From NCBI GenBank assembly GCA_002256025.1, contig NKIB01012208.1:1-64000 (forward strand): DNA of 64,000 nt, written 5' to 3'. The notes under the pieces are model-generated. The model was not told the origin of the DNA. It searched no databases and worked only from the letters and a program-made list of their open reading frames with translations. This DNA is from Asterionella formosa (Eukaryota). Position numbers and translations under genes: made by a program. The first letter of the stretch is position 1. Each line of letters starts with the position of its first letter. Of the stretch, positions 1-64,000 are shown piece by piece.

Positions 1-2
1 TG

Positions 3-1064
3 TTGATAGGAATGAACCAACCTTTGCAATGCCATCGATACAGGAGGATTCTATTGGCGATGATGACCTACAAAGATGGGATAGAATATGCTACTGACTA
101 TGAGTTTAGTCTAGAGCAGCTAGCAGACATCAAGCCTGAACACATATACAAATGGATGGCTGTGAAGACTTATGGTAAACCAAACCCAAGCCAAAACGAC
201 AATCCAACATATGGTAGATCAACCTCATTGGAATATTACAAGAAGGCATTGTCCTACTTCATGCCACTCCGGCTCTCGACTTGGAATGTCATGATCAACT
301 GTGGAAATCCAACCAGATCTGTGCTTGTTCTTGACCTAATCAAGGCTGTAAAGAAAAAGGAGGTCCGCAAGCAGGGAAAAGCATCAGCAGCACGTCGTCC
401 ACTTGAAGCCCAAGAATTTACCAACACAATAAATGCACTTCGACGATGCAAAGACAGTATCCGCCGCTACCAGATGGTTTCTCTATCATATTCCTTCCAA
501 TTCCACATGGTCGGCCGGATCGACGATTGTGTCCAATTGAAGAAGGAAAACTTGAAACCCAATCTTCGTTTTCCTTTTACCCTGATATGTCAGCTGTGTT
601 GGTCCAAGAATGTCAAGGATGAGAGGGATGCACCAGATCAATTCCTCATGGGTACAATGGACCCACAGTATTGTGTACTACTTAACTTGGCAATCCACCT
701 CGAGACAGAAGGAATGTCCAATGGCAGCTCATTGGAGAATGATTGGGTTTTTCCTCTTGGAACCGATAATCCTCGGAATGCAAAAAATAGGGCATATCGT
801 ATCCTGGTGCGAGATGAAGTTTGGTCAGGTAGTGAGTTCAACAAGCTTGGCATCATTGGATTAATTGGAACACACAGCCTTCATAAATATCCCTCAACCC
901 ATGCACGAAGGAATGGATGCTCCCGCGATGATATAGATTTCTGCGGTCGCTGGAAACGACACACAAAGCAAGTAGACACTTACATTGATGTTGATCTTCC
1001 ATATCCTGATGCCAAGGTGGCAGCAGCCCTGTGTATTGGAGGAGCATGTAAGTATTACAAATAG
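3..1064 (+). mobile_element. Crypton-type (CryptonS-like) tyrosine recombinase ORF, 5'-partial, 3'-truncated, probably inactive
   Basis: Motifs KKALSYFMP, GNPTRS, FQFHMVGRIDD (first catalytic R), CWSKNV, GTHSLHK (HxxR with R replaced by H), GRWK, DTY and LPYPDAKVAAALCIGGACKY resemble stramenopile Crypton recombinases. The ORF stops 2 bp before a dispersed repeat begins. Confidence 0.8.
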
Positions 1065-1066
1065 CA

Positions 1067-2129
1067 ATTCATGCGCTAACAATTCCGAACAAAGACGAAG
1101 GAGAATAGGAGAGGAGATCCGCCCACAATAAGCAACAGCAAACAGTATCAAGCAACAAAAGGCAAGAAAACATTGCACTTGCTTACCATGTATATTATTG
1201 TCCCCTTTGCATCAGAGGAATAATTTCGACAATGCGAAAAACAAATTATTGATAGCCTGCCTGACACAGAGCACGACACATTTCATTCTTCCCAAGGTTC
1301 AACCCTGCCCTGCCAAAAACAGTTTGATTGTCCGTAGGAAAAGAACAAGGTTCAAAGAGTAAGTTCATGACTTGACCACCTTTCCAATTCCTAACGGAAC
1401 AAGAAAGAGGAAGAACGAAATGGAGGTAGAGGAACTACAACAACAAACAAACATAGTTCAGAGCATAAGTCGAGAACACGATGGTGCAGAGCAACAAGAG
1501 GAAGAACAACAACAATCTAACACATGACCTGTCTCCATTTTCCAAAATATTAACTGCTTACCATATATTTCTCGAACTTTCAGATGCATCCTTTCTGTAC
1601 TACTGACGAGGAATAACGAAACAATTGCTTGTCTGTTTCTTCCAGAACCGGCCGGCAACAGAGTCTTCGTTGCTTTTCTGGAAGCGAAGAACATGACTCA
1701 CAGAGTAAGATCATAGCTGTTTAAACTCACACAAGACCTTTTTCTATTTCTTAACAAACAATGCATATTCAGTTTAAACAGAGGGCAAAGAACAATCAAG
1801 AGAAGGGTATACAGCCACAGTAACCAGAATGCACCACCAGCCAGTCCAGCTCCTTGTTTCCAACAATAAGATCCAAAGGGATAACAGCAGAAACAACAGA
1901 TAGCGATAACGTCAATGACAACGACAACAATAAAAACAACAACAATGCATAATGCATTTTACCACGAAAGTGATAATTTGTTCCTTCACCACGTTCTAGC
2001 CAGTAGCTGTTTTCAAATAAAAGAAACCTGGCGCGGACGGTCCTCCTCCTATACCTTTGCTTTGTTGTACTAGCCATGTGTACATTCTACATAACAAAAA
2101 GATGGCGCGCAGTCTATGCTTTGTCAGTA
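1067..2129. repeat. Dispersed ~1.05-kb repeat, copy 1 (probable non-autonomous element)
   Basis: Colinear with 57711-58753 from ATTCATGCGCTAACAATTCC to GCGCAGTCTATGCTT(T/A)GTCA, with many substitutions and indels. Confidence 0.9.
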
Positions 2130-2224
2130 TACTTTTTGGCGAGCAATGCAGACCTCATGAAAATCTGATGAACATGGTGAATCGTCACGATTTACAACGT
2201 TGTGATTTGCAAAAGGTTAGTACC

Positions 2225-3181
2225 AGTAATGCCGCTAGATTGCACTAATCACATCATTGCTGTCCTTGGAAGAAATTCTTGATTTCTTGGAAGTAGAACT
2301 AGAAGGGGGCCAGGACGCATTCGATCGATTCTTGATTATTGGCACAGCAACTTGTTTGGACTCCGGTTTGGAGACCATTTTTTTGGAGGTGGCAGCTGAT
2401 TTGGAATCCGGTTTGGATACTTTTTTCCTGTTTATGGCAGCTGGTTTAGAATCGCGGCTGGTTTGCAGTCCGATTCAGATTCTTTGTAAGGATAAGTTAC
2501 AGGCATTGATGCAACATCTCGGCTCCTGGCTGTTGAGTTTGCAGCGTTGCTTGTAAGCACCTGCCTTGGATGTGACGGCTTTGGTTCTAGCATCATGCTT
2601 GGGAGAAGCCTTGGCAGCAGAAGGCTTGAGTGCAACAGCATTCACTGCAGCCAGCCAACACTTGCTTTTTAGAGGAGCCTTCACCCTCGTCTTTGTAGCT
2701 TTCTTTGGAACACCCTTCTGTAACACTCGGGATTGTGTTGATCCTGCTGTAGCTATAGAAGCAGCCTTCTGTATAGTGCTTCTCTTCGCACGCTTTCCGA
2801 TCGCATAAGAAGGAGCTTCCAAGCGGGCATAGTGATGAGGATGAAAGTCTTATTTTATCAACTGATGGTAAAAAAAACATTTCGACTTTTTCTGATAACA
2901 AGGGAATTGAAACAAACCTTTCCTTAGAGTTTCTTCAATCTGAGTCGGAGAAAAGTAGCAAGGAGATTGAAGAGCTTTGCGAAGTAACAGAGAAGCAAAG
3001 TCTTCAGCTTTCTGGTGGCCATGGCATTGGAAGAGACAAGCATTGGACCCGAAATGTTGGTCAATGGGTCAAACTTGTTTTTTTTCCAAAAGTTAAGTTT
3101 ATCACAGGTGATATTGAACTTGATGAAAGGGGACCAACTAGTAGTCTGGCATGGCACTCTCATTTCGTGCTCACTTCCCAA
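2225..3181 (-). pseudogene. Degenerate Lys/Ala/Ser-rich (histone-H1-tail-like, low-complexity) coding remnant
   Basis: Broken minus-strand frames such as KGVPKKATKTRVKAPLK, KPSAAKASPK and KVSKPDSKSAATSKKMVSKPESK. No intact ORF. Confidence 0.3.
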
Positions 3182-4355
3182 GCCTATTCATGGGAACTGA
3201 TAAAGACTTCGAGTCAATTTGGCAGACATATAAGAATGATATTAATAAATTGATGTCTGAAAAAAGAAATGCCATTGTTACCAATCTCAAACGCCTTTGC
3301 TAGTACGTAAACATAAACAACTCGACTTGGTATGCCTAATTTCTTCTTCTTGACTTGTTAAACATACTAATTGTTTACTAATAACAAATCATTCCATTCC
3401 ATTCCCCAATCTAAAAACTTCAGGACTTTTTCGTGATGGTAGTTTGCACATTCATCTGAATAAGCATACCATCTCCAACAGCCATTCTGTTTCTATTCAG
3501 GAGACTGCTGATGGAGAGCGAAAGAGCCAAGAATCATCCTTTCTTCCTTCTAGTTGAGTACTTCCAGCTAAGACAGTTTGCGTCAGTTAAAAAATATGAA
3601 TACTGGTACATTCTATCATTTGATTGAGGTTGAAATGAAGTGATAGTGAGTCGTAATTTACATATTGTGTGTATACTAGCTATAGTTACAATATTTTTTG
3701 TCGTCTGCTCCACCCTGCAACGTATTATCAGTACTTTCTGTATTAGGTATGGACGGGTGTGGTCCGCCCAAGGTAGAAGTCATTCTCGTGTTTACATTTT
3801 GTACCGACCATTTTACATGTGTCGGTTTGACCCAAAATTCAGGGTGTGAATAAGAAGTACGCGAACTTCGCGAACTTAGCAAAAAGTACGCGAACTTCGC
3901 AGACGAACGCGCGACTAGAGTTTTGCAAGATTTTTTGAAAAAAAACAGCGAGGTCTGTGCACGATAAACATGAGGAATTTTCCACATAGCGAGGAAGTAC
4001 GGAGTTTCCTGTACCTCCCGGGATGAAAATACCGCTATGATATTACTGATTTTACCTACCGGTATGCAGTACATCTAATACTTGTGGCTCAAGTTTGGCT
4101 GGTGTGATTTTACAAGATCGGAATACTTCAGCGAATCTTCAGCAGGTACTGGTGAGTAAATTCAATTCCACCAATCAGAATATGTATAGTGACGCGGCAA
4201 CTTACCCAGGAGTCTTTTCGGACTGAGAATTATGAAGCATAACATACCTACGCAAGACTCCAAGCATACGAGAACGTTTTTGCGCGTAGACCTCGCAATG
4301 TGTAACCTATGTCTTCGATGGACACAATGAATTAAACTCTGACAAACTCTCTTGA

Positions 4356-6407
4356 ATGAGTCGAGTAGCTAGGATACAGCTGAGGCGGGGACGCTTCAGA
4401 ACTTTGAGAAAGTTGCAGCTGCTTTCTTGTTTATTGCTTGTCATTTTGCTCGGTCAGCTTTTCCTAATCAAATTGGAATTTTCCATCCGGAACGAAAGTA
4501 AAACCAACTTTTTTGAAGCACTAAATCATTTTAAACTGCTAAGTAATGACGTTACCACGCCTGACTCCACCGTGCTGGTAGTCGTTCCCGGTATCGGTGA
4601 CATGAGAAGACTCACGAACCTGAAATCTTCACTCCTACAGCTTCGGAAAACTTCTTCTGCCGATTGTTTGGTTATTGTGTGGAATGCTTCGGCGATGGAA
4701 CAAGTTAAAGAAGAACTCCAATTTTGCCATGTCCAATATAATTCTGGTATGTGGACTGATCATATTAAATTGGTAACCAGTGATAACCCCTCAATAAACT
4801 TTGGTCGTTTGACCCACGTTGCCATTTTAATTGATGATATTGATGTCAGCAACGTTCACTTCAACAAATTTTTGAATCTGATGAGAATTGCCGGATATGG
4901 TATGGCCTCCGCTTCCTTTTCTCAGTGGCACTATCATGTAATGCACAGAAGAAGCGTCTGCAGTAGTCATCGATCGGATTATGCCGACATTCTGTTTTCC
5001 GTTTTCACAATACCCACTTGGCTTTGTTGGCTAAGCTTGATAACCGAAGATAACAGAATAGGGTGGGGTTACGATCTTGTTCTTTCAGGAAAGTGCAATG
5101 TAACTGTTGGTGTCATCGACGAGTTTGAGGCATTTCATGATGGGCAGTGTGAAAATGGTGGTGACTGCACTCGGTCATATAATGAAACACTTGCATTATC
5201 ACAGCTCTGGAAGTTTATTATCGACTCGACCACAGCCACTAATGAAGACGAAGCACGTGCTTTTCTTGTTGAAATCACCGCTAACCGTCCCAAGAACTAC
5301 ATGCTCTGTGACTTTTGGAATCCGAATTTTGTCAAGACACTAAAGGAAAGTAACGCCATGAAATTTCATTTGGCAGATGACAGTTATTTTAAAACGATGA
5401 GCCATCGAAGTGGATGGGGACGCGTGATACAGTATTTGATTGATTCCAATCGTATGGTTGCGAATTCTGAAAAGATCGATATTGATCGAAAAGGTGGTAA
5501 CCTGACTGACATATTTTTTCTGGATTTCGTTGAGAAATATTTTGAATTGGACAAGAAAGAGACAGTGAGAATGCCATGGGTTGGTATCATGCATCTTGCT
5601 ATGAATCTTCCCGTACACATTCATCAAGCATTACGCCTAGAGAATACATTACAAAACAGTAATTTTCTGGGAAGTCTTGAGCACTGCCTCGCTTTGTTTG
5701 TTCTGTCTGATGATGTCCGAACATTCTTGACAAAATATCTGAATTCTAATGGGTTTGGGAAAGTTGCTGTTTACACTGTTCGACATCCAGTGACAGTGGA
5801 AAGCAGTGCTGAAAAATTCACTTTGCAAGATCTTGACATTTTGGTTGAGTCTTCAATTGCAGGAGTTATCTTGCTTGGACAACAGTATAGGCGATTAGCC
5901 ACAATACACACTTTAAAGACAACACGACAGAAGTTATGGCTACCAGGGGCACCAAAAGGCAGTGCTGAAGTAGAGATGATGAAAAATGAATTGCCTACTG
6001 AGTTGGCAATAGATAATTCAACAACAATTAACCCCTCTGTGACAATGCTTTACACTTCGAACTTTGCAGATTATGACAATTTGTTAAAGCACAATATTGT
6101 CATAATAGACCTTTGGGGGGCCACAGCCAATAATGCAATTCTGGAAATAATGGCTTTAACTATTCCTGCATACGTGAGAAGACTACCATCAACAATTGAG
6201 TATCTTGGTGACGACTATCCCATGTTCTTTGACAATAAAGCAGATATTGAGCATGGACTTAATCAAGACCCAGTTCTTCTGATGAATCGATTAAAACAAG
6301 CACACTACTACCTCCAAAATATAAAAATGGAAAAACTGACACTTGAATATTTTTTGCATTCTCTTCAAGATAATACCCTTTCATCTTTTAAAATTTCTCA
6401 TGTTTGA
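4356..6407 (+). CDS. Intronless type II membrane protein, two-domain glycosyltransferase-like (683 aa)
   Basis: N-terminal basic stretch plus TM (LLSCLLLVILLGQLFLI). The first domain has ILIDDID and IGWGYDL (GT-A/DUF707-like). The second has HRSGWGRV, PWVGIMH and NIVIIDLWGATANNAILE...EYLGDDYPMFF. Confidence 0.75.
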   Translation: MSRVARIQLRRGRFRTLRKLQLLSCLLLVILLGQLFLIKLEFSIRNESKTNFFEALNHFKLLSNDVTTPDSTVLVVVPGIGDMRRLTNLKSSLLQLRKTSSADCLVIVWNASAMEQVKEELQFCHVQYNSGMWTDHIKLVTSDNPSINFGRLTHVAILIDDIDVSNVHFNKFLNLMRIAGYGMASASFSQWHYHVMHRRSVCSSHRSDYADILFSVFTIPTWLCWLSLITEDNRIGWGYDLVLSGKCNVTVGVIDEFEAFHDGQCENGGDCTRSYNETLALSQLWKFIIDSTTATNEDEARAFLVEITANRPKNYMLCDFWNPNFVKTLKESNAMKFHLADDSYFKTMSHRSGWGRVIQYLIDSNRMVANSEKIDIDRKGGNLTDIFFLDFVEKYFELDKKETVRMPWVGIMHLAMNLPVHIHQALRLENTLQNSNFLGSLEHCLALFVLSDDVRTFLTKYLNSNGFGKVAVYTVRHPVTVESSAEKFTLQDLDILVESSIAGVILLGQQYRRLATIHTLKTTRQKLWLPGAPKGSAEVEMMKNELPTELAIDNSTTINPSVTMLYTSNFADYDNLLKHNIVIIDLWGATANNAILEIMALTIPAYVRRLPSTIEYLGDDYPMFFDNKADIEHGLNQDPVLLMNRLKQAHYYLQNIKMEKLTLEYFLHSLQDNTLSSFKISHV

Positions 6408-7533
6408 ATCTCAAAAGAAATATTTTTTCTAGCATAATTCATAGCAACATTTATGGACTTTCATTATATTGTTCATTACGCACCTTTAAGTTAAGAATAT
6501 TCTTATGGAGTTTTTATTTGAATAAACTGCTATTGCTATTTTGACCACATTGTACAGTTGTTGTTGCTCATCATCATGTGTTATTTTGGATTCCCTTTCA
6601 ACCTTGTACAGTTGTTGTCATCATATTGCATTGCCACATCAATCAGCTATCTAATGCAATCAAAGATTGAAGACATCTATGGAAAATGTCAAGTGGAAAT
6701 TCGAAGAGAGTATTTGAACAACTTTGTGGGAAGCAAAAATACATGGACAGGAAACATTTAGTTTAGCTTATAATTTGAGATTATCAATTGAGGATTAATA
6801 GACAGGTAGGTCAATTAGTTTATTTAGCAGGAAGGCTAGAAGCAGAGCAGAGAAAAAGTAAGTAGTACTAGGGAGTTCTACTAGCACGTAAGAATCTATG
6901 GTACGAGACCCAGCCTGCGGGACGAAGCAAGTAGTACAAACCTTTTAACACATTCCGGTAGGTTTATCCTGCTACCGGTATGTACGTAATCTATGCCTGA
7001 GTACCATGTACCGTTCCGCATACGAGGAGCCTGGTGCTCCCTTCGATCACTTCGCTCCCCCTTGGTTTAAACGTTAGAACTTACGAAGCCAACGGTATGC
7101 CAACGGCCCATATGTCTCCTGCCGCCTACAGTGCCTGGTACTAAGTTTATAGTCAACAATTTCTACCGGTACATGCATATTCCGGTAGTTGTCCCGTCGA
7201 ATCGCCGCCATCCTTGAGAGGCTTGGCCGGCGAGTTACCGCTTGCCACGACACTACCAAGATGACTTGCCAATATGGAATCTCTTTGTACATGTATATGA
7301 AACAAGCAGGCCCAACTTCAACGGTATCTTCGTCTCACATTTCGTATCTCGATTGGGTCACCTACTGTTTTGCTGTTTCATTGCCTGCTCTGCTTGCCTC
7401 CCTTCCTCCCTTGCCTAACTGCCTACTCGGCGTCCAACTGCCACGCTCTTTAACCATTTATATACGCACAACCCCCCTCCCCCGATCCTCAAAAACGACG
7501 CAGGTTCATTTACTCCATGGTGACAAAGCAACC

Positions 7534-10500
7534 ATGACGGGGTCTTCAGTTATGAATCGAGTGCGCATGTTCGAACAGGGCAAGAGCACAAGCACTCCGA
7601 CGCCAATGGTACCCTCTCCTTCAGTTCGATTTAACAAGAGCGCCTCGTACGAACAACGGAGAGACGATGCCGTGTCTAGTCGAACTGCTGGTGCTTCGCC
7701 CTACAGAGCTGATGCTGCGCGAAGTCCAAGTCCAGCTGTGCCTGACAATGCATCGTCAGCGGAGTTTCTCTTCTCTCCGAAACGTTTACGTCCAGTGGTG
7801 CAGTTGAAGCCTCCAGAATCACCACAAAGGCTTGCTTCAGTCGATTGGCCATCAGAAGACGACATTAGCCCACCCAAGAACATGGTCCATAGGAAAAGCT
7901 TACCTCCCAAGAAAGCAGTGGTGGTGAAACCACTGCCATTTGATGATCTAGCTATTGAATCGGTGCCTCCCAAACCACTGCCACTTGACAAGCAAGCTAT
8001 TGAATCATCAGTTACTTCCAAACCACTGCCATTTGATAAGAAAACTATTGAATCATCAGTTACTTCCAAACCACTGCCACTTGACAAGCAAGCTATTGAA
8101 TCATCGGTTACTTCCAAACCACTGCCATTTGATAAGAAAACTATTGAATCATCGGTTACTTCCAAGGGATCTCAAGAAGCGCGATCTAGTACTCTCGAAG
8201 AAACGCAGCGTTTTGATCCTCCAGTGATGTCATCCAGCCGCCAGGACCGACCCTCCTCACAAAATAGCACGGCCACACCAATTGATGAAAACGTTGCCCC
8301 TGCTACGAATCAACAAGCGAAAGAATGGCCAGAGCAGAAGAAAATGAACCATTTAATCCAGCAAGCGGAAGCCCTTTTGAAAGAACGAACTAGTCCTATG
8401 GCGTCAGCAAGCGCCCGTCGTGCTCGTCGGGATACACGACAAAAAACTACTAACAAAACGAAATCCATGGCTCCGAACATGGATTCAACTCCAAGTTTGC
8501 CACCCACCGATACCTGGTCCGACAAGGACCTATCTCGGGAGGATCCGAAAGATAAAGAACAAGAAGCACCAGGGATGGTTCGTGGTCGTCTTTACAATCT
8601 CAATACAGACAGAAGCAAACTCCCCAAGCCCTCCGACCTGATGAAGTCACAAGACCTGTCGACAGACGATTCGGTGCTGCAGAAGAGTTCGGACAAGTCA
8701 CCAGTTCCCACAACCGAAGAAAAAGAAACTGTCCCCGACGAATTCCTTTGCAACATTGCAATGCGGGCCTTGAATGCAAAGATGAAAAGAGAAGAAAATT
8801 CCATTCAACCTCCCCATTTGGAGCAGGAATCTGTCAAGCTGAACGAGGTTCATCACGAGGAGTATTTTCCGCCAGCACTTTCTTGTGATACTCTTTTGAA
8901 GCGCAGCTTAGAGGATGCTTCTGTGGTCATGCAAGATGAACGCGCAAGTAGTGTCGGAAGTCGTTCAACGACTTCCCGCTCGTCCTTAAGCGAAGAAGAA
9001 CTCAGTAATATTGCCATGCGAGCCCTGGATGCCTCAAGGGCACTAGATGGAGCATCGAATCGTAATCGTTTGACAACACTTCGTACTTCGAACCTTCGGA
9101 GTAAAGTAGTACAGCAACGAATCCGTCATGTGACGAGTCCAAGCGCGGATTCGCTGTCAAAAAGCGATAAACTTAATACCGATACTGCTGTCTCAAATAA
9201 GCAAAACATGTTAAAGAAACTGAGAGCTCCGCCTCAAACAAGCCCAAGTCCCCTGCGTACAAAGAAAAGTCATGCCGAGCACGGTTCTTCATCTGAAGTT
9301 GCTAATTTGACCACGGTAACAGCAGCCTCGCCACGACGAAGCCGAGTTGCAATGTTCAAAGCCGCTAATCAGCGAGTTGGAAGTGGTGGCGTTGTGCGTC
9401 ATGGTATGGACTATATTTTGACTCCATCGGAGGCAACGAATCTACCACCAGTTCCTAAAAAGACTGCCACGGCAGTGCAAACACTTCAATCGACCAAGAA
9501 ACTTTCTGCCCGACAGTTTTCGCATGGGAACAACTGTGAAATAAACAACGAATCAACCACTGTGTCTATGGATGATTGCCGTTCTGCAGGAAGTTCTTCT
9601 TCGTTATCGAATTCAGACAAGATCCTATCGAAGAATTCGTCTGATGATGTCCTTCTCAGCTTCGATATCGCTGACACATTGAGCGCCTCTGACTCTTCTG
9701 TTGATGCCAAATCATGCAAGTCTCGATCTACTCGAAAGAATATGAACTCCGTCCCAAATCATAGAACTCGATCGTCTTCTAGTCCAACCCTAGCTGGTAG
9801 AAGCGCATCGCCATTATCATCCATTCAACCATCCAAGTCGCGTGAAGACGCAACCAAACACAATACTGTCCCTATTTTCAAACCCCAACCTCAATCTGGT
9901 AATCGAAACCCTTCTGCAGGCAAACAGCCAGATAGATCCTCCAAGTGTACCTTCGAACCTATTGTAGCTAAGACGTTCCGACCCTCTGAACGAATTGAAA
10001 AGACAATTCCTTCAGTCGATCCTCCTGGTGTACTACGATCGCGATCGGCTAGTCCTTCGGCAAACAAGGTTCCTTCAGTATTTCATGCTGCATCACCAAA
10101 TCGATCAACTAATTCCACTACAACCAAGATTGCTCCAGTCCCACTTGCTATTCTATCATCTCGATCGGCTAGTCCGTCTGGAACCAAGATTGCTTCAATC
10201 CCACCTATGGTACTATCATCTCGATCGGCTAGTCCGTCTGGTACCAAGACTCCTTCAATCCCACCTATGGTACTATCATCTCGATCAGCTAGTCCTTCTG
10301 GTCCCAAGAATGCTTCAGTCCCACATGCTGTTCTACCATCTCGATCGACTAGTCCTTCTGCGACCAAGAATGCTTCAGTCCCACCTGTTGTTCTACCATC
10401 TCGATCGGCTAGTCCATCTGCAACGAAGAATGCTTCAGTCGGCACGTCAAAATATAAGAGGCAAATAGCCTCTTATGATATCACGCCTTCTCGAGCGTCA

Positions 10501-13500
10501 TGTCAATCCCCGTCAGCGAGTTCAGCAAAGTCAATGGAAGACCCGTCAAAACTTCAGTATTCTCGATCAAGTGGTTCCACTTCACCTCAACGGTCTTCTT
10601 ACTTCCCTAGCACCGAAATATCTTCACTCCAATCCACAACAACTAGCGTACCATTGAACCGAAGCAACGAAGATTCTAACCCAGTTGATCTGCGATCGAG
10701 ATCATCTAGTCCCTCTATTTATGGCAGTTGGAAACAAGGAAATAATCTGTGTAAAGCAGGAAATAGCCCATCTCGAAGAAATGTTGTTACCGACGATGTT
10801 GCCTCCATTATGGCAAAATTTGGAGCTGGGCCAACCACAAGCAGTGAAAATCTTGATTTACCTTCTCCATCAGGAACTAATGTGAGGTCTTCTCGTACGG
10901 AAACCTTGAAGCGCCTGTCATCAAGTTCTGTGGCCAGGCACCGTCTGAACCGTGGTGCACACAGTCTTCAAGTCGTTTCTGATCGTCCGACGAAAGAAAC
11001 TACTTCACCGGCCTTAAAAATAGCAACTCCGCCATCCCCACGTAGAGGCCGTCTTTCACAGCACCCTGCATGTAGAGCTAAAAATCCAACTCCATCTATC
11101 GATACACATTTCAAGCTAATGCTCCCAGCTTTCAGAACAAAGACGCCAGACAAGGTAAACGAAATCAACAAAGCGGAATCAGAAGACTCATTAGCCCGCA
11201 TACCTTTGAAGTGCGATAACAAAGCATCAATTGCTCTTGGCCACCCAACAGAAAGCAACAAAACGAAAGAAACTGCATTTGAAAAAAGTTTGCCGCATAC
11301 TTCAAGTGAGAAAAAGAAAAGAAAAGATGGTTATGTTTTTGCTGAAAACGTATCTGAAAGTGACAGTGAGAATTCTGATGAGCACAATCGTGAAAATAAT
11401 GACAATGGTGCCTTTCCAACAAGTTCAAATCCTCAATTTTTGCCTAATCCTTCAAAACCGAATGTTTGCATTATATTGCCTAATCCTTCAAAAACTGCTA
11501 CCAGAAATAAGGATTATATCAGTAACGCCTTACAGACGCAAAAACGCATTTCCCTAAGTATTGTAGATGAAGAAGACTATCTCTCATCCGTTACAGCCCC
11601 ATCATCATCTAACAGTGGTGACGGCACAGGCACCTTGCCTAGCCACCTCTTCCACAGCGAGTCAGAAAAATCCATTTCTCCATCCCGGGTCACAACCAAA
11701 AACGTTGGCCCCGCAATTGTCACAGCAAATTTACTGGGAGACTTCGAAAGCTACTCCGATGACAGTCATGTGTCAGGAAAGAATGATTTCAACAAGTCAG
11801 ACACAACCAGCGCTTCCAGCGAGTTGGCCAATTCTTTGTTGGAAAACAAGTCCACTTTTGAACCTTCGACTTTGTTGGGTCAGGATTTCGAAAATAATTG
11901 CTCAAATGATGACAATACCCTTTCGGATCAAATTACTGACATTCAATATACGCTTATCGGTGAATTCCACATCAAATCTTCAGGTTCGTTGGAAGAACAG
12001 GAAGAAAGACCCAAGGAGGTAATCAGGGCACCAAAATCATTATTAGAAGGCTCAGACGAACAGCGACAATCCCCTGAAAAATCCCTAGTGTCTGCAACCA
12101 CTGCCCTTCAATGGTGGCAAAACACCTACGCTTGGACACAGATAGAAGAGATCAATGCAGCTGTCCAAAAAGCTCTGATGTCATCATCGTCAAAAGTTGT
12201 CACTGCAGAACTTCAAGACCCGAAACTCCATGACGACACCCCAAAAAAATCATCCAGAAGCTTGTCACGTGTTAGGAACACTAGTGATGAGGATGATGAC
12301 ATTTTCGGTGGTATTGACGAAGAAGCTTTAGAAGCTCCCATATTGTTCCGTAGCGATCATGGGGCAACGTTGCAGGACTCAAAGTCATCCAGATGTAAAC
12401 CAGTTGCGAAATCTAATAAAAATCTAGATGATCAGACCGAGACTGGGAGTAGAGGATCGTCATTCAAATCGAATAACTCTTTTGGTGAAGATGTTTTTTC
12501 TGGTGTTTCCGCCTCTGTTGATTCAAGCAACATTTTGAACAAGCTTGAATATGGAAAGCAATATTTTGCTTCAAGATTGCAGAAAGCACCACCACCACCT
12601 CCTCCAGGAAGTCACTTTGGGACCGTACTAGACGGTTCAGCAATGCTGGAGACTGTTCATTCTGACATTACTTCTTCGGTGCTCGCCGGAGAGACTTCAA
12701 ACATTCGAGACTCTATGCGTTTTGATGGGGGAACCATTGTAGAAGAGGCGTCGAATCAAACTGATGAAAGTGCAACTGCTGCTGAAAAATCTGATCCACA
12801 AAATCAAGTGAATCAAAAGCGCATAACGCGTAAACAAAAGTCTCTCCTTGTTGCAAGTAGTGATGACTGCACGTATTCTACAATGCATTCCAAGCCCATG
12901 CTTGATACAAATTTACTCAAGAAAGGACCATCAAAGGCTATCAGCGTCGAAAATGACAAAGAACCAATCAATGACAAAAGATTATGTGAAAAGTATTCAG
13001 AGGGTCCATTTTTCCGCTTCGGATCAACATTTGTTGACAATTTCGTTGTTGGTATCTGTGCCCCTATTGGCAATGGACATGGTCTTGACGACGACGCTGA
13101 TGACCTACGGATGTCAGATACACAATCAATTGCAAGTAATACCGCTGATGTCAGTATTGCTGTGTCCGACTTGAGCGAAAAGGAGAAGAATGTCTGGAAT
13201 GCCTGGGACCGTCGCGATCACAATTCAAATAAGCAACCAATTGAGCAGCCACCAGCTGAACCAAAACCGCGAAATGGTGGCCAAACTCACAACACTCTTA
13301 AATCTATTGTTGGATCTAAACGTACTATGCCTCAAGATTCCCCCCGGAAGTCCACCAAATATGACTTATCTGGGCTTGGCTCACCAACGACTACAGAGAG
13401 TAGTGTTTCTGGGTCTGGGACAAGCGCCCAAGTGTCATCCTCTGACATGTCTTCAAAAATGATGATTTTCGAGGATTCTACAGATGACACGTGCAGAAGC

Positions 13501-14190
13501 TGTGATGGGCGAGCTACTCCCCATTCAAGAGCTACAACGGGAACCTCATCAGCTGGTTCATCGGCTCATGTTCGACTCGCCCGTCCAACCACAACAAATG
13601 TTCTTTCTCAAAACCAGCGTCGAATTCTGGAAAAGTTCACCTCGTCTTTAAAGTGGAAAGGAATTGAAGTCCTTAAGTTAAGCCGTGACTTTAGGTGGCA
13701 ATTCCGACACTTGACGGTGTCAAGTGAGACCAGGTTAATTAAATTTGGGCAGAAAGCAAAGAGTGATCACTACTCCGTTCCTCTAGGCATTTTATGGCAG
13801 AAGCGATTCAATCCCAAAGGGAAGGAGTCCAGTGTGCTGTGCATTGACAACCAAGGTCATGGAGGCATGGTTATTGAAGACCTTCGTAGTGTGGCTGCAT
13901 CCATAAAAGCTGACAGCAAGCACCCAATCCCGCGGAAGTTCGCTTATCAGTTTAGTGATTCTGTGTCGGTTGCCATTACCTATAGTCTTGGAAAGTCTAC
14001 ACGATTCTTGATACTACGTTGTCAAACAACAGAGGAAGCGCATTTCATCTGTACTGGATTGCGAGTTTTGATTGATGTCTTGCGACGAGAAAAGGCATAC
14101 AAGTTGGATGCCCACATGACACGAAATGAGGATGATGGGGATTATGATGCTGATGAATCTGCCGATGACACAAGAAGAAGTAAACCATAA
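7534..14190 (+). CDS. Very large Ser/Pro/Thr-rich, largely disordered protein with internal tandem repeats and a C-terminal PH-like globular domain
   Basis: 6.6-kb uninterrupted ORF. Likely start is ACCATG at 7534 (MTGSSVMNRVRMFEQG); the frame is open from 7189. The C-terminal ~170 aa (GIEVLKLSR..WQFRHLTVS...LILRCQTTEEAHFICTGLRVLID) has a PH-like strands-then-helix pattern. Confidence 0.85.
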   Translation: MTGSSVMNRVRMFEQGKSTSTPTPMVPSPSVRFNKSASYEQRRDDAVSSRTAGASPYRADAARSPSPAVPDNASSAEFLFSPKRLRPVVQLKPPESPQRLASVDWPSEDDISPPKNMVHRKSLPPKKAVVVKPLPFDDLAIESVPPKPLPLDKQAIESSVTSKPLPFDKKTIESSVTSKPLPLDKQAIESSVTSKPLPFDKKTIESSVTSKGSQEARSSTLEETQRFDPPVMSSSRQDRPSSQNSTATPIDENVAPATNQQAKEWPEQKKMNHLIQQAEALLKERTSPMASASARRARRDTRQKTTNKTKSMAPNMDSTPSLPPTDTWSDKDLSREDPKDKEQEAPGMVRGRLYNLNTDRSKLPKPSDLMKSQDLSTDDSVLQKSSDKSPVPTTEEKETVPDEFLCNIAMRALNAKMKREENSIQPPHLEQESVKLNEVHHEEYFPPALSCDTLLKRSLEDASVVMQDERASSVGSRSTTSRSSLSEEELSNIAMRALDASRALDGASNRNRLTTLRTSNLRSKVVQQRIRHVTSPSADSLSKSDKLNTDTAVSNKQNMLKKLRAPPQTSPSPLRTKKSHAEHGSSSEVANLTTVTAASPRRSRVAMFKAANQRVGSGGVVRHGMDYILTPSEATNLPPVPKKTATAVQTLQSTKKLSARQFSHGNNCEINNESTTVSMDDCRSAGSSSSLSNSDKILSKNSSDDVLLSFDIADTLSASDSSVDAKSCKSRSTRKNMNSVPNHRTRSSSSPTLAGRSASPLSSIQPSKSREDATKHNTVPIFKPQPQSGNRNPSAGKQPDRSSKCTFEPIVAKTFRPSERIEKTIPSVDPPGVLRSRSASPSANKVPSVFHAASPNRSTNSTTTKIAPVPLAILSSRSASPSGTKIASIPPMVLSSRSASPSGTKTPSIPPMVLSSRSASPSGPKNASVPHAVLPSRSTSPSATKNASVPPVVLPSRSASPSATKNASVGTSKYKRQIASYDITPSRASCQSPSASSAKSMEDPSKLQYSRSSGSTSPQRSSYFPSTEISSLQSTTTSVPLNRSNEDSNPVDLRSRSSSPSIYGSWKQGNNLCKAGNSPSRRNVVTDDVASIMAKFGAGPTTSSENLDLPSPSGTNVRSSRTETLKRLSSSSVARHRLNRGAHSLQVVSDRPTKETTSPALKIATPPSPRRGRLSQHPACRAKNPTPSIDTHFKLMLPAFRTKTPDKVNEINKAESEDSLARIPLKCDNKASIALGHPTESNKTKETAFEKSLPHTSSEKKKRKDGYVFAENVSESDSENSDEHNRENNDNGAFPTSSNPQFLPNPSKPNVCIILPNPSKTATRNKDYISNALQTQKRISLSIVDEEDYLSSVTAPSSSNSGDGTGTLPSHLFHSESEKSISPSRVTTKNVGPAIVTANLLGDFESYSDDSHVSGKNDFNKSDTTSASSELANSLLENKSTFEPSTLLGQDFENNCSNDDNTLSDQITDIQYTLIGEFHIKSSGSLEEQEERPKEVIRAPKSLLEGSDEQRQSPEKSLVSATTALQWWQNTYAWTQIEEINAAVQKALMSSSSKVVTAELQDPKLHDDTPKKSSRSLSRVRNTSDEDDDIFGGIDEEALEAPILFRSDHGATLQDSKSSRCKPVAKSNKNLDDQTETGSRGSSFKSNNSFGEDVFSGVSASVDSSNILNKLEYGKQYFASRLQKAPPPPPPGSHFGTVLDGSAMLETVHSDITSSVLAGETSNIRDSMRFDGGTIVEEASNQTDESATAAEKSDPQNQVNQKRITRKQKSLLVASSDDCTYSTMHSKPMLDTNLLKKGPSKAISVENDKEPINDKRLCEKYSEGPFFRFGSTFVDNFVVGICAPIGNGHGLDDDADDLRMSDTQSIASNTADVSIAVSDLSEKEKNVWNAWDRRDHNSNKQPIEQPPAEPKPRNGGQTHNTLKSIVGSKRTMPQDSPRKSTKYDLSGLGSPTTTESSVSGSGTSAQVSSSDMSSKMMIFEDSTDDTCRSCDGRATPHSRATTGTSSAGSSAHVRLARPTTTNVLSQNQRRILEKFTSSLKWKGIEVLKLSRDFRWQFRHLTVSSETRLIKFGQKAKSDHYSVPLGILWQKRFNPKGKESSVLCIDNQGHGGMVIEDLRSVAASIKADSKHPIPRKFAYQFSDSVSVAITYSLGKSTRFLILRCQTTEEAHFICTGLRVLIDVLRREKAYKLDAHMTRNEDDGDYDADESADDTRRSKP
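7927..8166 (+). repeat. Coding tandem repeat, 48-bp (16-aa) unit, ~5 copies, alternating A/B variants
   Basis: KPLPLDKQAIESSVTS and KPLPFDKKTIESSVTS alternate; the first copy is diverged. Confidence 0.95.
10010..10440 (+). repeat. Coding tandem repeat, 60-bp (20-aa) unit, ~7 copies
   Basis: Lines 10141-10440 align in a 60-nt register; unit PPxVLxSRSASPSxTKxxSx. Confidence 0.95.
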
Positions 14191-14962
14191 TTCCTTGGTG
14201 GTAAATCATATCAAGGCAAGCCACAAAGTGGTGATCACATTGAATGGGCAGGGAAATATTCTATTTGGCAAGTAAAGTACTAGTTTGCACAGGTTTGTTA
14301 TAAAACACTGTTACTAGATAGATTACCGGTAAATTATTTGTGCATCGTCATAACATGTGTCGTCGATGCAACAATGACCTGCTTCCGGTGGTTTCTATGA
14401 AGTACGTATTGTTCAATAGTACATACAGTCAACACATCTGTTGATTCCTTCAGGAGTACCCAGTGTACTGGTACAGGGTACTCCGGTAAATACGTACATA
14501 GCTACACTTGAAAGGAAAACGAACTCCTCCTGCCATTAGACTATCGTTATACCGGTATTCACATGAATACTGAACTTTTATTTTTGAGCGATTCTGATTG
14601 GTGGAAATCAAAATCATGCATTGTTCACCCGATGACGCGACGACGAAGCTTTTTTGGGGGGCAATATTTACATTTATGTTCTGTTCAACCATAGTGGTAG
14701 GACTGTACAGTATTGTACGCATGTATAGCACCCGGTATTACTAGGAATAATTATTTTAAGCACTTTTGATACGTGAAATTCATTACTGGTATATGAAAAT
14801 AACTGCCGTAAAGCAAAACTCCTTACCACCGGTTCTACTATGATATTAGTACAGGGACATGACAAAGGAAACAAGCAAGCCAAGGGCCGAACAATAATCA
14901 AAACTGCACAGCCCAACAACACTACTAAGTACAGAATACAACACAGCTTCTTCACTGCCAAG

Positions 14963-15592
14963 ATGCGACGTTCTCGATGTGACAACAACAGCAACAAGGA
15001 CATGATGGTTTCAGAAACTCCCGAAGTTGTTCGCGCTGGGAAACGACGTCGGACAATTATAGAAGCCTTCCATGGGATGACATTGCGTACTGCAGATTCA
15101 AGTCACTCTGATTGTAACTCAAGTCTTGCTACTGTGGGAAGCATGGAACAACAACATGATGATGAGAACGACGAGTCCTTGTCTCCCGATTGTGACAAGG
15201 AGGAGCAAGTGGAGGACGAGATCATGCAGATGCAGATACAACAGATTCCAAGTGACCAAGAGCAGGCCAATCAGAAAATCGTATACGAACTAGTCATGGG
15301 CAAGCAACATAAGGATGTAGTGACTCTCCGTTTGGAAGAAATGATCCGACAAACTAGACTGCAAGCGAATTCAGTCGTTGCAGCTGCTGCTGCTTCCAAA
15401 GATGATTTTAATCTGGAGTTGCACGCGAGAAGCAAGGAGGATGCAAATGCCATTATTCTGGATGAAAACAACTTTGCCACTACTACTACGAAGAATACTA
15501 AAACGACTACTGCTACGAGGCCGCGATCACATTCTTTACCGCAACATTTGGAGGAAGCAGTGACCCATAGCAACAGTATGCAAATAATATGA
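14963..15592 (+). CDS. Hypothetical acidic/low-complexity protein (~209 aa)
   Basis: ORF 14840-15592 with gene-like composition. Probable start is MRRSRCDNN at 14963; contains a KRRR basic cluster. Confidence 0.6.
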   Translation: MRRSRCDNNSNKDMMVSETPEVVRAGKRRRTIIEAFHGMTLRTADSSHSDCNSSLATVGSMEQQHDDENDESLSPDCDKEEQVEDEIMQMQIQQIPSDQEQANQKIVYELVMGKQHKDVVTLRLEEMIRQTRLQANSVVAAAAASKDDFNLELHARSKEDANAIILDENNFATTTTKNTKTTTATRPRSHSLPQHLEEAVTHSNSMQII

Positions 15593-15989
15593 CATAAATG
15601 TTGGTTCCAGTTTTTTCCATCCAATAATTGGGCTTTACGTTTTTGAGGCCACAAGCAGAGAGGGGATTTCATGTACTTTGTTGATGCAACACTTTTACCC
15701 ATTTCATACTGGCATTATGTAAATTGATTGATTTAATGGACTCGCACTTTTTTCGACATTCAGGACATGCATGATACTACAAGCCGAGGCAACATTTTCA
15801 CGAGAGAAATTGGAGTCGAATGAGTTCAGTTTGCACCATGGTTGAAAGCTGCTTGACAAGCTAGCTACCGTGCACTCTGCACAACATGATTTGAATCTCT
15901 TCCGTAGTATACATACATACAACCTTTTTTCTACTATATAAGAACTATTGTATTATGATGTATTGTATAGCCACATTTGAAGTTTCTTA

Positions 15990-18438
15990 TTATGCCTTGA
16001 CAGAACCCATCGTGTAACTTGATGCGTACTTCTCAATGGCCTCAGCACCAACTCGGTGACAAAAGTCCCCAAAGGCTTCAAACTGACTTTTTTGTTGAAT
16101 AAACATGGCTAGGATTGGTTCAACGGTAGACTCCAGGGCGTCAACGTCCATCTTGGCCTTGAAGGGGTAAGCTGTGCGAGTCAAGACAGGACTGCCTCCA
16201 AGCCACACCTGATAACTCTTGGGACCATCACCAACAAATGCCAACTCAGCCATGTACGGTCGGGCACACCCGTTGGGGCAACCAGTCATTCGCATAAGAA
16301 TTTCCTCGTCACCAATGTTCATCTTGTTCAACAAGGCACGCATTTGTAACAAGTAGTTTGGCATCAAGCGTTCGGCCTCAGTCTGAGCAAGTCCACACAA
16401 TGGAAGAGCAGGACATGCCATGGAGAGACGGTTGAGGGGGTCAACTTCTTCAATGGGCTTGATCCCATGTGCCTTCAAAATTGCTTCAATGTCAGCCTTG
16501 TTGGCAGGGTCGATATCACGAAAGATGATAGATTGAGTAGGACTCAAAATCATATTGAGGTTGTACTTGTCGACCAAGACACGGAGTGCAGTCTTGAGGC
16601 GGAAGTCACCATCATCCTTGACACGACCATTGTCCACATGTTGTCCATAAAACAGCTTGCCATCACCTTGGTCCCACCAACCCATCCAATCATTGTACTT
16701 CCACTCAGCCATGTCTCTCCACGGCGCAATGGGTTTGCCAAAGTATGATTCGACCAGAGTACGAAAGTTGTCAATCCCAAGAGTGTGAACCAAGTACTTC
16801 ATCCGAGCATTGGCACGAACATCACGATTTCCATGATCACGCTGAGCCGCCAAAATGGCCTTCATGCATTCGGTAATATCTTCCTTGGGGACAAATCCCA
16901 TGTGGTCGGCTGCCCGAGCAAACGTATTTTCCTGGTTGTGCGTTCGACCCAGTCCTCCACCAACCATGACATTGAACCCCAACAACTCCCCAGCATCGTC
17001 AGTAATAACGACGCACCCAATGTCATTGGTGTAAATGTCAAGTGAGTTGTCTCCTGGGACAGTCACACCAATCTTGAACTTGCGAGGCAAGTATCGGTCT
17101 CCATAGAGTGGCTCGACACTGTCAGACAAAATAATGCCACGTCCGTTGTCATAGGTCATGGCCTCGTCAACGTTGAAGTGTTCCACTTCCTTGTGCCATG
17201 TTTCAATGGTGGCCGCCTTTTCTCCATCCAACCAAATTTCCGAAAAGGCCGGAGTCATGGGTCTGAACAGTTGGGCAAATAGTTTCGAGTATTCCCTGGC
17301 GTAATTGTACGCCGGAGTGTTGAATGGTGCAGGCGTTGTCATGACATTGCGACTCACGTCTCCACAGGCCCCCACAGTCGAAGAGCCAATGTTCATAATG
17401 GATGAAATGACAGTCTTTAAGTTTCCCTTGAGGATTCCATGCATTTGGAAACATTGACGTGTGGTAGCTCTCAAATCGCCTTGTCCCATGTTGGCAGACA
17501 AGTCGTCCAATAGTCGAAACAGGTCTGGTGGTAATTCCCCTGCTGGTTGCTTCAGGCGCAACATGAATTGATAATCCTTGCCTGGTCCCTTGTATTCTCG
17601 ATTGTTTTGCATGTAGGAACCATGGTATTTGAGAATTTGGTAAGCATCTTTAGAAATGCCAATTTCTTCCGTGGCTAGTTGCTGTAAGTGTGTGTGTGTG
17701 TTTGGAATTGTTGAAGTAAGCAAAGTGTGAGTGAGCCCTTGCAAATGGATAAATATATTGGGAATGATACGAAACGAGATACCGACAAGGTATAGATCGG
17801 GATACGGATACAATTGGTATCCAAAATGAACAAGATTTTGAGAGCATCGATCAGAGTTTACCCCTTGTTGTCCACTGGCTTATAGGACGGGGCCTTTCTA
17901 GTCGTCGGCATTTGTCGATCAGACGGGGAAAGAATAAGATCATCACCTCGATGCAAGGACGAGCAATGGATGGTTCCAACCTGGTACCTAAATAGAGTGG
18001 TTGTGTTGTTCGACCATACGTACAATAATTACGTATGTAGGTTTGCCGTATTATCACGTCGTGGACAGTGCAGTGCCTACGCGGTAGTAAATTACTTAGA
18101 GAAACGGCGTACCGGTAATGGTGAATGCATCTGCTGATGGTTTTGCCGAATCTGACCTCTGCCCACGACCATGATGAACTCCTTTTACGATAGACATGGT
18201 CACGTCCAAGTCAACTCAAGTCCAAGCCACGTACCTCTACAAGTGGATGAATCAAATGGTCCGAATTGACCTTGAGTGTTTCCAATTTGGATATCTTTTT
18301 GGTCTCTTTCGGCATTTCCAACACCATGGACAAGGCGGATGCCCTTGTTGTTCGAGTCAAAGAACTCGGCGAAACCACAAAGGCGGACGCTGTGCTGGCC
18401 CAAAGGGCCATGGCGAGTGTACCAGCAGCAACCTTCAT
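15990..18438 (-). CDS. SIR: Plastid ferredoxin-dependent sulfite reductase; exons 18438-18235 and 17681-15990
   Basis: Signal peptide plus ASAF motif (WASTASAFVV). Motifs KYHGSYMQ, RATTRQCFQMHG, YLPRKFK, and siroheme/4Fe-4S ligands CPALPLC and GCPNGC. GTACGT donor and TTACAG acceptor join HPLVE|QLATEE in frame. Confidence 0.96.
17844..17954 (-). ncRNA. Intronic box C/D snoRNA, snR190/SNORD12-like (predicted guide for LSU rRNA Gm2395, yeast numbering)
   Basis: Minus strand: GCATCGA-G-GTGATGA (box C, 17946-17940) ... TTCTTTCCCCG-T-CTGA (D', 17922-17919) ... CTGA (box D, 17854-17851)-TCGATGC. Perfect 7-bp terminal stem; 11-nt guide complementary to the conserved LSU sequence CGGGGAAAGAA; same strand as the host gene. 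Confidence 0.88.
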
Positions 18439-19626
18439 GGTGGTCAATGTCGTCGGAGACAAAAGCAACAACAACAAAGTGAGGGATTGCTGTGAAGCAA
18501 AATCAGAGGGACAGGACGGAATCAAGTGGCCGTCTGGGCAGCACAAAAGCCAACCAAAATAATATGGGTGACTGTGAGTGAGTGATGGATCCTGGTCGCG
18601 CCCTGGCATTGGACCTCCTTTCGTACGACGCAAGGACCAGGGAATGTGCCAGGCACAAAGAACAGTTGGATATTTCTTGTTCTCAAGTGCGTTGAGTACG
18701 GTACCAGGTACCAGGTACCTTCTACTGAACCAGGGTGTCGACTACGTACCGGTGAAGGTACGTACCAGGTCGAATGCTGTAGTAGAAGATGGTGGTGTCA
18801 ACAACATTCAACATCAGCATTGCTGGATCTTGTTCGCATGCATCGATAGGGCGATAGTTAGGAATGTATATTCCGGTATGAAGACGTTCGTATGTTCGAG
18901 TGTTTGATTTTCCGGGGTTGGGATACATTTGGGTGTAGGATCCTGGTAACAGGTACCCGGGAAGTTATGATACAGGCATGTACTCCTCTTGTATGTGAAA
19001 ATGTACAATGTGTACCGGTACGGTACCTGGTAAGCAATCATGGCTCCTCCTGCTTGTGATTTACCAGCTACTCCTTGTACCAGTACTGCACAGTACCTGG
19101 TACTCACTGGTACTAGCTATAATACCTATGGGTCGGTAATCGTAGCAGCAGCAACAGCCATGATACTGGTACTACGGTAGTCGATGTGCTTGGCGCAGAA
19201 AAAAAACGTCACGACAGCAGACCAGCATCATGATCATGAGCAATATCATGTCAGAACCAACCGGTACCAGGTACGGAATACCCTGTGCCTGGTCCTGGGT
19301 GCATACTCTACCCGCATGCCATCAGACTTGTTCAGGCATGAACAGTCGTACCTGGTACTGTACCATGTACCAGCTAGTCTACCAGGAACAATCTCAGGTA
19401 CGGTAACATACCAAATGTTTTGCTAGCCAGCAGGAATCTAAGCATATGATCTTTTACGAATCATAATATCTTGCAGTACCGGCACCTGGTACATACTGTG
19501 ATTGACTCATCTTCGTTTAACATCAAAATCTCTTGACACAACACTGAAACAGATACTACCTGGTACCACCCAACCATACTTCATACATCTCTTTAGTTCT
19601 TTAGTGTTATTAAGTATATTGTTGTC

Positions 19627-21864
19627 ATGAAGCAAACGATTGCTGTCGCGCTCTTGCTGGCCATGAGCGCCACTACCAGCACTCAAGCCTTTGCGCCTCA
19701 CGCCAAACTCCTCCTTCGTACTTGTTCCTCTCCCCGTACTCGCCGTACTCCTACCACTAGATCTCGCATGACAATGGATTTGGAAATGCCACCACCAACA
19801 CCACCAGCCGTCGAAACAGTGGTTCCTTCCATTGTCTCACGGGGAGGTGGACCTGTTGATGTCAGGTATTCAGAATTTCTTAAATTAGTCAATGCCGACA
19901 AGGTTGAGAAGGTGACCTTCTCTAGTGATGGATCCAAGTTGTTGGGAGTTGACGTGGATGGGACTCGGCTTCAAATTGAATCTCTTCCAAATGACCCTGA
20001 CTTGTTGTCTCAACTTACAATTCACAAGGTATGTATGTATGTGTGTGTATACATATATATATATATATACTTTTTTTTCATGCTACTAGAATTGACACTC
20101 ATTCATGCTTACTCCTACTTAAACTCACTTTAACATACACACAGGTGGATGTCACTGTCCTTCCAGCACAAGAAGCAAATGATTTAGGAAATTTGGCACA
20201 ATCATTGATTCTTCCTGCTGCCTTGTTTGCTGGACTTTTCTTCTTGACTAGGAATGGAGGAGCAGGGATTGGAGGTGGTGGACCAGGAAATCCAATGGGA
20301 TTTGGAAAATCTAAAGCAGAGTAAGTTGAGGTCTTCTACAAACTGTGCGATATCCCATTATCAACTATTCACCCATTACAACAACAACAGAATCCAAATG
20401 ATTCCAAATACTGGAGTCACATTTGACCAAGTAGCTGGATGTGATGGGGCCAAATTGGAACTTCAGGAAGTGGTGGACTTTCTTAAGCAGCCAGAAGCAT
20501 ACACTAAGATGGGATGCAAAATTCCCCGTGGAGTCATTCTAGATGGACCTCCAGGAACTGGAAAGACACTACTAGCCAAGGCTGTGGCCGGAGAAGCAGG
20601 GGTTCCCTTCATTTCCATATCAGGATCTGAATTTGTCGAAATGTTTGTTGGGGTCGGAGCTTCAAGAGTGCGTGATATCTTTAGTCAAGCCAAAAAGAAT
20701 GCTCCCTGCATTATCTTTATTGATGAAATTGATGCTGTAGGACGCCAACGTGGAGCTGGATTTGCTGGAGGAAATGATGAACGGGAACAAACAGTCAACC
20801 AAATTTTGGTCGAAATGGATGGTTTCAATGGAAATCCCGGGGTCATTACCATTGCCGCTACCAATCGTATCGATATCCTCGATGCCGCCCTCTTGCGTCC
20901 TGGACGATTCGATCGTAAAGTTACTGTCCCCCTTCCAGATTTCAAGGGACGCACCAAGATCTTGGAAGTGCACTCGCGTGGTAAGCCACTCGAACCAGAT
21001 GTTGATCTCGAAGCCATTTCTCGACGAACACCTGGATTCTCCGGGGCTCAACTTGAAAATCTTATGAATGAAGCTGCTATTTCTGCTGCTCGTGCTGCCA
21101 AGGCAACCATTGGATGGGAACAGATTGATTCAGCTGTAGATCGGCTCATGGTGGGTTTGGAAAAAAAGGGCGGAAACGATCTTGCCAAGCAAAAGGAGCT
21201 TGTGGCCTATCATGAGGCTGGTCACGCTGTGGTGGGTGCCCTTGTTCCTGACTATGATCAAGTCCAGAAGATTACAATCATTCCACGTTCTAATGGAGCG
21301 GGTGGATTGACATTCTTTGCTCCTCAAGAATCTCGTCTTGAGTCAGGCCTGTACAGCAAACAGTACCTGGAATCGCAGTTGGCAGTGGCACTTGGTGGAC
21401 GTCTTGCGGAAGAAATTATCTATGGAGAAGACCTTGTTACTACGGGCGCCTCGAATGATATTCAACAAGTTGCCAATATTGCCAAACGCATGGTGAAGGA
21501 ATGGGGCTTTTCGGACAAGGTTGGACGTGTCTGTGTTGCCGAACCAGGTGGTAGACCAAGTTTTATGGGGATGCGAATGTTGCGTCGTCCAACGACGTGG
21601 GGTGGACGAATCAATGGTGTGGCAGAGGCAGAAGTCGAACGTCTCGTGAACAACGCCTACATTGTGGCGAAAGAGATTTTGGAAGATAATCGCGGTTTAC
21701 TTGATCATTTAGCCAAGACTTTGATGGATCAGGAACAAGTTTCGGCGGAAGAGTTCCAAATGATGCTGGTTGAATTCAAAGCAAAGACGATTCCCTATGA
21801 AACGCTTGGATTGGATCGCAACCGTGACAAGCTTCCTTTTCAGGAGTTTCCAGTAGCAGTCTGA
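19627..21864 (+). CDS. ftsH: Plastid thylakoid ATP-dependent zinc metalloprotease FtsH (type A, FtsH1/5-like); exons 19627-20028, 20145-20320, 20391-21864
   Basis: Signal peptide plus TQAFAP. Walker A GPPGTGKT, Walker [30 protein letters not shown] zinc motif, RLESGLYS. Two GT-AG introns restore the frame (IHK|VDV; KSKAE|IQM). Confidence 0.96.
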
Positions 21865-22618
21865 GTCAATTTACTTGGGTTTTTAAAGGAGGATGCTACT
21901 GACAATACGATTCCAACATTTCAAGTCATGATGTTAAGGCACTGCGGCTGAAAATTCATTAGACTCAATATACATACTTAGCTATTACTTCATGCAGTTA
22001 TTTGAGTTTCAAGGAAATTCAAATCTAGGAAGTAGTAAAATAAGAAATAGATATGTTTCAGTCAGTAATAAAGGGCCTTTGTACAAGACTTCTCGATTCG
22101 GACGTTTTCGTAATGAATGATTAAATCGTTTTGTGGATTTAGTGTATCATTCGTTTTGTCGTAGCTTAAATGGTTGGTCACAGTCATTCACCTCTCTATT
22201 CAGGCTTTCCTAAAGAAATCGACTGAGAATGTAGATTGAACGAAAGTTCCCCTGTTGTCGCTTTTGCTAGAATGGTAATTATCCTTTAATATCAGCGCGG
22301 TGATGTTTGGCATTTGCATGTCGCTGTGGCTTCCATTGATCATGTTTGCCAATTCGAGGAATCTAGGTTTCTTGCTGAACCTCGACTCTACATGCCAAGT
22401 GATCTATAACTGTATCCTTTATGATTTTGAAAGTGAACGCATTTCTTGACAGATTTCGCATGGAGACGTTTCACATTCTTTTCTTTAAACTAGAAGGAAT
22501 TTTCTATAATTAGATTATTTGATGACATCATATTTGATGGGACGGGCATAGTATACAGGTTGGTTATCGAGACAAAAGTGAATTGAAGTGACGCAGTGAT
22601 TGATGAAGAACAAGGGGT

Positions 22619-23164
22619 TCATCTATCTATTCTTTGTCTGCATAATCCTTGTTGAACCCACTTCGCATGATCCACTCCGAGGCCCTCTGGCATCTTCTTT
22701 TGATAAGAATTCCAGTACACTGCTTGCTTAGTGAGACAATTGTAGTCATCCTTGCCCCAGTCCCGCACCATGGTGTTGCGCTTCTTGGGATCAAATTGAA
22801 CATCGGTGTAGTTGAGCACTCCATTCAGAGTCATTCCAACCATAAAGGTCATCGCACAACCCATCACGACAAGAATCGGGTACGTAGCTGGGTCCGAAAG
22901 CCAGGCCTTCTTGAGGTTATACTTGTATTGTGGCTAACAAGAGTGAAGAAGAAGATTGGAAAGAGGAGGAAAGAGATGAGATGATGAAGTGAAGGTACGA
23001 ATAACTGAGCCGACAGTCGTCCTTGCGCTCATTCTTGTTCCAAACACCGCATTGCACATTGTACGTACCGGAAGTGGAGGCTCAGGTCGAGGAAGAGTAG
23101 TAGCAAGTCGCTTGGAACCCAAGCGGGTGAAGTTGCGAGAGAGAAGTGGTCTGAGAGCGTTCAT
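22619..23164 (-). CDS. NDUFA4/B12D-like mitochondrial small membrane protein, copy A (5-bp deletion changes the last residues); exons 23164-23069 and 22933-22619
   Basis: Nearly identical to copy B. Lacks 5 bp (TCTTT) near 22650, giving ...WVQQGLCRQRIDR* instead of ...WVQQKKDYADKE*. Confidence 0.7.
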
Positions 23165-26100
23165 GATAAGTACTTTTCGTATTTTAATTTAGGTGCAGGT
23201 AATAAATAGTCTTGTGAACTGTGAAATCGAAAATGTGAGCATCAAACTCTTCCAAATGTGGCATCAGCCTTTCTGTTCGTCCACTGGTCCTGGTAATTTC
23301 CTGTACCGGTATTTATGTTACCGGTACCGTAGTAGGCCAGAATGCGAACATAACAATCTTGCACTTCCATGGGTATGCTCTGCCATTGAGCAGGTTATGC
23401 CTTCTTATTTCCTCTCAATGCCTTTTTTTAGCAGTCTTTACTCCTCCTGCTGAGTGTACCCAATGCGAACTTGATTGTCACTCGCCGAGAACACTGATGC
23501 GAACTGAATCTTTGACACGAGCGTGCCCACCGTCATTCATGGATGCAAATACCGGTTTCCTTGTTCCAGTGCCGTTATGGGTTACCTAAATGCTGATACC
23601 GGGGCATCCAAAAAATCGGCAATGCATATTGTTTTGTACAACAATAATCTTCCGCAAATCCTGTGTTCCTCTCTCCACAAATGAACACACCCACTACTAC
23701 CAGTAGATTTACTTAGATGAAGACACAGGATGATGACGATTTTGACAATGTCCCCTTGTTCTGTTGATCAAAACTTCATTCCCACTGTCTTCTCTGGGTG
23801 TAGTATTCAATAAGGGTGGTTTCTCGGAGATTGGATGTGACAGGAAGCCTCTCATAGGATGGGCTAGTATTGACAGCAGGAGAGGGAGGGACTGGAGAGA
23901 GTGGCAATTGGACACTTGTCATAGGCTAGATGGGTAAAGGCAGCACCAGCTTCAATACCGGTATTCAATTTGGCAGGGTCGTGGCATAGTGATATTGTTC
24001 TTGAATGACTCGGTTTTGTTGTAAGCATGATCATTTGATTTTCCAAATTTTGGCACACTTGCTTATGTGCAAGAAAATAAGCACAAGTCACATGCAAGTA
24101 CTAATTTCTAGAGTGATGAAGCTGTATATACCTCTTTCTACACATCTACAAATAGACAACACGATCATATTCTTGTGATGCATCGTATATTTAAGTCACA
24201 AATAATATTTTAAGCACATTTAAACTAACTAAGAATCGCACTTGTGCCTTGTGAGACACCCTCATGTGATGCATCTTAAAGTGACAATCATATAATAGTA
24301 TAATTTCAATATATCATCTAATATGGATTATTGTAAGTATAAATATAGATACATGTATTCATGTAATGTTTACCATCACACTACAACAATCAGCATTCGC
24401 TCAATCAATTGACATTAATTATTAGCTTGTAATCAAATTCAGAGGCACATCAATGCACATGATTCTTCATTTCTTTGCAAGGTCTTCGATTGTTGCCACT
24501 GGAACATGTCGATAGCACTGCTGCTGGATTGAATTGGCCAGAGTCAATGGCATACTACGTGGCTAGCTAATACATTTGAAATCATGTTTAATGGTTCTTT
24601 GTCATGCATACCGGTAACACATTCTAGAATGAGAAATAGAATAAGCCACATGAAAAAGAAAACTGAAGTGAAGATAAAACACATTGAAAAACCTTGCGGT
24701 TGAGAAGATTGAAAATGAAAAAGTGAACGGAATCTAGCTATATTATGTCAAGGGCACATGCCAGGATGATCAACTGTCGGGTTCACAAGCAAAGAATAGA
24801 TGATTGCTTCCTTCTCAAGTGGTTCAATAACTCATTTTGCATTTTCTGAGAAACCACCAATGTCGACAAAACAAAATTGGTAAGAACTCTGGTTGGATCT
24901 ATGCACAATCGTTAGAACATTACTGACACATGCATATATTTAATCTTTCAGGATAATCGTAATCAAATGTTTTGATGTAAAGCAAGTGTAACTGACATCG
25001 GTGGAACAATTTTTTGAAAGTAATTGCTCAAGTTTTCTCGTTAATTTGTTCATTAGATAAAAATAATCATCTTTTAAAAGCTATTAAGCCAGTCATCCCG
25101 GACTCAACGAAGTCTCATTTTCTCTTATATCTTGAAAACTGAGCAAACGACGACAACAAAAAATTCTAGTGACAATTTCAAAAATGAATTGTTGTCAACA
25201 TTAGTGCAAACTTTCTTATTTTCGAAAGATTATTTCGTCTATGTTAGGCTAGATACATGTACGTAATAGCTATAGCAATAGTTTATTGGTAATCTTCGAT
25301 TTGTCAGTATCTTTTATTATATGCATGATTCGATTCAAACACACGCTGCCACCATGCATTAGGCACAGAGAAAATGACAATGAAGCTCAATCATTCTTTG
25401 ACAAGGACATTTGATCTTCTGTGAGTTTGAGAAGTATGTTAGGACTTGAGACAAGCTCATAATTCCATAATCAAAATATTAAATGGTTTTGTCATGGCTT
25501 TGTCGAAACTTTCATATGAATGATCATCTGAGTGTAATTCAATGCGCATACAGTCGAACCAGGCGATATCAGTAAGGCATCTTTTGTAGTATGCGAAGTT
25601 GTCAGCTGGACTGTAGGTGCATGTGTTAGCCTTATCAAGGGATTTACTGAAACTAATCAAGAAAGATTCCACTGAGAATCTATTGATCACATTTCGCTCA
25701 AAAGAATCCAAGCGTCGAACTTTTAGGTATAAAAGAAAAGGTCTGCGTCTTGATGTTAAGTATGCTGTTATCTTTGATCAAAGAGAGACCAATGAAACTT
25801 CTTTGAAAATACATTGACATTGTTAATTCTAATTTTAAAATCTTTTTTAATTCAAAGTGAAGTGTCTAACTAGAAGTAGTAGTATTTTTTGATTTATGAG
25901 CTTATTAGATAAACCTTGTGTGCAACTCAATCTCCTAGGTTATTTTAGTCGAGTTCTTTCCTGGTAAAGTTCTGATATAATCAATGTAAACCTAACACTA
26001 TGGGTTTGTCTGTAGTTGAGCAAGATCGCTCACTTGGTACTCCAGGTAAAATCAGTATACTTTAGGGATGACATGTATGCGTTGAGCAGCAGCCATGTAG

Positions 26101-26283
26101 GTATGGCATCCTAATATTTAGTGAAAAAAGTCATCATGGATGCCCTTGACTAATTCTTTGTGCAGATTACAACCTTTTTGTGCAAATATGGTAATGAGCC
26201 GATACCTGTGATCTTGTACATGTGATACGTTTTATTTGCAGAGGTACCTCTATAATGTTGTGTAGGCTCTACAGGGTTCTGTC

Positions 26284-27519
26284 TTGCCAGAACTTCCGCA
26301 AGCTAACCACATCATATTTTTTATTTGTGCATCATGGATGACATCAAAATTGATCAGTCTCAGGCTGATGAAAACGATTTTGGCAGAAGCGTTTTCGAAG
26401 CCAAATAACATCAAACCGACCGCCAGAGCATATTCTGTGTTACCTGAGCAGATCAGGCGATGGAAGACCATGTTTGCTTCATTAACTGTTACAGCAGGAG
26501 ACGAGAGCGATGAGGAAGACGACAATCAACCAAATCGTCAGCTCTTGCAGATTTTGAATAAGAAAACAGCTCACCAAGGTGGTGTCAGAAAAAGTGTTGT
26601 TGAATTCAAAATTTAGCGGTCATCTTAAAGGCAGCAAGATCAATGCTGCACCATTTGAATGCTCGCTATTGAGCTTAAAAGGGTGGCTGCGAACGAAAAT
26701 GTGTATCTTGCGGCTCTGTCCAAAAGGGTCAAGCGATGTATGGTGGAGTAGGGTTTCATTCTTTGTCGATTGACACATGTTGTTCAGAACAAAAGACTCG
26801 ACCAAGACAGAGTGCTTGAGTTTATAATATACTCCAATCAACAGATTCATTCCTTTGGTATGAATCCTAGTAGATGCATTCCCAACATTGATGAGACAAA
26901 CATAAACTTTGACTTGCATGGATCATTTACATTGGAGAAATGTGGAGCCAGGATGGTTGGATGGTTGGATGGATACTTCAGGTACCCCCGGTCGTTGAAC
27001 TGTGCTGGTAAGTGCAACTCTTTGTGGAAAAAACTAGCTACCTCCATTCATTGTGTTCAAGGCAACCAGTGATGGACAGATAAGGAGGCAGTTAGTCATC
27101 AATCCAGGTCAGTGAAAGACTCTTGCCAGGCCAGGGCTTGGGTAGACCAAACTGGCTGTCTTTTTGAATTGGATTGAGCAGGATGCTAGGAGAGCCAACT
27201 TAACCACTTATGATGACTTTTTGGTGCCCAAAGTTGGCGAATGTGGCTGTAGATGCCATTTAACCTTGTGGTACCGAGGTCGACTATATAACAATCACTG
27301 GCTAGTAATCATCCCAGCTTCAAGTTCTGGATGTGGGAGTCAATAAGCCATTCATATGTGCAGGCTGCTTGGGATAATTTTATGTTTCAACACCTAAAAA
27401 ATGAAAATGTTAAGAGGAGGCACAATGTTGCCCAATGGTTGGAGGCAGCATGGGTCAAGGTAACTCTGTCAATCACAAATACCTGGGCCAGCATTGGATA
27501 CAAATCTGGTTTACTTTAA
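26284..27519 (+). mobile_element. Degenerate pogo-family (DDE_1) transposase
   Basis: HTH-like TARAYSVLPEQIRRWK; NIDETNINFD; QVLDVGVNKPF at ~27320 (the family QPLDVGVNKPFK motif); RRHNVAQWLEAAW. Multiple frameshifts and stops. Confidence 0.85.
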
Positions 27520-29587
27520 TTGTAGTCTATTTGGATATATTTTAGTGATATCATCTTTTATTTGTTAAATATTTTGTTTTCAAATTACATGTCTGACTTG
27601 CAAATGGAAAAATTATGATATATTTTGTTGACAAATCGAAATTATATCGAAAGACTTCTTCAAGTAAGTCTTAAAATGTTCCAATTTTTAAAATGTATGG
27701 CATGTCTTGTTAATGACTTGTATATAAATCAAACGACCATTTTCAATTCTTAAATGCTCAACTACTAGTTAATATGATGTATTAAATATATCTTTGTTCA
27801 ATCAAGATTACTGAGCCTTAGTAAACGAAATCCCCTTTAGAATCCATCAAAATATATATATTCCTTTTGCTATTACTTACCTTATAATTAGAAATATTGT
27901 TATGATGTGCAGTCTTTCATCAAGTATCTATCATGCCATGATTGCTATTCGTATCAAACTCAGCCACTTTTCAAGATAGGTTGAAATGGATTGTAATTTA
28001 ACTGTATCGATAACTAGAATTGATTTTATTTCTCTATTTTTTATAGCTATACAATTTTCCACTTTTCTCTCTTCATGTCCCCCCCGCCCCCTTCTTAACT
28101 CCAATTCAGAATCTCTTCTCATTGTTTGCTATCTCTTCCCCTTTCTGCTATTCCGACTCTGTATTCCAATTTAAGAACTGTTTGTTGTCCTTATCATTCA
28201 AACAATGAGAAAGAAATTACTCGTTAGTCATGTTTCATGTTTGCAGTGTTTACACCACAACATGCACCTGTTGACATCATATGCAAAAGGAATGAGCTTT
28301 TAATATTTCTTTTTTTAATTGACACTGGTATATTACTAATGCTTGATCGAATAAAAATAGTATCAGTCTTAAGAGGGGCGCTTCAGCCTTTGAACAGAAG
28401 CAGCGCGTACAGCAATGCCCATATTATTGGGGATATTTTGCAAGTTTGCACTACTAGCTGTTGTATTACTTACACATTGTTATGGTCACATGACACTTGA
28501 TGTTACCTGATGGATCAGTATGAGCCTTATGTCATCAACATCCTCTCGTGTCCAGAGAAATCGTTGTCATGATAATTCAATTGTTGTCAATACCACCCGC
28601 AAGTTAAGTGTTTCTTAAGAAAGCATTCAAAGTCATTCTCATTTTTCCAAACCTAAGCAATTTTATTCATGCTAGGAAGTCAAAAGTTTCATTCCTGTTT
28701 CTCCAAAAGGCAGTTGTTAGAACGAACGTCAAGCAGACACAACGATTGCTCACACTGGAGATCAACATTCTACTGATATGAGCCACTTTTTGATTAAACG
28801 AAAAAAATAATGAAATTTGACGTCGATATATTTTTACTCCACAACGAGTCATCCATGACCTAAGATTTACTTTTAGGTGGATGTGAACTTGGAGCCCTGC
28901 CAAATGGATGATATGACGATGTGGTCCATCCAGTAACAAGATCTGTGAATCATTCTCAAATCCGAAGGAATCATTTCTCCATGACTCTCTGATAAGGGAA
29001 TATTTATTCGAAAATTTTGTCGTTACTTTCTGGAATAATGATGACTATAGATAGGTTTGATAAATTGAAAAATATATTTTCAATCTTTATTCCAAAGGTA
29101 AGAAATGCTCTTGATGGAAATATTTGAAGAACAGTGAAATTTCGAAGGATCATTTCCCCACTCTTACGCACTGTCCTATATGCCTAAACTTTCTCCCTTT
29201 CATCAAGCAAAGTAAAATGGAAATATTCAACCTTTGTCTGAATATCATCAAAAATTTACAGACCCCTGCACTTGAATAATGTTTAAATAAATATGGCACA
29301 TGCAAGTGCTATCGATTTAGAGAAGTAGGAAGTTCTCCAATCCTGCAGAGAATTGTAGGCATGTGTGATTGTGATAGAAATCATACATAGTTCTAGGGAT
29401 TCCAAACTTGAACAATGCAGTAGTTGAAAGATTTCTACTGCCGTTTAATATTTTGTTAAAACTATATGCATAGGAAGAAAAACTTAAGTAAATTTTTGTG
29501 GGACCTACTAGTTATACAGGCTGGTTATCGAGACAAAAGTGAATTGAAGTGACGCAGTGATTGATGAAGAACAAGGGGTTCATCTAT

Positions 29588-30130
29588 CTATTCTTTGTCT
29601 GCATAATCCTTCTTTTGTTGAACCCACTTCGCATGATCCACTCCGAGGCCCTCTGGCATCTTCTTTTGATAAGAATTCCAGTACACTGCTTGCTTAGTGA
29701 GACAATTGTAGTCATCCTTGCCCCAGTCCCGCACCATGGTGTTGCGCTTCTTGGGATCAAATTGAACATCGGTGTAGTTGAGCATTCCATTCAGAGTCAT
29801 TCCAACCATAAAGGTCATCGCACAACCCATCACGACAAGAATCGGGTACGTAGCTGGGTCCGAAAGCCAGGCCTTCTTGAGGTTATACTTGTATTGTGGC
29901 TAACAAGAGTGAAGAAGAAGATTGGAAAGAGGAGGAAAGAGATGAGATGATGAAGTGAAGGTACGAATAACTGAGCCGACAGTCGTCCTTGCGCTCATTC
30001 TTGTTCCAAACACCGCATTGCACATTGTACGTACCGGAAGTGGAGGCTCAGGTCGAGGAAGAGTAGTAGCAAGTCGCTTGGAACCCAAGCGGGTGAAGTT
30101 GCGAGAGAGAAGTGGTCTGAGAGCGTTCAT
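29588..30130 (-). CDS. NDUFA4/B12D-like mitochondrial small membrane protein, copy B (intact, 135 aa); exons 30130-30035 and 29899-29588
   Basis: Mitochondrial-type presequence MNALRPLLSRNFTRLGSKRL; WLSDPATYPILVVMG TM segment followed by DVQFDPKKR; GTACGT...TTAG phase-0 intron. Confidence 0.8.
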
Positions 30131-30955
30131 GATAAGTACTTTTCGTATTTTAATTTAGGTGCAGGTAATAAATAGTCTTGTGAACTGTGAAGTCGAAATT
30201 ATGAGCATCAATCTTATCAAACTCTTCCGAATCATGCTGATGCAAGTGGCATCAGCGTTCTTAGCAACGTAGACGGAACAAGGCATAATGTGAATGTATC
30301 AATCAACTACGCACTTCTATGGATATGCTCTACCATTGAGCAGGTTAAACATACGTGTTTATTTTTATACGGTATTCAATACTCGTACGAGTGTCGACTA
30401 GCTCTGAGTGTGCACAATGAGAACAGTCACAATGCGAACCCAGAATCTGCTTGAACTTTATCGATACTCCATATAGGAGTACCACATTTCTAGCACACAT
30501 AATACTGTATTATACCACAGATTGTGATGGATAGTATCAGGTAATCACGGTGCTCCACGAATTGGGAAAACAGTATGTTCAGTATACCGTAAAATTCTAA
30601 TATGTCTCCTACCTGTACTTGATATGTTGAAGTCACAACAGGAAGTTAATGAACTATACATGCAGGCTAGATGACCTTCTTTGAAAGATGCATCATATCA
30701 TCCCAGACTCCATTCTGGCAATTATTCTTGGTTTCCAACCTAGTCTAGTACTTTCACCATGGCCCTGTAGGTTAATCACCATCAACCAAAAACGACAACC
30801 ACTGTATAAGTAGGATAGTACCTGGTATAAGAACTGCCTCTTCGCGCACAGAGTCTGCATGAATTGATTTGCAAGATATGATGCATATTGTAATGTAAAT
30901 CATACATATGAAGGACCGGATTAACCTAGTAGTATCATTTACATGTATTGTGTTT

Positions 30956-32414
30956 TCATTTACGGCCAAAGAATCTTCCAAAAACTCCTTTCTTGGGCTT
31001 CTTTCCGCTGGTAGTAGTTGTGACAGGTGCTGGCACTTCACACACCACACCTGATTCATCCACATTGGAAACGTGATTGTCCGCTGTCCAACGGGAGGAT
31101 GCCGATTCCTCACTCATATCAGCGAATGGCTTCTCGGTACCGGTAGTATCATCTTCAGTCGGGGTAATGAATTCTTTAACCGAAGCTGTAACCGATTTGA
31201 CCGATGCTGCCACCGATTTGACCGATGCCACCGATTTGGCAGAAACAACCGAAGCCACACGAGAGATGCTTCGGACCATACTCTCTTCAGAATCAGTGTC
31301 TGGCTCCGTGACAAAAACACTCTCACTTTCCTTGGTTCCTGTTGCAAGTCTCTTCTTTCTGTAGATATGGAACACCGATAGTCCTGCCAAGGCGGCGCCT
31401 ATCAAGAAACAGAACCATGAAAAAGCCCCCAACCGCTGTTGGGCCTTGGAATGGTATGTGGTTGTCTGTCCCGACAATGCACTGACGTACTGTGCGTTGC
31501 GACCAAATGGATCGGGACACACGCCAGGATATTCCGTGGTCGAACAGGCTTTACTGTAGTACAAAATCGTTTCCGCCAACGATCCGTACCCAAGCTCACG
31601 ACGATCACGATTACCGCCAACTGAGACATCGTAATCCCAAATTTGAGTACAGGTAATGCTTTCCATGTTTGCAGTATAGGTATCCAAGGTATTAACAGTA
31701 TTGTTGAAATTGTTGCCATCGCAAAACTTCCCATTAAACGCGCTCCACACGAACTTGCCGGATTCGCATCCTGTTGTGTAGCTCATGTAGTTGTTGTATG
31801 TGTCACTACCTCCACCATTGTTACTGCCTTGGACAGAAGAGCAGGCGACAGTGGCTTGTTGTTCATACTCTAGTCCAAGGGCATTGGAGATGGTCATGGC
31901 ACCATAGGTGGTGAAGAAGGAATTAATAAAAGTTGCCTCGCTACACATGTTCTTTCTCTTCTTCAACTGCCGACTGGTGCCCGTAGCGGGGCGTAACACT
32001 CCATACAAGGAAAAGGCGGCATTGGCACGGTAGCAAGGGGTGCTACCTAGATACCAGTAGTTGTCACCACCATCACCTCCATCCATGCAAGCATTTGATC
32101 CAGGCGCATATGGAGACCAGCTGAGAATATTTGTGTGTGTGTATTAGATTCAGATGGTGAGTTAGAACGATCTGCAAAGTTGCAGCATTATTTGTTGATC
32201 AGTTGATAACGTAAACGTACACACAGCTATGAAACTTGATGTACAAAGCTTGAAACTGCTTCAAATCTTGAAGCACGTTGACCGCATCGTTCCAATACAT
32301 CGGGTTGTTCACATTGGGATTGCTAGTCCCCCCTGGATAATAGTTGGCGTCCTTCGTCGCTGTAGCCATAGTGGCTAAAAGGAGAAAAGAAACGACAGCC
32401 TGGAGCATCACCAT
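30956..32414 (-). CDS. Diatom-type Cys-rich secreted/type I membrane protein; exons 32414-32221 and 32120-30956
   Basis: Signal peptide MVMLQAVVSFLLLATMATA. The intron joins FHSCV|WSPY. Cys-rich ectodomain, TM (FSWFCFLIGAALAGLSVFHIY) and a cytosolic tail with SVKSVAA repeats. Confidence 0.85.
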
Positions 32415-34787
32415 TGTGTTTTCCAATGCAATTTTAGAAAAAATGAGTACTAGGGACAAAATCTGGCGGTCGAAAATCGATCCAAGGTCTATGTAGACGG
32501 GTTTGCTATACATACATGTATGTAAACATATCAGGCTATATCCCATTTATTCAAGAGATAACATTTTAGCATGTGAGCTCTATCTATGTACCTCGTACGG
32601 TAGTTGCAGTTTGTGCTTTTCCACTAATCTGCCCGGTACGTGATGGATATACCCCCCAAGGCGTTGACAAACTTTATGACATAAATATCATAGAAAAATG
32701 CCGCTAAATCGCTTTGTAGATACGGTATGTACGTACATAGGAGGCGTTGAACGGAATAATTCCAGCTCGCCGAATCATATATAGGTAGTTAAAGGACATA
32801 CCGGTACCTGGTACCGGGTATTATTATATGTATTCTTAATGCGTTTGAAAATGAGCATTCTTACCGTTGCAGGGCTGAGTGTGCAGAATACCGGGTATTA
32901 CCAATGTGTATACCGGTAGCTGGTACTCCAACAATGTACTTGGTACCTAAAATTGTTCCAGGTACTGACTGGTCCCGTACCATCCAGTAGCTGCTGCTTC
33001 ATTATTATCGGTAACTACCTGTGCCCTGGAAACACCTGAGAGGTACCGGCAACAGGTACCAGGTACGATAAAACCTGGTTTCTTGTACTCCCTCCCCCTC
33101 GATCTCCACAGCCACGATTGATTTTCCTTTTACCGGTTACCGGTAGGGGAGAACAAGACATTGGCCCTTTTTGATCGCCAAAAAATATACCGGGATATAT
33201 TTTATGTAGGAAACCAACTCCTTCTTCATCACCGTTTTCTCCATAGTCGAAAACGAAAATAGCAACAGTAAAAGATATGATATACATATATGTTGTTGTT
33301 GGTTTTTTCGTTATTGTTGCATTGCTCGGTGGATGATCGAAGAACATGTAGTAGCTCTCGTTGGCCTGGTACAAACCATTATTTCTAAAAATATAGCTAA
33401 ATATTTTTGTGCAATTCATCTCTGCCCTTGTCACAACCATCACCATGTTGTGTTGGTTCCCTTTGCTTCCCTTAAGTGCCTTGTGTTTTGCAACATAGCA
33501 TTAGGACCGTGATCATAAGGCCAATTGGAAACCATTCCACAAAAAAGATGACATCAAACTTTCAGTTGTTTGGATGATATTTTTGTTGGTGATGGCAGTG
33601 GAGTTGTCACAATGTGCATGAGTGCTGGATTCCAGCTGACCACCTCATTTACTTCATGAACCAACAATACAACATTCGAAGCAACATGCTATTAACTATG
33701 CACACATTGATGAAATGCATGAAGCTACCCTTCAATGTCCTACGATCCCAATAGAATCACCATTCCAAGTGCCACAATGGTGGACTTCTAGTATAAAGCC
33801 AACTGTCAACAAGTCAAGTGCATCCATTACATTCTAATTTCTTTTCTGACAATGATTCTCCTCCTCCTTTGTTTCCCAAGAACATTAATATTGCTTCTTT
33901 TCTTAATAATAGCATCACAAAGCGACTATTAGGGGGTTCAAGGCAAATTCGAACTGGAGAGGTGATGGATAATATTGAAGTTGAATTGCTTTGCAAAAGA
34001 GCCAAATTGATGCACTCAAATAAAGCTGATACTCCCTCCATTGAAGCCTTGAATCAACCTCAATCAGCATCAACAATTTTGGATAACAACAATGTATTCA
34101 AATATAGTTGATGTATTCGATTACAAATGTAGATGTATTCATGTGATTCATTCAAAAGTCAACATTCCTTTCTGCTTACACCAGGAAGGTTGGCTCATGT
34201 AGCTAGCTAATACAGGGCTTGATATGATGAAAGAATTAATTTTTGTCTGGACTACAGATGGGCAACAAAGGAATACCCTAATAATTGGCAGAAGAAAACG
34301 GGAGAAAAGGCATTTTGTAAATTAGTTATAATGATTGAGTCCCTTGAGGTTTATTAGGTACTCCTAGTGTCTAGTGATTAGTGATTCCTTTTCAGGTTGT
34401 TGCTTACCAAGTCGAATGAGTCGATTTTGGCGCCCACCGCCTGCCAGTCGCACCTTCTACTACCATGCCATGCTTGGCAACCAATCAAGCAAGAATCCTC
34501 GACAAGGAGAAGCAAAAACGCAATAAAGCAAGTCGGAGAAAACAAATGAACATATCAGCCATCAATAAAATATTTAGACAATTATTATTTGGAGTAAAAA
34601 ACAAAACATTGTTGGTCCCTTCGCCCCTTCTTTTACATGAAGTTCGATTCTTGGTAATACAATCACTACATATACTAGCAGGTACATATTAGCCATCAGT
34701 ATTATTACCTCTCTATTTCATAGGTAACAGGTACCTGGTGCTCTCCATTCTCTGTTCTTCCGCTCCAACAATCCAACGTATCTCTCT

Positions 34788-36761
34788 ATGCGTACTAGCC
34801 TACTTCGTGTCTTTACCAAGCTCTTCCCCTTTCAGACCTCTGCATTCATCAAGACTCCTCCGGCCTTTCCGCGCTCGTCTTTGTTGGCTTCATTCGATTT
34901 GCGCTCTCGCTGTTTGACCACCGCTCTCAGCAGCAGCAAAGGCAACAGCAACAGCAACGGCATGACGGAAGTCACCACTGCTCCTAAGAAGACACAGCAG
35001 CGTCGTAGGAACAACCACACCTCCTCCTACAAGGCCCCCATCAAACATGCTGGCGCTTCTGGCGAAGGAGGGCCTCGACCCAAGCGCCCCAAGAACAACA
35101 ACACTACTAGCACTACAATCTGTCGTGACTTTCTACAGTCTGGCACTTGCAACTATGGTGACAAGTGTCGGTTCCTGCACACTACTGCTGGCGAGGAAGA
35201 ACGACAAGAAGCCATGGACGAAGGAATGACACCAATGAATGTGGAAGATTCAATGTCGAACCCTAGTACTACTACAAGTGCTGGTCAAGGACAAGTGGCT
35301 CATGTCACGGAAATGAAATTCGCCGATTTGGACATTTCGGCGGAATCGAAAAAAAGCATGTCCCAAGTGTTCAAGTACGAGCTCATGACACAAGTCCAAG
35401 CTGAAACCTTGCCAATCATTCTGCAAGGAATTGATTGTTTGGCAAAGGCCAAGACTGGGACTGGCAAAACTCTGGGATTCCTTATCCCTGCTGTAGAGCA
35501 GATCATCAAGTCAAGGGGGCAGTTGAGAAGCGAAGATATTGGATGTCTGATCTTGAGTCCTACCAGAGAACTCGCCTTTCAGATTCACAAGGAAGCCGAG
35601 GCACTAACAAAGTTTCACAACATCAACACAATGTCATGTGTTGGGGGTACCAACATCAGTAAGGACAACAATGCCTTGAAAAATAGTGTTCAGATTTTGG
35701 TGGCAACTCCTGGACGTCTTTTGGATCACTTGCAGAATGGAGGGCTTGCCAAGCGCCTTGTTAATATGAAGGTGCTCATCATGGACGAAGCCGATCAGCT
35801 TCTTGATATGGGCTTCCGTCCGGACATTGAACGAATTCTCAAGCTACTACAACCCAGCAAGAGCAAACGCCAAACACTCTTGTTCTCTGCCACAGTTCCA
35901 GGGTCTGTCTCAGAGATTGCCAACATTGCCTTGAAGCCAAATTACTCCTTCATTGATACTGTCGGACAAGAAGTGGAACAAACACACTTGCATGTGAAGC
36001 AAGAACTTGTCGTTACACCTCAAGCTCAACAAGTTCATGCCATTGAGGCCATCCTTTCCAAGGAAACTCCATCCAACCAACCCTTCAAGGTGATTGTCTT
36101 TTTCACAACTGCTCGTCTCACTGGATTCATGGCCGACTTGTTCAATTCAGTCAAGTCAGACTTGGGCTATTCCACATTGGAAATTCATTCTAGAATGTCT
36201 CAACCAGCACGTCAAAAGGCCAGTGATGCCTTTCGTAGCTCCTCCCGTGCTGTCTTGTTTAGCAGTGACGTGTCCGCTCGAGGTATGGACTATCCTGATG
36301 TGACATTTGTCTTGCAGGTGGGTCTGACGGAACGGTCACAGTACATTCATCGATTGGGACGAACTGCTCGAGCTGGGAAAGAAGGGAAGGGTTGTTTGTT
36401 ACTGACCGACTATGAAGAGAAGTGGATGTGCAGCCAGTTGAAAGATATGCCTCTCGAAAAGGTCCCCGTCCCTACAGTAACCACAATGGCTGGTAGTGGC
36501 AAACAAGGCCCATGCATGGATTTGGCATTGACCAAAGTGTCGCGAGACAAGGAACTCAATCTATCTGCCCAACAGGCGTACCGCGCGTGGTTGGGATTTT
36601 ACAATAGCAACACCAAGAAATTCAAGTGGGACAAGACGGATCTTGTGCATGCTGCGAATCAATGGGCGAAAGATGTTGGCCTTCGAGAGCAACCTACCAT
36701 TGAACGGAAGACTCTTGGAAAGATGGGATTGATGGGAGTTCGTGGGCTTAATCTAGAATAG
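34788..36761 (+). CDS. DEAD-box RNA helicase (MSS116-like), organelle-type presequence, N-terminal CCCH zinc finger
   Basis: AKTGTGKT, PTRELA, TPGRLLDHL, DEAD, SAT, ARGMDYPDV, YIHRLGRTAR; CCCH finger CRDFLQSGTCNYGDKCRFLH. Confidence 0.95.
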   Translation: MRTSLLRVFTKLFPFQTSAFIKTPPAFPRSSLLASFDLRSRCLTTALSSSKGNSNSNGMTEVTTAPKKTQQRRRNNHTSSYKAPIKHAGASGEGGPRPKRPKNNNTTSTTICRDFLQSGTCNYGDKCRFLHTTAGEEERQEAMDEGMTPMNVEDSMSNPSTTTSAGQGQVAHVTEMKFADLDISAESKKSMSQVFKYELMTQVQAETLPIILQGIDCLAKAKTGTGKTLGFLIPAVEQIIKSRGQLRSEDIGCLILSPTRELAFQIHKEAEALTKFHNINTMSCVGGTNISKDNNALKNSVQILVATPGRLLDHLQNGGLAKRLVNMKVLIMDEADQLLDMGFRPDIERILKLLQPSKSKRQTLLFSATVPGSVSEIANIALKPNYSFIDTVGQEVEQTHLHVKQELVVTPQAQQVHAIEAILSKETPSNQPFKVIVFFTTARLTGFMADLFNSVKSDLGYSTLEIHSRMSQPARQKASDAFRSSSRAVLFSSDVSARGMDYPDVTFVLQVGLTERSQYIHRLGRTARAGKEGKGCLLLTDYEEKWMCSQLKDMPLEKVPVPTVTTMAGSGKQGPCMDLALTKVSRDKELNLSAQQAYRAWLGFYNSNTKKFKWDKTDLVHAANQWAKDVGLREQPTIERKTLGKMGLMGVRGLNLE

Positions 36762-37313
36762 GTACTTTTTGAGGTTAAAAAAATATTATATTTCTGTAGA
36801 TGTTGATATATTTATATAGGTATTCAGTTCACTGCTATATAGCTAAAAGGAATGGAACCACATGCAAGCGACATGATAATGATGGAAGTTTTGCTTGTTT
36901 CTCAAGTTCTGACTGTTTGTTGCGCTCGACTTGACGCAATGCCAAAAGTGGATATTTTTGCATTTTGCTTCCCCGTCGTCCTAGATAGAAGTTGACCACC
37001 TGCGTACCGGTATGTACGGACCCAAGAATGGGCAGCAGAAGGAGGCTGAGGTGTAACAGCAGCTGCCGAAGGATGGGCATTGCAGTCATAAAACTCTCTC
37101 TCTCTCTACCAAGGTCAGGTAGAAACAGTGGGTAATAAATTCAATTCAAATGTAGAGTGCTCACTTTCAAATATTATAATTTACGCATAGTATTTTGTAA
37201 CTGCTTTTTGAATCCCAATCTGCAAGCCAGATCCTTCGAAACAATCAAGAAACCATTTTACTCCAATTTCTAGAATGAAATCCCGCCGACTCTTTCTCCC
37301 GTGACGATCAAAT

Positions 37314-37622
37314 TTACCAGGGCGCCTGGCCTCCACGGCCACCGCGGCCTCCACCACGGCCTCCACCGCGGCCACCTCCACCGTCTCCACTTCGCTGGCG
37401 AGGAGTTCCGTCACCCTCTCCAGTGACATTGACAGCGGACCACTTCTGCTTCTGGTCGTCAAACACGGTATCGTACGTGACGGTCTCGCCTTCGTTCAAG
37501 CTCTTGAAGCCGTCCTTATTGATTTGGGAAAAGTGCACAAAGACATCTTCGCTGCCGTCGGCGGGGGTGATGAAGCCGAAGCCCTTGTCACTGAAAAACT
37601 TGACACTACCGTTGGAAGCCAT
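37314..37622 (-). CDS. Cold-shock domain protein with RGG tail (102 aa)
   Basis: [16 protein letters not shown] (RNP1), DVFVHFSQI (RNP2), GFKSLNEGE, and GGRGG repeats; ATG at 37622. Confidence 0.95.
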
Positions 37623-37628
37623 GGTAAC

Positions 37629-37680
37629 GAGAGGGAGGAAAGAGAGAGAGGGAGAGAGAGCGAACGAGAGAGAGAGAGAG
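37629..37680. repeat. Imperfect (GA)n/(CT)n tract in the cold-shock gene 5' leader
   Basis: GAGAGGGAGGAAAGAGAGAGAG... lies immediately upstream of the ATG, i.e. a pyrimidine tract on the sense strand. Confidence 0.8.
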
Positions 37681-39677
37681 ATCGACAAATGTTGACCAGG
37701 AAAGATTTTAATGGGAGGCTGAGGCTGCTCCGCTTGCTGGTAGAAGCAAACAGTACATTACTGCGGCGTTGCCATGATTATTTCGAGGCGTGCATCCAAA
37801 GCAGCACTATCTTACCAGGTACCAGCAGGAGGCATTGCCTGATGGCATGATGGGCCAAGTGAGAACCCTGGAAAGCAGTGGTTGCGGGGGCACTCAATGT
37901 CAGTACGACATCAGGGAGAGAAGTGGACTCGTTCGATCCACTCTGGATCTTGGCAACAAGAAAGCGTGGTGCCCTAGATTTTTTTTACCAGGTACCCCCC
38001 CCGGTACCTGCAAGTTGTCCTAAATATTCCGACAGTTAGTTACGAATGAAAAATTTAGCCATCGGCATGATGGATCCTAGTAACTCATATTAATATGCTG
38101 GCCTGCTCGAAACCCAACTATGGTAGAAGCAGGCTCGTCAACAAATTGATTTTCTATTATAACATCTATCATGCTCCAATTGTTCTGTTCAATCGAAATA
38201 TGTACAATTCAATTGAATAGAATGATTTAGTATGGTGCTATTTTTGCATGTGTCTGATGCTAGTTTTGTGTGGCTGACAAGAAGTTACTAATGTCTGAAA
38301 ACTATTAGTATCTGTCTGATACACGCTCATGGGAGGGGGCAGGCTGTATGCAACATAGTATGTATGAGGAAAAATTATGTCCATGGAGATCATGCCATTG
38401 GTGCCTAATCAGCATGGATTCATACCGTGTACTTATGATGATGAGAGAGAGCGAAACTAGCAATATTATATTGTAATCCACAAAATGCATCATGTCCTAG
38501 TCTTGAAACATCAACAAATCACGAGATGCTCACAGTTGTTCAGACAACACAGTATCTTCAATTAATCATTATATTGTTCTACTCGTAGCAGTAGCCATTG
38601 TTGGATCTTTATCCAAAATCATTGTGTTGACTTGTGCATTTCTAAAGTAAATGAAAAACTTCTCCATCATCGACTTTAATTTTCGTTGTTAACATTAGTG
38701 CTATCATGTCAATAGTTCTCCTGCAATTGTACTTTCTATGATGTCGTGCTAGATACACATATCAAATAGGAAGGCGTCATTCTCGATTTTTGCAGACATT
38801 TCTGCTATCTTCGTCATGGTCAAGGCCGAGACAACATGATGCACAAGATACTCCCCAGCCAAAAACCATGATTACCCTTTACATAGTGATTAATAAATAA
38901 ATAAAAGTTGCTAAACAATTATGTACAAGGGCCCCTGAGCAAGGGTTCCTTGGTTTCTCCTTGATGATGATGACATCTGAGCTGGTATACAAAAACAGTA
39001 CATACAGACACTTTTTTAAGTGGCAAAGAGCAAGTATCGTCTGACAAGAAATCGTTTGAAACAATTTTGCTGATGTCTGAAATGATTTGTTGTATGTGCT
39101 TAAAACAATAATTGTGCATTCCTCATCCTAAATTCTCATCATTTAAACCGTTTTACACTAATATTCTTCTAAATGACTTATTTTGGACCCAAACATATCA
39201 CTCAAATTGATTTGGCGAACATCGATTTCACGGGGCTGCGCCAAGCGTTATTGATTTAACCGTTAACGCTCCAGCTTATATTTCTTTTTGGATTCCTGTG
39301 TCTGCCCGTCAGCCGCTAACGTGAATCAGCAAAATTACGACCAGCTTGCTGGAACAGCTACCTGGTATCTACCAGGCCGGACTCGACCAACGGCATCACG
39401 CACCCGGAAATTCTTCCATGGAACTCTTTTTCTACAATTTCTTTGTTAACTCCTCACTTTTTTGATTTGATCCTGATGCTTCTTCACAAGAACCAACTCA
39501 TCATTACTTGATACTCCGTACAATTATTTGCTTATATTGTCACGTCTCGGGCTCACAATAATATAACAGTACTAAAAACAACAAGGATAGCACAACTAAA
39601 AGGGCCCATCGCGTCAAAGCAATCAACAACAGTCGCCAATACTTACTTATACCACCCACCAGTGCATCATACTGAAA

Positions 39678-40088
39678 ATGGAACGCAGAGAAAGGCAACA
39701 ACTTCATCGACGATTACGTCGTCTCAAGCGAACCTTATTCCTTAGAAATGTCCACGAAGACCGATTCGTTACGAATAAAGGAAGCATAGATACCACGGAT
39801 TCCACGACTGTATCGTTGTCGTCATTGGAGTCGATTGATGAAAAGCAGATTGGTGTTCTACCACCAGTTTTGCCATTGCTTGGTCAGTGAACGCAACGAT
39901 GTATATATACATATATATATACTACCAGTAGTTGCAATACACAACAACAATACATTTAGGAAACGTCGACAACACAGTTATACTTACTCATTGCAGCCCT
40001 TCAGTCACATGAGACAAGTGAACTCAAACCCATGTTTGGACATCCCTGGGAGTTGTTTTCGAAAGAAAGTTCGTCCTCCGCTCTCTGA
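39678..40088 (+). CDS. Small hypothetical protein; putative exons 39678-39882 and 39997-40088
   Basis: AAAATGG start after a CA-rich leader; GTCAGT donor and TTGCAG acceptor flank an AT-rich intron. No recognisable family. Confidence 0.4.
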
Positions 40089-40344
40089 AGGATTGAAGAA
40101 CGGCGTGTAACACTTGATATTCATTGCATTGAGTCTAGAGGAAGAGCCTTTCGAGACGAATTCTTGTGTTGTACCAAACACAAAGAATACACATATTTAT
40201 ATATATATATATAACTTTTACAAAATAGACAACATTTGAGAGGCACTCAAAGCGATATTATCTTCTACTTATATCTAATGCTATCGAAACGATTTAGATA
40301 GACGCTGCCTTGTGCTGTAGTCTATTAAAACCCCAAAAATGCTT

Positions 40345-40803
40345 TTATTTCCACCATCCAATCATGGATCCCGCCAATTTGACAGTAGAACCAACCACCA
40401 TAAAGAGTCCCAAGGTACGCATGGGACCTCCTTTCATATGCCGAGCCTTGTCAACCGCCAGGGTTGTATCGGCATATCCTGTTAGATACAAATACGATCC
40501 CACGGAATACAAAAAACCGCACCCAGTCACATACAAGGGATACTTCAGTCCACTCAATAGCGCCGCAGGAACAAAGATGCCCATGGATTCAAAGAGCGAC
40601 TGATGACCACGCTGGACTCGATTGAACTCATCAGCTTGCTTGTGATAGCCTGGCGTGGCGTAGAGATTGGGATAGTTCACATCGCATTTGGACCTGGCGC
40701 CCATCACTGACACTCCCATGAGAGTGCTAGTAACAAAGGGACCGACGACACATGAGAGGATGACATAGCCGTACTCGGACGGGAGCTCGAGTGTGAATGT
40801 CAT
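40345..40803 (-). CDS. MGST3: MAPEG family microsomal glutathione S-transferase 3-like
   Basis: EYGYVIL, ARSKCDVNYPNLYA, FNRVQRGHQSLFE, YLTGY; four hydrophobic helices. Confidence 0.9.
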   Translation of the reverse strand: MTFTLELPSEYGYVILSCVVGPFVTSTLMGVSVMGARSKCDVNYPNLYATPGYHKQADEFNRVQRGHQSLFESMGIFVPAALLSGLKYPLYVTGCGFLYSVGSYLYLTGYADTTLAVDKARHMKGGPMRTLGLFMVVGSTVKLAGSMIGWWK

Positions 40804-41269
40804 AATGCTGGACGAGATGATGAAAAAATGAGATTTCTCAACACTTGATTGTCAACGAGACACAAAATGCACCAGAAGCAAGCAAACAGGTGGAGACTAC
40901 CAGGTACCGTACTCATGATATGATGTACAGTTTATCTGTGTACCAGGTACCGGTATGTAGACCGGTCTACACGGATATTTGAGGAACAGGAAGGAACTGC
41001 GGACAAGATCATCCAAACGAATCTTAAACAAGACGGTTCCTGCCGTTGAAACCCTAGCTCCAGGTAGGGTTAAAAAATATTATACGACGACATAACAGTA
41101 CGCATGTGGCCGGAATCATCATGCTCAGAGTACATATAGTAGCCACCGTTGCCCTAGTATGATAGATAATTAGCATATGGAATATTTTATGGATAAATAT
41201 ATAAAGGTGCAAAAGTTAACGCAATGTTGACAAGCATATAACAACATCAGGGATTGCTTTATTCATCTA

Positions 41270-42285
41270 CATTCATTACTAACTTGTAATCGAAGTCCAA
41301 GGCACACACATCGATGTGTCTTCATCTTCTTTATCAGGTCATCGATTTTGATAGGGGGGCCATGCTTGGAGTGCTGCTGTTGCAGTTCTGGTTCAAAAAA
41401 GCCAGAATCAAGAGCATTGTAAGCCAACATGTACTGGTGAGCTTGTCAAGAAAATTTCCTTATTCAGACTCCTGTAATCACTTCTGTTGACAAAAAATTA
41501 TAACGCTTGCCATGAAATTCGATTTCCCCTTATTCGGTCTCCTTCAGTGCCAGGTTCCGGTATGTGCCTTTGGCACATGCCCAGCACATGTATTCCACAC
41601 CTCCCCCAGCTATCTCACTCGTCATGGCATTTTGGAGTTAGCATAACTTCCACTCCAAGTTTGGTCCCAATATATTTCATCATGCCTTGCTCATTCAAAA
41701 ATTCAGAACAAAAGGACATAAGATGTCGAAGACTGGTGTTGCTTTCTATTAGACCAAATGCATCTTTTCGTCCAGTAAGGGTGTAGCTAGCTACTATTCA
41801 AGGTGTAGCTACTACTGTTCAAATTTGTTTCATCAATTAATCCCCTTTCCCAAAGAAATTGAAGTAACCCCTTCGATTTTCCTTCCCAACGCTCCTTGAC
41901 CCTTGAATTTTGAGTACAAGTTAGGACTTGATATTGTGGACAGACGAGGAGCAGCAGATCGCTTTTATTCTTCCCTTACTACTTAGTATTGGCTCCCTTA
42001 GCAGCAAGATCAAAAATTAATTGGACCTGACTTCTTTGAATTTCCTTGGGTACTCCAATGATGGTATCATGTCGACTTTCTTCTTGATCAGTAGGAGTCA
42101 TCCAACATGGGCCCACATCATCAGTTTGGAATGTTAGCTAGGTGATGTGTTTGAACAGGCTGTAATTTTCTTTGAAAGAGGGGGGGGGAGCAAGAAGCAA
42201 TCCTGCTTCTTCTTGTTCAATGATTGTAAATCGCATGGGCAACCCTTTTCCACCAAAGGTTTTAAAATCATTGGGTTGAATGCAC
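41270..42285 (-). mobile_element. C-terminal part of a degenerate Tc1/IS630-like DDE transposase
   Basis: Fragments FGGKGLPMRFTIIEQE, DDVGPCWMT, WEGKSKGLLQFLWERGLID, LTPKCH..EIAGGGVEY..WACAK and KTHRC..ALDFD. Confidence 0.75.
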
Positions 42286-42289
42286 AGGC

Positions 42290-43243
42290 AGTTGTGAGCG
42301 TGCGTCAATCCACCAACTCCCGGTGTGTAATTCTGAACGGACATCAGACGGTTGTGGAGCCTTGCAGGGATCAGAAAAATCAAATGTAACATTATTGGGA
42401 TACATTAATCTGGTATTGGAAAGTAATATCTTGATTGCAACAAGAAAATCAAAGCAAACAACGTCGACGCTTCTACCACAGTGGAGGGTGACTGCCTTAA
42501 CACATGGCTTTTGGTCTTCCATCTCAAACCGGGTAAACAGATCTTTCAGATATGTGTTTCGACATTGAGGAATAGCTTCTAAAATCGTCATTCCTGCCAT
42601 TTGAGAAGAAACGTGCCATTTAAGAATTGCATCATAAAGAAATAATGGTGACCTACTACCAAGTAAAATGCTAAGTCCTACTACCAAGTAAAATGCTAAG
42701 TAGCTCCGTTTTTACAACATCCTTTTGTGTGTAGGCTGTACCTGGATCTTCTTGGCAAAATCGGAAGTTGGTAGGGTTTACAATGTCGTTTATTTCTCCG
42801 TTCTGAATGACTGGACTATTAATAGCAACAGCATCATGATCTACTAAACTATCAAGGAATAAACCATTATCATAGTCATCGGCATCAAAACAAACTGTTT
42901 GAACGAAATCAATGGCTGCTGGCGATTGTTTCAGGAATTTTGCAAGGGGGTCTTGAGAGTGGTGTCGTCCATCTCTTGGCGAAGTCTCTACCATTGATGA
43001 TGTCTGCGATGCTTGAATCTGAGATTGAATCATATATTGTTGCCCACACAAGGGGCTGTGTCTGTGATGACCACAAATTGATTTAAAAGGACCTTTACCA
43101 CAGAATTGACATTTGTCCTCGTCGTTATTGTCACACAGATCCATGATATTTGCTGTCGTTGCAGTGCTGTGTTGGCGAGAGAAAAATAAGAATAACCGGT
43201 AGCTAAAATAATGGACCTTGTTCGGCACATATTTGGCAAACAA
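42290..43243 (-). mobile_element. N-terminal fragment of a Plavaka-type transposase
   Basis: Zn-finger-like CQFCGKGPFKSICGHHRHSPLC; PLFLYDAILKW; VDVVCFDFLVAIKILLSN...SELHTGSWW. Frameshifted by a 25-bp tandem duplication at 42652-42701. Confidence 0.7.
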
Positions 43244-43970
43244 TACTACCTGGTACCATCCTCATCAGTAGACATAATTCCACCAGTGTTGATTTTGAGT
43301 AATAATAATCACGTAAAAAAATTTGGTTGCCTACCACTGGCTAGTAGTACAGTTACCTAGTACCGGTAATAACCTACAAAACATGAAAACTGGGAAGAGG
43401 GAGCTTTTTTACCGGAAAGTGTGAGTTCTTCATGTGATGTGTACAACCATAAAACTTTGATCTCAGATGGATGACATTAGACACCACAAATAACCTTACT
43501 ATTTCATTAAGTAAAATGCGTGTTGCGAATGTATTAGCCTCAAGAGCAGGATCTTAGTTGAACTTTCAAATGAATTATTTGAAACATCAACTAATTCAGT
43601 CTCGCTTTCAAAATTCATTGTGAAAACTTTCATTTTATTTAAACCCTATTTGAATATTGCTTCATCCTTTCCAATAATCATAACAGTTTTGCTCGTCATT
43701 TTTCTTTCGCACACTACAATTAGTACCTCGTCCCATTGGAAGATCCGGTTAGGTTTCAAAGTTTTCTGCATGCATGGTATTCAACCATATGGATTCCATC
43801 ATGGTCACTGTAATGAAATCTACTATTCTTGTCAATTAAACCCAGTGACTCTAGAAGTTTAGATTTTTCCGCTGTAATATGAACCCACCTTGGAGCATTA
43901 ATCTTTTGCTTGAATATTGAAGTATTAAGCAATGAAAATTCGACGGTAGGCTAAGGTGCTGCAAAAAATA

Positions 43971-44917
43971 CAATATTTGCATGAAAGTGTCCGAAAATGC
44001 ATAACCATCAGTCAGGGGAGATCGTGATCATTTCCGCGATGCGAAGTTTTTATTCGCGTAAAGAACAAGCAGGGTATTGTTGAATGGCTGAAAGTATGTC
44101 TATAGTAAACTGTCAAATGACCTTATCAAGATTCCATAGAAATATGGACCACGACAATTAGTGTGTACATGAAACTCACTACAAAATTGACGTACAGAAA
44201 TTTCTTGCATCTTGAAATGTTGTGCCCTCTCCAAGAATACTGTCGCTCAAGTTTTCTCATCTATTTCTACAAAAAATAGAAACCTTATCTAGCCAAAGTT
44301 ATCAAGCTAATCACAGCGGACTCAACACTGTCTCGTTTTTTGGTCATGTCTTCAGAACTGAGCAATTGACGACCAAAAACAACTTCCAGCGCCGATTTCA
44401 AATTTTCGCTGTCAATACTAGTGCAAAAAATTTGATTATTGAACGATAATCTCGTCTATGTTAGTTTACATACACGTGCGAAAAATAAATTGTTCATTGT
44501 CAATATTTGTGAAGATATTCAAATCCATAATTTCGTCATGGTCAAGATGGAGTTGCTGTCTCATCAACCCCAGTAGTATGTATGCCAAGTATATATCATA
44601 TGTAACGCTTTATATACGGAATGTACAAAGTAAATACAAGGTTTGTTGTATGTATGATGTGTTCCATGTCGAAAACGTAAATACATCTGATAGATTATGC
44701 ATCCGATTTCTTGACAAAATGTACAGTATTACAATTTTTTTTATTTTTCGATTTTCAATACACTAAGTAAAAAGAGTCATTGAAAATTTAGTTAGGAAAA
44801 GTTTCTATCATTGATAGAAATTAATATTGACTTGCTACAAATTTAGTCTAAAAAAGTAATCCCGAGTTCCCCCGACTAACTCATTATGCATTTTCGGACA
44901 CTTTTATGCAAAAAGTG
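43971..44917. mobile_element. ~947-bp MITE / non-autonomous Tc1-mariner-type element with TIRs and TA target duplication
   Basis: Left end TA|CAATATTTGCATGAAAGTGTCCGAAAATGCATAA versus reverse complement of right end TA|CACTTTTTGCATAAAAGTGTCCGAAAATGCATAA: 3 mismatches in 34 bp, weaker similarity out to ~65 bp. AT-rich non-coding interior. Confidence 0.9.
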
Positions 44918-44919
44918 TA

Positions 44920-45400
44920 ATGGACCAAGTTGCTGCTGTCTGGCTTCTCAGCCATGACCATCGACAAAGAAATGTTTCTTTCGAGTCTCATACTTGAATC
45001 CAACTGCATGCATACATGTTGCAATTGTACAAATTGAGATCTTTGTCAAACCATAGGTCAGAAGGAACTGTTGTTTGCTGTTGGTGTCGATTTCACTGTC
45101 CTCAACAACTCCTGGTCTTGCTGGTAAGTCTTCATAGACATCGCAATCATCAGGAACATCTACACTCAAAGTCGCAACCAATGTTGGTACCAGATGTTCA
45201 TGAAGATATTCATACATTTCTTCCACAGACAAGTCACTTAAATTGGCAATCCCAAATTTCTTGATTGCATTCGCTCATGGCATCAGGATTTGAATGGAAG
45301 AATGGAGGGATCTTGTCCTTCTTGATTGGCGACTTACAGAAAGCATTTTGTAAATTGTATGCCAGCCGCCAACGATGTTAAATTCTTCTGCATTCTTACT
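44920..45400 (-). mobile_element. N-terminal part of the Tc1/IS630-like transposase
   Basis: FLLTYGLTKISICTIATCMHAVGFKYETRKKHFFVDGH matches the ...LGFKY...YVDGHE signature of this family. Confidence 0.75.
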
Positions 45401-47527
45401 GCAATGCTAGCTCTTTCTAGACAAGCTCAGTGTATGAAGACCTTCTGTTCTAATCCCACCTTATTGTGAGCTTATTTGATCTATCTTGTAATCGTTCACA
45501 TTACCAATTATTAACGTTCTCTTCTCAAATTTGCATATAGATATTCATTGTGTTGTTAGACATTCAATTCTCAACTGACAACTCAACTCCACTCACTTAG
45601 TAGAACAATCGTGAATATTCAATGATATCTGCATTGCAAATACACCTTTCCTTCCTTGAAATATTGATTACTTAGAACAATTTCCATTCGAATATTTTCC
45701 TTGGTTTGCTGATATAGTTCTTGGCAACCAATGATGTTCAAATTCTCACAGCATTTCAATACAAGATTTTTGGCTGGAATATTATACAAGATTGATTAGT
45801 TCGATTGAACTAATATGCACGCAGTACATAATCTTGACACAAAGATCCCACCTTCCAAGAGTCCTGACATAAGAGTAGGCTTTTATTCCAAGAGCGCCAA
45901 TTTAACATTGGAGACACAGCTGCCAGTTCCATCTGGTTTCCCCAATTTCCTTCTGAACAAACTCCCTCAAACAAGCACAGGACAAATATAACAAACTTCT
46001 CTGTCTCATAATGAGAGCAGCAAATGCATATCAGCATCTTCCCTTTCCAAAAAAATTCCAATTGTTGGGATGTCTATTAATTGATTCAAAAGCACAGGAG
46101 CTCAATTTGGTAAAAAAAACTACTTGGAAATGATAATCAATAATAATAGATAAATGTAATTGAAATAATACAAAATACAATCCGAACAATCTTAAACACT
46201 AGATTGGGTTACTGGGTCTTCCAAATCACCACCACTTCTTGGACCCGGTAAATTTGCCCATGTAGTCACTGTTTCTATTGGTGTTGGGCGCCTTGCTTGC
46301 AACAGGTGAAAAGATGTCACCTGGCAATGTAGTTGCAGAACTCATTGCTAGTATTCCCAACCCATCGGCTGGTGAGATGTACCCAACTGAGCGACATTGG
46401 ACTTGAACGAAGAATATCTTCTGACACAAGGCTGGAGTGATGATTCACATTTGTCTTTTTTGAGTAGCAGTGGTACTAATCAACAAAATTTCGCGCTTCC
46501 TTGTCCTCTGTGTAGAAATATTCTCGAACCCATTTGTAATTGAATCAAGTTTTGCATCTAAAATATCAAGCTTTTTTTGCTTGCAAACATTACATGTTCC
46601 AAAGTGTATCTCTCCTGCTGCTGCAGAACTCGTTTGATCCGATCACGAGGAGTGCATGCTGCAGATTGACTGAGGCCAAACAATGCGTTTCCAAAAATTG
46701 TGTAGCTCACCAAGAAATCGTCAGATAAAGCTAGGAACCTAGCAGCTTTGCCCAAAGATTCATCTTTGAAAATTTGAAGGGTGGTTGTTCCGCTGGAGCC
46801 ATCAATTATAATATCAGATAGTGATTCATTCCTCTGCAGCCAATATTCTGGTAGCAGAACGGCCTGCTGTATCTTTTCTTCCACTGCCAAACACACAATC
46901 TTTAGTGAGCAATAGCTAGAATTGACTAATATTCATCTGGAGCAAATGGGCCAAACAATCTAAATCCAACCCAGCCATGGAAAAATAATCAAGAGGCAAC
47001 TCAACATTATCATCAGATCGCGCAGCACTGATGGTTTCATCATCCTCATCATTGTTAGCTGGGTCAAAGCAGCTAGCTAGTTCGACCCTTCAGGTATTGA
47101 AACATCTGGTTTAGAAGATTGTTATCATAGTCCTCCACATTTTTCCCAGAAGGCAAACTTCCATCAGAGAGTAAACATTGTGAACTAAATGATAAGAATT
47201 GGGTCAAAGCTTTTAAAATTAACACATCGGCATTTGGTGGGGTCAAACCGTGTTTTTCTCCTGTTCAGTTGGTCACAGCAGTTTTTAACTGGTAGAACCT
47301 GGTACCAGGTACCATGGTAACTGGTATGGTACCAGAAAAAATGTGGTCTATACTACATGTTTACCCCTGGTGCCGAGTGCCATGCTACCGTATGAATGAT
47401 GACTGATTATTGATGGTTATCTCAGAAACCTACATTTGCGGTAAAAGTGCATACCCGGTATATACTAGCACGAGGTCATTTTTTGTCAGTGGCTATTTTA
47501 TTAAAAATATAAATCGCTGAATGAATA

Positions 47528-48241
47528 TCACCAGTGTTCCTTTTCAGCAAAACAACCGTTTTGGCTTAGAAGTATTTTATAAATGCAATGTTTCTGCATT
47601 CGCTTCCAGAGAAGAACAGAATATGCAACATTGCATCCATTCACGTGCTTTCGGTTGTTCCAAATTTGCTGTTTAAGCCAAAGGGAACTCGCTTCACAAG
47701 TCAATAAGTGACATGCAATGTTGGGTACATGATTGGAGACAGAGGCAGCAGAGCTGCACTGAAAAACCGCATCACCATTGCAATGGCGACAGCAGATGCT
47801 TGCAGAATCAGTTGTAGAAGACTTCATTACCATGTGAGAAAACAGCAGCATCTCATTGATTGTGGCATATCTGAGATCAACTTCAAAATCGACCAACTCA
47901 ATGCTCGAAGGATCCCAGTTTCCAGCCACTCGCGTCCTTTTCGTAGCTATGTGAGGCCTCTTGTCATGGGATGGAAATAAATGAATTTGATCTGAAGAAC
48001 TTTCCTCTCTAGAATTTTTGTAAACTAGAGGCGTGAGATCTACCATCGTTGTGACAACAAGTTGGTTTGTCTGTAAGTTTTCCTGCCATTCATCAAGAAT
48101 AGGTCCCTGTGACCGTGATGGAGGAGGTGGAGTAATTACTCGTGGACTTGTCCACTGCGAATGCATTCTGGGAACATCATTGCCAAACTCTATCGATTCC
48201 CCCAGCAAAGGGAGTTGCACGCGCTCCTTCCTTTTGACCAT
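47528..48241 (-). CDS. Hypothetical diatom-type protein with a CCRHC...HLLTC putative zinc-binding module
   Basis: 237-aa ORF with ICCRHC and NIACHLLTC; 5' structure unresolved. Confidence 0.55.
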   Translation of the reverse strand: MVKRKERVQLPLLGESIEFGNDVPRMHSQWTSPRVITPPPPSRSQGPILDEWQENLQTNQLVVTTMVDLTPLVYKNSREESSSDQIHLFPSHDKRPHIATKRTRVAGNWDPSSIELVDFEVDLRYATINEMLLFSHMVMKSSTTDSASICCRHCNGDAVFQCSSAASVSNHVPNIACHLLTCEASSLWLKQQIWNNRKHVNGCNVAYSVLLWKRMQKHCIYKILLSQNGCFAEKEHW

Positions 48242-48801
48242 TTCCGTGGATCAGATTAATGGCTTGTTCGATGTGTTGGACCTTTATTGTCCAGCCAGCC
48301 AAAAGTCGTCCCTCGTTACTTTCACAATTTGTCACGAAGTCAGCGTCGAAGCCACAGGAGGTGAAAGCGAGAAGCAAGACTGGGAAATAATCTGAGTATG
48401 GTGGAAGTGTGGTTTTATGACTCCTTGTTTTCCTTCTTGAAGGCATCAATAACCGGTAATAAATGCTGGCTATATGTTGATCTTTAGCTACCGCGTATGT
48501 GTACAACAAACAAAGTGAGTGATTTGTTCGCTTTTCGAAACCCCGTTGGCTGTTGGTGTAAAGGGTTTATGTAATATTTATGCAGGTCATTACTACATAC
48601 CCGTTATATTTTTACATCTTGATCGTAGGTTTTTGTATTCTTGATGACGTAGATGCGACAATGTTAATTCGTTTACAATGTGACCTGGGAGCAAGGGTGA
48701 TAATTGATTTGTATCAGCTACGAAACCAGGTACCGCACTCTAAATGTCCGAGATTCTTGTTGTGGTTCCTGGTGCCTCGTAGGTGCAAAAAGTACCAGGG
48801 G

Positions 48802-49160
48802 TACCAGCAAGTTGTGGTAATTTTGCTTGAGCTAAGTATTTAGCTATCTTTATCCTATATTAAGTTTTACATTTAAGCAAAATGACCGCACCTTGCAGGT
48901 ATGATGGAGACATTATGAACACTATGTGTCGCAACGGCTTCTCTTCCCCAGTACTGATACATTTCGATATATTGTTCTCCGAAGAACTACCCGGTATTCT
49001 CCCTCCCTCCCGGATCCGTAACCATATACCATCAGGCAAATATTGCAAAATGCATCGGTACCAGCAAGTTGCGGTAATTTTGCTGAAGCTAAAGATTTAC
49101 CTTTCTTCTTTATCCAAGATAAAAATGTTAGTTTAAGCAAGATGACCGCAACTTGCACAG
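48802..49160. repeat. Two copies (48802-48901, 49059-49160) of a ~100-bp hairpin/MITE-like element
   Basis: Each begins TACCAGCAAGTTG(T/C)GGTAATTTTGCT and ends AGCAA(A/G)ATGACCGCA(C/A)CTTGC, an imperfect inverted repeat. Confidence 0.8.
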
Positions 49161-49410
49161 CTACCTCGATATGAACAAATTAAGAAAGGTACCTGTATGT
49201 AAAATATTCACGACTAGACTGACAACTTGTGCTTTGTCGACCTCGCAGAATTCTGAATCTTCATGGACCAACCGTGTGGGAGTACCAAGTACCGTATCTT
49301 TGTAAAAATTTGTCAATAGTTCGTACATCCGGTGGTCTTTAGCTTGCAAATCAAATTTTTTTACCAAGCCTATTTCAGAGTGTAACACAAATACAGATAC
49401 ATACCGTAAA

Positions 49411-49492
49411 CTTCACTATCCTGGACCCCCCAATGTTCACTGCTGTGACTGAATTTGACTGATTTTACTTAAGGGGGTCCAAGACAATGAAG
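49411..49492. repeat. 82-bp inverted-repeat (hairpin) element
   Basis: CTTCACTATCCTGGACCCCC ... GGGGGTCCAAGACAATGAAG; 20-bp arms with 3 transition mismatches. Confidence 0.7.
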
Positions 49493-49916
49493 AGATTTCC
49501 CATTCATCAGTTCTGGAGGATACATATGCAGAGCAAATCTTTCTAAGAAATATATTAAGGTTCTTGCATTTGAACCCCTAGGCAAAAATTAAAATATTGC
49601 TTAGGGTTGCCGAAATTCCCTGGAACTAAGAGCTTTTATATGCTAATTTTGAATATCAATGATCCCATTTGAAATATTCAAATGAGTGGAAATTTGCGCG
49701 TACTTATATAGATTCCTTTTCAAATGCATTTTAGCACAAGACTACCATTCTGATGATGACGTTTAGGTGATTAGTGATTCTGATTCTGACATTTTGATGA
49801 CCATTGAAAAGGCAGATATTGTCGAAGTTTTGAACGATGATAGCTCAACGTTGGCAGGGTTTGAAGAAGAGTTAAGTACATAGGTAATCCTCGTATAGCC
49901 CCAGAAGTTAGCTTTC

Positions 49917-50041
49917 GGCGAGAAATGCAGAAAGGCACTTCAGTTTTTTTTAACTAGGCCAAATAAACTAGTTGGCCCGGTAAAATCCACAATTTTTCAG
50001 CATAGTTAAAAAACCGAAGTTCCTTTCTGCACTTTCTCGCC
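49917..50041. mobile_element. 125-bp MITE-like element with ~40-bp inverted arms
   Basis: GGCGAGAAATGCAGAAAGGCACTTCAGTTTTTTTTAACTA ... TAGTTAAAAAACCGAAGTTCCTTTCTGCACTTTCTCGCC; no clear target-site duplication. Confidence 0.75.
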
Positions 50042-51303
50042 AGATCCTATATCCTGACGATATATAGCGTTGAACTATACCCCTACTTTGATAAATGTCT
50101 GTATTTATGCATATGGAAAGGGTGCGAATTGGTGAAAGCTCGGTTCAGTGATATACATTTATGTTTTACTCGTAAGAAGTGTTTGTTTGACTCAATAATA
50201 TTTTTTAAACCCTACCTCGAGCTACTATACTAGTGCCTACGAGGATTTCATTGTGTGCGTCAGCACCTTATCCAATAGACATAATACCATTACATCATAA
50301 TTACTCTATGATGTGGATACTTTTGTCATACATCTTTCTTAACATGATCGTAATTCTCATTCAAATCACTGTTCAAAATAGGATGAAATGGATCGAAATT
50401 TAGAACAAATGGTTCTATGTTTCTGTATCTTGGCTGGCTGAGTGGCTACAGAATGTTCTACAATTCTTTCATTGCAATGATTGGTGCTTTCACTTCAACC
50501 TTCCCCCCAATCCAATTCTGAATTTTGTTGTACTGGTTGCCTTGCCCTTGTTCCACTGCTTTCCTTTTACTCCTGACGGTTCTGAGTTTGCATTCATTTT
50601 CCCATTGCTATTTAATCTTATTCGTAGTCCCAATCATACTAACAAAGAGAAGCAATTCATTGTTACCTTTTCATGTTTTGCTCACACAACAACATGCATC
50701 TTGCTTCACTTCCCACAAATTGAGGAAGTAGCTGATGCATCTTTCTGTAAATAATGTGTCAGTTGAACATTGAATAAGTATCGATCAATAAATAGGCTCC
50801 AACGCTGCTGTTTGTAACTTACAAATACTGTTTGTTTACCATTATCCTGAAAGAAGAAGCAACACACCACATGTGTCAGTTTTTCTAAAAGTTTTGGATT
50901 GATCCAAAGATGGTAGCACTTACCGATTTCTTTTGGCCACATTGATGATGGTTGGCCACCAAATCCAAGAGGAGCTATTGAATCACTGAAAGGGAATGAG
51001 TCATTATGTATTTGTAATCCCAAAAATTGATCATCCTGGCATTTGCTCTTGACGTGATGGCCTAGTAGCTACTGTATACTTACTTGCTGGGTATTACTTC
51101 TATCATGGGAGTACCACTATAGTGCAGCGGAAAACTGAATATCATGTGTTTAGGATCATTTGATCATATTTTTAACATGAAGTCTGTCCGGCTCACCAAT
51201 TCCGAAATTATGAAAAATCTCAAAATATTTCAATTTATATAGATTACCTGTAACCGTTATAAAGTTTCAAACGCAAAAGCAATGCCACCTTTCACAGCAG
51301 AGT

Positions 51304-51846
51304 CGCTGACTACCAAATTCAACTTGCTGACTGCGGACTTCTTGTTGCTAACTGCTGAACTTAATTTGCTGAAAATTACTTTATTTGCTGAAAATTTTGG
51401 AAATTTTTGCTGACTGCTGACTTCATTTGATGACAATTGACATGAAATCGCTGACTGCTAACTTCAACTTGCTGACGTCAAGCAACCTACTTTGTACTTA
51501 TGAAGAGGACAACTATCGGTACCAGTGTACGAGTCGAGTTTACTTTTCATATTTAATCACGATAGAAGCCTCCTTTCATTGTTGGGATACTAAAAGCGAT
51601 GTCTTCTACGCTCATACTGTAGCGAGTAACACAGAGGTACCTGGTACTCAGTACATATTTAAAAACTGTGAAATAGACATGGATACCTGAAAAATGTCAT
51701 TGCTATCTACTTCTTCATATTGCTAACACTATGTACTATCGAAAAAATGCTGACTTCAACTTGCTGACTACTGACTGCGGACTTCGTTTTGCTGACTGCT
51801 GACTTGATTCGCTGAAAATTTGAAAAAATCGCTGACTGCTGACTTA
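51304..51846 (+). repeat. Cluster of short GCTGAC(T)/GCTGAAAA direct repeats in two blocks
   Basis: Many GCTGACTGC(T/G)GACTT-like units at 51304-51480 and 51748-51846, separated by unrelated sequence. Confidence 0.75.
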
Positions 51847-52279
51847 ATGTTCATTTTGACAATAAAATGACTAACGGCTTAATGTCTATATAAACAACTA
51901 TTTAAAGAATAACGGAGTGGCGCAAAATTTAGGGGTTCGACAATTTTTTGGGGTGTACCCCTGCCTTTTCTCGTATGTGAATCGATGAACAGAAAACGAG
52001 CAACCTGCACGCTATGTACGCTGATTACCGGACCTTCCAGACTATCAATCCTATAGATCATGTAGAATTATCGCAACATGGCTGCATATCTAATGAAATG
52101 GCGGGAGGAGTCATCATCCATGCACCTGTATAGCATGAAATATGGAAATGATCAAATATACACAAGGAGTAGTGCATCATATATGCCCTGTTATTTTTAT
52201 TCCTATGAAATCTCTTGATCTATTCTGCGCTTTTTCGCCACAATTGTTTTCATTGTTTCACTGAACAGCATTCGAATTG

Positions 52280-53950
52280 ATTGACTTCAAACGAAGCAAT
52301 GCATGATCAAAGTCAACCCCATTGCAGAATGGTGAGTCTCAAAACTATGTATCAACCAGTCGATTAAAATGGGACCGTATTACTTTTGTGCACCCTTGTT
52401 GTGTTTATATATTGACTCAGCAACTGTCAGTCAAGAGCAGCCATGGTATGCCATCATATATTGTCCATACGAATTTTCGAATGCGTTCAGCTATGATAAC
52501 TTTTGCTCCTAAACACTATCATCTCACCTCCCTTGTTATATATTTTTCTTTATCCAATGGCCGTGCGCACAGGCCCAGGTTACTCAATGCCTTCACCTGC
52601 AAGCAATTTCAGCCAAGCACATTGGCGTCAAGAAAACATCAACCCCGATTTTTTCTCACATGCTCCAGGTAGCAATATTGACGTCAGATGGCGCAGGCTT
52701 GTATATAGATTGATGATTCCGAAAGCATTGCTTCCTTTTTCCGGTAAGTATCTATTTGTCAACATTGTTTGGGTCAATCCATCCTTGTTCCCGCAAAACC
52801 AGCAATAATCCCTTTAGTACTTCCCCTCCCGACCTTCCTTTCTCTTTCACAATTGTCCTGATGTTTGCAGAGAATTCATAGTTCCCTTTTGCTTTTTCCA
52901 CTGGTTTTGATCCCTTGGACATTCAAGTAGAAACAAGCAGCTCATTGAGAGTTCTGGAGGTTTTGGTCAGTGGCACCATACAGCAACAATCAACAGATCA
53001 TGGCGGCTGTTCTCCATTTTCTCTTGCAAGTGACCTCCAAGAGGGTGTGGGATCATTGGGGAGAAAAATTGGGCTCCTCTGTGTTTGAACCTTTACAAGA
53101 ATAAATTCACATGGCCCAAGTTTGTAGCCATTCAGTTCAACAATCAATGTATCTCGGATCTGTGGTAGGTACTTCTCCTAAGCTCAATAGACATTGCCTT
53201 GTTCATTTTTGCAGCACTCAATCCATCCAGTCTTTGCTTTGTATGGCCTGAGGAGTGATCAAAGAGAAAAAATAAATGGTATGCAGGATGCATCACTTCA
53301 ATAACAACTGCATTATCAAACATTGTTTAGTCATTAGAGGTCCAGTAGCCTTCTTTGTTCCCTCTGTACTCAGCCAAGAAAGTACACAAAGAATGGCTTT
53401 ATAGAAATGTACAAACCATACTACTAGACTTCCATGGCAGAATCGGTATCAGCTAAACTTGATACTATTATTAGAATGTGATCACTGCTAATAGGTTAAT
53501 TTCGTTAATTTACCTCAATAACCAATAACTCAACTGATAAAGCTGCTTAAAATGCATCATTCCTGCGCGCACCTTAGTATTCCTTAGGTAGCAGAGGTTG
53601 CTTGTTCGCCATTACATAGTGACCACTTGAATATAGCTTCACTTTGACCAATAAAAACTACCACTGGTTTGGGAGGGTCCTGATGATGTTTACTTTAATA
53701 TCCGCCTAATGGTAGCTAGTGTAGGGTCAAACTTTTCACTTGCATCCACCCGTTTGGCATTCTACCATTGCTTCCTCTCAATCAATACTAGTAAAATGTA
53801 ATTAGATGAAATACAAAGGGCAACATTCAGTTCAAATTTCCTCCTTACGTGGTTATAAAGATTCATCCGCTTTAGCAGCAAATTCAGCACGACGGTTGTT
53901 GTTAGCTAAAATGGATTCCTCTATTGTCGCAAAAGTTGTTAGTTATATTC
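52280..53950 (-). mobile_element. Second degenerate Tc1/IS630-like DDE transposase, same family as 41270-45400
   Basis: Fragments KPVVVFIGQSEAIFK, EYRGNKEGYWTS, FLFDHSSGHTKQRLDGLS, IRDTLIVELNGY, EI..AGEGIE*.WACA and ETHHSAM. Confidence 0.75.
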
Positions 53951-54427
53951 CGTATGCAAACTATCAAAAATAAGGACGTTGGGAAATGAGGAAGAGACAC
54001 CTGACTTTCCTGTTTCATTTAAATCACTTGATAGTTTACCGCCACAATACATAGTATGATTGCAAATTCCAGAAATGCGGTGTTCTTCCAAGCAGTGATG
54101 GCACAAACCAAAATCATAAAATTTTTGATTGTTGCAGTTTCGATTGTGAAAGTCAGAGGGAGATTTGTTCTTCCGAAATTTATAGTTACATACCGAGCAC
54201 CAGATAAAGGTTCGTAATGCCATTGTTTGGGCAAAAATGCAAAATCAAAATAGAGTAGAGGGATCGATTTGTGGGCAGCGGTATGAATAGAAATGAATAT
54301 AAGGAAATGTCCAAGTATCGCTTTTTCGTCAATAAATACCAAATAACGGTATATACATGTATATTCAATAATGTGTCATGCAGTACATAGTACAAAGCAC
54401 TGCAACCTTATTATGCAACACAAACCT

Positions 54428-56425
54428 TTAAAATTTTAGCTTTTCTCTAATCTGCAATGCGTTGTCAAATGCATTGACAAAGAGAGCAAATTTCTCATTG
54501 ATAGCAACATCACTTGAGAGTCCAGATGATACTGACTCCCAATTGAAAGGGGAAATTTCAATTGTGGCGTCACCACGGTTACGGTAGACGTCAACTTCCT
54601 TTTCATTCAAGAAATTGCAAGGGGCTTTTCCAAATGTTTCATGCAACATTTTTAAGTCCATAAAACATTTCTGCACAAATTTCTTTATGCAGAAGGCAAC
54701 TACAACTTTTTCCATTTGCATCTTCTCCTTCTTGGTGAGAACCTTCAATGATTTTTTAGACCAAACGGTTCCAAGGCCAAAAAAATTATCCATCTTCTTG
54801 ACATGAGGTACTTTCGACGGAAAGCCAACGTGATCTGATGATACTACCATGCCGTCCAACTGCTTCCAATTGCAGTTCTCTAGACGAAATTAAGCCTGAC
54901 ATCCAAAAAATTTGGTTTCACCATTTCTTTCTAATTGAAGTAGACTTTCTAAAAATTTCACAACAGTGAATGGTCCACAGGACCATCCAGTATCATCACT
55001 GGCTGGTATAATAGTGAGTCATGAGAAGTTGCCATAAAAACTTGCAATGGAGCTTCTGTAGAATGATAGAAACTCTCACTCTGAATGACCTGTTGTGGCT
55101 TATAAGCATGGATCGGAAGGTAGGCATCCCATGATGCTATTTCTTTTTCCCTTTTACATCCAGGGATGATGCAATATTTACGGGCAAGGTGAAACACTTG
55201 ATCGAGATGTTCTTGGACTGTGGCTGCTTCTGCTGGATCGCGGATTTGACATATCCCTTCCTTGAGATCAAATATGTAATGAACAAAATGATTATTTCCA
55301 CAAGATGATCTCTTGCAGTAGTACACTATAATCACATAGGTACACTTAATATACAACGGGTGACAATTGCCACTATAAGTGTCTCCACCACAATCCATTT
55401 GTGGATTGTCATCAACATCCACAATAACACTCACATTGGATGGATGGAGTTAATGAGTTATGAACTGAATGAGATGTTGAATTGTTTGAAAATCCCAATA
55501 CGCAAGAGATTTAAACTCCTCAATTTCTTTTTTGAAATGTAACAAGTTATAAGTCTTTGCAGCATAAGTACAGACTTCTTGGGGAGTTCGAGAATAAAGT
55601 TCTTCCCATCGCTCGAATTGTGGCTTCGTTTTGGGAATGTTCACATACATGAAGGTTCGAATGGGAGACATGAGTTGACATAATTGACATGCATTTTCCT
55701 CTATATATGAACTGCCCTCGGGATTCTCCATGATTGAATTATTGACAGAATCTTTTTCAGCTTCACATGATTCAATAAAAATACCATTTCGATCATCCCG
55801 GTCATTGGGCATAACGAATTGGGAAAGGTCCAACATAGTCTGGCTGATTATGGTATTTTTGTTCTTCAGCAACTTGATCTCTTCCACAATATCCTGAACA
55901 GAAGTTTGATTTTCGAAAACAGGTTGATCTTCAGTGGTCGCATGAACAAAGATTCCTTTATTGTCATCTGGATGTTTCTCTTCATGACCAATCCTTGACG
56001 AATTATTATTGTTTATAATCTTTTCATTACTTGAAATTGTTGTTTTTCTTGGAAGGACAACAGAATCTATCTGACCAGCACCTAAGTCATCATCATCTCC
56101 ATCCATCAGGTAATCGGGGGTAGGGTTGTCGACATCTTCTGTATTGGAATGCTTAGCCTCTAATTGTAGAGATACCCTTGTCTCGTCATGGGACATATCG
56201 TGCATTATCATGAGAGATCAGCTGGCTTCTTCTCGATTTGGTGAACGATTTTTCATTGGAAAAATGGTTTAAATGTTTTGAATTTGCCATATAAGAGGAC
56301 CTCTCTGATAAATGCATTGGGGCAACTATGGAATTAACATATGAACTCTTTTTCTGGAGAATTGTAAACCTTCTCGAATTCATCAGATTTGGAAGGAAAC
56401 AGACATGTGCTCTCAACCGATTCAA
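54428..56425 (-). pseudogene. Fragmented gene containing a Ulp1/C48-like cysteine protease module, likely transposon cargo
   Basis: NHFVHYIFDLKEGICQIRDP (His/Asp), then after a frameshift DDTGWSCGPFTVVKF (Cys). Several collinear broken ORFs. Confidence 0.5.
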
Positions 56426-57023
56426 TGAGTCGTTTCAATTTCTTCTTCGATGTTAAAACGTCTTCGAGTGTAAGCCCAAATAGACTATTCTCTTTGTTTT
56501 TCAAATGTTTTTGTTGTTTTCCATGATATCAACTTTGATTGGTATTGATATGACGAGTGATGCAGTATGGTTACGCGAAATGATAAACAAGAATGCAATG
56601 AAGCCAACGGAGTTTGATTACTATCAATGATGTGATGGGAAGGCAACAGCAGCGGCCACAGCAGCAGTATAATTGCATTTGCTTGTACGGATGGTACCAC
56701 GCACGGTACATCAGTACAAGCTATTCTTTATTGGTATTTACGGCTATGGCATTACATTCATCAAATTATATATTTTGACGTAATGATAGAGATGATAAAA
56801 ACATCTTATTATTGTAAAATTATTTAGTAATATATATTAGAAATATTAGCAAGAACATTTTATTATATGTGCATTTATTTGATCTTATAAATGTGATCAA
56901 ACTATCATAGGTTTAGTTACGAGTGATTGTGAGGATGTGATAATGAAATATAAGTTAACTGTTGTAATCATACGATAATATGATATTGACTGTACGATCT
57001 CTTTCGAGTGTACAGAACCCTAC

Positions 57024-57178
57024 TTCACCTTGTTTGTACGAGATTGTATTATAGCATAACCCCCATCAAGTATACCGGTAGGTACCAATCTCACCTTGTT
57101 TGTACGAGACGTGTTATTGCATACTCAACATCACCTACAGGAACCGGTACTAACGTCACCTTGCTTGTTTGTACGAGA
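57024..57178 (+). repeat. Diverged ~66-bp tandem repeat x3 with conserved core TCACCTTGTTTGTACGAGA
   Basis: Core seen at ~57025, ~57091 and ~57156 (the third has a 4-bp insertion). Confidence 0.8.
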
Positions 57179-57710
57179 AGAACGTCTGATTGTTCCGTAC
57201 CAGGTACCTGGTACCGGTACTCTCAGCCACTCCCTCATCTTAACCCTATCCCTGTGATTGACATGATTTAAATTCAAATCAATCGTATATTGCAACATAT
57301 ACGGCACTGGTACCTGGTACCAGTAGGTATCCCAACGATGGACATGATTTAAAATTCAAATCAAATGTCTACGTATGTTTACTTGCAAAAATATCTGTAC
57401 AACATTTCGGTACCTGCTGTACAACAACAATAGATGAAACAAACTCACACAATATAGACCAGTACCAGTGCTCACACAGAAGGAGTCTCGTACATGTGTA
57501 TCGATATAGCTCAATATGGAAATATATGGAAATCTATTCTCTACAATAAAAAGGTACGTATATGTACATATACCCATGTACGACTGTCCTATTGCAACAC
57601 CAATGATTCACATTCAGTTGCTGATGGTTTGCAGCCAGTGATGATAAAAATAAATACATACATTTATGTATATACATATAGTTGTAATATTCTCTGAGAC
57701 GATAAATATT

Positions 57711-58753
57711 ATTCATGCGCTAACAATTCCAAACAAAGATGAATGAGAATAGAAAAGTAGATCCGCCCACAACAAGCAACAGCAAACAATATCAGCAGAT
57801 GGCAAGAAAACATTGCACTTGCTTACCATGTATATATTTGTCCACTTTGCACCAGAGGAATCCTTTCAACAATGCGAATAACAAATGATTGATAGTCTGC
57901 CTGACACAGGCACCAGAGCATGATGCATTTCATTATTCCCAAGGTTCAACCCTGCCCTGCCAAAAACAGATTGATTGTCTGTAGAAAAAGAAGAAGGTTC
58001 GAAGAGTAAGTTCATGACTACTAACCACTGTTCCAATTGCAAATGGCACAAGCAAGAGGAAGAACGAAATAGAGGTAAAGGATCTACAACAACAATCAAA
58101 CATAGTTCCGAACACAAGACGAAGAAGACGAGCGATGGTGCAGAGCAACAACAAAAAGAACAAAAACAATGTTACAAAAAACCTGTTTCATTTCCCAAAG
58201 TATTAACAGATTACCATATATTTCTCGAACTTTCAGATGCATCCTTTCTGTGATGACAAGGAGAAACGAAAAATGCCGGCCTGTTTCTTCCAGAGGAACC
58301 GGCCCACAACAGATTCCTTTTTATCTGAAAGCGAAGAACAAGATTCACAGAGAACAAACAAGACCTTTTTACATTCCATATCAAACAATGCATGTTCAAG
58401 TTCAAACGCAGGGCAAGGAACACCAAGGAAGAGAAGGGTATACAGCCACAGTAACCACAACGAAACAGTAGAATAAGAACAAGAAAAATGACAGCAGATA
58501 CAACAGGGACAGCGATAGCGACAACGAGAACACAACCATGATAGCAGAAAAGACGACAAAAACGACAACAATAACAATAACAATAATTTCATTTCACCAT
58601 GAATGTGATATTTTGTTCCTTTCATTCCAGCAGCTGCTTTTCATTAAGAAAATTGGTGCAGACGGTCCTCCTCATCATCATTCATTTTGTACTAAGTTTG
58701 CTTGTGTAAATTGTACTTCAGAAAAAGCTGGCGCAGTCTATGCTTAGTCACTA
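57711..58753. repeat. Dispersed ~1.05-kb repeat, copy 2
   Basis: Colinear with 1067-2129 in the same orientation. Confidence 0.9.
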
Positions 58754-58767
58754 TTGATCAAATTTGT

Positions 58768-59750
58768 CATCAGGATGCGTAATATTTTCGGTGCTTGCTG
58801 TGGACTGATGACCAGTGCTGTAGCAACCTAAATTCCAATTCAGTTTCTTTCTCAACCAATTTGAGGCCAATTTCTATCTAATATATTTTTCGATGTACCC
58901 GAAATCAAAGGCTTCTTGTCGAATGTCGATATGCTCAAAACGAACGTATATTGTCCAAAGGAGGCATTAGGATGTGTAAATTTTAGGTGCCTGCTGTGGA
59001 CTGGCTGATGACCACTGAAATTCCAAACCATCTTGCTCCACCATTTTAAGACTGATTTCTTTCCAGCATAGAATTCGATATCCACGAGATCAATGTCGTC
59101 ATGGCCAATGTCAATATTCTGAGAACGAACATATATTGATCAAAGGAGGCATCCGGATGTGTAAGTTTTCGGATGCTTGTGGACTGATCATCAGTGCTGT
59201 GGCAACAAAAATTCCAAACCATCTTTCTCCACCAATTCAAGGCCGATTTATATCCAGCATAGTATTCGATGTACACGAGATCAATGCCATCATGGCGAAT
59301 GTTAATTTTCTGAGAACGAACATAAAGGAGGCATCAGGATGTGTAAATTTTGTAAATTTTCGGTGATGGTGGACTGATATCAATGCTGTAGAAACAAACT
59401 TTCAAAAACACCTTTCTTCCACCAATTTAATGCCGATCCTTTGCTTCTTTTTCTATATTTTGCTTCCTAAAGTTATCGCTGTAGACTATTTGTAGCTACT
59501 CCGAAACGGAGAAGGCCATTGCGGCACATCTCAATTTTGACTCACTACAGCGACATGCAAGGTTAAAATATGCAACAGCTGTTTCTAAAAAATTTTACGA
59601 ATTCAATCGATGACAGCTGCTCATCCTTTGCTTCTTTTTCTATATTGTACTTGCTAGAGTTATCGCTGTAGACTATTTGTAGCTGCTCCGAAACGGAGAA
59701 GGCCATTGTGGCACATCTCAATTTCGATTCACTACGGAGACATGCAATCA
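58768..59750. repeat. Composite satellite-like array: ~3.5 copies of a 182-197-bp unit, then two copies of a different unit spaced 186 bp apart
   Basis: CAT(C/T)(A/C)GGATG starts at 58768, 58965, 59150 and 59332; ATCCTTTGCTTCTTTTTCTATATT starts at 59437 and 59623. Confidence 0.85.
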
Positions 59751-60138
59751 ACGGTGCTTTATTTCTAACCTGGCCGGCTATTGTAATCTCTACAATCAAC
59801 AATGACTAAACAATGTGTCTACAACATCAACTACTACTACGTGTGCTGAATTCTAATGTGTGAATCTTCCTCTTGCATATGTTGTTATTTGCCAGTTGAG
59901 ATCAAAGAAATAAGTCGGAGCAGAAAAATAATAAGTGAATCGGAATTGGCGACTCTTTCGTTCATTATATGGTGAAAGCAGCATAATATTGCGGCAGAGC
60001 AGCATAATTTCGCTTTTATACTGTTGCGATGGCTAGTTAGTCAACATATATTGTCACGAACACACATAATTATTGGTGTGATCACATAATTATTCGATAA
60101 GTAAAATAAATTTTTGTTTAACCCGAATAAATTAGGGA

Positions 60139-60218
60139 AAAAGTAGCATAATATTTCAAAAAAGTAACATAATATTTCAAAAAAGTAACGTAATATTTTA
60201 GAAAAGTAGCATAAATAT
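60139..60218 (+). repeat. 21-bp tandem repeat x~4
   Basis: AAAAGTA(G/A)CATAATATTTCAA units. Confidence 0.85.
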
Positions 60219-61184
60219 GTCCCTTTAGACATAAATTCGAAAAAGTGCCGTAAACGGCGTCTTTGATGGTGGAACAAGCCAAGAAGCTGTGTCCATTTGA
60301 ATTCATCCAGACTTCAATTGACAACCAAATCGAAATCCTCAAGCAAGTAAAATTTGCCATTTCTGGATACTCCCACCCATTGATTCTGAATCTCAAGCAC
60401 CAACTAAATCAAAGAAGATGACATCACCCATCCCCACAAGTGGACAATCCAAGCAACAGAAGCACTAATGCATTGCTCACTTGCTCACTGCCTCCAAAAA
60501 CATGAAAACAAGACCTGGGAATGTTGTTGCACTATCACCTTCGAATGATTTACAAACTAAGGACTCACACTGGCCACACCTGCACACATTGTCTCCAAAT
60601 CATACTGCAAGCAAATTGTCGAAAACATGGCTGCAATATCCAAATGAGAGTAAATTCCAACGATTGGAAGCATGGTTTTATAAAAGAATCGGGATTGGAG
60701 GACTACAAATTGAATGGAAATCAAGAAGCATTTGGATTCATCCCAAAAAAATCCCTTTGAAGTCGTTCAGCATGGGAAACTGTCTTGATTTTGAGAAAAG
60801 TTTGAAGTCTTTACTCTGAATTATGAAGTGCACAACAAATCTATACTAAGCCCTACGTATCCTTCTACCTGGTAGCGTATATTGGCCTTCAGATTGCAAC
60901 CAGCGTACCAGGTACCGGTATAGGCTACCGGTACGACATAACGAGACATCCTTCGAACCCTTTGTATAAAAATATATATACCGGAATATAATTTAATGTT
61001 ACAACAAAGTCAATTACCCGGTAGTAAAATTGCCGATACCGAAATAGATATGAATTGAAAGTCTCTTGATTATACTGGGCGACCTAACACTGCGTTCCAC
61101 TCTTCTTTATTCGGTTACGACTCTCAACAGGAACGGGAACAGCAACTGCAGCTGCGTGGTATCGAAACCAACTCGGCGTTCAAT

Positions 61185-63260
61185 ATGAGCCGTTCTACTC
61201 CACTACGCGGTAACAGTGGCGGCAATCCGCCCTTTACCTTCGATCATCGATCCTTTGATTCAGCCGCAGATTCTACTGTCTCTTCTGTCTCAGGGTCCAC
61301 AGCAACCTCATGGTCTATCCCTCGAATTAGAGCGATCGGACTCTCTCGGAAAGTTGCCGACGGTCCCAGGCGATCGGGTTCTAGCTTTCGGGTTTCATTA
61401 AAACCAAACCGGTATCGCCAAACTGCTAGACGAGAGGGATGCGACGATTCAGAGGACGATGATATTGGATCATCATGCAACGTGAAGAATATATTTTGGA
61501 TCTTTGTGGCAGCTTTAGTGATGGGGACGGTTGTACGATTCATAGAACCAAATGCCTCCCGAATGGGGCCATTTTACGACGTACACGACAAGGTGTCCAC
61601 GGAAGATTTGATCGCTCAAGGGGAGATGAGTTCCCGAGCTGTGAGTGACGACGACGTACGCTTGCACCAAAAAACTCCCATTAATATAGATGAGACGAAG
61701 CAAGACGAACACACGGACGAAACTCAGGTCGTCCCTGTGGATGTCTCCCTCCGAGGAAGTCTCCCCCCACTCCCTCTCCAAAAATCCTTTTCAAATCAGG
61801 AATTCCCAACACAACGTGCCGCTCCCATTTTGATGAATGCTACTGAGAAAACATATCGTACCATAGCCACAGCAATTTCCAGCACTGGCGAAAGAACTGG
61901 CTGGGGACCATCCTTTCAACCCCGAGAAATTGGGAAGTCCACCGTCGTGGCCTATGTTTTGCCAGTCTATACCTGTTACAAACTCGCGTCTCAAGCGTTC
62001 AATCCATATAATTGGAACGACCCTGCCAATGATGGAGAATTTCATGATGCAGTACTTATGCTTCAAGCGTCGATTCATCAGAGCAGTGTGCGGAATCCAA
62101 ATTCACAATCGTCGTATGACTACGAAATGGTCGCTCTTGTTCATAAGGGTGTCGAACAATGTGAAGGTGGGGCAAATCGGACCCTCATGTTGCTAAATTT
62201 GGGATATCGAGTTGAAGTAGTTCGAGAACCAATCAATCAAGTTGACATCAAGAACAAGTATTTGAAAATACACGCACCACGAAACAATGGAGGACGAGCA
62301 GGAATGAAGGAGATGATCCGACTCTATGTATTCAAATTAGTGGAATACGAAATAGCTGTCTTGGTGGATACAACTACGTGGGTGTTACGCCCGCTTGATG
62401 CTACATTTGATATGATGTTAAATGGACCGAGCAATCATTCGTGGTTAGAGAAGCATGAAGATCACATTGTAAGGGAAAACTTCTATCCTAATGGAACAAT
62501 TTACAGGCAAGATACGTTGCCGAGTGAAATTGACATTATGTACACAAGAGACTATTCCGCCATGACACAAGGTAGTTGGAATACAGGGATCAGTCTAAAT
62601 TTCTTGCCAGTTCGACCAAATCTACAAATATTTCATAAGCTCATCAATACCTTTCAAAATACGGAGTATGATGCTAAATGGGGATGGGAGCACAAGGGAT
62701 ACGCCAAATTCACTGGATCTATGATGACAAAGGGACTTCTTACATATTTCTACAACGAAAAAATGCCAGACCAAAAGCTTGAACTCCATCGCTGCATTTA
62801 CAACAATATGGCGGATGTTCCCTACATTGCCGGAAACAAAGGCGAGAAGGACAATTGTCGTGATGTGAAAGAGCACAGAGAAGGACCGGATGGGAAACCA
62901 GTTCCTTGTACTGATTGTCGTATCAAGGAATGGGATAAAATTATTGTGGTCAATTTTCAAACATGTCAAGTTCCTTGGGTATGTCCATTTGTGGATGAGT
63001 TGGAGAATGTTCCTCTACTTATTCCAACGTTAAAGATGTGCCGTCGATTCCATCAATCCTGGTTTGCTTTAAGGGCATCGGTCGAAGCATCGTTTTTGAC
63101 TCCCGAGGAGCAAACGACGACTGCAGGAACATTTCATCCTGATATATTTAGTGGATATTGCATCCCAGGTGGTCCAAGAGGTGGCGCCTACGTAGCAATG
63201 GGGCTGAATATACACTTTCCCAATGGAATTTCTAACAATCGCAGTCCAACAACTCAATAG
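61185..63260 (+). CDS. Type II membrane GT8-like glycosyltransferase-family protein with degenerate catalytic motifs (691 aa)
   Basis: Cytosolic N-tail, TM (IFWIFVAALVMGTVV), stem, then DAVLMLQASIH, KEMIRLYVFKLVEYEIAVLVD, KGLLTYFY, ELHRCIYNNMAD and CQVPWVC, typical of the diatom GT8-like family. Confidence 0.8.
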   Translation: MSRSTPLRGNSGGNPPFTFDHRSFDSAADSTVSSVSGSTATSWSIPRIRAIGLSRKVADGPRRSGSSFRVSLKPNRYRQTARREGCDDSEDDDIGSSCNVKNIFWIFVAALVMGTVVRFIEPNASRMGPFYDVHDKVSTEDLIAQGEMSSRAVSDDDVRLHQKTPINIDETKQDEHTDETQVVPVDVSLRGSLPPLPLQKSFSNQEFPTQRAAPILMNATEKTYRTIATAISSTGERTGWGPSFQPREIGKSTVVAYVLPVYTCYKLASQAFNPYNWNDPANDGEFHDAVLMLQASIHQSSVRNPNSQSSYDYEMVALVHKGVEQCEGGANRTLMLLNLGYRVEVVREPINQVDIKNKYLKIHAPRNNGGRAGMKEMIRLYVFKLVEYEIAVLVDTTTWVLRPLDATFDMMLNGPSNHSWLEKHEDHIVRENFYPNGTIYRQDTLPSEIDIMYTRDYSAMTQGSWNTGISLNFLPVRPNLQIFHKLINTFQNTEYDAKWGWEHKGYAKFTGSMMTKGLLTYFYNEKMPDQKLELHRCIYNNMADVPYIAGNKGEKDNCRDVKEHREGPDGKPVPCTDCRIKEWDKIIVVNFQTCQVPWVCPFVDELENVPLLIPTLKMCRRFHQSWFALRASVEASFLTPEEQTTTAGTFHPDIFSGYCIPGGPRGGAYVAMGLNIHFPNGISNNRSPTTQ

Positions 63261-63609
63261 CATCACATTTTCTGAATCCTGCTCATCAGAGTGGGAAAGC
63301 AATGCATACTTACATTTCCAAGTCTTTGCGGGAATCAAATCATTCAGCAAGGGTGATTCGGTGGATGGCGATGGCTTGGCACATGCAAATGCAAATGCGG
63401 GCATGAGAAGGACCAATTCAATGTATAGACATCGTCAGCCATCGTATCGAGCTTTAGTCTGTACGAAACCAAAGAGGCGCAGCTGGAATTTTTCGACTAA
63501 ACGAGGTAATAGCTTTGCAGATTTTCCTTGTGGGAAGGTTTTAATTCAATGATAAACTTTCCTTTTGATATCTATGTGGATCTCTGATCAATATATTGTA
63601 ATTCTAATT

Positions 63610-64000
63610 CTATTTTAGATTGAGGATATCAACGTCGTCATTGATGTCGTCAATTTCGATCCACCTTTTCTTCAAGGGAACAGCCATAGTGCCAGTAAAG
63701 AGTGATCGGAAATCAGATGCATCTTCTATGTCACGAAAAGTCCTCCATTTTCGATCATCCTCACTCATATTGCCTTGTGTGCGTCGGTGCTCAACACTCA
63801 GTTCATCCATATGAATGAGTTGCTTGCCTAAATAATTCAAACCATCAATGGTACCAATGTCAAGCGGATATTGACCATCCTGCATCATCTGAGCGTAAAT
63901 ACAGAGATCATAGATTACCACATCACTAGCGTAGCTTGACCAAAGCTTTCGCTGTTCTTCTTCTGGGAATTGCTCCCATGTCGACATGACATGATTGTAA
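63610..64000 (-). CDS. 3' part of a hypothetical protein running off the window end
   Basis: The frame is open from the window edge through MSTWEQF...DILNLK* and has gene-like composition. Confidence 0.5.
   Translation of the reverse strand, partial: YNHVMSTWEQFPEEEQRKLWSSYASDVVIYDLCIYAQMMQDGQYPLDIGTIDGLNYLGKQLIHMDELSVEHRRTQGNMSEDDRKWRTFRDIEDASDFRSLFTGTMAVPLKKRWIEIDDINDDVDILNLK

Follow-up and report, generated by a model that had tools for sequence, protein, structure and literature searches.

A probable diatom member of the SNORD12/snR190 group of box C/D snoRNAs in an intron of the Asterionella formosa sulfite reductase gene

The DNA analysed here, a 64,000-nucleotide stretch of Asterionella formosa contig NKIB01012208.1 (assembly GCA_002256025.1; hereafter the window), carries on its minus strand a two-exon gene which, judged by its protein sequence, encodes the diatom ferredoxin-sulfite reductase (SIR). 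The coding part of exon 1 (18235..18438, minus strand) specifies 68 amino acids with a signal- or transit-like N-terminus, its start codon being placed with the help of database protein P0002 and diatom homologues. Exon 2 (15990..17681, minus strand) adds 563 amino acids and a stop codon, and the protein, which contains the 4Fe-4S/sirohaem domain NIR_SIR (Pfam PF01077, 1.9e-44) and the ferredoxin-like half domain NIR_SIR_ferr (PF03460, 5.3e-22), is 81–85% identical to named diatom ferredoxin-sulfite reductases; its named relatives include proteins of Nitzschia inconspicua, Cyclotella, Thalassiosira, Seminavis and Chaetoceros. The two exons are separated by intron 1 (17682..18234, minus strand), a phase 0 GT..AG intron of 553 nt. 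Its splice, from 18235 to 17681, is joined in RNA contigs (X5 record 5, X8 record 15 and X9 record 20), and P0002 spans the same junction (...HPLVE followed by QLATEE...). The first-pass annotation had singled out this intron as outsized, in agreement with the FtsH gene next door, two introns of which measure 116 and 70 nt. Evidence on the position of the intron in other diatoms is indirect, coming from the N-termini of gene calls.

Within the intron lies a predicted box C/D snoRNA of 111 nt (17844..17954, minus strand, as are all its elements), recognised from its boxes, its stem and its matches to family models. The 5′ half of the terminal stem, GCATCGA (17948..17954), pairs perfectly over 7 bp with the 3′ half, TCGATGC (17844..17850; UCGAUGC in RNA), as the predicted fold also indicates. 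Box C is GTGATGA (GUGAUGA; 17940..17946), matched by both Rfam and our own model, and box D is CTGA (CUGA; 17851..17854), likewise matched by our own model. The guide, an 11-nt antisense element corresponding to ASE1 or box A (TTCTTTCCCCG / UUCUUUCCCCG; 17924..17934), is separated by a single T at 17923 from a canonical box D′, CTGA (CUGA; 17919..17922), which is followed by UCGACA (17913..17918), the k-loop motif of the family. A degenerate UGCCGA (17905..17910) is the putative box C′, suggested by its position and by UGCAGA or UGnnGA at the same place in relatives. Further on, both the MFE and the centroid folds predict an internal hairpin (CCCCGUCC...GGAC..GGGG; 17861..17892), with the motif AAGCCAG (17875..17881) in its loop; similar hairpins surround the AAGCC motif in some protist relatives. 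The fold energy as a whole is not unusual and is uninformative (z -1.0). The orthologue group is recognised by an RUGAUGA box C near the 5′ end, a CUGA box D near the 3′ end, a closing stem and the k-loop motif, and the unit has them all, with the stem at 7 bp and the motif at 17918-17913. The stem, box C, box D′ and box D that the first-pass annotation had picked out from the letters are each found where it had placed them.

No Rfam family was matched at its gathering score anywhere in the 64-kb window. The best match was SNORD12, which covers the unit at full length (17956-17842) but, at 25.6 bits (E 0.0087 in a 701-nt search), stays under its threshold of 43; Z103 (16.5 against 44 bits) and snR107 (18.4 against 44) fell further short, and these two and DdR2 match weakly, through the common guide and the GAUCGAC motif. 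The Rfam check that had been proposed for the unit thus delivered the expected family over its whole length, but at a score well under threshold. The models appear narrow, as an Rfam match at gathering score is likewise absent from 15 of the 18 loci in which other members of the family occur; for this reason, and given its own score of 25.6, the unit is assigned to the orthologue group and not to RF00581.

Relatives were sought in metagenomes with a sequence pattern, which occurred 144 times in 106 stretches; of these occurrences, 116 also possess a terminal stem and box D, and they represent 78 distinct sequences. A covariance model, R1, was built on 26 of these environmental sequences, none of them from the window. 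Its match to the unit has 52.9 bits (E 1e-10) and the exact ends 17954-17844, while its next match reaches 15.7 bits. The search pattern was partly taken from this unit, so about 20 positions of R1 match by construction. The same caution applies to the k-loop motif, which is present in 26/26 aligned relatives where the pattern demanded GATCGAC. GAUCGAC does follow D′ in the Rfam consensus of SNORD12, Z103, snR107 and DdR2, and the group is described as conserving a 6-nt motif in the D′-C′ interval (bioRxiv 2024.10.03.615557). Covariation in the terminal stem of the A1 sequences, in which all six pairs show double changes, was not counted as independent support, because these sequences had been chosen for having a stem.

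Constraint on the unit can be read from a variant lineage of the same SIR intron, present as RNA-library contigs. None of its 32 differences (22 substitutions and 10 indels) falls inside 17844-17954, the nearest lying at 17833 and 17965, so that the conserved block stops within about 11 nt of the snoRNA ends; this absence has a probability of 0.005, calculated on substitutions alone. Two more contig classes match the snoRNA portion only (17868-17951 and 17884-17937), and their differences sit between the k-loop motif and the hairpin, leaving box C, the guide and D′ unchanged. The terminal stem of a relative, reconstructed from loose ends, has five pairs (one of them G.U), with two more possible across a bulge; a clean compensatory insertion in that stem was considered and rejected.

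Could the motifs be a chance constellation, or a decaying retroposed copy of a snoRNA that has lost its function? The scores under the Rfam thresholds would fit such an origin, as would the RNA-library evidence, in which the intron appears as intron-wide contigs, perhaps derived from pre-mRNA or DNA, and not as a processed RNA. These libraries consist of contigs, which give no information on RNA ends or abundance, and their uncovered bins (17686-17747 in X8, 17500-17530 in X9) are uninformative. Both forms of the idea are nevertheless extremely improbable, given the match to R1, the variant lineage without a single difference inside the unit, and a complete set of intact family motifs. Moreover, when both strands of the window were searched for RTGATGA...CTGA flanked by a stem of at least 5 bp, this was the only candidate, and just 1 of 100 first-order Markov shuffles produced any C/D candidate with a 7-bp stem, even when no guide was required.

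The guide offers evidence of a different kind. Read from 17934 to 17924, it is perfectly complementary to CGGGGAAAGAA of eukaryotic LSU rRNA, as represented by the rDNA of other eukaryotes, whereas the chance expectation of a perfect 11-nt complement in about 5.6 kb of rRNA is 0.0013. The duplex comprises 11 Watson-Crick pairs and one G.U pair, and ranked first among the complementarities in 8 of the 9 long eukaryotic rDNA loci; the ninth (L113) also contains the target site, the longer run there being excluded by the limit of one G.U pair. Three target-bearing loci (L111, L118 and L116) match the Rfam model LSU_rRNA_eukarya at 1848-2782 bits. The fifth base before D′, a C at 17927, stands opposite the third G of CGGGG. 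This G is taken as the equivalent of yeast G2395, since C2392 and G2395 are reported to lie three apart within the yeast box A target (PMC8536666), and the rDNA of other eukaryotes thereby bears out the target position first predicted for the guide.

A second complementarity accompanies the first. The complement of AAGCC, GGCUU(GG), lies 16 nt 5′ of the target, once per molecule in three LSU rRNAs, and was found in 27 of 28 rDNA loci; on the side of the snoRNA, GCC[AG] is kept in 71 of 73 family sequences. The bases preceding box D (85-99) were also tried as a guide and set aside, their best runs falling at differing, non-homologous places across the rDNA loci. Nor did they give a consistent match, in the long rDNA loci, to the domain I complementarity known from fungal RNAs. 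We read this region instead as part of the internal hairpin, of which it would form the 3′ arm.

Taken with its boxes, family motifs and R1 score, the guide upholds the SNORD12/snR190 identity that had been suggested at the outset. We consider the intron to encode a genuine box C/D snoRNA, which represents in diatoms the group formed by human SNORD12/B/C, S. cerevisiae snR190, S. pombe snR107 and plant Z103, with a probability of about 0.82 on the sequence comparisons given above. The snoRNA would be transcribed within the sulfite reductase pre-mRNA and freed with the spliced 553-nt intron, which exonucleases would then trim back to the terminal stem, as in the general making of intronic snoRNAs. 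By the same analogy, the stem and boxes C and D would form a kink-turn to which the core snoRNP proteins bind. The partner of the 11-nt element before D′ would be CGGGGAAAGAA, which belongs to the 5′ strand of helix 73, where LSU domain V is rooted (the helix assignment is that of PMC8536666), and AAGCC in the internal loop could pair with GGCUU 16 nt upstream.

What the snoRNA does at this site has to be weighed against the example of yeast. In S. cerevisiae, snR190 carries this same guide, but G2395 is reported to be unmethylated and the RNA to act as a chaperone (PMC8536666). The diatom snoRNA might likewise be real and do no more than assist the folding of pre-60S rRNA or hold a place on it, leaving the G unmethylated; the degenerate box C′ (UGCCGA) and the conserved additional AAGCC pairing element are both consistent with such a role. 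This is unlikely. The yeast C′/D′ boxes are called divergent in the same paper, whereas the diatom unit has a canonical CUGA as its D′, one base past the guide; S. pombe snR107 methylates its site, and human SNORD12 is stated to mediate methylation of G3878 (bioRxiv 2024.10.03.615557). Because D′ is canonical, 2′-O-methylation of the third G is most likely directed by the diatom snoRNA, by analogy with S. pombe Gm2483 and human G3878. The diatom snoRNA would probably also shield the target region during early pre-60S folding.

The relationship to known members of the group, among which snR107, snR190 and SNORD12 are described as orthologues (bioRxiv 10.1101/2024.10.03.615557), extends beyond the guide. 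Human SNORD12/12B/12C (RF00581) share with the diatom unit the C/D boxes, a UUUCCCC-containing guide before D′, GAUCGAC after D′ and an intronic location; the human guide is the one assigned to 28S G3878 (bioRxiv 2024.10.03.615557). SNORD12 is housed in introns of the lncRNA ZFAS1, whereas the diatom host is a protein-coding metabolic gene, and at 111 nt the diatom unit exceeds the 90-position SNORD12 model and has an extra internal hairpin. The fungal RNAs, S. pombe snR107 (RF04328) and S. cerevisiae snR190, are reported to direct ASE1/box A at this helix 73 target as well, which is Gm2483 in S. pombe and, by prediction, G2395 in S. cerevisiae (not methylated by snR190 according to PMC8536666), and to share the D′-C′ motif. 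snR107 is described as intronic, as is the diatom unit; the fungal genes reportedly share a noncoding precursor with U14, which they precede, in contrast to the placement of the diatom unit in a SIR intron. Fungal ASE2/box B is reported to pair with 25S domain I, unlike diatom bases 85-99, for which no consistent domain I complement was found. Plant snoZ103 (RF00149) has in common with the diatom unit the guide core CUUUCCCC, GAUCGAC, and CCAAGCCAG before box D, and plant-like metagenome copies, which score 94-99 bits (one 67.9), contain the family pattern as well. Plant Z103 copies occur in tandem clusters, whereas the diatom unit is single and intronic.

The choice of host invites a further question. 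The first-pass annotation had ventured that residence in SIR couples the level of a SAM-dependent methylation guide to sulfur assimilation. An intronic position does make snoRNA synthesis depend on SIR transcription, and in one metagenome locus (L012) an unrelated member of the family precedes by about 100 nt an exon for S-adenosylhomocysteine (AdoHcy) hydrolase, a gene of the sulfur/methyl cycle. Other members, however, adjoin exons with no connection to sulfur, namely HSP90 (L054 and L095), RPL19e (L026) and a WD40 protein (L013), and a tblastn search with the spliced SIR protein found SIR at none of the 105 metagenome loci holding family members. In Ostreococcus tauri, furthermore, snoRNA abundance is reported to follow stability and not host mRNA level (PMC7671301). 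With its other hosts unrelated and the algal precedent against it, the coupling found no support and is very unlikely. That the pairing of SIR here with AdoHcy hydrolase in the L012 protist is no accident, some protists placing the guide in genes of the sulfur/methyl cycle, is highly improbable; if it were true, modification of the root helix of the peptidyl-transferase centre would follow the supply of sulfur or methyl groups. The accompanying generalisation, that translation genes are the usual hosts of intronic snoRNAs, is only half true in algae: the reported O. tauri hosts belong in 33% of cases to ribosome biogenesis and in 18% to RNA processing, together about half of them (PMC7671301). 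The sulfite reductase gene is probably no more than a well-expressed carrier of the snoRNA, and its link to sulfur a curiosity.

Against this background, the snoRNA is of a known type and opens no new mechanism. No report of a snoRNA in a sulfite reductase intron was found in the literature by title or abstract. In the literature searched, no systematic description of diatom snoRNAs was found, diatom papers mentioning snoRNAs as background or as a qPCR reference; as of 2020, the snoRNA family was said to have been characterised, among unicellular algae, only in Chlamydomonas and Euglena (PMC7671301). For the gene itself, the snoRNA would explain the length of the SIR intron, five to eight times that of neighbouring introns. 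More widely, few box C/D snoRNAs have orthologues all the way from yeast to human, and to one of these it would add a diatom representative; the unit, together with model R1, could seed the annotation of this snoRNA family in stramenopile genomes, where the Rfam models fail.

The 553-nt first intron (18234-17682, minus strand, GT..AG) of SIR, the gene for ferredoxin-sulfite reductase, holds a 111-nt candidate box C/D snoRNA, read on the minus strand from 17954 to 17844. The unit opens with the 5' stem half GCATCGA (17954-48) and a single G, followed by box C, GTGATGA (17946-40), TCTTA, the guide TTCTTTCCCCG (17934-24), a single T, D', CTGA (17922-19), and, directly after D', TCGACA (17918-13). 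Downstream lie AATGCCGACGA, within which UGCCGA (17910-05) is a possible degenerate C', then CTAGAAAGG, and a hairpin (17892-61) composed of CCCCGTCC, the loop TATAAGCCAGT and GGAC..GGGG; TAAACT, box D, CTGA (17854-51), and the 3' stem half TCGATGC (17850-44) complete the unit. The element coordinates of the first-pass annotation were all correct. On both strands of the 64-kb window this is the sole RTGATGA...CTGA arrangement with a flanking stem of at least 5 bp, and of 100 shuffles of the window under a first-order Markov model only one yielded a candidate of any sort with a 7-bp stem. The fold energy of the unit does not stand out (z -1.0), which is normal among box C/D RNAs.

In SIR exon 2 (17681-15990, minus strand) Pfam detects NIR_SIR (1.9e-44) and NIR_SIR_ferr (5.3e-22), and the exon is 81-85% identical to proteins named ferredoxin-sulfite reductase from the diatoms Grammatophora, Nitzschia, Cyclotella, Thalassiosira, Seminavis and Chaetoceros. 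A 688-aa database protein, P0002, is 100% identical and passes across the intron junction from ...DHLIHPLVE to QLATEEIGISK..., with the Grammatophora and Nitzschia proteins collinear with it there; the splice 18235-17681 is also seen in RNA-library contigs of three runs (X5 record 5, X8 record 15 and X9 record 20). With its elements in place, no second candidate in the window, and the splice seen in both RNA contigs and P0002, the location of the snoRNA in a SIR intron is confirmed. The intron is also outsized, as had been claimed, since the two introns of the neighbouring, divergently transcribed FtsH-type AAA protease gene (19597-21864, plus strand) measure only 116 nt (20029-20144) and 70 nt (20321-20390). 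Among the 120 homologues listed, about 20 come from genomic gene prediction and have their start a few unrelated residues, often ending in Q, ahead of (Q/E)L.TEE (P0003, P0008-P0010, P0029, P0034, P0047, P0103 and others, with (Q/E)L.TEEIGISK in diatom SIR); these N-termini suggest, if indirectly, that the intron position is old and widespread, being present in many diatoms. Plastid targeting of SIR is predicted from its signal-peptide-like N-terminus. A short (CA)n run lies at 17690-17705 (minus strand), just 5' of the 3' splice site, and 17677-17712 was left out as repeat when RNA-library contigs were placed on the window.

No Rfam family, whether of tRNA or of another small RNA, reached the gathering score anywhere in the window. 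Under permissive settings the top match for 17600-18300 was SNORD12 (RF00581), full length, at 17956-17842 on the minus strand; its 25.6 bits (E 0.0087) fall below the threshold of 43. Weaker matches followed to DdR2, snR107, snoZ103 and snoR14, the alignments of all but the last depending on the common letters of box C, CUUUCCCC and UGAUCGAC. Relatives were sought by scanning JGI metagenome contigs with the pattern box C + UUUCCCC + GAUCGAC, which gave 144 occurrences in 106 stretches (105 loci). CUGA and a terminal stem of at least 4 bp stood at the proper distance in 116 of these, representing 78 distinct sequences, while the remainder look like chance matches in GC-rich coding DNA. Plant-like copies passed the snoZ103 gathering score, at 94-99 bits apart from one at 67.9, and SNORD12 was called at a single locus (43.1 bits); the other 15 of the 18 family loci scanned with Rfam gave nothing at that score. 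Sub-threshold scoring is thus the rule for protist members, and is not counted against the window unit.

Judged from their sequences, family members have features in common beyond the search pattern. A second stem half follows box D in every one, and GCC[AG], usually inside AAGCCAG or CCAAGCCAG, occurs in 71 of 73 family sequences of up to 125 nt, the window unit included, where our own estimate of the chance expectation (a two-option 4-mer in ~45 nt) is ~30%. From 72 distinct sequences, 28 representatives at no more than 85% identity were chosen, and 26 were aligned after two rows from one locus (L067) with mis-set ends had been dropped; covariation in the terminal stem of this alignment is biased, the sequences having been picked for their stems. 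The covariance-type model built from it, R1, was run on the whole window with filters off and returned 17954-17844 (52.9 bits, E 1e-10), a hit whose ends coincide exactly with those first annotated, ahead of a runner-up of 15.7 bits, although ~20 model positions are fixed by the search pattern, itself partly derived from the window unit. The best Rfam match, the R1 score, and the guide and GAUCGAC common to the family together support assignment to the SNORD12/snR190 group.

Sequence from RNA libraries indicates constraint on the unit. The interval 17790-18010 was wholly or partly present in 11 runs from seven studies, mostly lake or freshwater metatranscriptomes, of which four were compared in detail, all as contigs. 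A variant lineage of the intron (X9 record 22; fragments in X7 and X8) differs from the window over 17713-18234 by 22 substitutions and 10 indels, none of them inside 17844-17954, to which those at 17833 and 17965 come closest; X7 alone adds one at 17840. Under a uniform distribution P is 0.005 if only substitutions are counted and 0.0005 if indels are included; as the indels are clustered, the true value lies between the two. Two further contig classes, paralogues or else orthologues from other species, match the snoRNA only, with flanks unlike the window. The first (17868-17951; X5 record 6, X9 record 23) carries 11 differences, all within 17898-17912, and its loose ends run on into CTCTGA and a stem half; in the second (17884-17937; X9 record 24, X7) AGCCAG recurs in the loose end. 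Box C, guide, D' and UCGACA are unaltered in both wherever covered. X5 contigs covering the whole intron (17654-18243) have about one sixth the depth of the exon contigs (record 4, 84.5 versus ~460-560). Such intron-wide contigs may stem from notable intron retention, from pre-mRNA or from DNA carry-over, and the intron signal in these libraries consists of contigs alone, which cannot reveal a processed RNA.

A link between the snoRNA and sulfur or SAM status through its host, as the first-pass annotation had proposed, is speculation that finds no support in the family. SIR is present at none of the 105 metagenome loci, and hosts, judged from 44 of 124 same-strand flanking ORFs, are diverse and mostly abundant housekeeping genes. 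In L054 (3657-5463, minus strand) a member lies between two HSP90 exons, and so in an HSP90 intron, an arrangement seen in part at L095, beside an HSP90 exon; in L026 the member precedes an RPL19e exon by ~210 nt, and the L013 contig also carries a WD40 exon. CGI-121 (L042) and strumpellin (L050), both over 900 nt away, may be neighbouring genes and not hosts. In L012:435-812 (plus strand) a member whose box D region looks atypical (CTGC in place of CTGA) lies ~100 nt upstream of the last S-adenosyl-L-homocysteine hydrolase segment (C-terminus, PF05221, 3.6e-18), a coincidence worth noting, but no more. In O. tauri, according to PMC7671301, 72 of 131 snoRNAs are intronic, 33% of their hosts being ribosome-biogenesis genes and 18% RNA-processing genes, and the authors hold that abundance is set by snoRNA stability, not host mRNA level. 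Given these findings and the diversity of hosts, the SIR location needs no special explanation.

The rRNA target was tested on eukaryotic rDNA contaminating prokaryote assemblies, found by a 24-base LSU motif (28 loci). Rfam recognised two loci as full-length eukaryotic LSU rRNA (L116 and L118, 2782 and 2631 bits); L111, truncated at its 3' end, spans positions 1-2467 of the 3401-position model (1848 bits). Two motifs lay in bacterial-labelled contigs, 1.16 Mb (Mangrovicoccus, L106) and 532 kb (an Actinomycetota MAG, L115), possibly chimeric assemblies. In this rDNA of other eukaryotes CGGGGAAAGAA is matched by the guide over 11 Watson-Crick pairs, extended by a G.U at the preceding G, and the site is the top-ranked ungapped duplex of the whole snoRNA in eight of nine long loci; in the ninth (L113) it is present, but the run, with two G.U pairs, was excluded by the filter. 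Base 5 counted from D' is the C at 17927, opposite the third G of CGGGG. According to PMC8536666, box A of snR190 targets helix 73, where domain V has its root, with G2395 as predicted site and the mutated C2392 within the duplex, a spacing that agrees with a C and then the third G as target. According to bioRxiv 10.1101/2024.10.03.615557, human SNORD12/B/C, S. cerevisiae snR190 and S. pombe snR107 are orthologues, Gm2483 needs snR107, 28S G3878 methylation is mediated by SNORD12, and D' and C' are separated by a stretch containing a conserved 6-nt motif. Duplex, base-5 placement and the orthology reported there bear out the proposed target, the G2395/SNORD12 site.

A second complementarity adjoins the first. 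GGCTTGG, the complement of the family motif (CC)AAGCC, lies 5' of the guide target in 27 of the 28 rDNA loci, and occurs once per gene, 16 nt 5' of CGGGG, in three LSU genes; the window unit carries AAGCC, plus a possible U.G pair, in its internal hairpin loop. This fits the reinforcement of box A pairing near G2395 ascribed to part of snR190 box B in PMC8536666, whereas the pairing of the fungal element (ASE2/box B) with domain I is not reproduced in the window unit. Bases 85-99, just before box D, were rejected as a guide, having no consistent complement in the rDNA loci tested and differing in a relative among the RNA-library contigs, and are accordingly read as the 3' arm of the hairpin. 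The evidence thus supports the unit as a diatom addition to an already known snoRNA group found across eukaryotes; most likely it would guide methylation at the G in helix 73 and aid early pre-60S folding.
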